DNA of 64,000 bases from Yuukianura sp. NJ FZ-2021 (lineage: Eukaryota). Under the pieces are notes generated by a model, which ran no database searches, was not told the origin of the DNA, and saw only the letters and a list, made by a program, of their open reading frames with translations. This document shows positions 1 through 64,000 of the stretch, in pieces (position 1 is the stretch's first letter; each line of letters opens with the position of its first letter). Made by a program: the position numbers and the translations under genes. The stretch lies in assembly GCA_046563655.1 (NCBI GenBank), contig CM102290.1:10540001-10604000 (forward strand). The letters are read 5' to 3'.

Positions 1-3000
1 GATTCCAACTTAGTTTTGTGTGTACGTTGTTAAAGTAGAAGTAGGCAAAGTGATGGTTCTGCAAAAGGAGAAAGTCGTGAGCAGTAAAGTTAGTGAAGCG
101 GAAAGATTTCCCGTCCGGATCGCTGTCTCCAGCCCCTTCATTCTCCCTGGTCATGCAACTTCCCCCACAACTTTTAAAAGCTTTCCGCACAACTTTTCCC
201 GCCAAACGGAATATGACTTCCAAATCTCAGAATTCCGTTTCCAGAAATGGACGCTTCTTTACTGTCTTTTTTCTGGAACCGGAAACCCTCCATTCCTCCG
301 AATTCTCAACTTGACAGACACGAGTGACCTCCATTTTGTTTTTTGTAGATGATGTTTGGTGCTTTTGTGGAAATGCCCGAGTGCATTTTGTATCCTCACG
401 AAACACAATTCATGAGTCTCGGTCGTGTCTCAACTTGCCCCAGCCCAAACATTCGTCGAAATCATAGAACGTGTACATTCAAAATCAAAATATAAAAAAA
501 TACCTCAAAACTTTGCAAAAGCAGTGAATTTTTCCAAATACGGAAATTTCACAAAGAGACGTAGACACAACCGAAACGTGTAGAGAGTTAACATTACCAT
601 AAATCCTCGCGTATACCACGCGGAATAACTGATAATTAGGCGAATAAGCTGAGCCATTTTGTGTTGACAAAGAAGCGACAAAATGCAGCCCAAATTTAAA
701 AAAAAAGTTTCCCGTCGTGTTTTACAACCTCTTCACTTTCTCCCTCTCTCACACTGAAAAATATTGCTTTTGTTGAAACAACCTTTACTTATTCGTACTC
801 CAAAGTTCCTGGAACTTGTTCCTTTCTCTCAGAGAACTTTAACGTTACGTTAGTTTTTCCATTAGGATGCAAAATACGGTCAGAGTGAATTTTCCAGTTA
901 AGTGATTTTGAAACAAAGAAGTGGGATTGAAGATGGGTCATCCTGATTAGACTGAAGTCATTCCCCCTGCTACATAAAGGCCAACTTCTCAGTCACAAAT
1001 CTCCTCAAGTCAACGACTTATACCCCTGAAAATCCACGTTTTACATAAGATAAAAACGATTTGGAGTCTGAGTATAAAGTAACCTTACTCTTTGACCTAA
1101 CCTTACTTTCGTCCTAACCTTACTTGCTACACAATTTAATTCTCTAAATGCACAAAGTATTTCGAGGAACCTTTCTCCACTACCCACCCAGTGAAGAGGA
1201 AAGTTCCCAACGCAGTGGGTTTGAATCTGATGTTTTTCTTCTGAATCTACTCTCGAAGTGGTTTTTCTATTTTCAAAAAAGTTGGAAAGTTCTTCCTTTA
1301 TGCTATTTCAATCAGTAGATATTGGTAAAGAGCACCTATGCAGATTCGACACTGAATTTCAAGAAAAAGTGCGCGGTCATGTATGTGGTTGTGGGAAAAG
1401 TGCCTTGTCACTTTCTCCAAGATGCGAAAATACGACACAGTGGGTCTTCTTTCTTTTTCCAGAAAAATCCTTTCAGGAAAATGATAGTTTGGCGAAGGAA
1501 AAAGAGTTTCCTGTTTTTGAGGGTTACCTTTACATACAGTACTCCACAAATATAACATATTCAAAAATACATTACATGTTACATTACAATACATTAGTAT
1601 CCAACAACGCGTATGCAATGTACAAACATAACACATTGTGTGTTTCATGTAGTATGTGATGAATCTAACTATTGGCTGTGAAATTTCGAGTAGCATGAGG
1701 TTAGGTTAGAATTTTTAAAAAACTTGAGTTAGGCTAGTCTAACGGACTGGCTTTGTGTGAAACTTCGGATGCACTTGTGATGGAGTCAGAGGAAGATTAA
1801 TTTTGTGGAGATGGATTTAAAAAGTGGAGTTGAAAGCTTGAAGTTGCGGAGGGTGTGAATTTGGGTGTCTTCTGAATCTCATCCCTCCGCATTCCTTCCC
1901 CTCCACCTCATTTCAAAGGCTTCTTCCAATGTAAACAGTTCAAATTCCTCCCGCGCTCCTAAATTACTCAACATCCAAGTCTATTTCTTCCAGAAAGCAA
2001 CTAGAAGACGCAGCGGGAAAGTCTAGTCAAAGTGAAAGTGAGCCACCGCGGAAGAATTGAGTCATAAGAAAGGTGGCTGGAAGATGCAGCAGTGAAAGTC
2101 AATAAGAGAAAATGTGCAGCTATGCACAGGGTTTTGCACGATGCCCTTCTACGCATACTTTGTTATGAACGCATACCAATTTTGTGGTTTATACCCATGT
2201 ATGATTTTTGTTTTTATGCTCATATTCATGTATACTGTGTTTTCATTCGCACATAAGTAAATTTTTTTTGTATGCAGATATTCATTTTTTTCATATGCAT
2301 GTTTTTTTTGGTACTTTTTGTAATTGCAAATTCAATTTTTTTTGGCATATGACTTTATAAGTATTTTTTAGTATAACTTGTGCATTTTTTCTTTTTTGTG
2401 CAAACATTCGTCGGAATTTGTTTGTATGGGAGTGCGTTTGAACAGTTGAGTGGAACAGTAAATTCAGCTTCATAAATTTTATTGACATTGGTCTACGTTT
2501 CGGTTTCCGCGTTATTTCGAAATTTTGGAACTTGTTGGAATTTTCCCAATGACTCATTTTGAAAAAGCGAGTAGTATTCAGAGCTTGAGCGGTAACTTTT
2601 AAATTTGCTTGGGTAACGATAGAGAAAGTGGTAAGTTGGAGAATGATATTGTGATAGTCGTAATATCTTCCAAACCAAAGGAAACTTCCCTTTGTGTCAT
2701 CTTCACAAAGTGTCAGACGCCTTTTCTCAGAATGAGGGCAATATAAAACGAACACAGAAGATAGCTCTTTCAAAATTTCATGTTTATGCTTTGTCAACGT
2801 TAGGCACAACGTACTTTAGCCAACTATGCATTATGTGTACAAGTTGTATACATAGTGTATCGCATCCTATGTAGCATGTATCTTGTACCTTGATAAAGTC
2901 AAACTTGTTCCACGGAATCAGATAAACACGGTCTACGGAAGCCCTTAAAATGTTTATTATTCATGGAGTAACAAAATTTGAAATATTTGCTTAAATTTGA

Positions 3001-3349
3001 GATCAAGATTTTGACAAATTTTTTCTTTTGGACGGGCATGGTTTTGGTGAAAGTTGGAGTAGACGAATGATGTGGTGGACATGCCAACACCATGGACCAA
3101 ACAGAGGTACTTAGCCGAAGGAACCATGGGCCCTCAAGCGTAACGTTCCGCACAATTAGCGCCACTCTCCCCCAGGGGTAGTGGTGCAGGAAGGGAGAAA
3201 CTGGTGGGTTGACAGTTATGAGCATTAGACCCCACCCCACGCCCCCCAATAACAAAAAAAGCTTTCTTTTTCAATATTCAAAAATTTTTAGAACAAGTGT
3301 AATTTCATTCTCAAATTTTGTTGAATAGTTATTTCGAACTCCGCTGGGG

Positions 3350-3901
3350 TAGGGCTGTTCAAGTTCCGTTCCGTTTCGTTTCCACGAGGAAACGGAAACG
3401 GCACTGGAACCGAGTTTTTGAAAATGGAACGGAACTAGTTTAAACATTGGAAAGCGGAAACGAAACGAAACGAAACGGAACCGTTTCCTGTGATCAACTT
3501 TGGTATATGGATTATCTTATGTAATGTCAATTTCAACGACATTCTGACCTGCGTCACTAGCTGGCGTATCGTCAATAGCTGACTAATCTATGACACTTTA
3601 ACTTCAAATTGAACAACAAATCGACATACAATCGATTTGTTCACTGCAGACAAGATGAGGTCTACACAGTGATTCGAAAAAATGTTGTTTGTTATTTTCA
3701 GTTTGAGATTCGCGCTTCAAAATTTGCCCTAAAATCAATTCATCCGGTTCCAGTTTCATTTCCTCAAGGAAACGGTTCCATCATACCATGGAACTGGAAG
3801 CGAAACGGAAGCGGAACCGAAAGTTCGTTTCCAAAAAATGTGGAAACGACACCGGAAATAAGTTCCGTTCCGTTGCTGGCACCGGAACTTGAACAGCCCT
3901 A
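3350..3901. mobile_element. Non-autonomous hAT-type DNA transposon (MITE), 552 bp, in a CARP intron
   Basis: Perfect 19-bp TIRs TAGGGCTGTTCAAGTTCCG (3350-3368) and CGGAACTTGAACAGCCCTA (3883-3901). 8-bp target-site duplication CGCTGGGG (3342-3349 and 3902-3909). Subterminal arrays of GGAAC/GAAAC motifs at both ends; no transposase ORF. An 8-bp TSD with a TAGGG terminus is typical of hAT elements. Confidence 0.9.
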
Positions 3902-4079
3902 CGCTGGGGTGGGGAGAAAGCTGCGAAATGTTTATGAGAAAGATTCTCCTTCTTTGTCGGGCCTCCTGCAGAGGGGGCGGGGGCGAGTATAGGGCACCCC
4001 CGTGGAGGCAAAGGGGAGGGGGAGGTGCACCCGACGGGGTGGAGATGCTGGAAGTAGAGAAATTGCTTGTGTAACTTAC

Positions 4080-7000
4080 GGATAGTTTGTCGATGTGAAT
4101 TGGCCGAAGTTGTGGATCATAAAGGAGTCTGGAAGGTTCAATGTTGATGGGAGACTGGCGCCGGCCTTTGCTACACAAACTCCACTGCGGATTGAGCAAA
4201 CCCCAGAAGGCTGGTCCTGGAACAAGATCAGGAGAAAGCATGAGATGCAAAAAGAAAGTCTCAGACACCAATGTTAAGAATTCAGAAATGCTAAAAGTAT
4301 TCAAAGTTATTAAAAATGACTACAATAAATAGTAAATATATTAACAAATGTTTATAAATACTTTGCAGACATGGTTTGCTTCTCAGGAAAATCTTAAGAT
4401 TCAAGCGTATTTGTAGTACAAATTTTGTACTCAGGGAAATTGTACTAACATCACAGGCTCCAAAATTTTACTTTTGAAAATTCACGACGGACGAAAATTG
4501 GAAGCGCTGACTCATTGTTCGAAAATTTGAAAGTTTGAGGACTGAAAATTGTAAATCAGATAAACAACGTAAACATTTGAAAAGTGTGGGAAATAGAAAA
4601 TTTGAAGAAAAAGGCAGTAACATTCGTTTGCAATATAAGCAAGGTGTGTATAACCTGTTGTTTGGAAGTAAAGGAGGGGGACATGGCGGTGAGCGTTTGA
4701 TTGATAAATGGGAGTCTGAGGTAGAGCGGGAGTCCAGTTGGTGCTGATTAAATTCAAATCCGGGAAGTGGGGCATGTTGGTGGGGCCATGAAGGAATGTG
4801 GGGTTCTTTGTTCCAGTGTCGGTGGGTAATCATGATAGATGTTGTGCTTATTATTCCGGTGGGATCCTTCCAATTAGTTTCCCACCAACCACCACACCAC
4901 CACTCATCAATGTTTGATTTACTCCCGCTTTCTTTGCTTTTGTGGTTTAGAAGATTTACACACTTCCCCCTTACATAGACTTCACCCGATCCGCTAGATT
5001 CCTTGAGGATATCGAATCATATCCCACCCATATTTCAAAATCAATATTAGGCTTTACACGGGACAATTCCTCAAGTCAAAATTGGCGGGAAGCCGCAACT
5101 AAGCTCCAAATTTCAAAAATTCAATGATACGCGATAACGGCTTTTCTTTTAATCATAACCCAAACACGTTTTCTTGTTTGTAAACGTTTTTTCTCCTGAA
5201 AACGTGTTGTCTTTGCCTCAAAAATTTAATTTCCTTCTAACGTCTAAGCGGATTCTGTTCTGGCGGTGTTTTACACATAAATATTTTTTTGGTTTTCGTT
5301 CTGTTCAATTGACAACTACTCTGGTTTTTTTAAGATTGGAAAATTTTCAAAAATTGAAACTACGGCTGAGCACAAAATTTGATGATGAGGCTGATGAACT
5401 TTTTGAAAGCAGTTGAGGCAACATCTTCGTCCCCTTGTTTTCAACTTTACTTTTTTTCGCTTCGACTTGCAGAAAAGTCTGAGAAGGAGAACGTCGTACT
5501 TTCACCAACTTTTACTTTGACTCTGCCACTACAACGTAATGCCTCTGACTTGAATGGTAACTCCAAAAAACCAGAGGATGGTTTTTTATTTCAAATTTTT
5601 TAAAAAGTTGATGAGATTTTTTGGTTGTGATGGGGCTGACGTGGGACTCTCTGGCCCACCAAAAGCCAACCGTGGTGGGTGCTCTATAAAGTAAGCTCTG
5701 TCACTCTGACATGAGTGTTCCCTTTATCACTGTCTTCCAATTGCTCAACCATAATCTTCTTCTTGGAAATGATTCCTCTTCTAAATTAATGAGACAGATC
5801 GTTTTCTGACTCCTTTTCAAATTTATTACCTCTCCCGCCACCTCAGCTCAACTTTCCCTCCCTCCCCCACCTCTGCATGACGGAAGCGGGGGGCGCCAGT
5901 TTTTGAAAATCCGAGAACAAGGAAAAGTGCTTCTGGGCCTCCACAACGAGTCAAATCTAATTCTCATCATCACTTAAATTGCTTCAGAAGACCACGACTT
6001 CCAATACTCAAGCAGAAAGAACTGTAACCACAAGGAACAACATTGGGACTTTCACTCTTCCCTTCCAGTTTTGGATCCACTAACCTAACATAGTCTAACC
6101 AAGACAGGAGTGAGTTAGGTTAGGGTCTTAACCTAACGGAGAGGTTTCTATGCAGTTCTGATGACCAAAGCAACTTTTCCCGCCACAAAGTGAAAACGCT
6201 TCCTGCCTCGACTTTCCTTCCCTTCCTTTAATTTGATTATTATGACAACTGTAGGACAACTCCCGCATTCCCACACCCAAAAGAAATTCTCGAGTCTCAG
6301 CAAAGTCCTTTTTTCTTCAGAAACTCAAAAATTTCAACGAAAAATTATTTTTTCAAAATTCAAAACTTCCGCAAAAATACTACCTCGAAACTTCCAACTT
6401 AAAGACGCAGTCATTGCTAGTAGTTTTGAACAAAAAACGCTTATTTGTTTTTGTTTTTATTATAAAAAAGCACACACAAAATTTCAAAACTGGAAATGAC
6501 ATTTTCATTTTTAAAATTGAAAGGAAAGGAAGCGTTCGCTTTCTGCGCTCTCTGCTTGTCTGGACTCCTCTTGAAAAATGGACAGACTAAATCTCGGAAA
6601 AAGAAGAAAGTGATCCGAAAATGGAAAATGGTGAATATTTACTCAACGGCCTAATGATGGATCTGCTCAGATTTACAAATAGACGCTGTAAAACATCCCT
6701 TCCAGACAGTGTCCACCCTTGTTACGTTATTGGAAATTTAAGAACCGAGCATTGACTTTGAGCTTCAAGTTACTTTTAGCAGTGTTTTGGATTTCCTGTG
6801 TTTTCTGGACATTCCTGTACAGTGACTCCATCGCACCTTCCTGGACACTTTGACTCTTCCGTACCCGGTCGTCTTTCTTTCATTTTTTATACTTGGACAA
6901 AAGAAATAAAAGTGACCGGATTCCAAGATATCGAGTAAAGATCTGATTTCGAAAAAATTGAAATCCGACTGATTCCGGGGAAAAGTGTTTCCGGCGAAAA

Positions 7001-10000
7001 GGAACTGAAGGGAATTCCAAAAGAAGATGAAGAAGCCTCTGCTGGAGCCAGTGGATCCAATAGTTACAAGATCATGGATGTGTTCGTTGGAAACTGATTT
7101 ATGACATCGAGGAGTCCAAGTCCCTGTAGCCCCCTCCTCAATCATTTCCGTCCAAACCACTCCCCTGACTAATAACTGCACCCTTACAAGGTTACCACCT
7201 CAATTTACTCCAGTAAGAAACTGAACAAGTGGAGAGAACGACTGAAACTGAAGGGAAACTATACCAAATAAAGTTCGACAAATGGGAATATCAAATACCG
7301 ATTCTGAACCGAGCAACACTTTTCCTCCGGTATCCGCTTCGGAATTTTGGTACATTTTACGATTTTGTTTTTAGCAATGGCTGGCTTTTCCGACTTGAAA
7401 TTTCAAGCACTGTTTTCTTCTATACGATTTTCTGGTGTTGTATGCTGGTAAATTCCAAGTTCCTTTTGTAAATAGAAGAAAAAAATTTTTTTTTTGTGTA
7501 GAAACTTTTATAACTACGTTTTTGGACATAATTTTTTCAACGATTGTGTCAAATTGTATCTAAACTTTATATTAATCATGGAGTTTTGCATGTTGTTGAA
7601 TTGATCATGTTGGACTGTAAAGTTTTTTTAACTTGCACTTGATTGCTAAAGTTAGTTATGTTGTGTTTTAAATCGATTATGCTGTGTAGTTATGTTGCTT
7701 AGGTTAGTTAAATTTGAGTTGTGTGGAATTAGTTTGTGAGTGAAAGTGGGAAATGGGACTTATGCCGTTATTGAGGCTTTGGAGGGGCATTTAGAGAGAT
7801 TGGATGGGCCGTGAGAGGCTTGAGACGTTGGAGCTGGAAGTGTAATGGTGTAGGGCTTTAAGGACCTGATGAAATGGAAATAAATCCAAGTCGGATAAGC
7901 TGTCAGTGGCGGGAGAAAGTAAAAGAAAGCGGGAAACTTGGTTTGAAATAACAACTTCACAGAGCACAAGGGAGACCTCGGAGGAACTTCAACTGTCGGA
8001 TGAACCCAAAAGACAAAAGAAATTTATGATGAGACTCGGATATAATAAAGAAACGCAAAAATCTGGGACTCCAATCTTCTAAAAAAAAGTCGTTTCTAAA
8101 AGAAAACTGAAAAAAACGGCTGCCTGAAACTTAGAATTAGGCGCCTCATAACTCTCCAACAATCCGAAAAGTCTCCAATTCGAAGCGATTTCGAGAATCT
8201 GAGAGTTTCCGAAAATACGAAACATTTACGGAATCTCAAAAATTTTTGAAACGCTTTTTTGTATTGTTGTTTTTTTGTGTACAATGTCCTTGGGATTTGT
8301 ACAGTCGCAGTTTCTTGTGCCAAAATTTTGACCACATTATTTCGCGCCATGAAATAATACGAAATCTGTAGAAACCCTAATCTGAAAGTGGCGACAATTT
8401 GGAAATTTTGAGTAAACAAAATCTTTCTGTCAAAAAATTAAGAAATACGATGTTCCATTTCCTGGATTTGGAGGAAACTGGGCCATTCATAACTTTTTGG
8501 CAAGGGAAATGACATAGGTTGGAGCCAAGAAAGCAACCAAGTGGAAAAGAAAGACGGATCCAAGTAGCATCCAGGAAATTCAACATTTGTCTACAAAAAA
8601 AGAGAAATAATACTTCAAACTTTCTCACCAAAAAATGCTTTTCTCCGCTTTTTTCTTCAAATATTAAAAAAAAACCTTTAATCGTTACCACGTTTTTCTG
8701 AATAATAAAAAATATTGAACGCCAAGCAGTTAAAAATTTAAAGCAAGAAGTTTTTGTTAAAAAATTTTTTTTGCCAAAATTTTGTGTTGTTTTTTCAAAC
8801 CATTTTTGGAAGGGAATTTTGTAAACCATGAGAATGTAAAAGAAAAAAAAATGAGAAGAAGTTTTGAAAGACTTTGACAATTTCCATTAGGTTTTTATTC
8901 GCTTGACCTCTTCGCGTGTTCAACTTTGACCTCTGGAATTTTCAAGAGAAGAAGTTTGGACTGCATTAGAGCGGAATCTTATGAATATTTTTCTGCGTCC
9001 AGTGGACGGTGGAATGGACTTTTCTGGTTTGTGAGGTCCCACCAGGGAATTCATTCGGGTGGGACTCCTGTCGCGTTCCTTCTTTCTTTGTACCACCACT
9101 CGATGAACTAATGGTCCAGCGCATCTCGCCTAATGGATTTTCTAAGATCACTTTCAGTTTTTCAGAAACAAAAAAAAAAAGAGAAAAAAAGTAAAACAAA
9201 TTCGGTCCATTTCAATTTTTTTTTGTTTCTCGGTATATCTTCCGATTTTTTTGTCCTGCAGCCGTAACATTTCGAATTCTTTTCGTTTTCTCGTGAAAAA
9301 TATATTAAACAACTTCCAATTCAATATAAAAAACACTGTCAACCGAACTGAAATTTCAGCCAACTAAAAGTACAACTTTGACCTACCATTAAGCTAGCAA
9401 ATTCTTTGGTTTTAGCCTAACTTAAACGTGAAAAAAAGTTGTGCTTACCCGAGATGCCATCGTAAGTCCACCAGTCATCCCAACTGCCCAGAGCTCCTGT
9501 AAAGACACAAAAAAGTATGATGAGCAGATCGATTTTGCATCCATCACTTTAGCAAACAAGTCATAAGTTCGAAGTGACATCGAGACATAGTTGGCGAGAA
9601 GTTGACCTTTCAAAATTTGGAAATTTGGTTTTTGGATATCCAGGAAGTGTCTTAATCCCGGAACCCTCCTGGGTCCGGATTAGACCCATGAACTTTTGAC
9701 GGAAAAACAGAGTTTACTAACATCGCCACTTGATGAGAAAATATGAAAGTCAAATTTCAAATTGAGTCGTCCAATGAAAAGGAAGATTTGGGGAAGATTT
9801 TGAAGATCTCTCAGATGCACACTTCCCTGCTCATCTTTTCTCATTTCCAAAATTCCAATTTCCAAGCAAAGAGGAAAGATGAGAGCCATTCGATGTAGTA
9901 ATACTAATAGCCGTGTGTTCAATTCATGCTAGGAGCAAAAAAAAGTCCAATTTCCAAAACCGTTCCTCATTATAGATTAACATTAAACGTACGATAAGTT

Positions 10001-10636
10001 ATTCGAAAAGTTGTGAAACAAGAGTAAAATATTTAAATTTCTGCTAGAAAAGTGCTCGAAATGGCATTGTTAAAATCATTTCATTTTTATTTTTTTGTCA
10101 ATTGTGCTCAAAAATTGCAACGCTTTAAAAATAGGATTAATTTTCTTAAAGAACTTAAAAGCAAAACTGTCATTATGTACAATAATCAAAACGTTGTGTG
10201 GTGAACTATTTCAGATGCTTCGTGCACCGACAAAAACTTGTCAAAAAATACTCACTCTTTGTGAAAAATTTGCTACACACTACTAAAAAATTTGCTAAAC
10301 ACTACATTACTACACACTACTTATTTTGTTAAGAAATTTGTTTCCAAAGTTCAAAATTTTTTTTTAGTGTTTTCAAAACTTTTTTGAATTAATTTTTGCA
10401 AAATTTTAAAATTTTCGCTCTGCCACGTTTTGTTTTTCTCCCAAAGTCCTTGGGCTCATGGTTTTCTTTGTACAGTACCGTAGGAATTTGTTTTCAAGGG
10501 ACATTTCTTTGAAAACTTAATTCACCAAAATTTTGATTTTAATTTTCTTACCTGAGCTAAATGTGAGTAGAAATGTAGTTAGCGTAAGATGGACTGGAAG
10601 ACAGGCCGCTTCCGCCCAAGGCAACAAGCACCTCAT
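4080..10636 (-). CDS. Carbonic anhydrase-related protein (CA10/CA11, Drosophila CARPA/CARPB-like); first three coding exons, gene continues off the left edge
   Basis: Exons 10552-10636 (MRCLLPWAEAACLPVHLTLTTFLLTFSS, signal-peptide-like), 9449-9496 (GALGSWDDWWTYDGIS) and 4080-4216 (GPAFWGLLNPQWSLCSKGRRQSPINIEPSRLLYDPQLRPIHIDKLS). All have GT/AG boundaries and compatible phases (1,1,0). WWTYDGISGPxFWGLxNPxWSLCxKGRRQSP is the hallmark N-terminus of CA10-type CARPs. I found no further exon in 1-4079. Confidence 0.93.
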
Positions 10637-13600
10637 CCTTTATCCCACCGCCAAAGTTCAAAGTCCTCGAATTTCACAAAAGTTACAAATTTTGCACCCC
10701 GTCAAACACTGGTGACTTTGGAAATTGTCTACATTCAGGAGGGGGTGCGAGTTCGAATCAACGTACTAGTAAAAACGGCAAGTATTTAGAAGTGTGAAAC
10801 GTTGTTCAAAGTTTTCAACGTTGAACCAATTACAAACCACCGTCCTTTGTTGCTATTGAAGTGAACAGAGGTCTACACGGAGTCAGGGATGGAAGTGAAG
10901 TGGCTGCTTTCTCCCCTACTTTCTCCCGGGATTTCATGGGTTTTTACTGTGCTTCTGTAGAGGGTTGGTGTGTTTGGCTTATGGCTAAAAGGGATGAAGA
11001 GAATCCTCTTCTGATGGATCCTGGAAGCAGAATGAGAGAATTCAGGATTTGACCGTTTGTTATACCAGTCCTCCCTCCGTACTGCCAAAAAGCTTACCCC
11101 ATTAACCCGCTATTTTTAAAAAAATCGATTTTTTTAGATAGAGTCTGTGTAGATTCTTGCAGACACAAGCAGGTGGCGATTTTCGATTACTCGATTTTTA
11201 TAGTCTTTGAATCACATTGTAGCAGAAAACATCGATTCTGACTTTTCTATTTCTTCTGCTTTAGTCTGTCTACCAAGTGTGCACCCCTACCAAGTATTGT
11301 TTATTTACACAAAAATTCTCAAAAGTAAACGATTCGGCCGCTGTCAATTGTTTTTTTCGTTGCAGGAAGGTCTTTTTAAAAATATTTGTCGTGCGGTTTT
11401 AAAAATTCGAATAGTAAAAATAAAATTCTTTAGGTTTAAAAAAGTTGCGTAGAACTTGTGATGACTGTGGCCAGAGGACTGAAAAAAATGAAAATTTTGT
11501 TTTCAGATCTTCGCAACTAGTTGATTGGTTTGTGCGAAGTTGGTGTAGGTAACATGCAAACTACAATTTCAAATGCAAATAGTTGTCTGATTTTTTTAGT
11601 GATACTAAAAAGGTTTAAGAAAAAAAATTTTTTTAAGAAATTAGAAATTTGTTGTTAAAGAGAGTGGAAGAACAGTGAAAGTAGTAGCTACTTTCTCCTG
11701 GTTTTAAAAAATACATGAGACAGTTACTTTGGCCGTCGGGAGCGTTTTTCAAACGACGGAAAAACCAAAAATCCGGAAGTTGATTTTTTTTTGAAAACTC
11801 CCAGATCAAGGAGGGCGGGATTTTGGTGTAGCCGGAAGGCAAAAGACCTCTTCAACAAAAACCGTTTGAACTTACTTTCTTTTTCTGGAAGGAAAAAAGT
11901 GGCGCGGCAGTTTGAACGCTGAAGTAGTTGTAGCTCCTTGTTTCTAATGTTTACAAACGGACTACTCCGTTCCTCCTCCGGCAACACCACAAAACACACA
12001 AAGGTTTTTCCGCCATTTTGGCGGGAATTTCAAAAAAGAAACCGAAAACCCGATTTGGCTGGTAAATACATCAATCTCAGAATAAGCATTCGTCCCCCGC
12101 CCCCATTTCCAGACAATAGAAACACTACTATTACAGCACCAACTGCTTAAGAATGAACGACTACGTTCTAGTTCTAGTACAAGAGTAGCTCGTAACTTGG
12201 ATATTTTGAAGTTCTGGGAAGAAAAGGATTTGAAAAAGAAAGAAAAGCAAAGCGTTTTGCACTGATTCCAGTGACTGCTGAGCCGAATTGTGAATCAGAT
12301 GAAAGTGGAGACATAAATCGCCTCATGAGTATAAATTTTTTTCATTCAAGAATTCAATGGAAATTTTACCTGGAAGTGTGTTATAAACTTGCGTACTCCA
12401 TACTAGAATCTTTTGAATTCCGAGATTCAAGTTAAGAGATAAACCGAGAATACTTTCATAGTTGAAAGATTTGGCCAAAAGCTTTAGAACTAAAATTTTG
12501 GGCAATAGAGTTTCAAAAACCGAAATTTCAGCGGCTGAAAATCTGGCAGCTAGCATTACAGCAGTTTAGCGAGTTTAGAAACAACAAAACCTTCTACTTT
12601 ACAAATTTGGCAAATAAAGTTTAAGTTAAAATTCAGCAACTAAAAAATTGAAGAACGGTAGGGTGAAAGTCTGATGTAATTGGCAAGCCTATTTGTAGTC
12701 AATTGGCGGTAATCAATCAAGGGCTACAAGCAGCACTGCTGGGAGTGGCCAGTTGTTTTTAATCTCCCAAAATCCAAGAGAGAAAGCAAAAGTACAGTAT
12801 GGTCCCTCTTTTTCCTTGACTTTCTTAGTTCCTTACGTTCTCCTTTAATCTAACGTAGTTGGTAGGCGAAGATGCTGTATTTTTTGAATTGATCTTCATT
12901 GTCTCGAGACAGGAGGCTAAGCGTAAGACAGGGGGAGGGTTCCGTTCGACCGCATCTTCCTTCCAATTTTCTGATTATTCTAATGGCCCACTCCTTCCGA
13001 CACAATTACTCACCTTCACCCTCCATCTCCCCACTAATTCTGATTAATTCTAACAAACACACCGTTCTTCTTGTAACACACCAACCACCGCCCTCACCCG
13101 CCCACCACCCTACCTAAACTTTCATACAACAACTAAAGTGCAACATTCTACAAGATTCCATAACCAGAATTTTTGAACGCCACGATTTCAAGTTTTTCAC
13201 GTCGCGTGACGTCGATTCTACTGCAGCGCCGACGGCAACTAATCGTTAATTTCTACAAGTTTTTTTTCAGTTTGAGTCATTTTATGACAAAATTTTGTCT
13301 GCTTTGGCATATCTGCGTCCAAGATGACGTTGCGCCCTGAGGTGCAAGATTTGCACGGCGGTAAAACGACAAATATTTAGTTATTGTTTCCCCTTCCAGG
13401 AAGTTTTGGGACACAAAACAAGTTGTTTTAGCAAGCGAGCATCGAAACACGAGGGTGAAAGCAAAACGCTTTTGTTTGTTTTCCTTCCTTTCCTTGTTTG
13501 TTTGTGCGTTGGAACTCACCTTAAATCTAATTTGTGAAAGTAAGTTTTAGTGCATAGGAGTTGGAGGAAGAGAAAGTTCAAGTTGTTCCATAATTGCATA

Positions 13601-16600
13601 AGTCACAACTTGAATTTGATCTTTCCCTCCTCCGTCTTCCTTCGACTTTGAATTTGAATCCTAGGCACCCCTCTTAGCATAGCTTAACTATGAGGTTTTA
13701 GGCTAACCTTCAACCTAACCTGAACAAAGGAAATAACCCTAATCAACTCCACCACCACCCATTGTCTAAGATTCAAAGTTTAGGACATGGAAGTTGATAC
13801 ATAACCACTTTGTGTGTCACAAGTAACCTAACCTAGCATTAATCTGCGGAACTTGGAAACATCATCTTCCTCATCCATCCCAAAGTCCAATTATCTGCAG
13901 CCCAAATTACGCTGTCTCAGAAACTATGTTTTTATGCAAAGGTTTCCAAAAGGCTTCTTCATTACGAGTCTCAAACGCCCTCAATCCATCACTAACTTTC
14001 TCCATCGTAACTTTTTAACAGGTTCAAATAAAGTCAAAGATTTACGACTAAACAGATTAACCTAACATAAAACCTAGCCAAACGCACTCTTCTTTCTAGA
14101 ACAAAAGTTGTAGTAGCGTCCTAACTTTTAGAAGCTCAATTAATAAAAACGTAGATTATTTGCCCTTGGGCAAAGTTTATATTTTACACTTCTAAAAGTG
14201 ACTGCGTTCCTAAGAACAAAGAAAAACTAAATGCTAATTACTTTAGACGTTACTTTAGCTAAACTTTACCCTGACCAATGTCCTCTAAACTAATGATGCA
14301 TCTGACCCCTACTATAAGCTTCTTATCCATCAAAATAGCGTGGGATTAGAATTTCAAAGTGAAAATAGCTTTTTAACGATCATTTAAAAATACTTAATTC
14401 AAACGTTATACTAAACACTGGAAAGTGATTCGCTTTCAAAAAAAACATTAAAAAGCTTAATTCTTTTTTTTAACAAAATCAAGATTTTTTTGGAATAAAA
14501 TCAAGAACAAAAGCGGCTCTAAAAAGTTCTCGAAAATCTCAATTATTTTGTTCACCTTTGATACTGATTTAGTGAATTCAGGTTCAGAGTATAGAAAAGA
14601 AGCCCGCCGTATTTGAAATCCTCTTGGAATTGAATGGAACCGCCTCATCATCGCGTCCATTCATTGGAACCTCATAAACTCCATGTTCATTTTCAGTTCC
14701 AAGATTTCATCTTTGGACTTTTGGAATTTCTGTAAAGGAAGTAAAACTGCGGATCCTTGAGGATCCTTTAAGATTTTGACACTCTGGAGCTGGAGTTCGT
14801 TGGGAGCCAAAGGCGCCTGATTTGAAAGTGTGATAAGTGAGAGGGTGGTGCGGAGATTGAGGGTGTAGAGTAGTGAAAGTAAAGCTAAGGTGAAAGGCGC
14901 TTCTGGAAGGTTAGGTTAGGTTAGGCTTCCTTTAGAAGTTCCAAAGGTGATAATAATCAAGGGCGTTGCGAAGACACGGGGAAGACGTCGTCCTCATCAG
15001 AATGCCTCAGCACGACACAATTTATTGACTTTAGACACGCCGTGTCGCAGAAGAACCACTTTTTCAATACAGACTTCCATTGTGGGAAGTTGTTCTTGTA
15101 AAAATCCCCAACTTTTGCGGAAACTGAACTAATATTTACAGAAGTGAATTTAAAAAAAAAGTGCGGGCAGAAAACGTTTTTCGCATTTTGAGAAAATTGA
15201 AACGATTTTCTTCTGCTGCCAAACACGTAAGACGGCGTGAAAATTCTGTCTTTTTTCTGTAAGAAAAAATATAGGAAAGAAAACATAGTTTTCAAAACCG
15301 GATTTCAAAATGGGCCAATTTCAACCACAAGTTAGAGGTACTTTGAAGTCATAGGTGCGAAAATACACACGCACGAATTCTGCTCTGGTAGAATTCGTCA
15401 TTCGACCGTCGTCTACATTACAAATTACAGTTAGGAATGAGGTATATATTAATGGGTAACCAGTAAATTTCTTACATGAAAATCTGACAGTTGTGGAAAA
15501 CGGGGAAAAGCTTTATACTGATATCGGGAAATGCGCTAGCGGGGAATGAGGGTAGAATATAAAATCGGGAAATGTTCTACCGGGAAATTGCGAAACTTGT
15601 TACCTAAAAGAGACAATTATATTACTGCAAATCAGAAAAATGAGCATTAACACAGAAACCAGGAAAGGCTGGACTAGCCGGGGGAGTAATTCGACCCCCG
15701 GGAGTGTTGACGTACTTTTACCTTTGAATACAAGGGGGGACGGGGTGGAAAAAGCGGGGGAGGGGGAGGGCGGGTGAGGGGGCTACGTGCTCCACCGGAT
15801 GCTGATGACTGTGGAGATAGTTGAGTAGTTTTGAATTGGAATAGTTGGGACGGGATCCGAGTGGTTCGCTGTAAATCACGGTGCGGAACCTTTGGGATTG
15901 TCGTCTCGTGTGGAATTTATGGGGGAGGGGTGCGTCTTCCCCTGGCAGAGGGGAGTAACTATTGAGAGGCTGGCGTAGATAATGCAAGGACTTTAGATAC
16001 ATTACTTTACGACTTTCTCCAAGTGCTATCAAATCTATCTTTACTTTGTTGAACTCTGACTGCCAAAGCGACACGGGGAGGTTCACGCAGAAAGTAAATA
16101 AGAAAGTAAGAAGCCCAACGTTTCCTGGGAAGGAGCAGGAAAAACAGCGGGAAAATGGAAACCGTTTGAAGGCAAAGTGTAGAAAGTGGATAAATTGCCA
16201 CGATAAAGACCTTCATCGTTCACTTTTCTTTTTCCGGAAAATGGAAAATTGGCAAAACGGAGAGAACCGCCAGCGCGGGACTTTTTATTTGAAAAACTTT
16301 GTCCAGAAACACGGTTCCCGCTCTGTGAAAAGATTGAAAGGCAGGTGTTATTTGCCATTGTCATATTTGCACTTTCGCTCTGTTCCTTTCAAACTTTCAT
16401 TTATTTCGTTTATTTTCCTCTATTCAAAGTTTATTCTAGCCTAAACAAGGTTAGCTTTAACCTTGAAAAATGTATTTTTCAATTTTAAAATAAATTTTTC
16501 AGTTAAGTTAAGATTATGTGTATTCGAATGATGTATGTTATTCAATTTTCTCATTTTTTTTTAAACTGAAATTAGGTTTTGATTTATTGTAATGTAAAAC

Positions 16601-19600
16601 TAATGACACTGTAAGATTTGATGAAGATGACACTAATGTCGTCTGTGTCTGTTAGGTTTTAGACGTTAGACGGCGTTAGATTTAAAATTGTCTGTGAAAA
16701 TAACCTAAATAAGACTCCCTCGTCTGGAATGGAATGAATTGTGAAACCTGTCAGTTTTTTAATCTGGTTCAAAATCTTTCAGAATTTGAAAACATAATCA
16801 TAACTCTATACTATTTTGTGCACTTGGAGCTTTCTCAAGTGCTTTCCCTTGGAGCGCTTCAAAGAAAACAGAGAAAAATAGGGTCGAGGAAAATAAGAAA
16901 GAGGATAAAAGGGAGGGAAATGTTCTTTTTAAATTACATTTTAAACGAAAAATCACTTTCACTTCAAATTTTCAAAATCTTACTTTTCCGCGCTCCTTTA
17001 TGTACTACAACCTCGCCCTGATGAACAAAACGCCCCCAGGCTCAATTTCTACTTCCTTTGTAGTAGCACCTAATAACATACGAACGAGAAAGAGCGTGGA
17101 AAAGACAATGTCGCTACCTGATTTTTTTTTCTTTCAAAAAAGATACGCTGTAAAGTAATTTCAAGTATTTCGTCACCAAAACCACCAACTTTATTACCCG
17201 CCAACCGTAACTCTCAATACCCTCTAATTTTGATTTGGATTTTTTTCTTCAAAATTTCAAAAATAAAAAAAAATCGCCATTTTCAAGAACAGAATCACAG
17301 CTATGGTTGTGATGACGTAATACTTTAACAAATTCTAGCATCCATCTCTACTAGGTTTCGAGTGAGAAGAAAAATGAAAGATTTCGGGTGATGATGCCTT
17401 GAGGAACAAAGTCACGGCGGTTCACGACGTCTTGAACAGCGCGAGTTTCTTTCTTTTTTTTTGAAAAGTGGTTAGTTACATGCGATGTGCTTACGGCAGG
17501 CCCTCCCAAATTTATAAATGCAACTCAAAAGGAATTCAGTACTACTATGCTCTTCAGTTCACAATCGAATCCAACGCCCATCATCACATTTTTCTAATCT
17601 AATTCCATTTCGGAAGAAAGCGGGCGGGTTTTTCGTTTTAAGGAATAAGAAAAAAAAATAATGGCGCGGGAAATCACTCTTTTTTAACCAAAGATGATGG
17701 GCGTGTGCAGACGATGGATTCAAAAAGAGTAGGATAAAATGAACGTGATGTTCAAAATTTTAGAAATGGGTCACGGGCATGCAGGACTTGATGTTTTGGG
17801 GCGAGGTCAAACGAGGTCAATTTTTTGAATGCCAAGGTTAACTGCAAATGGATTTTTTCCTCGGTGTTTTCAATTTCTTGTAATTTGTGATAAATGAGTT
17901 TAAGTAAATTGATTGTTTTTTTTTTTGCAAAATCTCTGTATAGTAGATGTGTTTGAACATTTCTTGAAATTTTTCTTATATTGTGTAATTTTTTGAATGA
18001 TTTTGGAAATCGGGTTTAGTGGTGTGTTTGAAGAGCTTATATGATTTGGATTGAACTGCTTGGAAGTAAATCCGCTTCCGACGTTTTGATAGAAATCTTT
18101 TAAAAAGATGAGATCCAAATGTTCCTGGAAGGAATTTTTACATAAACTGTGAAGACGCGGCGGTTGTTTAGGTTTAAGTTAGGCTAGGATTAGGTTAGGC
18201 TCGCGGCTTGTGTTTGTTTTGGCGTGTAACAGGTGCTGGGCTTCCCACTAGTGCATAGGAACGCCAATCCCAAACTTTCCTCTGTTTTGGGATTTATGAT
18301 TAACTTTGCCATGTCTCCTTGATTACGAACAGTTTACATTCTCCGAATCTCGGGAATTGTTCGCTTCAAATGCCCGGGAAAAGGCAGCCACCGAAGTTCT
18401 CACCGGAGCCCCACGGTGGAAGGAAAAGCAAGGTGGGAGCATATGCAAATTGTACAAAAGCAACCACTTTCAGTAGATTCCACTTCCACAGATCATAATA
18501 TCCAATTCACAAATGAAATTTACGTATTCTAACGTATACCAAAATCTGTTCTATGGATCACTCAGGAATCAGATTACGCCTGTTCTTTTGCATAGTATTC
18601 ATCCGCTAGCTTATCGTTGGATTTCGGAACAAATCGGAATCGTTCGTTTTTTTGGTCCGCGTGTTTAAGTAACGTGAGTTTAGTAACGTATTTGAAGGTC
18701 GTCATTATCGTTTATAAGTTCGGTAAAGTAGAACCAACAAGTCGGTCCCAGCTTCTGGATTGCCTATTTCTTGTAAAGTTTAAACTGAAAGTTTTATTTT
18801 TTTGGAAATGAAAACTTTTTTGAAACGAGTGGATTTTGGATGTGAGCGGGCGGTGGTGTTCGGACTGCGTTTGCACAAATGATTTGGAACTGAGTTCGGA
18901 CCTAATCGAATGAAACTAATTGAGAAATCTTTAGTGGTAGGCGGGAATTTTCAAGTTTCAAAACCAGAACCTCTTCAGAGTGAAACGTTAACATTTGAAC
19001 AGCGTGAAATGAAAAATGAGACATTCCCTTCGTTAATCAACTTCTCAAAGATTCTGAGACTGTTGTGGACGGAAGCTGGTACACCGGTACCATTAGTGGA
19101 TGGAGAAGCAATCGGACCAAACATAACTTAATACCGTCCGTCCACAGCAACCTGTCCATAAGTATCTGTTCACAAATTTCCGTTCATTAGTGACTGGTTA
19201 CGATTCGCACGACTATCGAGAAGTCGTAGGCAGAAGCGGACAAATGGACCAACGAATTCCCGGAAGAGGCGGATGCAGAATCCACATGATGGATGAGATC
19301 ATCCCGTCCCAGACGCCACCAACATTTTCTCTGTGGCTTTGATTAGAAAGTGGGGGCGGGGGAAGATGTTAGTGTTAAAGTACCTACTAAAAGTAGCTAT
19401 GGAGGAGGAGTATGACATTCCAGAAGCAGAGTTGGGAAATCAGTGGGTCTGTGACATGTATAATTTACATGGAGCGTAAAAGGTTTTTAGCTGGCAAAGG
19501 AGCTGACTAGAGTAAAAGTGAAAGTGGGGGTTGAAAAGTTCATTTTTCATGTTGAAATGGGTATCTGTCTCCCCATCAGATTCTTATGGTAGGCAGTTGA

Positions 19601-22600
19601 ATATTTCTTACTCATTTTAGTAGGAAATGGAACTTCATAATTCATTTCAGCATCGATATGAAGATGATGTGCTCTCCCAGATCTTTTACAAATGTTAGCC
19701 TAATGCACTTTCACTCTAGAGATCACGACGTCAAAAAGTACTAAGGTGAACGATTCTATGCAAAACTTTCTCAAATCGTGGCGGGAAACTTTGCCAAAAA
19801 CTCTCAAGTCAAAGACTCTTTCTTTAATCGGAACGTTGAAATTTTCCAAAAAAGAAATTCGCAAAATGCGCGGTGCGACAAACTTTTAAAAAGTTGTAAC
19901 ATAACAAAGTCTCGTCAATTTTAGTAAAGTCAAATAGAATATTTTTCATTTCATTTTTCATCTTCTTAACAAAACATTGCCGAGAAAAACTTCTTTTTTT
20001 TTTTTGCTAAGTTGCATTACGTAAGGTGTTTTTTTTTTCAAAGTGCGCTAAATCTTGTAAAAAAGTGGCGATTCATGAATCATGGCTGTCTAGTACGATT
20101 ACTTTAGGTTGAGTTAACCTGCGATTACTCTGTGGGACATTGAATTAGAGACTGTTGGAGAAGAGGAGTGGGCGGGAAAGTTCAAATAATTCTTATTTCG
20201 TTTCCATTTCTCTCTAGCCTGGACTTAGAACTCTAATCTCAGTTTACTATAACATAACCCAGTACTAGCATTAACTAACCCAAGCTATAGTACTATCCTT
20301 AACCCTTCAAAGATTCAAACCCTCAACAAAGGTGAAAGTGGCATGATCTCTTGGAAATGGACTTTGGTGGGAAAGTGGATCCCACCGTGGTGGGTTCTGA
20401 GCCACTTCGCAAGACTTTCGTCGAAGAAAGATGTTCGTTGAGGGAGTGTGCTAAAGCTCAGTATGTGGTCATCATGATTGATAGTCAGAAGACGACAGAG
20501 AGGATCTTTTCAACCCCCCAGTTGATCATCATCAACCACCAAAACCCACGAGCCCCACCGGTGGGGCAGAGATTTATTTAAAAAGAAGCGCCAATTCCCT
20601 CCGCCTGTGGGTGATGAGCCACAACGAAAACCATAAGTCCCACTAATCCTCGGTAAGTCACGACCACAATCCGCCAGCCTTAAGTCATCCCATTATTACC
20701 CTTCATTTCCAAATTCAATTGATCATCCACCTCCCACCCTCGTGTCATCAGAAACAAAAAATCGCGGTCAAACTAGGTCAGTTTTTTACTATTTGAAAGA
20801 GATTTTAAATATCTAAGGTTTTTTTTTTGTTAAAACTGATCAGTATTTTCGAAACCCGAAACTTTACTTAAATTTACTGTAACATTGCATTACTTAGGTT
20901 TATTGTTGAAGCTGTGACAAATGGAAATTTTGAAAAAAGAAAAGAAAAAAGAAAGTCTGACTGGTGAACAGTTTGTCATCTGCCCTAATGCATCACTTCC
21001 ATGTTCAAATGGATGAGCCACTTACCTTAATAAAATTCGCAACTCTCACAAATCACTCCTAAACTTTTCAACATTTTGTTTTGAAAATGAATGAAATTTT
21101 CACCGAAACCTTCAACATCCACCATTACACGGCAAATTCCACTAACGTTAAATTTGAATGTAATTTATTTACGTTGGATACGTCAGGTACATTTCAAGCT
21201 ACGTTTTTATTAAGCTATCGGGTTACAGTGGATTGAGTTATGGATTTGGGGAGTTTTGTTTTCGAAATAAGCTAACAAATGAATCTGAAATTTCCCACTT
21301 TAGTCTGTCACTTTCTGAAAAAAAGTTTTGGTTGTGTAAAACCCTCAAACCGGTAAACCCCAACTTTCTCTTTTTTTGGAAAAAAGTTTTGGAAGAGTCA
21401 GCAGCATTTGGGCGCCGCCGGAGACTTAGAATGGCAGTTTCTTTTGGTGAGTCATACACTTTGTGCTTCACTAAGAACCTCAGTTTAAGATAGACTTTCT
21501 CCTAGATTTTAGGTTAGGTTATATAAAAAAAGCGGGGAAAAACGAAGAAGAAAAAACTAAGTTAAGAAAAGCCCTAACTCATCAAGAAAGTGAAAAGTCA
21601 AAGGAGGAAAAAAATGAATAAAAAACCCACAAGAACATTTTATACACATATCCTTTTTTACAAATTATATTTTTATCGATTTCCTATGTTTGACAACAGC
21701 TTAACTTAATCCGTCATTTCCTAAAACAACTCACAAAAAGGTGAAATTTTCAAGTTGTTTTTTTAAAATTTTAAAATCTTGACCAAAACAAACCTGTCAA
21801 AAGCATTTGTCAACAAATTTTTTAACCGAATTATGATTTTTTTTAACCTCAAAATCGGCGATTCTTGGAAATTCAGCGGCGTCTTTTCGTTTTTTTAGTT
21901 TTTGAAAAGTTGATACCAAGTGGCGGGAGAGTTTAACAAAGTTTTGCGTTGGTGTGAATGAGCCTCAAGAGTCTCAAGTCAACACTTTTCTGTCTTAAAA
22001 TTCACTGTGCCAATTATCAAGTCAGCGAAAAAGGCGCGATGAGACGCTTTTAGATCGCTTCACAAGCTGTCGTCGTCTTCCAGTCTTGTCCAGGATGTTC
22101 CTCCAGTTTGAACATTTTGAATCTCCCGCCGCTCGACAACAAACACCGATCTTCTTCTTCTCTTGAGTAGCCATGGTATCGAATCCAGCTTCTTCCAAAC
22201 CCCCTCTCTCTTTCTCCCCTCCATCTTAATCACATTACCTTTTATTTCAATGAGCGGGAACTTTTGAAAACGAAGATCCAGTTATGATATTTGCATGGAG
22301 GAGGCTTTGAGAGAAAGTTCACTTTCTTCAATCCACTCCACGAATTTCAACTTCCAAGTTCCATGTCTTCCATGGATTCTATGGTTAGGTTATGGAACTG
22401 AGGATAAATTGGAGTTTATGGAACGCTGGAAAACTGTGCTGCTATTCTATAAAAGAAATTGAAAGAAAATCACATACTAAGGTTTCTAAATGGGTCTGCA
22501 AACGGAATCCATTCTCTCCTCAATATCACATAAATTAAGACCAAAAACAAGGAAGGGGAAACTTTCTTCTTCCTTTTCCTCAACTTTTTCTGGAGGAATT

Positions 22601-24914
22601 TGGAGGAATGCAGGAAGTAACTATTCATCAACGGATGCTTAAAAAAAGGCTAAAAGGAAAAGTTCTTTTTTCTCTTCTATTTTTTCTGAAGAAAGCTCAG
22701 AGTTAATTGAGTTGAATAAAGTTTGGAGGGAAGGTTGAAAGAGATTCAAAAATCATTAAAACCATTTTTACTAAATTACTTACGCTGAAACTCAAACTTT
22801 CAACTTTGTGACTCCTGCCGACTGCAAACACCCAAAAAGTTGTTTCAAAAAAATTCAAATACTTGGCATTACCTCAACTTTTTTTAAAAAATTCTTTTGA
22901 AGACATGCGATTTTTTTACATAGGAAAATACAAGCAGAGAAAGCAGGGCTAAAAGCCCTAACTGGAGTTACAAGTTGCCGGTGATTGTGCCTTTTTTTGT
23001 AGATTTTTTTTTTTGAATTGTTTGCCATATTTTTAAAATTACTTTTTTGCACGCTGCTGTTGAAAGTTTGTACTTGTTACGTGAAAGCACTTGTACAAAA
23101 ATCATCCCTTCGTCATTCCTTCCTTTTTACGCAATTTTTGTTGTTGTTTTTTGTTTCGCCACAATTTTGCATCTCCGTTCACTAGCGCAGCAATTGCTGC
23201 AGTTTTTCGCTCTGCTATTCTCAAAATTTCTACATCTTGTGAAAAATCTTGACTCTGCTGAGTTGAGTTCTCATTTGTTGTATTACAGATCTGTATGGTG
23301 AGTATGAAATTTTCAAAAAGTCTCCCGCTTCTTGGAAATGAAAAAGATGATGACAACGGTCATGTGACCCACACAACACTAAAGGTAACAATGGCTAACG
23401 GATATGGTTACGTTTACTTACAATGGGAACGTAGAGATTTGTTCTAATAAAATGAAAGTGAACGTCAAAGAGTAACGGCCGTGACTCTCCAAATTCCCAT
23501 TTCCATTTGGCAGAATATGAGCAATTTAAGGTTTCATTCTGGAGTCATGGTGGATTGAGATGATGCTTGTCGCTAGTCCCTAGAGTGGGTACTTATGATC
23601 CTAGGTGTGGATTCTGGAAGGTGTCCTTGATGTTCTCAAAATTGTTCAAAAGTACCCATCATTAGCAACAGCAAATTCAGCCTACTTCAAATCTTTAGAA
23701 ATAAATCTTAGCGTCGTATCATCAACTTCGAACTTGAAATAGGGTTAAATTGAGGGCCTGTGACCAACAAAATTAAGATCATCTGATCATTCTATACCAA
23801 AACCACAGAGTTAATGTCATGTCGTCAACATTTCACGAAAAGAGTTAAGCTTTCTGGAAGAAAAGTTATGGGAGGAGAGTTACCGTTAAAGTTTATGATC
23901 TCCTCAAGGCCATGCCGGGAGCTCGACATTTCATTTCCAACCAATCAGATCACTTTTACGACTGCGCTGTGTTGGTTATGTAGAATTCTTATTCATTACT
24001 TTATTCATGTTGTTTCAAGGTCAAAGTTTGAGAGGTCGAAGGTTAACCGTTGTATGACGTTCTATGGCCGGCGTGTTTTCGCAAGGTTTTCTTGAACAAC
24101 GAAAGGTTTGTATTCTAAACAAGCTCCAACGTGTTATTTGCACCGTGGATCTTCATTTCCACGGTGTTTGTTTTTAAACAGCACGTGATTGCAGCACTTG
24201 AAGAACCTGGAACAGATACAATTTCCCGTGTTAAACACACATTAAGCCTTGTGCTCTAATTGGACACTGGAGCTGTTCAAATGAAGACAAAGGGATGGAA
24301 GGGAGAAAGGTGAGGCCAGAGAAAGTGGAAGTGGCAAGAGAACCATTTGACCTGTCACGTCAACCCCTTATCTTAATTAAACAAATGTCAAAGGTCACAG
24401 GACTCAATTCCAGTGTACTGTAACAATTGCTGCTATTAATCAACAGAGTTTCACAAAACTAGTCTTTTCAGTCGCTAAATATGTTACTAGGGTCTCTTCT
24501 ACTGTTCTATTGGAATCCAGAGAAAATCTTTCAGGAGAAAGTTTTATGAAAACAAAGAAAAAGAAAGGATGAAAATATAAAGAAAACAGATAGTTTTAAA
24601 AAAAAAATTAAAAAAAAATTTTTTTACATTAAAAACCATTGATTTGGCCTCAATTGTGTCATTATAGATTCATGAGGCCGGGCGAGAGGCAAAAACCATG
24701 TCCTTGAGCGAATGACAAGTTTAACAACTGAGCGTTCGCACAAAATCTTGAACTGAAGGTTTTAATCCTGTATCATGTGCATCAAAGCGATTTTACCGAA
24801 AATGCCCGACTCTTCATTTGAAGCCGAATCAAAAATTAAATGGTAATTCTGAGCCAGAGCGGTCAAAGCATAGAAATCACAGCAACGTTCAAATTTTTGA
24901 TATGGACCATAATT

Positions 24915-25830
24915 CAATGTTTTTTTTAACGAAATTTGGTCAAAATTTGAGGGTACCTTTTAAAATTTTTTTAAAATACTCCATATTTTTGTGAATTCAG
25001 CGGCGAAGAGTTTACCTCTCTACCACCTTTTGTTCCTGAAATATGAATTTTTAAAGGTTTTGTAAATCAAAATAAAATTTCGAAAATTTATATCTCGAGA
25101 ACGGAAAGCGATAGAGACCTAATCTCTTCGTGAAAAACTTTCAAAGCAGATGAAGAAATTTTAGAAATATTGAAAACTCCAAAATGGAACATCAAGTTTT
25201 TCGTCAAATTTTGAAAAAAACCATGGACTATAGTCCATGGATTTTTTCGAAATTTCGTCAAAATCTGAGGGTACCTTTTTATATTTTCTAAAAATACTCC
25301 TTATTTTTGTGAATTCAGGGGCGAAGAGTTTACCTTTCTATCGCTTTCCGTTCCCGAGTTATGAAATTTGAAAGTTTTTGAAAATTAAAATGAAATTTTG
25401 AAAATTTATATCTCGTGAACGGAAAGGGATAAAGACCTAATCTCTTCGCGAGAGACTTTCAAAAAACATGAAGAATTTTTAGAAATTTTGAAAACTGCAA
25501 AATCGAATATCAAGTTTTTCGTCAAATTTTGAAAAAAACCATGGACTATAGTCCATGGATTTTTTCGAAATTTCGTCAAAATCTGAGGGTACCTTTTTAA
25601 AATTTCTAAAAATACTACATATTTTTGTGAATTCAGGAGTGAAGAGTTTACCTCTCTATCACCTTCCGTTCCCGAGTTATGAATTTTCAAAGTTTTTGAA
25701 AATTAAAATAAAATTTTGAAAATTTTTATCTCAGGAACGGAAAGCGATAGAGATCTATTCTCTTCGCGAAAAACTTTCAAAAAATATGAACGATTTTTAG
25801 AAAATCGAACATGAAGTTTTTCGTCAAAAA
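24915..25830. repeat. Tandem repeat with a 318-bp period (about 2.9 copies); each unit is made of two inverted subunits
   Basis: GAGGGTACC recurs at 24949, 25267 and 25585. The perfect palindrome CCATGGACTATAGTCCATGG occurs at 25221 and 25539. A second symmetry axis near 25390 is flanked by imperfect inverted arms (TATCGCTTTCCGTTCCCGAG ... CTCGTGAACGGAAAGGGATA). Outer boundaries are approximate. Confidence 0.92.
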
Positions 25831-27079
25831 AAATAACATGGTCAGGTTAATATTTTAAGAAATTTTAAGAAGTCAGAATGGAGCATCGAGTTTTTAGTCA
25901 AATTTTAAAAAAAATAGGAAGATAAGTCGATAAACTTTGGCAAGTTCTTTTGTTTCAAACATTTTGTTCCAAACGACACGAAACGCTGAGATTAATCCGA
26001 ACAATCGGAACACAAAATTGTCTGCCTTCCATTACTTACGATATCGCAAGGTGTTGACATATTGCCGGATTTATTTGTCGATGAGAAACATAACATGTTT
26101 ATGTTTATTTCATGTTCAATCAGTAAACAAGCAACTAATATATTCTAGAAAAAAGAAAGTTTTTATCACATTTGCACCAAATATTATTAGTTAATAACGA
26201 TACTCTTCAATCCGCGATGATCATCGTGATGGTGGTGGTGGAAAGACACAAAGCGTTGCCCAAGACAGTTCTCTCCGACCCAAAAAAGTAGGGGCGGGGG
26301 AGAGAAAAATTAAAATTATAATTAACTTAAGTAGCAAAAATCAGAGTATAATTTAAATTTGTAAAGTTTCTACTGGGATTGCAGGATTATTTCTTGTTTA
26401 AAATTATTACATTTTCTCAAGAGGACTCGATTCCCTGAGAAAAAACTTATTGGCATTGAACAACGTATAAAAACAACAGTCCTTTTCCGTAGCCCATTCG
26501 ACGTGAATACGACTGTGATGATCGTGTGTAGATTCGTACTTTTTAAGTTACAATTAAATATTAAATTACTTTTTAAAACAATTAAGTCTCGGACGTTCCG
26601 ACACATTTAGTTAAATTATTTTTAGTCATCGTCGTCCCACTACCTTAACTGTAAGTAGTAAGTTCCAACTTAAAAAACTATATTTTCTAAAACTAGTTAT
26701 TAACTCTCTTATCAAAAGCTTTACGAAGATTTTCCACCTCAAGTAAAAAATCGGAGGTTGGGTACAGACTTTATACCATTTACGTAAGCAAGGAATTAAA
26801 GCACAATTTTATTATTTAACTCCTAATCTGGAAACGTAGAGCCTACGCTGATCTTGCCCTAACGAAACTCTAGGCCTCGACTCTTCAATTGAATTCACTC
26901 CCACTTTAGAAATTTAGATATAACACTCATGCTGCCAAGAAATTTTTGAGCATGCAATTAACCAATAGCTGAATCTGCTTCAAAATAATGTTTAAACTAA
27001 TTTACCAATTATTTCTTCCTTATGCTTGATTTCTTTTTGAATTCTTCTGGATATTACTTCTGCCTTTGGACCAATGTAG

Positions 27080-30000
27080 TTAGGAACTCTCCATCATGCT
27101 CTTCAAATTTTTCAGTCCACAACGGACATATCGGACGAGATCCAGTAACGAGCTATGCAGAGTAAGGGGACCGTACATCCTCTCGATCGAGATGAAGAAA
27201 TCTAAAAGAAAACAACATTCAAAATTAGTTCAATATTAAACCTATCCAATTTCTACCAACTTCAAAAAAATATAGTGTGTATTCAAAGAGAAAAACTCAC
27301 CTTGGACGTGAAATCGTTCGACGTAGTTGTCCGCTTCATTCCAGTGTTCGTGAGAAGTGATGAGTGTGCTGGAGGCGGCATAGAATTGAGAAATCTTTTG
27401 GTACAAATACTTGGGTATCACGACATGCTGCTGGCTAGTGACATGATGAGGCGAATGAATTGAAGAAGCAGTTCCACTGCCGACACTTGCTGGACCAGAT
27501 CCTGCTGGTGACAATACTGGGGACCGAGGGGACGGAGTACTGAGCACAGTCCGAGGACTATGCGTCACCGGGAGACCCAACTCTTGATGATGAGCGCCCT
27601 TGGAATCGAAGTATTCCATTAAGTTGTGTGAGAGATTGATGATCTCTGGCGCCTTCACTTTGTACAATTGCAGAGAAAGAAGTGATTGAATACGGAACCT
27701 AAAGTTAAAAAAAAAAGTTCCTCGATCAAAAATTCAAGAAGTTTTGTCTTTACTTTGCCTTAACGTCCAATACTAGCAGTGTTTTAGCTAATTCTTACGT
27801 GAGAACCAGAAGTTTCACTTCCTGGAGATCGTCGCCGAGGGTCCCAGAACGTGGTCTGACGGCAATTTGCCGGATGAGACCAAATGTTTGTTCGTACATG
27901 CCTTGAGCCTCATCAGCTGATCCGAACTTCTCGATCAGAATACCCGTCAGAATGAAAAAGAGAGAACTCTCCATATACGTAATTATCTGCGGTAGCCCTG
28001 GTTCCTCTTTATCAGCCTTGTGTTTCAGTGTCTTCGCCTGGTTCAAATAGTAGGATTGGTCTCTGCAACAACCAAAATAAACGTTTGGTAAAATAAGTTT
28101 CCAAAGCGCAAAGTTTTTCAGTGTATCCGCACTTCTTACCGAGAGAAGAAGTCTTCTTGTGGGTCTCCTTTTTCGAAGTAGCTCAAATACTGAGGCTGAG
28201 GAAGAGTAAGCGTCGGGGAGGAAGAATGAGTTGGATTCAAGGAAGAGTCTGGTGGATCCGGTGGTGTTTTGGCGGGAGTTGATCCAGGAGTGTAGGCAGT
28301 AATGACACTAGACATTTCGGTAGCAGAATTTTTCTCTGGTGGTATCTATAATATTCAAATAAGGTTAGGTTAACCACAAACGTTAATGGTAAAGAAAGAT
28401 CATTTCACAGAATTCTAATTCACTTACCTTGACTTCTACTTCAGCATCGTCTTTCAGTCGAGGTTTCTTGGACGATGAGTGAGAGTGACTCTTGCTCCGT
28501 TTGTGACTCTTACTAGAGCTGCTGGACGTCGAGTGGTCCTTCGATGTTGGCTTCGACAGTTGATCGTAACCACCACTCGATCGCTGAGATTTGCTAGGCA
28601 CAATATGAGTATCAGTCACGTCCTCTACGGAGCTACCAACTAGACTAGGCATGGAAACATTCGTCTTGTGCCTTATTTCTTCTTTTTTGTCATCCCTGCT
28701 GTGCTTTCCATCCTTTTGCGTCGTGATGGTAGTTGCAGAATTAGAAGCAGAGGATTCAGTCTTCTTTGGGGGTTTGACTCCTCGCGGGAGTACGTTGACT
28801 GGAATACGTACAACTAGTGACGACGGCGGCTTCGAGTCAGCTGTTTTGGAATCTCTCTTGCTGCTTCGAGAATCCTTGAGACTATGAGATAGCGGAGAGA
28901 GAGCACGGAGAGGTGGAGGCGGCGGCATTGACTTGGCCTCGCTCTTGCTAGTCTTGCTGGTGGCAGTCGACTTACCAGCAGATGTTGAACTCTTGGACGG
29001 CTTGGATGATGTTGTAGAAGCGGAAGTCTTTGGAGCGACTGCGTCAGTCTTGGCCTTATGCTTCGCTGATTCTTTCTGCTTCGCATGCTTGGAATCACTT
29101 GAAGGTTTTGCCTTTGGGCTGGTGGAAGCCTTTGTTTTTGAACTCTCACTGACCCGTCCTCCTTTGAGACTCTCTCGATCACTCTTCTTCGTCTTTGAGC
29201 TGGAGTGTTTGGACTTATTTGCCTTTTCAGAAGACGCTGCCGATGTATTTGTATTTGAAATTCCAGTTGTCTTTTGCAGAACCCCTTTCGCTGGACTAGC
29301 ACTTCGTTTAGACTTGGAATCACCCGTAGTAGGAGTAGGCATGTGACCCACCTTGTCCAGTTTCTCTGAATTACCCTTAACTTCTCCGTTAGCCCTGCCA
29401 GAGGATACAGCATTATTAGTTGAGATGTTTCCAGGACTTGAGTTTCTCTTCTTTCCGCTGTCTTTGGCTGAAACCCGATTAGACGTCGGAGACTTCCCAC
29501 GGTACTTTCCAGTCTTTTCATCTCTAGGATTAGCCGAAGTTACGCCACCATTCTTGTCCTTATCCTTCCCGCCTTTTCCACCTTCCTCGGCCTTCTCCTT
29601 CTTCGGTCTGAAGAACAGTTTTCCAATCATATCGTTCTTATTACGGTCCAAGGACTTGTTTTTCCCTTGCTTCTCTTCTGGTTTCAAGACAATTTTTTCT
29701 GGCACTGCTGGGGCTTGGTGTTGAGATGCTTGACTGCTACGACGAGGCTTCTTAGCTGGTGCTGCTTCAATTGTCGTTGTGGAAAGGCGTTTTGAGGTGG
29801 GTTTCCCCTTCGCAGCAACCTTTTCCGGCTCCTTCTCCTTTTCTTTGGTACTATGTGGCATTATTGTTGGTAACTCATCCTCGCTACTGCTTCCGCTGAG
29901 GGTAGGATCCTTGTGCGCGAGTAATGCTGGACTGGGTTTGACCGTGGGCGGAAGATTCATGATTGACTTGGATAGCACCGTTCCCTTCTCACCTGGACTC

Positions 30001-32565
30001 GTTCCCTTATGAGAAGCTGAAAATCAGAACAACAGATGATGTAAAACTAAGGCTGAATAACTGGACAAATAGTTGTGAAATATAAACAAACATATACCAG
30101 AATCTTTGCTTGCAGTTTTAGACTGCGGCACGCTTGGCTTGATGAATCCTGAAGATTTCGTTAAAGCTTTAGATGAATCGAGAATTATAGTATTTGGATT
30201 TGTAGGCAATTTAGCAAGTCCGGATGTAGAAGACGGGAGGTTGAATTCAGGTTTCAACACATCGGAAATAGAGTCCGAAATTTCCAACGTAATAATATTC
30301 TTATTCTTGGCTGGTTCCTGTTCAAAATACTGAGGTTAAATTGAACAAAAGATTGAAGTTACACGTTACAAAAAAGCAACTCCTCCAATTTCCTTCACAG
30401 TTGAAACAATCATACCAAGGACGAGGAAGAGGTTGAAGCCGCCTCAATGAGTGCATTCTCCTTGCGAATCCCACCAACAAATGATGACAAGCCCCAACTT
30501 TCTCGCTCAGTGGGCGATCGCTGCACACGACACAAATCAACCCCAGAATTTACGTTACGTGAGACACCATCATTTCATTCAAGCACACTAACAATTAGTG
30601 TATAATCACTGTCGTATAGTCTCATTCACATAAGTGGACGTACCGTTGGTTCAGGAGCGGTTTTCACAGGAGTCGTTGATGGCGTAGTTCTCTCACTACC
30701 GCTGCTTGAGTCGGAGTCTGAATCCGAGTCACTTGAATCGCTGCTGCTGGAACTAGAACTGGAATTCATACCCGTCGTTGACAAAGGAGACATGTTCATT
30801 TTTGTATCCTTGATCTCCCTATGTAAAAAACAGAACTTATTTAGTATCAGCTGATCTGACGTGTTACTAATCAAACATCGTTGCACCAAAGAGTACTTAC
30901 TCCAACATCTCAAATGCACGCTCATCACTTTTGGAAGACTAGAGAATACGTGAATAAACAATTAATTAAACTAGAACATAAGTAAACAACTACAATCGAG
31001 GTAGTCGCATCACAAAGAAAAGTTAAATAATGTTAATGTTAAAACTGACCCGTCGGGTTGCAACTTTCTTTGGCGAACTTTCTTTAGGAAGTATAGCAGC
31101 AAGAGGTGAGCGAACATCAGTCATTTCCTACGTTAGTCAAGTATTAGTATATCAAGTATAACTCAATGGATAGAAATAACATAATCAATCAGTCTGGTTA
31201 ATGTTAAGTACCCGAATGATGCTATCCAGTTCTAATCGACTATCGTTCTGGAAATAATAAAAATAATACTTACTTTAGTATCATGACGCCAAATCGTTAC
31301 TGATTACCGAAGAAATGGAGAAAAGTAAATAGACAGCTGAAACTTTCTTACTCTTTCCAGTGGTTTCTTGAACGTGTGCTGTTGAGCTGGTTTATCAATA
31401 CTTGCACTAGGAGCACCAGAAGAACCAATACTTCCCACTGATTTTACTTCACCTTTTACAGCTGTTCCGCTACTGACGTTGGTAGCCGAGCTTTGATTAG
31501 AGATATTAGCTGCCGAACTCGATTGGTTTTGGCTGAAGGTTGATTTTGCTGGTAGCTTGAACAAGTCCCCTCCTATGTCGCTGTTCGTTGTGGTCGTAGT
31601 GTTGAGGCTACTTGTGTTGACGAACGTAATTGGTAGAGTTAGATTATTCAACTTATTATTCTTACGCACCGGGGTTGAAGTTGGGAATGGGCTAAGAGGT
31701 GTAGGAATACTCCAACTGGTGTTGATGGTGTTTTGAATATGATTGAGGAGCGGTGTTTGTCCTGGACCAGGTACGTAGGTTAAGGATGGCGGAGTTGGCT
31801 GTGATGTGCCAAGTAGCGGGCCCTTTTGCGTTGATGAAGTATGACTTGCCGGAGGAATGTGCTTGAACAGACTCTGGTAGTCGGCTTTGGCCACAGAATT
31901 CGTGGTACTTGTGAAAGGTCGGTGCGGAATTGATCCCGCAAGAATATGAGACTTCTGCTGCGAACCTGTACTACTGGCCGTTGTAGTAACCGGTGGGCGA
32001 GGGTCCACACTTGTAGCTTGCTGGGTCTGACCACTCGAACTACTTGCAGCACCGCCACTCACCGAATTTACAGTCTGGTCTACACCAATGAGCCGACCTT
32101 GTAAGGCTCCATTCTTTTCTATAAGGAAGGGACGTGCACTGTCGTAACTTCCAAAAGTCTTTCTAATTTCAATACTAGTAGCGTCCTCAACAGAAGGCTT
32201 CACCTAGAATTCAAACCCAATTGCCAATTATTAAATCCAAAACAGCTTTATAGAGATACATACTTCAAGTTTTAAGTGCATACCTTTACAGGTGCATTGA
32301 ATAAATCTTGTATGTTTGGACTGAGACCTGCTTCATCGGATACCAGCATTTGGGCACGTTCCTGGCGCTGCCGCTCCCTCTGCAGATCTGTAAACAAAGA
32401 AAACTTTTAGCGGCGTCAAGCTTTCATTCGAGATCGTATATCCGACAATTAAATTCTCCAAATCAACATGATATAATTATTGTCAAATTAAGAAATCCAA
32501 TGCCACTTACCCCTTGCGGCCTGATTATTTGATAACCCATCATGCCGAGAAGGCTCCCGAAGCAT
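27080..32565 (-). CDS. lilli: AF4/FMR2 family member (lilliputian/AFF4), super elongation complex scaffold; 13 coding exons, 1378 aa
   Basis: Exons 32511-32565, 32284-32387, 31352-32203, 31212-31247, 31050-31127, 30901-30938, 30644-30818, 30098-30317, 28428-30016, 28140-28345, 27799-28062, 27301-27698 and 27080-27201. All are GT-AG and total 4137 nt in one open frame. AFF motifs: N-terminal DLQRERQRQER..LFNAPVKV..IRKTFGSYD; LDSIIREMT..SPLAAI; a Ser/Asp-rich tract; LVVRIP; C-terminal homology domain YLNQAKTLKHKADK, RIQSLLSLQLYK, FFISIERMYGPLTLHSSLLDLVRYVRCGL. Confidence 0.95.
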
Positions 32566-32567
32566 AG

Positions 32568-32663
32568 TTACTGACTACTTTCCGTTCCAGACGAATCAAA
32601 AGATGGCTGTCGTGATACTGCATTGAACATCAATTGATGTGGTATTGTAACGGATGAGCCCAT
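32568..32663 (-). promoter_or_regulatory. Upstream ORF (31 aa) in the AFF4/lilli 5' UTR
   Basis: The ATG at 32663 reads MGSSVTIPHQLMFNAVSRQPSFDSSGTESSQ then TAA. TAA is followed by CT and the main ATG (32565). Both lie in the same predicted exon (acceptor TTTTTCTGTAG near 32750). Confidence 0.6.
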
Positions 32664-35600
32664 CCAAATGTGTGCTCAATCCAATGGTTAAGGTCCGTGA
32701 ATCCAGTGATGGGAGAAATTCGTTTCGTTTCAAAGTGATTTGTAAATACTACAGAAAAATATCAAAACAAACCATTAAAATCTTTTGTCGGAATACATTT
32801 ACAAACTAAAACGGCTGCTCCTATTCAGAATTTTGTAAATAACGTACCTGACTGCTTAGACAAAATCGGAGTGATTTTAAGGCCTAGTGACGGAACACAA
32901 GTGATTTGCGACGACTTACTTCTAATTGAACTGCGAGTTTTAGTTAACTAAGATCGTTCTAACAACGGCGAGAGGTAACGTAACGACGATGATCCAGAGT
33001 ATGAACAAGTGAATGAAGGCTAGTAGGAAGATGGTGCACTCACTGTTTTTGAGAAGTTCATAATCAGAATCAGAAGTGAGAAACAGTTGACAGAGAACAC
33101 CATCGCGCCTGCGTCCCCTGCCAATTCTCTTCTTCCTCTGCACTAGGACGGCAACTTTGACAAATCCTATGAGGGGGTAATCGCGTCTATCTTAATAAGT
33201 TATTGCAATCAATAAACTACAAAACTTTCTCTTAAATAAAAAAAATTATCAGAAAAACATTTTAATAAAAAAAAAGCTAGGGCTTCATTTATTGTGAGGA
33301 ATCCAGAGGAGTTTTTTTTACTGATAGCTTAAAACATCGTCATCTGTTTGTTAACTTGTAATGCCGTCGATTCGTCCAAGTATTTCCAGTTTCCAGTACT
33401 TCTGTCTTCCAGTATTTACTCTACTAAACTACACACAGTATTAGATCTGAAATATTTCACTTTTCAATAAAAAATGAAAAAAAAGACATTAAATGAAATA
33501 AACCTTTTCAGCTTCTTTAATTTATTTCACTGATAAGTTGAAACATTCCACCGCAACATTTCAATTTCTTTCACTTTTTTTTTAATATGTTCAGTGAAAT
33601 GAAAAAGCATAGATAAAAATTTCAGCTAATTTCACTTTTTTTTTAAAAATTCTTTTCAATTTCTCAGTTTATTTCAATAATTTCAATTTTTTTCAGTGAA
33701 AAAAACATTTCAACACTAAAATTTATGCAGCACTGACAACACAACAAACTCTCTGTGACGATAACAAATGAGCATAAAACACCAGTAAAAAACCAAAAAA
33801 TATTATTACATTTTGCTGCATTTAAATTGTTCAGATATATTGCTTAACTTTTTAATAACATATTTTTATTAATTTCATTACGGAGGAAGATCGGAATTGT
33901 CCGATAGCTTTTAGTAAACAAACAAAGTCTTTGGCTAAATTTCAACCTTAGGAATTCGGTGCCGGTATGAAAATTATTCAAAAAACACAAACTTTTGTAG
34001 TCAACACCTTGTTTTTTTTTTAGCTTAGATCCAGTTTGTAGTTCGCTCTTAGCAGAATTTATTACATGGAATGGATCACCGAATTTACAGTTAGAAAAGT
34101 AAGAGTAACCCGGATGTCCCCCCATGTCCTGTGACTGAAGTACGGGCTAGATGGGAAGCTTGAATTCCAATAAACATGCTCTCTCTGATCTGAAGAACTC
34201 GTCTTCCTATACGCCAAAAGTGGAAGGAATTACCAAAATTACGAGTAAAAAACCAAGTTCCCCGGCCCTGGCACATTTCAGTTTCATTTGGTCTCGTTCT
34301 TTCCCACACTAAACGCAAAACTTACCGGAGGAAAACATAAAAACCAACTTGGTGGGTTGCGGTACGGCTCCAACGTTCTTGCGGACGCCATAGTGTAAAC
34401 ATTACGACTCTCAAGGATGTTAAAATTGTTATACTGGAATACTTAGGGAAATATGTGGTCTGCTATTGAACACCCTCCGTGCTAAATGCCATATTATAAT
34501 TACGTTACCCGATAAAACCTCAGCCTTACTTCAACAAAGTTGTGATTTATGCAATCTCCAGCAGCAGAATTGCAAATACAGTGACTGACTACATTGATGC
34601 AATCTCCCACTTAACTGTACTTTGTTAATCTTTTTCCTTCATTATTCGTTACATGGATTCAGTGAATTCAGCCATCATATCTCTTCTTCATTAAATTCAG
34701 ATCTCTTGATTTATTATTTCAACGTCTGCTGCATTAGCAACAACAAAAACTTGGTCGATTTGCCCCCACCATTTTTGGTTTAAAATAAGATCTAAAAAAG
34801 TATCAAAAAATTAGATCAATAATATTACTAATGCAACAAATTTAACTAGTTAATGATAAATGTATCACTCTGGCAGCGTAAAATGGCTTCATGGGATCTG
34901 GTAGCTCATAAGGTCATCCCTCCTTGACTTTGAAATTCTGGAACCTCTGTTATTTACAACGTTTCATTTAGTAAAGTACAGCAGGTTAAGAGTTTGTGTG
35001 ACAAAAATTAAAAGTGAATGGAAATGAGAACTCGTTTAAGGTTAGCGTGAATGTTAATGTAGATTTGTGGAATTAAATTAGTTTACAAGGTCAAATGAGC
35101 CGTGACCTTTGGAATACCTTGACCGCAGACTTTATAGATGAAGAGAAGCTTTGAAATAGAAATGAACTTGAACTTTTCAAATGATTTTTGAAACCCAGTG
35201 GCCATCTATGCGCCAACTATGGAAACTTTAACGAGAAACCCCCGCCACAAAAGCCGAAGCTTCTTTTGGCTTCTTGAGAGCCAGTCTTGGCCAGCACGAT
35301 AAAAATGGGTGTCACAATGTTTACTAATACACATGGTTGATTTTCGATTAATTTGTGTTAAATATATAGAATATCTAAAATATCTATATGATCCTACATA
35401 ATTTTAAATAAAAATAAAATCTTACAAGGTAAAAATAAAAATAAAACAAGTATATGTTGACATGTTCTTACAGCTTTACTTAGACCGAATTTGTTTGAAA
35501 GATTTTTTAGCCCAACACACCTTGTTGGAATGCATGTTTTTATACAAACAGTGTGTATTATTTTTAGTTGAAAATAATTTTATTTTGTTAACATAACAGA

Positions 35601-36443
35601 ACTGAACATGTAAAAGGTTAATTATAGAAGAATTTGGTTATTATAAGTAGTAGATTTTGTTTGATTCGTTTCGTTGAGTAATAGTTCCGAGAATTGAGGC
35701 AGAATTCGCCCCGCGCTGGATCGCTATGCTGTTTATGTTAATAGTATGTATGTCTAAAATATCAAAAAAAAATTATTCATAAATATAACCGGTAATATGA
35801 ACAATTAAATTTTATTATTTACTTATTTGGCACTGATGCCCTGCATACAGGCATTGCATTGTGGATAGGAATGGCTGTAATGTTTGGAATAGACAAAGTA
35901 CTTAGAGAACTATAGTTAGGTATAAACAATACTTGGGTCAACAAATAAATTTCAGTAAAACCAGACTGTACAAGATTGAATTAACTCAAATTATGAATTT
36001 TTTCTTTTTTCATCCGGAAGGAAACGGATTATAAGTAACAAAAACTGCGAAGAAGTTAACTATTTCATGTTTTTAATTTACTGCTCTACAGGGTATATTT
36101 TGATTTACTATTAACTAGTAGGTTGGACTTGTTTTATGTTCTATGCTAAAAAAAATAATGTAACAGCTGTTGATTAGAGGTAGTTCATCATCTTTACTAA
36201 ATTTGGCTGGCAGTCACAGACTGTCTGTTTTGCAGAGGAGAGAGGGAGATTTCTTCTCACTCTTCTCTGCTCTTCGCTTTAGTGCCACTCGGTTGGTGTA
36301 AAAAGCTAACGGAAACATCCGCAAGCAATTCACCCGCCCGCTTCGTCTCCCTAATTCTTCTTGTGTAAACTTTGTCCACTTCTAACGTGTCGCTGAACTT
36401 AATCGCTGACACCTTCAACAAACCAATTAATCGCTAATCGACC

Positions 36444-39400
36444 ATGGGGGACACCTTTAAAATTGGTGATCTTGTCTGGTAAGTAACTGTACACTTAAGC
36501 TAATTAGAGTAACTGTACTGAATATCATCTGTTCTTATGCTATTTCCTATAAGATTCCCTGTATAAAACATACCGTGCCTCTTTCCCACCTTCTAAGTTT
36601 AGGCGGCATAAATAGGACTCGTGTTTATGATGCGTCGCGCCGCCATTTTCAAGATTGTACTTCCGATTCTTCAAACGATTTCTCGAAACGGAAACTTCGG
36701 ATCAAAGAGTAATCAACGAAGATGTATGGACGTTCTTATCTACGTTAAGAAGAAATTAACGAATTTAATGATTCATCTATTTCTATTAAGCTCCTTCATT
36801 CTGTTCACCACGTCCACCACTACCCAAAATGGAAGGATAGTATGGCTGACAATGGACATTATTGTTGTTGCTAACGTTATTTAATGTTTTGGATGAATGT
36901 ATTGTCTATACGATGTTAGGATTAAGACGTAGTGAACATAGGGCAATGCCCAAAACTAAAGGTTATGTAGAATATATAGAGAGCATTGAAGTAAACTTGA
37001 TTTGTCATATTTCAGGGCTAGGATGAAGGGATTCCCACCATGGCCTGGCAAGGTGAGTAAACACTGAGTTGACAATTTTACGTTTGTGCCATTGTATTTT
37101 ACTCTATGAAGTTCTAATAGTGACTCATAACATTTTAGGTTTCAAATCCACCAAATCATCTGAAGAAGCCGAAAGGGGCCAAGCCGGTTCAATGTATTTT
37201 CTTCTTCGGTTCAAACAATTTCGCATGGATCGAAGACGCAAATGTCAAAACCTACGAGGAGAATAAGAGTGTATGCATAAAGGCGGCCAAGTCGATTGCG
37301 TTCAAGGAGGCATGTGCAGCAATTGAAGATTATAAAGCAAAACTACTCGCTGGGGAAGTTATAGACGATCTAGCTCTTGTTCCACCAGAAATGGACAATG
37401 ACACTGAAATGGAGATCAGTCCAGACTCTAACAAGGACAGCGAGAGTCCTGAGAAGGAAGTTGTCGAAAAGAAGGTTAGAAAATGAGTGTTCTGAGCAAT
37501 GACTGTGTATTATTACTGTGTAATACGGCTCCGTACTTCATCGGATTTTATAGTTAACATTGTCATTTGTATTGTAGCGCCGAGGAAGGAAGCCAGGCAA
37601 GAAATCGTCCGTAGAAGAGAACGGAGAGGGTGGCAAGGAAATAAAGAAAGACGATGCTGCAGCGCCAATTCGAAAACGTAAGCACAACGGAACTAAGGTG
37701 TCAGCGGATGTAAAGCCACCAGCAGCTTCTCCCTCAGCTGCTACATCTGCATCCACGTCCAATCACGTTCAGCGCAAATCTGCAGTGGCGAATTTCTTGG
37801 ATCGCCCTATCACCATCAACAAAACCGTAAGTTACTTTAACTTTCAACGTTAGTTTAGCTATCATGTATCAAGTTGCACGATTTTACACAAGTACCAAGG
37901 CGTTATACTGCAAATGGTATTTCTCTTTACAAGTTTTACAACTGTGATGGGTACGGTAGCTAACTCGTTTGTTTCTTTACCGCTATGTTATATTGATCAT
38001 CTTATTGTAATTGCCTTACCGCGTACTGCGACGTTTATTAGTCGGAATCAGCTGAGAATAGCATTAGTAAGTACTGATTGGCATAGTTGCGTTCCGACTT
38101 GGGAGCATGACGTTGAAGACTTGTAGCATGTAATGTTTATGTTTTATATGAAGGAATGTCAAACATATTTAGTCTACATGCCCGTAATGCTAACGAAAGA
38201 AATATTTACGGGGACTTAATTTCCGATTTATGATGCTATGATATCTTGCCGGGCGCTTTGATTCGGGGTTTGAATTTAATTTTGGTTCTACTTGTTTCAG
38301 ACCGATGCTCCACTCAATATATCTCATGTGAGTCAAACGCTGAAGGATAAAAAGATCACGCCTTCGCCTCTTCGCTTTGGCTTTCTCGGACTGGGAACTA
38401 TGGGATCTGGAATCGTAAAAAATCTTTTGAATTCCGGCCACAAAGTTACTGTTTGGAATCGGACCACTGACAAGGTAAGAGAAACCGTTTTCTTCAATTC
38501 ATTTGTACTTACGGTTGCGCGGTAACGAATTTCATCTTTTCATCCTCTATCCTCCACAACATCTCGTCACCAGCATTATTCCAATACAGGTTTTGGATAG
38601 GACGTTTAGTAAGGTGCGTTAATGCAAAACAATTTCATTTGACTTGACATCACGAAGAATATCTTTCCGCTTGTGCAGAATTCCTATTCTGTTTTCAAAC
38701 TTTGTAGCTTTTCGGTTTCATGGAGTTTTGGTTTGCATTTGAAAATCTAGGAGTCAACCCCAACTTCCTTTTTGGTGACACATTATGATTTATTCACGTT
38801 TATTTGCTTTGATTGTTTATAATAAGAGCAACTGGGGTGAAAATTATGCTCGATGACGCTCAAAAGTGTAAAGGGAAGTTGAAATGAATAACGAATATTG
38901 TACTTTTGACTAATCTCGATGCTCGATCAAACAAAAGTTCGTTTTCAACGTTAAAGTTTCTACTAAACATGTAGTTGTAAGAATAATTACTAAAAACATG
39001 CAAGAAAAAACTCTTGAAACTATTAACTACAATAGAATTGAAGGCGGGTTTACACAATAGGGTGTATATTAGCCGCGAATTCGGTTTCTTTTTCGGTATC
39101 TTCTGGATCAATTGTTGTCGGTTTCTCACAACTGTCTCCATGACCTTCACTATCTTCAGTCGAAATTGTGTCTTTTGAGGATGGGATGATAAGGGTGACA
39201 TGGTCTGGTGTTATATTTGGATTGGAGTTATGATTAGGGCTGGGGTCAAGGTCAACGAAGGGAACAAGCTCCTGTGCTGTCTCCATATCGACGCACAGGT
39301 CACCTCCATCTAACTCTTCACGCATTTCGAGTAATTCGTCCAAGTAGATTGACTCTGTTCGTCCACAGGCTCCTACCCCTCGACATGCGTCGAAATTTAG

Positions 39401-42400
39401 CGTCTTGGGAAGATTTTCTAGGATTTTGTTAACTGTCTGAGCTTGCCACTTGTACGTTTCACGGAGTCTCAGCATCTGATGACTACTGAATTTCCCCACG
39501 CGGTTGCGCTGAAAAACATAGTTTTCACGAACTTTACAAAGTTGCTGTGTCGAGTAGGTAGAGACACGACGAATCTAGAAAAAAAAATTATATTCAGTGT
39601 TAGGAAGTTTGAAGTTTAGAGTTTTGATTGGAATTTTATTATTTTTTTGTTTTCCTAACCTGGTCGTGGTACTGGTCTCGAACCGTTTGTAGTTGCTGGG
39701 CTCCGTAATCTCGGATATCTGACAAGTTTTTTGTTTGGATAGTGTAGCTCTCTCGAATGCGTTCCACTTGGTACATGCAGTTGTCCTTGACTCGTTTTAC
39801 CTATTCGGAATACAAAATTGAATTTCAAAAAGAAAGTATTCAAGTATAACTGGTTATATTTTTTGTCTGCGTTGATGAAGTACAGAAGTTTAAAAAATTC
39901 ACTACGTACCTGCTGGTTGTAGTTATCACGAAGCCACTCTAATTGAGAGTTTTTATGCTGCTCCATGTTCTCAAAGAATCTTCTAATTCGACGCGTTTTG
40001 TAGGGGGCGGTGATGTTGGGACAATCAATTCCGTTCCTGCGTATGAAAAAAGTGATTAGTAATTCGACAAGGTTGTGTTTTAGTACTATGAGTTTTTGCT
40101 TACTTATTAAGTACAAATCGTATGAGCTGAATCGATAGAACTGTCATGAGAAATGCAAGGCTCGTGAGCCATCCGATGACAATACTTGCGAGTTTTACAT
40201 CCAGAAAAATGGAGGTATCGACTCCGAGGTGGATAAAGTGGGTGATGTTCAAGTCTGGATACTCTGCTACGCATGTGTAGAGTCCAAATGCATCGGTTGT
40301 TAGATTAGAAATGTGGAGATCTCCGTTACTAAGAACGCGGTGATAGGAACTGTAACTGTCGGATAACACTTCGTCAGAACCACTGTGATGTGAGTTACTG
40401 TGGAGAGTAGGGCCATTCCGTGGAAGTGACCAGTAAACCCTGGGATACCCCTTTTTCTGTGGGTGACACTTGAGAGTCTTACTGCTCCCTTGGACTCCGT
40501 AGTACTTGCGCGGAGTTCTCGCAGTTATGTCTCGGTTGGTACAGTTGAACTTATTGAGGTAGCTGGCAATAGGTTCTCGGTCACTGCATAGAACTTCTGC
40601 ACTCAGATCAGTATCGTTGGATAACGCCGACGTTTGGAACCAATGGATCACCCAGCGGTCAAAACATGAGCATGACCAGCGATTACCAGTCAAGTATACC
40701 CGTTTTAAGTGGCGCAGATGAGCTAACGACTCTGGAATCACCAGCATTTGGTTGTCTCGCAAGTCCAAAGTCTCTACCCGCTCCAAAGTATCGAGCAACT
40801 TATCCATTTCAGTAAGAGATCGAGTGGCAGTCGTGGAGTCTATGAAACTGTCATGGGCCCAGGTTTGGCGCATGAGCAAAACTCTCAGTTCGACGTTATC
40901 CTCAAAGTATGGTTCGAAGATCTGTAGAAGTTGATTTCGGCTGAGGTCGAGGGAGTGTAGGGAGATCAACGGCGTAAAAACTTCTGCATCGGCATACTTG
41001 ATTCTGTTGTGACTCACGTTGAGCTTTTTGAGTGCCGTGAGTCCAACGAATACTTGTTCCTGTAAGTGCTCCAGATGATTTTGTGAGAGGTCGAGGAACG
41101 TCAGTTTTGGAAGTTCGCGAAATAAGCCCCATGGAAGAGTAGAGATAGTGTTACAGGATAGGTCAAGACTCTGGAGAGTTAATCCTAGACGAGACACGTC
41201 GATTACGTCTAGGCTGGAACTGGACAAGGAAGAGTTGAGCACGGAGAGGTGGATGACATGGGGTAGGGCTGAAACGAGTAGATCTGTCAGCTGATTTGAA
41301 GAACTATTGCAAATACTAAGGCTGTCGAGGTAGAGACGACTGAAGTGGGACGACGACATAACGTCACCATAGGGGTCGGGAATGGCCGCCCTCGGGTGAA
41401 GATCGACATTGCAAAGTCGGAGTTTCCGAAGAGTCGTTGCCGAAGTTCGGAACGTGTCCCAGGTGACGAAGGCGCCAAGGTCTATACTGACATGGTGTAA
41501 GTTGAGTTCATGCAGTTTGGAATTGTTAAAGTTGGTCAGTAGTGTTAGGGATTTTAAAGTATGGTGGTCGAGTGTGACGTGGTTAAGACCAAGGCGGGAA
41601 ACTCCGTTGGTCAAAGGAATTTGACGTTGCTGAGGTGCTGGAGTTGTTGTGGGTTTCCGACAGCTTATTTTCAAATGCTGCTGTGGGGAGTCGTAGTGAC
41701 AGGAACATAAATTAGGACAGTCGTAATAGTCGATGGTTAGGTTGACAGTTTGGATAGGGAATCCAGTAGGGTGACTAGAGACATTGTATTGAGATGTTTC
41801 TGCTGAAGTGGGTTCGGATGTGCCAGAAATGATTTCAGTAACAGAATTGTTGGGTGCTATTAGTAGTAGCAGAGTGATCTTGACCAGGTTTTGATGGCGA
41901 CTTGCCCAATAGTGGAGTCGTGACCTTGGTGACGATGGAATCGCCATCCGACGACGGTCTAGTTAGAATTGGATTGAAGCTGGATACTACTAGTAACTAG
42001 TCGAACTCCCAAGGTCCTTTGTGATTGATTTGATGCATCCCAGGATACAACTCGAGACAATCTGTGAATTTCAATTAGGTTGAAATTAGCACAATTTTGT
42101 ACTATTGGGTTATTGGGTACTACTGGTTTATGGTGTGGTAGTGAAGTTACGTTAGGCAGTAAGTTATGTTGTTAAAGTTATGGTAATCAATTCCATTGGG
42201 TTTTGACGAAGGTGATGGTTTAGGGTCTAAGCGGTACCGAAATCTAGTTTGCCACTTTTAGTTCTCGTATTCAAAAGTGCAAAAAGTTGATGGTATCGGG
42301 CTCACTTATGTAGATGTAACTCTGACGCTGAATGTGAACTTGTGAGTTGTTTTTGGCTTTTGGCAGTGGATGATGATTTGAAAAACGACAAGTTTTTGCT

Positions 42401-45351
42401 TTTTGGGAAAATGTTTTTAAAAAAAAAACTAGTTCTAACTTATTTGCGATCGGTGCAATCTTTTCTGCAATACAGAGATAGCTTTTAGAGAATGATTGAG
42501 CGTTTGAGTGGATTTAACTTCTGGAGGTTTGATTTTGATATTTGGTTTTAGAAATGTAGCTAAACTTGTCTTAATCTGTGTCTGTACTGGCGTTGATAAG
42601 TGACAAGTCGGATGTACATCAATTCCAATTCCGTTTTTTTGTAGAATGCAAACACACTTGAAACTATCAACTGCACTAAATTTTTAGCTTGTGGTTCTTC
42701 TTGGTCTCAATGGAATTTGGACACGGTTCAATTTTACGACACAGAGCACCATGTTTGCCCTTCGTGATGGAAACGAAATTGGGCTCTCTTTTGACTTGCT
42801 TTTTAAGATTGAAGCGTGTTGGTGTCCCTGAAGAGTGACAATGACGAGTTAAGTATGGCAGTCTGGTGGTTAGCCTATGTTGTTCACTCTTGGTATTCGT
42901 TTAGGGTTAAGTGAAAATGGAAAATTAATTTAGGTTATGATAATGGAAAGTAAAGTTATCAAGATCACAGGACCGAACTGACCTTACCGAGACCTTTAAC
43001 GGAGCTATTTTTTTTATAAATTAGGAACCGAATTCACGGATTGAAATTAAGTTAGGCTAAGCTAAACTGACTCGGAACTTAAGCTAAGCCGAATTGGAGT
43101 TACTATTATCTGGAACGGATCTTATGACTTCAAGACCGTGTGAATTTAGCAATTACTGTTCGACGATGATGGTGATTTTCGTCACAGATTGCTTAATCTA
43201 TCCTGTTATAAACCGCTAATGAATATGGATGGTCTATTCTTTGCATTCCTTGCTGTATCACCTCTTTTGCAAAAGAGAAAGGGAGCAAGATGTGCGATGT
43301 GACGAATTGCGCAATTCCGAGAATTAATTTATTTAACAACAAAGAGTGTCACTGTGTGTCTAAATTTACAAACGGAGTGTCTAAACACGAGTTATGTAAT
43401 TTAATGGGTGTAATTCATTCACAGCCAGTAGCAAGCGTTGCGCTAAACATAATCGAACGCTGATAGGGCTATCTTAGTTTAGTTTGTGGTTAGTTAAGGT
43501 TAGTACCAACGCCACGCAGTTTATGTTTTTGTGTGTGGTTTTTGTAAGACGTACTAAGAGGCGTATTCAAGTATTAGAGAAATTTTGAATTGAATTCGAG
43601 TAATAGTGAAGTACCTTACCAGTTGAGGTCATGCAAAGGTTACGGAGATGAACCAAAGTGGAAAGAGTCTAGATAATGGAGAGGTCAACAGGAAATTTCA
43701 TGTCGATGTCAACACTTTTACTGCTGCAAGCGGAAAAAATTCCTGAGAGTTATGTTGTAAACTCTGCGGCAGAATGTTATGGTAGTTGAACGTTGAACCA
43801 TGAGAGGTGAAGGCTAATGGACCAATTCTTCCTGTTTTCTGGTAAAAACTGTTTGGACTGCGGTCTGGTCGAAGGAAGAGGTTGAACGGGTCTAGTCGTA
43901 GCCTTTATGTGCAGAAGGTGTTCAACACAATGGTCGATATCTCCTACCGAGAGGTTTTTGACAGGGAGAGTTGTCTGATCTCTCTGCGTTTGCACCACTT
44001 CCCACTCGAAAAGTTTTTTGGAAAAGCCTAAGCTATGCTTAAGCTAAGCTAGATATAATCCTGACTTACTAGACTGGGCCCCTTTATTGAATGGGAAGCA
44101 ACTCGGTTTTCTATTTGCTCCATGTTGCCGCCATGCGAGAGGCCTTGCAATTTGATTTCTCGTGCGCGAAACGTCGAGGACTTTTGGCGGAGGACCCAAG
44201 GTCAAGGAAATGACATTACATGGTGGTTGATGAAGGAAATGGAATGGGTTTGAACAGAAAGTTCTTAAAAGAGCATCATTTGGCGTCAAAGCGAGCTCAG
44301 ACTGGGACAAAAGAGAAAAGATGTTACTAATGAGCGTTTGATTTGGTTTATTTCAGTGCAAGAACTTCATAAGCGCTGGAGCGGAACATGGAATCACTCC
44401 TGGAGATGTCATCCAGACGTCAGACATTACGTTTTCGTGCGTGTCGGACCCTGTTGCAGCCAAAGAAGTATGTTGGCTAGCAGTTCTAGTTTGTATTTTG
44501 TCGGTTTTTAAATTGAAAATGACAAAGGCATGTTGCTTTTTCAGATGGTGTTTGGAAATTGTGGAGTACTTCAAGAAATTACGGCTGCGAAGGGCTACGT
44601 AGAAATGACGGGGACCGATGCAGAGACCTCTATGGATGTGGCAGAAGCTATTGGGACGAAGGGCGGTCGATACTTGGAAGCACAAATCCAAGGAAGCAAG
44701 CTGGAGGCGGAAAATGGAACGCTGGTCATCCTGGCTGCTGGTGACCGTGACCTTTACGAAGATTGTCAGTCCGCCTTCCAGGCCATGGGCAAACACTCCT
44801 TCTACTTGGGTAAGTTTTCAGTTCTAGTAAAACTATGTCTAGACTTTAAAAAAATAATAGTTATCTAATTTCTGTTTGTTTGTATAGGTGATGTGGGAAA
44901 TGCATCCAAAATGAACATGGTGATGCAGTTGCTACAAGGCGTTGGGATGGCTACATTGGCAGAAGGAATGGCTCTGGCAGATCGAGCTGGATTGCAACAA
45001 CGTGACGTTATGGAGATCCTAGCTCTGACGAGCATGGCCTGTCCACTGTTTTTGGAAAAAGGAAATGGTACTTGTTTTTCAAAACAAAAAAGTGAACTTT
45101 GAATGTTGGCGGTTATTTTTGGAACTTTAACAACATTGTGATTTTTTGTAGGTATCATCGAAGGAACGTTTCCAACCCATCAACCGTTGCAGCATATGCA
45201 GAAGGACTTAAATTTGGCTCTTGGGATGGGACATCTTCTAGAACAGCCACTTCCTCTAGCTGCTTCAGCGAATGAAATATTTAAACATGCAAAACGCCTT
45301 GGCTATGGAGAGCATGATATGGCGGCAGTATACATTCGAGCTAGATTTTAG
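36444..45351 (+). CDS. GLYR1: Cytokine-like nuclear factor N-PAC / GLYR1 / NP60 (PWWP + AT-hook + beta-hydroxyacid dehydrogenase-like domain); 9 exons, 528 aa
   Basis: Exons 36444-36478, 37016-37052, 37139-37474, 37578-37826, 38301-38474, 44357-44467, 44545-44809, 44888-45067 and 45152-45351 (1587 nt, GT-AG, in frame). PWWP domain [36 protein letters not shown]-hook-like RRGRKP; Rossmann motif [31 protein letters not shown]-terminus [19 protein letters not shown]. Confidence 0.96.
39050..41947 (-). CDS. LRR + Ig single-pass membrane protein (IGLR-2 / Drosophila CG16974-like), nested antisense in GLYR1 intron 5; 4 exons, 878 aa
   Basis: Exons 40104-41947, 39910-40036, 39660-39800 and 39050-39574 (2637 nt, in frame). 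Hydrophobic N-terminal segment, LRRNT CPNLCSC, multiple LxxLDLSxN repeats, [13 protein letters not shown], Ig domain ([22 protein letters not shown]), TM segment [22 protein letters not shown], and a cytoplasmic region containing [41 protein letters not shown]. The orthology call is from recall of the family, not a search. Confidence 0.92.
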
Positions 45352-45814
45352 CTTGGAGTTGCCTAGGAATTCCTCAAATGTACACACACTTACACACCAA
45401 AATCAATCTCCAGAAACATCTAAAACATACACTTCAGTTCAATTCCTGCTTCTTTCTGTTGAGCATTTCCTCCTTCCTTTCCGCTTCCTTTCGACCGACG
45501 GGTACGGACAAAAGTAGAGCGGGTGGCGGGAAATACTGGACGGAAATTGCACAATCATTGGCGTCTTTTGCTTTATATATCTTTACACATGAACATCTTC
45601 TACATCCCAAGATTCACAAATTGGAGTGATCCTAAATATTCTACAAGATCAACTACAATTATCATATGCTAGTTAGCCTAACAATTGGAGTTATCACACT
45701 ATAATTTTAATTATGTTCTAGAGAATTTTTATTCTAATTATGTAATTTTTCTTACTAATGTTATATTTACTAATTATTAGTCTTTTCCTTCTTCCTCCTT
45801 AATTTAGCATGCGA

Positions 45815-45920
45815 ATGTTCTAAAGTTTCAAAAAAAGTTGTTCTACTTTATGTTCTAAACTTTCAAAAAAAAATGTCATAATCTTATGTTCTAAAATTTA
45901 AGAAAGTACTGTTCTACTAA
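45815..45920. repeat. Short tandem repeat (about 35 bp x 3) in the probable GLYR1 3' UTR
   Basis: ATGTTCTAAA(G/C/A)TTT recurs at 45815, 45850 and 45886. Confidence 0.7.
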
Positions 45921-47181
45921 TCCATGATTTTATTTCAGGAAATCGATGTCCGTGGAAAAAAAAATTACCAGAATGGGGTTGAAATTGCCGCTTCTGGTGA
46001 TTTTTTTTTTAATTTTTGGAAGCTACAAGCTTTCATAACCTAAAAGGTAAAACCCGGGAATTTGTTTAATGGTGGCAATTTTTGTCCAGTTGCGCTCTGA
46101 GGTATTTTTAAACACGCGTTTCTGCTCCTCGAAATGGTTAGTTTGAGGGACATTAGAGAAAAGTCAAGCCACAAATTGGCAATACGTTCAAACAGGTTAA
46201 ATTCAAAATCAAGACACTAATCTGGACATCGTTTTAAATTTTAAAATTTCTACTTTAGTTAAAAAATTTACACCTTTCGGTTCTCAGCTAAGGAGTGCTT
46301 CTAAGGGCTTGGAAACAATCGTGTACCTCAAATTCCTATTCAGTATCAAGCGTAATGCACGATTGGCGCGAAATACAGAATTTTTGCGAATTTTTTTTCC
46401 GCAGAAAACTTTGTTATGGCATTTTAACAACGTACACTGAACAGAGATCGGTTTTCCGAAAATATCCGATTTTCCCTCATCCTCTCCTGCGTTCCTTTTC
46501 CCTTTCTTTTTAAAAAACAAATTCAAAAATTGTGAAAAGTTTCAAATGTTCATGTTTTTAGTTTAAATATAATTTTATATTATATATAGTTTTTATTTGT
46601 TCAAGTTAACTGATTATCTTTAACTAATATTAATGTGAAGGATGGGTATACACTATAAGTTTAAATTTTTTGAAGAGATAGTTTTAGTGGGCTAGTGCTA
46701 AAAGTTATGGCTTACATAAGTTTTGCTTGGGAAGTTGTTACTTAAATATTTTGAAAGGTCAATAGGTCAATAAGGTCAATGTGATGAACGCATGCGTGAG
46801 GTTTCTTTTTCTGGAGACCTTCAGTGGTATCCCTCTGTGGCAATTTTGTGAACGAAGAATGTTTTGTGAATGGGTGATTTGTTAAACAAATTTTGTATAA
46901 TATTGTTACTTGATCGAGTTAAAAATTTTTATTAGATTTGAATCTATCTAACTCTGGCTCTCGGATATAGAAGAGTCTAAACATTGGGGAAGAGGACTCA
47001 ATAAACAATTTTAGAAATTGAAACTTTGAAAGTCCGGATGTTTAAAAATCATTCAAAATCCTAAAAGTAGTTTTGGATGAATCTAATTAATTAATGCCCG
47101 TTTTGAAATTTTAGGACTTTTGATTGGATCTAACAACGCATAGTTCTCCAAAGTTTTCGAAGGTAACAAAAATTTAAACTG

Positions 47182-47213
47182 AAACCCATATTTAAAAATT
47201 TAAATATGGGTTT
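47182..47213. repeat. Perfect 15-bp inverted repeat with a 2-nt loop
   Basis: AAACCCATATTTAAA-AA-TTTAAATATGGGTTT. Confidence 0.85.
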
Positions 47214-47460
47214 AAAATTTACAAAATTTTTGATGAGAAATGAATGTTTTTAGTGTTTCAGATTAGCAAGTTTGGAAAGAATCTAACGGGCTTAGATGAA
47301 TGAAACGAAACTAACAAATGAATGAACGAAATACCAGGGCCTTAATCCTCCATGGTACTGATGAAGGTAATTTTGAAAAATATAATTTATTTGGAATCAT
47401 TTCAAAATTTTGATATGAATGAGTAAGTGAATTGTCAATTCTTTTATAAAAATTCCTCTT

Positions 47461-48988
47461 TCAGACTCGTTTCTTAATCTTACCTGCTACGCGGGTGGAG
47501 CCAATGAGCCTCGTGTCGTATTTCAAGATAGCTGCGAAGATCCCAATATTTTGTTGGATCGTGAGTGAAGTCAAGGCTGGAAACTGTTCTCGTACCATTG
47601 GATGTGGTTGGATTTCGTTCAACTCCCAATACCTCAACTTCACATCTAGCCACGTCAGTTTCGGTAGAACCGGAAACACCAGCACACGCCTGTTTCGGGA
47701 TGGATAGTTCTTGAGCCGAAGAATCAGCGTCTCCAGTGTATCTGCTTGGATTGCCAAAAAGCGGTTGACCTCGTTGAGCAAAGAATCCGTTGGGGAATTG
47801 AGAGACAAATGGAGATTCCGAATGTTGTGGAAACCGGACATGCTCAACTCCCGGAAAAAGTTGAAATGGTTACGGGAAAACGGAAGTGCTCCAGTGCCAG
47901 TGAGGCTGAGGGAATGGAAGGAAAGAGCGGGAGGATTTTTGAAGCGGTTCAAAATCTCTGGAACTCTGATAAGATTGGCCGAATGAAACCGAGGAAGGAG
48001 AATGACGTGTCGGAGGTTCGGAGATCTCTCGAGGATGGACGTGGACAAGAGCGTGAGGGATCTTATGGTGCTGAAAGGCAGCGGAGTAGTTCCGGGAGCT
48101 TCTTCCCATCTGAAATAAGCAAGATTCGGAAACAAGTTTGGAAGCGACATCAGATCTTCAGGGGTCAAGCGAGTTTCGGCAGCACCAGCGTTGAATTCAA
48201 GGCACAAAGTCTCGATATACGGAAACTTTGACAAAACCTGAAGAGCTTTCAGCTTTCCGTTGTTCCACTCCTGGAAGGCCATGGCACCTTCAAAAAATTC
48301 AAAATTTAGTATTTGGCTGCGCATGTGCTGAAGACAATTGAAGATGAAGAATGAAGCACTGAAATCAGCACTATATACACGGAAACAAAACGAAGATTCA
48401 AGCACAGAAAGCTGAGTACAACAACGCGACATATGAGACATGTGAAGCAACTTTAAGAGTGAAGCATAGAAACTGCTCATGTGCAACTGAACCAAATTGA
48501 AGATTCGCAAACCTCTGAAGTTGTGTGCGTAGTAACGCCATTGCGGACTTGCTGTCAAATTTATCGTAAGGTTTCGCACCTTTCCTTTCATTGCATTGCA
48601 AAAGTATGCGAGGCCCTCAAATGAAATTTTGGAAACGTCGAGACTAAAAGCGGCAAACGGAATTTGTGTATCCAGGCGGTTGTCAATTGTGCGAAGGAAG
48701 AGGGACATTTGATGACCACTGTCGATTTTACGCATTGCACTTCCACGCTTGTGCAAAATGGAGCATCCGATGTGGTTCGTCATTTTGTTCAAACTGCGTA
48801 AGTTCCTGACGTCCTTGGATGGCAACGCGTCCATAATCTTGCCAACAATCTTCAGAAATAAAGGTAAGTATAATTATTTTTATTAATTAACTAATTGGCA
48901 ACTACTTGGCAATATATTTCCTTACCAAGTGATTGTTGAAAACGCGATTCCCAGAATCGTTACGGCACTTACTCTCGTTGTTGCCCAT
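47461..48988 (-). CDS. Putative F-box-like / degenerate LRR (RNI-like) protein with an N-myristoylation motif; 2 exons, about 483 aa
   Basis: 457-codon ORF at 47461-48834, extended to 48849 (AAG acceptor) and joined in phase 0 to exon 48926-48988 (donor GTAAG). This gives MGNNESKCRNDSGNRVFNNHL|IVGKIMDALPSKDVRNLRSLNK, which resembles an F-box. LxxL-type repeats follow (FPYIETLCL, FPNLAYF, PNLRHVIL, LETLILRL, LPKLTWLDV, FPALTSLTI). Confidence 0.75.
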
Positions 48989-51900
48989 TTTTTTCTTGGA
49001 ACCTCAGAGGTTAATTTCTGATGTTGTTTTTCTGAAAATTCAAGCAGTGAATGAATAAGTGTTTTCGTACTTTTTACGTTTTTTTTTTGTTTACAAACCA
49101 TTCTCAAAATGCTACATTTCTTCTCAGCAGTTTTCCAATTTCCAAAAAAGCCAAAAATTTTGAACATTTCAAAATCTCAAAAATTTCACTCGTTAAAAAA
49201 TTTAGCGGTGTTAGTGTATTTCAAAAACTAAGAATTATTAAAAAACTTAACAATTCAATGAATGACTCATAGTTAACCCAAAATTCACTTGAATCCAAAA
49301 ATCAAAAATCCAAACAACAAAACAGTACTAAAGCCAATTTCAAAGCTACAAAATCTTTTAGGTTTAACTGGCCCATTAGGTTAATAACTTTTCTGGCCCA
49401 TTAGTTTAGATTTTGGCTTGAATGTAATTCAGGTTAGCAAGGTTAGGTTTTTGACAAAAGCATTGTTTAGAAGTTGATCTTTGTCTTCGGATTTGGTTTG
49501 ATGAAGTAAACCCTCGGGGTTTTCTCATGCTCGAGACTTCATCGGTTATGTTATGCTATTTTTACAAAGTGAAATGTTAGGTTAGGATGTAAAGCGGTAA
49601 GAAAAGTATTTGATCTGGATTGTGATGAAGTGAGAGATCGGTTGAGGCCCCTGGAGTGGTCCTACTGAGCAGGGAGGAAAGAGGCCGGGAGGGGAGGGCA
49701 AGGGAGTTGACGAGGGTCACGGGGAGGTCACAGCGGTTGGTCCAAGACAAAGACTCTCAGGTGAGGTTTTGTTCTTGACTCCTTAGTCCAGGCATAACCT
49801 TAAGTCATTGTTCTCTAACTCAATCTTAATGTTATGAAGGTTTTGGCCCTGGGAACTTGGGGTAAAGGGACCCCCTGACCCCTTCCGAGGGCCTAAACTG
49901 CGTAATCGGACTCTCTTGCGTGTCTGGCTGTGGCCAGGAATTTGTCTCTTGAAGCTGTTGCCCTTTGACCCCTTGCTGAACTTAAAGAAAGTACGGAGCC
50001 CCATGCTGAGTCTTACAAAACGCTCCTGTTCCCACAACTTTCTCTTGATCATGGGAACAAAGTCGAGGTACAAAAGCCAGACGAGAAAACTGTTGCATTT
50101 CAACCCGTTTTTTGAAAAGTTAAAAAATCTTCAAACCCCAAAATTTTTTTCGGTTGTTACCAAAATTGGAACTGTAATCTTGAAAGTTTTTAAAGTTGTT
50201 ATTTAAATTCAAAAGTGTGTTGAGCAGGCGCAAAGTCGTTGTTGGTTTAGGTATTGCTTTTTAATTGACGGGGGTTCCTTTTAGATTTTAAGTGGGAATC
50301 AGTTTAGCGGAAGAATTTAATCAGTATTGTAAAAAAGACTTCAGTTTTGACTATAAGAACAGCACAAGGACTTTGGAAGATTCTACGCGGATTCAAAATC
50401 TCTCGCTAATTGGGAATCAGCGTTTACTATTCAAAATCTGCCGGATTCTCAGTGTCCGCTGAAATTTCGCGTCCGAAAATTCAGTGGAATCGAGTCCCTC
50501 TTCTTTGAACGACAAGGAAGTAAGGAGACTTTGGTAGTGAAAGTAGCGGGGAGAGGGGGGACTTTGAGAATTACTTCTGCCTCGTCTCCTTCTTTCAAAA
50601 CCGAAAATTCTCCTTATTCGAAATCTCTCCACATGAAATCAACGTTTTAGAATTTCGAACCGCAATTGCACAGGAGGACTCTTTTTGAAAAGCGATTGAA
50701 ATTGAGCAGGTTAGTGGCACTAATTCGCCACCCTCGGAGTTATACTAAACTTACCCGCTTCACTTTAAGTGTGTTTTTGAATGAAAAATGATTTTTGAAA
50801 ATAAGACGTACTTTTGCTTAAACGTTGGACGAAGAGAAAAGAAACGCTTGGTTGTTCCTTCAAACGCTGACGGTGACACGCTGAGCAAAGTAGGACCAGA
50901 AGCTTGGTCAAAAGTGTATTTTTGAACAGAAGCGCTCACGCGTTCTCGAAATGCCAATTCAAAAAACAATGACTTTTAGACAAACAAAATTTTTATTCAA
51001 GTTCGAAGAATTGAACAAAAGTCGGTTAGTAGATTCTTATGTCCGTACACGCGGAGGCCTGCAGGAAGGTAGTGATAGGTCATCGTAGGTCCATCGATCC
51101 GGAGAATTCGGGAATCTAATTACCCATTGTTTTCCTTCAGTGAATTCTAAAGTGTCGTCTTTACTCTGGAAAAGAAAACAATTCAATTCTGGTGTGCATT
51201 AAGTGTTAATTGCTTTACCAGGTTTATGCATTAATTTTTTTAATTTTATGAACATGATACCATTTACTATGTAAAGTAACCAACAAGGAATTTGTCAATA
51301 ACAGAAAAAAATATGTTTACTAATAACGTAAAGCGAGACGAATATTGAGTTTAATAACGTCGGATTTGATTTCAGATTGTGATTCTCAAATTTTTCAGAA
51401 TTTCAGAATTAAGAAATCACATAATCTATTTCAAACCTTTGCCTGCATTTTAATTTGTTACTGAACAACTTAACTTTTTTTGCACAAAAATTTAATGGCA
51501 GCAACTATCTAAGTTGTTGTAAAGTCATCCAAATTTAAAAAAAAATCCAAAGTCGAGGTTTTTCATTGGTTGAGATTTAAAGCTCATTTAACTTCATACC
51601 ACTTGTGACCAATGTTGACGTAGTGAGGTCATTCCGTTTTTGAGAAATGTCAAAAAGAAAGTTGATTCTTTGTTGAAATTTTAAAGGTCATTGCGCCTGG
51701 TGAAAATTTTGAATGTTGCATTACGACTGATAATGCGGTGGCAGTCATTTAAAATTTTGAGAAATCTTAAACTTTTATTTGTTCATTGGTTGAAATTTCA
51801 GATGTTCTTTATCCTTTTGGCCACTTTATCGTTAACGTTAGCCTAGATGAAGGTGATTTTATTGGTGAATGAAAGTCTAAACTGAGGTCAACGATTTGTA

Positions 51901-53918
51901 CTATTGTTGGAGGTGGTATTGTTGAAAAGTTTCAGTTGAAATTGATTAAGTGTATTTACGAAGGCTTTTAGCGAGCGTGGGAGTGTTCATTTGGTGTTTA
52001 GAAAGCTGCTCGTGTTTTGGTTGAATGTTCGTGGGGCCCTTAAGGGCCTTTGTGTTGTGCCTTTAATTATGAGTTTCATTGTGGTTTGGAAAGTACTTAA
52101 GTGGAGGTGCTCTGTCATTAGGTTCAGGAGATTTGAGCTGAAATTAGGTGAGGGAATTGAGGGCCCTTGCCACTTTCCTTTTCATTCCATTTTCATGTGC
52201 TTCATTCAGTTGTAGCGTAGTAGTACAGGTTAGGTTAGGTTTGTATGAGCCCTTAAGCTCCCCTTTTCGTCTGACGAAAATCTAGTTACTCGTGCGGAAG
52301 GGCCCTCCGTCCAAGTCACTTTCCACTTTCACAGGCTTGGGAAGGGAAAGGGATGCAAATCAGTAAAAGCAAAATCCACATTAAAAATTTTCCTGCTTTT
52401 CTAGGCGTTTTGCTTAATTTTTTACAAAATCCTGAACTTAATTCTTTTAAAAAATCAGTGAAATTTTGGACGAACAACATTTCAAGTTCATTTCAAGGCA
52501 AATTCATACGTATAAATCCGAACGCTTATTTGGTTATGTAACTTGATTGATGCTTTTGGGTTATGTTAGTTAGTTTGGGAAGGTTGAAGAGCATCATTTG
52601 GTCAAATTTTGTCCAAATGTCAAATAGCAAAGGCTATGTTAGGTTAAGGGAAATGCAAATGTCAACTTTTTGACAAAGGTAGCTATTGTGTCTCTCTAAC
52701 AATAAATTATGACTAATGAGGTTGCTAAAGTGGGGCAGAAAGCGGTGGGGATGGGGAGAGACTTTAAGGCTCAGGGTGGGGCCCTTCATTGAATAATCCG
52801 AAATGCTTCACTGAACTCTAATGGAACCCAAATTCTGAATTCAGGAACATATCAGGAGCCTGCGTTCCCCCTCTAGAAAAAAAACTAAACATCAATCGCA
52901 GCTAGCCGGACAAGAGTCCTGCATCTGCGATCCGGACAAAGTTTTGGTTTGATAAGGTCTAAAGCTAACAAGAATCAAAAGTGATTCACCTAAATTTGTA
53001 GGTCAAAATGTCAAGTTGTGACCATGGTTGTTAAAAAGCATCATTAAGTTTAGATACCTGATTGCTGTTTCCAAAAAAAAGTTTGTTGCCAAAAACTTTC
53101 CGGCAAACAGCTTTGCCGCTAAAATCTTTGTCGCCAACATACCAGCGTCGCCTAATACTTACCTAAGTCAGTTTCAGTTTTTTACTGTTTTTTTAGTACT
53201 TTGAAGCATTTAACTCAACCTGATTTTTTTTTAATATTGACGCCCCGAAAACCAGGAAGAAGATGAATGATGATGATTTTTGAAATTGAAATTTGTGAAA
53301 GTTGAGTTTGTAGAGTGAATTTGTAGGATTGTGTTCCTAATGAAGATGACTTTGGATGGGGTTCCCCCTGTTCTCATTGTTTCCTTTCAAAAAACCGACA
53401 AGTTTTTTTCGGGGCCGGCGCAGTAGCGACAGTAGGTTCTTCCATTGGAAGAACCAAAGTCTCTGGGTTGGGACTCACAGTACCAGAGGGAGGGCCTTAA
53501 AGCATATACACACTTTCACGCTGGAAGACGGTGAAATCATTTGCCATGTCCTCGCTCGTCCATTCAGTTGAAACCGTTCTCAGTACCTCTCAACTACCGG
53601 TTTCTTACGCTGGAATTCAAATTTTCCGCGCTTTTCGAAATTTTGAATAACTTATGTCTTGAACTAGAAAGTTCAAATCAAACTGAAACGATTGAATCAA
53701 ACTAAAGCTAGAGAATAGAAAAGTGTGGAAAGTTATTTTGATTGGGGCATTGTGAGACAAAGTTGAGATTCAAAATGTTAACTTTTGATTGGTCTATGTT
53801 TACCGAATAGTTTTAGTGACACGTCAATTGAATTTTGGTGAAGAGTTTGAAAATTGTGGTTCAAGAATTTAAACTTTAAATTTTCCCGCCACTCAAGCGT
53901 GACCTATCCATTTCTCTT

Positions 53919-54048
53919 ATGGTGTTTCTAGATCGAAGTAGCATCATTCTGTCCACGTCGCAACTTTCGCCCGTAGCCTCTGCATGGCCGGGCGCAACGT
54001 CCCATCATCACCCTTCCTCCAATTCATCAGAGTCAACGCCACACAAAG
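53919..54048 (+). CDS. Probable upstream coding exon of Pax6/eyeless
   Basis: Reads MVFLDRSSIILSTSQLSPVASAWPGATSHHHPSSNSSESTPHK+G, then donor GTCAGT in phase 1, matching the phase-1 acceptor at 58259 (..PHKGHSGVNQ). It resembles the arthropod eyeless N-terminal exon, which ends in (M)xHK. An acceptor at 53931/53932 could instead make it an internal exon. Confidence 0.65.
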
Positions 54049-55138
54049 GTCAGTTCAAAATTCTTTTCTCTGAAGTTAAACGTCAACATTTAAAAAATTA
54101 TTTTAGAATCAATTTTCGAACATTTACAACGTAAAAATCTGTGTAACTTTCAAATTTCCGTGCTGTTGTATTTCTGTCGTCTTGTGATTGCTCAAACTAG
54201 ATTGCTTGAACAACGTCTTTCCGCTTTTAATTTTTTTGAATTTCTGAAAAATCTACAAAATTAAAAATTTTCTTTAAATTATTTTTGAAAGCAAACCCGT
54301 CTCAAAAGTTTAACGTTTTTGTTTCTCGGCTGCTTTAAAAAAGTTTTTTAGAAACCAGTATCCGATCGTCGTATGTTTTTCACTTACTCGAATTGCTTTG
54401 CTAAAAAACCGATGCAGAATTTCTAGAAGCTGACGAGGGTTGAGGTTCTGGAAAATTTCAAAATCTAAGAATCACAGATTCGAAAAACTGAAAATCTGGG
54501 AACAGCGTTCGGAAAGTGTTTTTTTGTCTATTTGCGTTTTCCATTTGAGGAAGGAAAATGGACATGTTGATGATTTTGGTTGACATGATGATGACATGGA
54601 GGATTTACATCAAATTTCCATAATGGGACATCCATCGCTACGCTGCTCTGGTGGTGTAGTACAGTAGTCAGTTGTAGTCGTGAAGGGAGTAACTCTAACC
54701 ATAGAAAAGATGACGGAAAGTCTCTCAAGGTGTTCAGTCGAGCGGAAAAATTCAAAAACTCTGTTTGCTTCCTTCATCCCAGAACTTTCCAAAATCTGAA
54801 ATGCTCCTCTCCAGTAGTTCTCCAGCAGCACTTTCTTCCAGAATCCAAATGGAGAAAGCTAACAACACACCGTTGTCGTTCCCGCTGCTGGAGAATGACA
54901 CTTTCAAAGATAATGGAGTTTTGTAACTCGCTGGGTGTTGGAACAGTATAAAACCTTTATACTGTTCCAGCAGCATCAGCGTCCCTTCAGTCTGTGGTTT
55001 ACCCAATGAATCGCTCAAGTGAGTTTTTTTTGGCGCTGAAAAAAGGCGCTTCAAATTTAAATATTCGCTACTCGTATCCTCTACGGCTGCCTTTGTCTCT
55101 GTGCCCATCTTTTTCCCATTCCGTATTCATTCTTAATG

Positions 55139-55200
55139 TTTCCGGTGGATGATCCGGTGTGCCGCGCGTGAAGGGTGCTGGCGGTTCGAATCCCGGAATC
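55139..55200 (+). other. Degenerate tRNA-like element (Pol III A/B boxes); pseudo-tRNA or SINE-head remnant
   Basis: Perfect B box GGTTCGAATCC (55183-55193), A-box-like TGGATGATCCGG (55146-55157) and complementary ends TTCCGG/CCGGAA. The T-stem and anticodon arm do not pair properly. Confidence 0.35.
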
Positions 55201-58146
55201 GGCGCTTCATCTTCTCCATTCTTAGTTCCCGGAGAGATTCATTATTATGATCACATTACACGCGGAAGATCACTTTACATCCGTTTTGTCATTCTGCGTC
55301 TGACGACCAATTTCCGATTTTTTTGTCGCTTTTTTTCTGTTTTGAACAGTGAATCAAAGTCTCAGCGTGACTGAAACACTGATCGTCGTTGGTCATAATC
55401 GCTGGAACTGAAAAAAAGGTTAAGGAAGGATGAGCACAGAGGGACAAGAGGCGGCAATTCCGGATTTCCGGACAAAACAAAACCGATTTCTGAGTGAATA
55501 GGGAACTTTTCCTCAGCGAGCGGTTTTTTTTCGAAATTGACTGTTTGGAACAAGGCGCTGACTCATCGAGAAAAGATCTGAAACGGTTTTCAAACTCCAA
55601 CGTGCGTCTACTTGATCCGCTATCCTAAATTTCTTTTTCGAACATGATACGATTTCCGGTTGAACCTCAATTGTTTTCCGAGTCACGGACTCGCGGTCAC
55701 GGTTCAACTTTAAATGGAATCGGTGAAAGCAGAACGGTTTGCAAGGTGAACTTTCACTTTCAAGGCAATCTTTTCAAAATTTTGGTTTTGGAATTTCAGT
55801 ACATAAAATTGTGTTAGGAAGTAAATTTACGTTCTCCAACGTTGAGTTTTTTAAGGGCTAGGAGTTTTTAGAAAAATAACTTCCAGTGTTTTCACAGTTT
55901 TAAATTTTCAGGTTTTCAAAAATACGAAACACTCTTCGGAATGTTTTGAACTTTTTATTTTATTTATGTTAAAAATAACCAAAATTTTCAGCAAAAAGCG
56001 CTAAAATAGGGCTGGGTGAAGTTGTCGCTTTAAAAAATGAAGTTAGAAGTTAAAAAGAAGATTTTTAAAGTTTTTTTCTAAAGTTTTTTTTAGAAGAGAG
56101 CGGTTGTTTAAACAGTGTTGAGCGGCCATTATTTGTCAAAATTTAAAATTCAAATCTAAGTTTTTGTTTGCTTTTGAGCTTTCGTCGCTTGCTGCTTGCC
56201 CAATGGAAGTGATGCTTCGCACAATGGCTGACTCCTGAATAAAACTTTTTTTTTGAAAAAGTCTTTTCAAGCAAAATTCGAAATGATGAGAAGACACTTT
56301 TAGGACAGGAGCTGTCAGAATCAAAACAGATTCAGGGAGCAGGAGAAAAGGGGCCCTTCGAGGGACACCATTTTTAGTATTTTGATAAACAAAAGTCTAA
56401 AAGTTGAGGGGCATGGGGCCCTTGATAATTCTAGATTCTGGCCTCTTCTTTTTAGGCGTTTAAATTTAAAGTTTTACGGATGAGGTCATTTCAAAATGTA
56501 ATCATGGCAAATGCCAAATCGCGGATTACTAAATTTTTTGTCCGAGACCTAAATTTCTGTATTGTTTATAATTACTTTTGTTGTCTCCAACTATCTGCAT
56601 TTTTTTCACAAATTTATAATTGGTAAACATTTGGAATTTTGTTTGACTCGGATTTGTCGCAATTTGAAACGGTCGATCTCAAATTCTTTCAAAAACTCTT
56701 GCAATTATGCTAAATTTGACGCAAGCTTGTTTCTTTTCTTTTGTTTTTTTTTCAAAGTTTCAAAATTTGGAACCTATAGTTGGAATTTTAAAGCCCTTGT
56801 CATTATATGATTGGGGAAAGTTTTACAACTAAAATGCATGCATGAGAAAACTCTGCAACTTAAAATGCTTGAAGTGAGCCCCGAAATATTCATTTGAAAC
56901 TTTAAGGGATCACTTTCAATCCACTTATGCTAGTGCGCCCTTGAAGTTGTTAAGTGTTTGTCTACTTGAAGAACTTGACCTTGGGTGACACGGCGACACT
57001 TTATCAAAGTGCTGAAGGTGCAAGAGGTCAAAGAATAGCGAAAGTGTTTTGTACATTGTCATCGGACAAAGGGTACACACTCCACATGAGTATGAATTCT
57101 AAGGGGTCCTATTTTGAGACTTCAAAAAATCTTTTCAAGATCAAAAATTTCAAAACGAATCTTACACATTTCTTAAGTCCTCTCTACTCTCCATTCACTA
57201 AAAGTGACTTGACTCTGGATAAAGGGGGGACCCTTGTAACTTCAATTGTTAACATCTTCACCCAACTTACTTGGGCCTTAAGTGTTAGTAGTATAATGAT
57301 TTCATTGACAACGGAAAGAATAGACACATTTTTCATTCAAAAGTCACTGTAGAACGACTAACAATTAGAATTAGAACCTTCATAGTCGACCGTGTTCCCT
57401 TGTTAAGTGGTATGACATGAAGGGAAGGGGGCCTTCAACAACTTTAGAGGAAAAGGGGGCCCTTCAACAACTCTATCCAGGACAAAAGCCATCCGAAAAA
57501 GTGACACTCTTTCTTGCCATTATGCTTCATTCTTTGAAAAAAAATGTCGCGTTTAAAAGTCCCCGCTTTTTCTGTTCCTTTTCCTCAGAAAATGTTCACA
57601 ATTTTTCCATTATCTTCTCGGTAACACCCGAATTCGGGACTTTTTGCTTTTGTTCGAATCGGGACACTTTTCAAGGCGTTTTTATTTGAACATGTTACTC
57701 TACTACGATGTTGTTCTTGCATGGTCTGTCGTCAATTGTTATCAGAGGTGTTGAGCGCGGTATTCCAAAGAAAACTGGGGGAAATGTTAACAAATTTCGT
57801 AATTTTCATCCCTCCCTCCCCAAAAAAATGTTGTTATTTTTGATCCCCTTGGGAGATACCTCTCATTTTTTCATGTTTCTTTTCCTAAAATCTATTTAAA
57901 AATGATTGTAGACGATAATTTTTAGCTAGTTATGTTTTAAACTTTTTCTTTTAGTATCTTTTTTAACGTTTATCGTTTTGCAACATTTCCGGAACGTTAT
58001 TTTTTTAAATGTCAGATGTCAAATTTTTGAACTCTGTTTCTCAAATTGCCCCTTTCTATGCATAACAAGGATGTTGGACATTTTAAAAAGAATCCTAAGC
58101 CCGATGTTCTTGAACGTTTAATTCTACGTTCCCAGTTAAAGCGTAA

Positions 58147-63216
<5,070 letters not shown>

Positions 63217-64000
63217 GTAAGCGCCAAATTTCGAACTTTTCAAATAACTTTGAATCAAAAGTTGGTTCACGAAGTTACTTTAATCTGCGCTCTCTCCAGA
63301 TTTTTTTTGAAATGCGGAAGCTTTGAATTCCATGAGCTGGAATTTTTCGAAATTGAAAAGTGTTCTCGCTTTCGGAACGGTCCAAAGGTGTAAATGTTCA
63401 AATAATTGGGCGGGAGTGTTAAACTTGTTTTGGTTGCACGGCATGCCTCCATTTCAATTTGAACTTGACATGCATAAGATATGGGAGCAGTGGCGGGGGA
63501 AATGTGTCCGCGCGCCAAGATTCAATTTCTATTTGCACCTTGAACGGAGCAGTGGGACCGTGGCGTTGTGGTAAAGAGGCTACTTTCCAGTCAGCTCACG
63601 TCCCACCTCGATTCCCGCCAAGATTCCATTTTGAATCCCGGATTTTCGTATTGATTTGCCCTTCCACTTGTGTCCAAAAAGTGTTAAAGGTCTGAAGACC
63701 GTGTTCCGGATCCGGTTTGACCGTGGACCGTGGAACATGTAAATCCGTTTCAATTATCTTCCCATCTAAAAGTAATAACTCTGGTCCAACACCAGCCCCA
63801 CAGCGGCAACTTTCAAAATTTTAATAACTTTCACCCTTGCACTTTCCCGCTCTCCGGTTTCCAAAAAAAAAGTGTTGACGGTCCAAATGAAATGGTTGTT
63901 TAGATGAAGCGCGCTGATAAGTCTTAGAAGGGGACACTGTACTAAGTCCTTATGCTAGGGGGCCTTAATGTAAAAGTTATCATCAGGTCGTCAGGACCAG

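Follow-up and report, generated by a model that had tools for sequence, protein, structure and literature searches.

The receptor gene and its host

The DNA analysed here (the window, a stretch of 64,000 nucleotides) carries on its minus strand a four-exon gene for a single-pass LRR-Ig receptor of 878 residues. The protein consists of a signal-like start, a block of leucine-rich repeats (LRRs), one immunoglobulin (Ig) domain, a single transmembrane segment (TM; a hydrophobic stretch at about residues 586-611, judged by eye) and a long cytoplasmic tail of 267 residues. In exon 1, Pfam recognises LRR_8 (E=1.3e-24) and Ig_3 (E=9.5e-7), together with V-set and ig, and the closest named relatives are Orchesella proteins with 40-41% identity. 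The features of the locus are as follows.

39050..41947, minus strand: whole receptor coding region (gene model, canonical splice sites, Pfam, relatives)
40104..41947, minus strand: exon 1, with signal-like start, LRRs, one Ig and TM at about 40115-40192, by eye (gene model, Pfam)
40037..40103, minus strand: intron 1, 67 bases, phase 2, GTAAGC..CAG (gene model)
39910..40036, minus strand: exon 2, with basic juxtamembrane stretch (39946-40005), all of repeat 1 and the first residue (Q) of repeat 2
39801..39909, minus strand: intron 2, 109 bases, phase 0, GTACGT..TAG, after the leading Q of repeat 2
39660..39800, minus strand: exon 3, with repeats 2-5 (including the 14-mer repeat 4) and the first residue (Q) of repeat 6
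39575..39659, minus strand: intron 3, 85 bases, phase 0, GTTAGG..TAG, after the leading Q of repeat 6
39050..39574, minus strand: exon 4, with repeats 6-10, a helix end at L-P, a conserved Cys motif at about 39335-39397, an acidic low-complexity end and the stop
39413..39945, minus strand: repeat region, 113 residues when spliced, in ten 11-residue repeats that pair into five 22-mers and hold one insert of 3 residues
37139..38522, plus strand: upstream part of the host gene, given as ORF bounds rather than exact exons, PWWP at 37139-37483 and the start of NAD_binding_2 at 38280-38522
44512..45348, plus strand: downstream part of the host gene, again as ORF bounds, NAD_binding_2 profile positions 71-161 at 44512-44865 and NAD_binding_11 at 44869-45099 and 45142-45348

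Since exons of a PWWP/dehydrogenase gene lie on the plus strand on both sides, the receptor gene is nested in an intron of this host. Its upstream part matches PWWP at E=5e-8 and NAD_binding_2, over profile positions 2-39, at E=9e-11, in a Pfam scan that covered 112 of the 187 listed plus-strand ORFs; the other 75 lie before 36850, within 37164-39057 (except those at 37578 and 38280), within 41884-41997 and after 58914.

Beyond the membrane, the protein loses its resemblance to Pfam families: exon 3 matches only EzrA, at chance level (13 bits against a cut-off of 39.6), and exon 4 matches no family at E<=1. The basic juxtamembrane stretch encoded by exon 2 has a net charge of +3 to +4 and a HeliQuest-type D score of 1.41-1.62. 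In the relatives P0001, P0004 and P0005, ORFs holding exon 1 alone stop at the matching site just past the TM.

A tail built of 22-residue units

The spliced tail contains, at residues 646-758 (39945-39413), ten 11-residue repeats, one of them stretched to 14 residues, just as an earlier note on this sequence had described. The lower bound given there, 39410, lies one codon too far, the repeat region ending at 39413. All ten repeats of the window begin with the Q that had been assigned to position 1. While the 11-residue repeat is thus real, it is not the true unit, which is a 22-mer of two unlike 11-mers: an A half of the form Q-h-x-x-h-R-[DE]-N-Y-x-x and a B half of the form Q-x-x-R-h-[RK]-x-[YF]-S-x-x. 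Autocorrelation of the 113-residue tail, computed with BLOSUM scores against 500 shuffles, accordingly scores higher at lag 22 (z=9.0) than at lag 11 (z=5.9); the signal at lags 14, 25 and 36 (z=3.3-5.3) is due to the 3-residue insert, which turns repeat 4 into two heptads. None of 2000 shuffles attained the hydrophobicity power that the tail shows at 3.6 and 3.67 residues per turn. The repeat region is free of proline and carries a net charge of +8 (20 K+R versus 12 D+E). Tandem Repeats Finder returned 0 rows for tandem repeats in the DNA itself, which indicates that the repeat is old.

Both tail introns are in phase 0 and come, as previously noted, immediately behind the Q that opens a repeat, in repeats 2 and 6. 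The splicing of the tail is supported by comparison with springtail proteins, to which the predicted spliced product aligns ungapped across both tail junctions, with identities of 16/24 and 18/24 at junction 1, 15/24 and 18/24 at junction 2, and 83/113 and 93/113 over the repeat region; if the 109-base intron were retained, the frame would shift. Intron 2 is not general in the family, as nine insect-like single-exon ORFs cross its position unbroken. The position of intron 3, in turn, is common to many species: 27 of 66 short family matches break exactly there, while 20 start 0-4 residues past it, 14 cross it, four start at a later natural Met and one is unclear.

A conserved module on LRR-Ig receptors

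Judged by its sequence, the tail is a conserved and previously undescribed module on LRR-Ig receptors. A profile search with it yielded 513 cluster representatives, and it is present in insects, crustaceans, mites, molluscs, brachiopods and nemerteans. An LRR+Ig ectodomain was attached to it in all of ten divergent members, and the module terminates in a conserved cap motif. Among the named matches listed in two word-limited searches, 0 of 35 and 0 of 24 were deuterostome proteins. Most relatives have a juxtamembrane CCCC cluster, where the window has its basic start.

Conservation within the module is strict. The tail of the window is identical to that of a crab protein at 71 of 113 positions and to that of an orthopteran protein at 75 of 113, without gaps in either case. 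Seventeen pancrustacean tails align gap-free over 182 columns, 39 of which are invariant; tail length is fixed in Pancrustacea, and repeat number varies outside. Within the nine regular repeats of these 17 sequences, Q occupies position 1 in 140 of 153 cells. On a helical wheel, the conserved positions form the contiguous arc 8-1-5-9-2-6, with mean entropies of 0.00-0.80 bits, compared to 1.22-1.27 bits for the free positions 10, 3, 11 and 4. In every one of the nine regular repeats, position 9 is invariant; Tyr holds this position in 85 cells and never gives way to Phe, which argues for selection on more than bulk hydrophobicity. Along the tail, the residues found at position 9 are Y,C,Y,-,Y,S,Y,S,Y,L, large and small ones alternating at a period of 22 residues; this suggests knobs that might fit a defined partner surface.

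The module has no Pfam family. A profile search against the PDB returned no solved relative for the tail, only coiled-coil and ApoA-I matches at chance level (E=0.075-1.2). Searched by structure, a protein atlas offered, apart from two clusters of arthropod LRR-Ig proteins, generic proteins with long helices, such as DivIVA, the MCP signal domain and SH3BP5; searched by features, it gave no usable match. In the literature, we found no hendecad tail on LRR-Ig receptors; the term '11-residue repeat' in a cytoplasmic context leads to synuclein. Being so widespread in animals, the module deserves a family definition, independently of the link to IGLR-2 discussed below.

A predicted single helix with one straight stripe

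AlphaFold2 predicts the tail of the Orchesella orthologue, from a 13-sequence alignment, as a single helix of about 135 residues (6-140), with block-mean pLDDT values of 88-97 over residues 11-130 and 82 over 131-140; the means of the five models range from 72.7 to 81.4. As the best model contains one helix, a helical hairpin or bundle is ruled out for this orthologue. For exon 4 of the window, AlphaFold2 gives, at lower confidence, two helices (residues 9-26 and 31-54; mean pLDDT 61) with a break at 27-30. At this break, the window has a Gly that is absent in the relatives.

The hydrophobic moment over the whole repeat region peaks at 99.0 degrees per residue, with 0.295 against 0.122+-0.038 for shuffled sequences. 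This angle equals 3.64 residues per turn, or 31 turns in 113 residues, the value that results from ten repeats with one insert. At 98.18 degrees the moment is still 0.246, while at the heptad angle of 102.86 degrees it is only 0.077, ruling out a heptad coiled coil. The single hydrophobic face in 11/3 projection, whose absence would have spoken against the reading of the earlier note, is therefore present: positions 5-9-2 form a stripe that keeps a straight course down the helix, edged by Q at position 1 and Arg at position 6. Together with the AlphaFold2 helix, this supports the helical hendecad reading of the tail; the lipid-sensing reading advanced alongside it is the less probable one. When hydrophobicity is taken from the Kyte-Doolittle scale, in which Tyr is polar, the family profile has its strongest harmonic at 11/4 (period 2.77) rather than 11/3; the stripe reading therefore depends on the inclusion of position 9 and on the helix modelled by AlphaFold2.

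The stripe is narrow. The apolar face takes up 3 of 11 positions, one of them being Y/S/C, and has a mean 18-residue moment of 0.32 and a mean hydrophobicity of 0.16. Arg lies at the edge of the stripe, and acidic residues lie centrally on the polar face.

A proposed docking rod and its alternatives

We propose, giving it an even chance of being right, that the region is a cytoplasmic helix-helix docking rod of a protostome-wide LRR-Ig receptor family, the one annotated after fly CG16974 and worm IGLR-2, to which the receptor would belong. Following the basic juxtamembrane stretch, about 135 residues would form one unbroken alpha-helix of five 22-residue units, whose stripe would serve as a docking face for another helix. 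The tail would thereby act as an untwisted hendecad coiled-coil rod, pairing either with another copy of itself or with some partner in the cytoplasm, and would keep the conserved Cys-containing cap at a set distance and orientation from the membrane. In this proposal the stripe would bind protein rather than lipid, and any oligomeric state of the rod is likewise conjectural. A prediction for a complex of two tail copies, run without controls, scored 0.01 (mark 0.32) and is counted neither way on pairing. Some features argue against the rod: the stripe is only weakly hydrophobic, with Y/S/C at its centre and Arg at what would be the hendecad 'e' position, and a lone helix modelled with high pLDDT would be expected equally from a single stable helix or from one adsorbed to a membrane. 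The 11/4 harmonic on the Kyte-Doolittle scale and the less confident, broken fold of the window's exon 4 count against it as well.

The latter possibility is that the tail is an amphipathic helix lying flat on the inner leaflet, in the manner of the 11-mers of apolipoproteins, perilipins or synucleins, whose binding depends on acyl-chain packing and which, as a sensor of lipid packing or membrane fluidity, signals to an AdipoR/PAQR partner, a role that has been proposed for worm IGLR-2 with PAQR-2. The 11/22 periodicity and a stripe kept straight at 99 degrees per residue would suit a flat surface. The charge layout, with Arg/Lys along the stripe edge, acidic residues at the polar centre and a surplus of eight positive charges over 113 residues, would also favour this reading, and so would the basic juxtamembrane start of the window and the CCCC cluster found there in most relatives. 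Sub-threshold matches point in the same direction: the tail of the relative P0215 resembles the Pfam family Apolipoprotein A1/A4/E (PF01442; E=6e-5, 23.3 bits), the same family is annotated on P0306 in precomputed data, and ApoA-I surfaced at E=1.2 in the PDB profile search. These matches, however, remain far under the 90 bits that Pfam requires, the apolar face seems rather narrow, with a modest moment and low hydrophobicity, and where the D score of the repeat region exceeds 1.34, it is driven by net charge and not by hydrophobic moment. Proline punctuation is missing too, and lipid-binding repeats typically show only loose conservation of pattern, while here both the overall length and the residues themselves, even those at the polar positions 1, 7 and 8, are constant throughout Pancrustacea. 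This strict conservation of residues and length leads us to favour the docking rod over the lipid-packing sensor, which we consider unlikely, even though worm IGLR-2 and PAQR-2 are described, in passages of PMC4833288, as acting in membrane-fluidity homeostasis. In a more specific form, the tail might be a ruler of about 20 nm parallel to the membrane, whose Tyr/Gln stripe reads inner-leaflet packing and, upon rigidification, engages and opens an AdipoR/PAQR hydrolase. We regard this as rather improbable; if true, it would supply the missing conserved fluidity-sensing mechanism of IGLR-2-class co-receptors across protostomes, including cold-exposed soil animals such as springtails.

The tail could also be a single stable alpha-helix without any dedicated binding face, acting as a stiff lever or spacer that sets a distance of about 20 nm between membrane and Cys cap. 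The confident, unbroken helix that AlphaFold2 builds without a partner, the fixed length in Pancrustacea and, as read from the consensus, possible i to i+3 salt bridges between positions 3-6 and 4-7 are consistent with such a spacer. Classic single alpha-helices are rich in E/K/R, though, and with about 28% charged residues (32/113) the tail stays well under them. Nor would a spacer need invariant Tyr, Gln and Asn, or conservation concentrated on one face instead of around the helix, and outside Pancrustacea its repeat number varies. We consider this explanation quite unlikely. A different role is suggested by the Y-x-x-Q motif, a STAT-SH2-type site: phosphorylation of Tyr might unwind or expose a docking array that recruits SH2 proteins. 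Seven of the eight Tyr in the window's tail stand in this motif (0 of 5000 shuffled sequences reached 7; their mean was 1.11 and their maximum 5), the other 16 pancrustacean tails have 5-6 sites each, and four sites are common to all 17; acidic residues two positions ahead of Tyr and the absence of Tyr-to-Phe exchange at position 9 would fit as well. The motif, however, follows automatically from Q1 and Y9, the repeat positions with the strongest conservation, which are neighbours on one face (i, i+3) and can bond mutually, and SH2 domains bind extended peptides, whereas the tail is predicted to be a firm helix. Such an array is compatible with a coiled coil and could coexist with the docking rod, but we consider it very unlikely.

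A putative link to IGLR-2

Kinship of the receptor with C. elegans IGLR-2 is putative and rests on database names and on published fly-worm orthology. Proteins of Palaemon, Chionoecetes and Homarus that carry the tail are named 'immunoglobulin domain and leucine-rich repeat-containing protein 2' in NCBI/UniRef, and CG16974 and ZC262.3a are given as one-to-one orthologues in a part of PMC2235866. Nematode proteins were absent among the tail matches listed in word-limited searches. In passages of PMC7428288 and PMC8088037, worm IGLR-2 appears as the obligate partner of the AdipoR homologue PAQR-2, with which it senses membrane rigidity; the role of its cytoplasmic domain is described there as open, and a mammalian functional counterpart as not known. 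A functional partnership of this kind with an AdipoR/PAQR protein is known, from portions of PMC4833288 and PMC7428288, only for the worm pair. A truncation of IGLR-2, et38, is described in PMC4833288. As far as the text portions of the CG16974 and IGLR-2 papers go, supplements and figures aside, they mention neither repeats nor a coiled coil in the tail, which for IGLR-2 they describe only as a cytoplasmic domain.

If the family comprises true kin of IGLR-2, the tail would offer a defined, highly conserved and easily mutated module, with its five 22-mers, the invariant stripe of Tyr and Gln and the Cys cap. The role of the cytoplasmic domain would then become testable as pairing, lipid reading or phosphotyrosine docking.

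Comparison with known helix systems

In its overall layout of LRRs, one Ig domain and a single TM, the receptor resembles the vertebrate AMIGO, LINGO and LRRN/NLRR proteins. Several relatives have been given these names automatically.

As for the tail, it shares with apolipoproteins A-I, A-IV and E (PF01442) a helical 22-residue unit made of two 11-mers and a richness in Q, R, E and L. Apolipoprotein 22-mers are, however, punctuated by proline, while the window's tail has no proline between units, a narrow apolar face and strict residue conservation, and its helix is anchored, in the cytoplasm, to a receptor that spans the membrane. Its exons also have no match to PF01442 at E<=1, the best relative being the one with 23.3 against 90 bits. 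With synucleins and perilipins, the tail has in common the 11-residue period, a helix geometry of the 3.67 type and a face that stays in phase over a long distance. In these proteins the repeats may diverge considerably in sequence and are disordered when no membrane is bound; the tail, in contrast, is confidently predicted by AlphaFold2 as a helix and has near-invariant positions 1, 8 and 9. Unlike typical hendecad (11/3) coiled coils, finally, the tail has a polar core of Tyr, Ser and Cys and an Arg at 'e', but it shares with them the 3-4-4 core spacing of positions 2, 5 and 9 and the lack of fit to the heptad angle.

Results

The receptor is encoded by a predicted four-exon gene on the minus strand, with canonical ends at all three introns (GTAAGC..CAG, GTACGT..TAG and GTTAGG..TAG).

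Exons of the receptor gene (gene model)
40104-41947, minus strand, exon 1
39910-40036, minus strand, exon 2
39660-39800, minus strand, exon 3
39050-39574, minus strand, exon 4

The product comprises 878 residues. Pfam places leucine-rich repeats (LRR_8, E=1.3e-24) and a single Ig domain (Ig_3, E=9.5e-7) in exon 1, which also encodes a hydrophobic stretch, called by eye, that would span the membrane (TM); the remaining 267 residues form the cytoplasmic part. Among named proteins, the ectodomain is nearest to those of Orchesella (40-41% identity, compared with 63% for an unnamed exon-1-only ORF); the nearest match of the tail is from Allacma fusca, with 93 of 113 residues identical. These matches make a springtail the probable source of the sequence. 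The predicted spliced product aligns with annotated springtail proteins without gaps through both tail junctions.

The receptor gene is nested within a plus-strand host gene, for which a Pfam scan of 112 of the 187 plus-strand ORFs returned the following parts.

Host-gene parts (Pfam scan of ORFs)
37139-37483, plus strand, PWWP exon, upstream of the receptor
38280-38522, plus strand, first part of NAD_binding_2, upstream of the receptor
44512-45348, plus strand, rest of NAD_binding_2 and NAD_binding_11, downstream of the receptor

The host gene (37139-38522 and 44512-45348, plus strand) joins a PWWP domain to a 6-phosphogluconate-dehydrogenase-like NAD-binding fold, a GLYR1/NDF-like architecture; none of the 112 ORFs scanned (of 187) supplied an exon for NAD_binding_2 profile positions 40-70. 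Further downstream lies an apparent Pax-family transcription factor gene, with the PAX domain in two half-encoding plus-strand ORFs (58147-58455 and 58486-58914; Pfam PAX, E=2.6e-31 and 2.5e-31).

The repeat region of the tail, which covers receptor residues 646-758 (39945 down to 39413 in the window), is periodic far above chance: the z-score of its autocorrelation is 5.9 at lag 11 and 9.0 at lag 22, and none of 2000 shuffles attained its hydrophobic power at 3.6-3.67 residues per turn. The parse proposed in the earlier note, ten 11-residue repeats of which the fourth has 14 residues, was borne out; Q leads all ten, and both phase-0 tail introns of the gene model fall directly after such a Q. 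On the 11/3 wheel, where the repeat positions follow each other in the order 1-5-9-2-6-10-3-7-11-4-8, the sole apolar stripe consists of positions 5, 9 and 2, flanked on one side by Q (position 1) and on the other by R/K (position 6); the acidic position 7 lies opposite. The vector sum over all 113 residues is largest at 99.0 degrees per residue (0.295, against 0.122±0.038 for shuffles) and falls to 0.077 at the heptad angle. This peak corresponds to 31 turns in 113 residues, and the 3-residue insert thus adds one turn and holds the stripe in phase. As a caveat, the Kyte-Doolittle scale, on which Tyr counts as polar, gives the family profile its strongest harmonic at 11/4 (period 2.77). Since the lag-22 signal exceeds that at lag 11, the tail is really built from 22-mers with two dissimilar halves: an A half with Tyr at position 9, the third stripe residue, and a B half in which position 9 is Ser and position 8 is aromatic or aliphatic. 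No tandem repeat was found at the DNA level in this region, which argues that the repeat is ancient.

AlphaFold2 modelled the tail of the Orchesella orthologue as one helix over residues 6-140, with block-mean pLDDT of 88-97 for residues 11-130 and 82 for 131-140, and as disordered from the Cys-motif region onward. For the last exon of the window, aligned with 24 same-exon ORFs, confidence was lower (mean pLDDT 61), and the helix came in two pieces, 9-26 and 31-54, split at a Gly in repeat 8 (39491-39493) that is absent from relatives; the residue is Arg or Cys in 15 of the remaining 16 pancrustacean tails and Lys in the last (P0147), and the orthologue's model is unbroken at this site.

With the Orchesella tail as query, at least 35 proteins among 101 candidates were matched, all of them pancrustacean LRR-Ig receptors, from decapods, amphipods, a stomatopod, a beetle, a wasp, an orthopteran, mayflies, a planthopper and Allacma. 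Seventeen tails, including the window's, align ungapped across 182 columns, 39 of them invariant. When 1.84 billion cluster representatives were scored with a profile built from 13 tails, 513 matched at E<=1e-3 (318 at E<=1e-10, 148 at E<=1e-30), of which the analysis covered the best 150; a local profile was matched by all 183 family proteins collected, 105 of them full-length with a complete tail. LRR and Ig domains were present in ten of ten divergent members, and one divergent tail retrieved at least 24 proteins among 265 candidates, with a nemertean, a brachiopod, a limpet, a clam and a mite named. Outside Pancrustacea the number of 11-mers varies in whole units, while the consensus of the repeats is kept, as are the basic start and the terminal cap, in which a Cys-containing motif follows a helix end of the K-L-Q-Q-Q-H type. 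Scans of the window's tail exons and of divergent members found no Pfam family for the tail, and a PDB profile search found no solved relative by sequence (best E=0.075-1.2). The tail is a previously undescribed helical module, built of 22-mers and present protostome-wide in a family of LRR-Ig receptors; the original observation is real, and stronger than could be known when it was made.

Individual relatives show further features. In a Chionoecetes opilio protein (P0129, around residues 670-705), one 11-residue unit occurs three times running where relatives have one, either an exact in-register 22-residue expansion or an assembly artefact; in another relative (P0135), 4 residues are inserted at this site. 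In most relatives from crustaceans and insects (P0123, P0126, P0139, P0146, P0152, P0136, P0145 and others), the TM is directly followed by a run of 2-4 Cys, a putative palmitoylation site, and then by Ser-Pro and basic residues; in the window (39946-40036) and the other springtails, one Cys plus a basic stretch takes the place of this run. Many C-termini (P0123, P0126, P0133, P0139, P0145, P0146, P0150 and others) read E-T-[SA]-L or similar, presumably class I PDZ-ligand-like; that of the window (39053-39070) differs, and Orchesella proteins finish in Q-D-V.

Intron positions were tallied in 66 short family hits, mostly single-exon ORFs off genomic contigs. Nine stop right after 'D-Q', which closes repeat 5 and opens repeat 6, and go on with unrelated residues from a V, as a GT donor would read; two read through an insert at this junction. 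Sixteen open with unrelated residues before the next exon's first residue, immediately preceded in 14 of them by Q, as a CAG acceptor would read, and 20 more start 0-4 residues past the junction. Another 14, which may be transcript-derived or intron-less, continue through it, four start at a later natural Met and one is ambiguous. Judged by this tally of ORF ends rather than annotated genes, intron 39575-39659 probably occupies an old, widely common position. Intron 39801-39909 is not general, nine insect-like upstream ORFs being uninterrupted there. With one intron shared and one local, and a chance of roughly 1-in-11 that two introns land on the same one of 11 positions, the claim that they lie in repeat register is suggestive only. 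Exon-1-only ORFs of relatives (P0001, P0004, P0005) end at the same point as exon 1 of the window (40104), just past the TM, suggesting that the phase-2 intron 40037-40103 may also be common to springtail-like genomes.

Discussion

On the wheel, the conserved positions 8-1-5-9-2-6 adjoin one another in a single arc, with mean entropies of 0.00-0.80 bits, compared with 1.22-1.27 bits at the free positions 10, 3, 11 and 4. Position 9 does not vary within any of the nine regular repeats (Y,C,Y,Y,S,Y,S,Y,L), and its Tyr fills 85 cells, with Phe in none. Because the length is fixed, the identities are fixed even where polar, the stripe is narrow, and large and small residues alternate at its centre, we see about an even chance that the stripe serves as a specific helix-helix docking face. 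The earlier note had proposed a lipid-sensing helix or a hendecad coiled coil; the helical tail was upheld by the orthologue's model and the straight 11/3 stripe, and lipid sensing now ranks below docking. A lipid sensor would fit the straight stripe, the Arg at its edge, the positive net charge, the basic juxtamembrane start, where most relatives have a CCCC cluster, and sub-threshold Apolipoprotein matches, but moment and hydrophobicity are modest; we regard it as unlikely and favour the docking rod.

That the tail is simply a lone stiff helix appears less probable again. Least probable, in our estimate, is an array of candidate Y-x-x-Q phosphotyrosine sites: the window's tail has seven, a number reached in none of 5000 shuffles, but the motif arises from the repeat register itself, Y9 and the next Q1 being helical neighbours.

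The cytoplasmic domain of C. elegans IGLR-2 (ZC262.3) has been proposed to perhaps act on the regulatory domain of PAQR-2 (PMC7428288), and a premature stop at Q593 of 773 acts like other loss-of-function alleles (PMC4833288); IGLR-2 is stated to have no known mammalian functional homologue (PMC8088037). CG16974 is listed as the one-to-one orthologue of ZC262.3a (PMC2235866), is termed 'less studied' (PMC11188811) and is maybe expressed in embryonic muscle precursors (bioRxiv 10.1101/124644). The passages cited here and the other literature searched contained no description of repeats in a tail of the IGLR-2/CG16974 type. A connection of the tail module to IGLR-2 is plausible, and the key question will be whether IGLR-2 and CG16974 themselves possess it.
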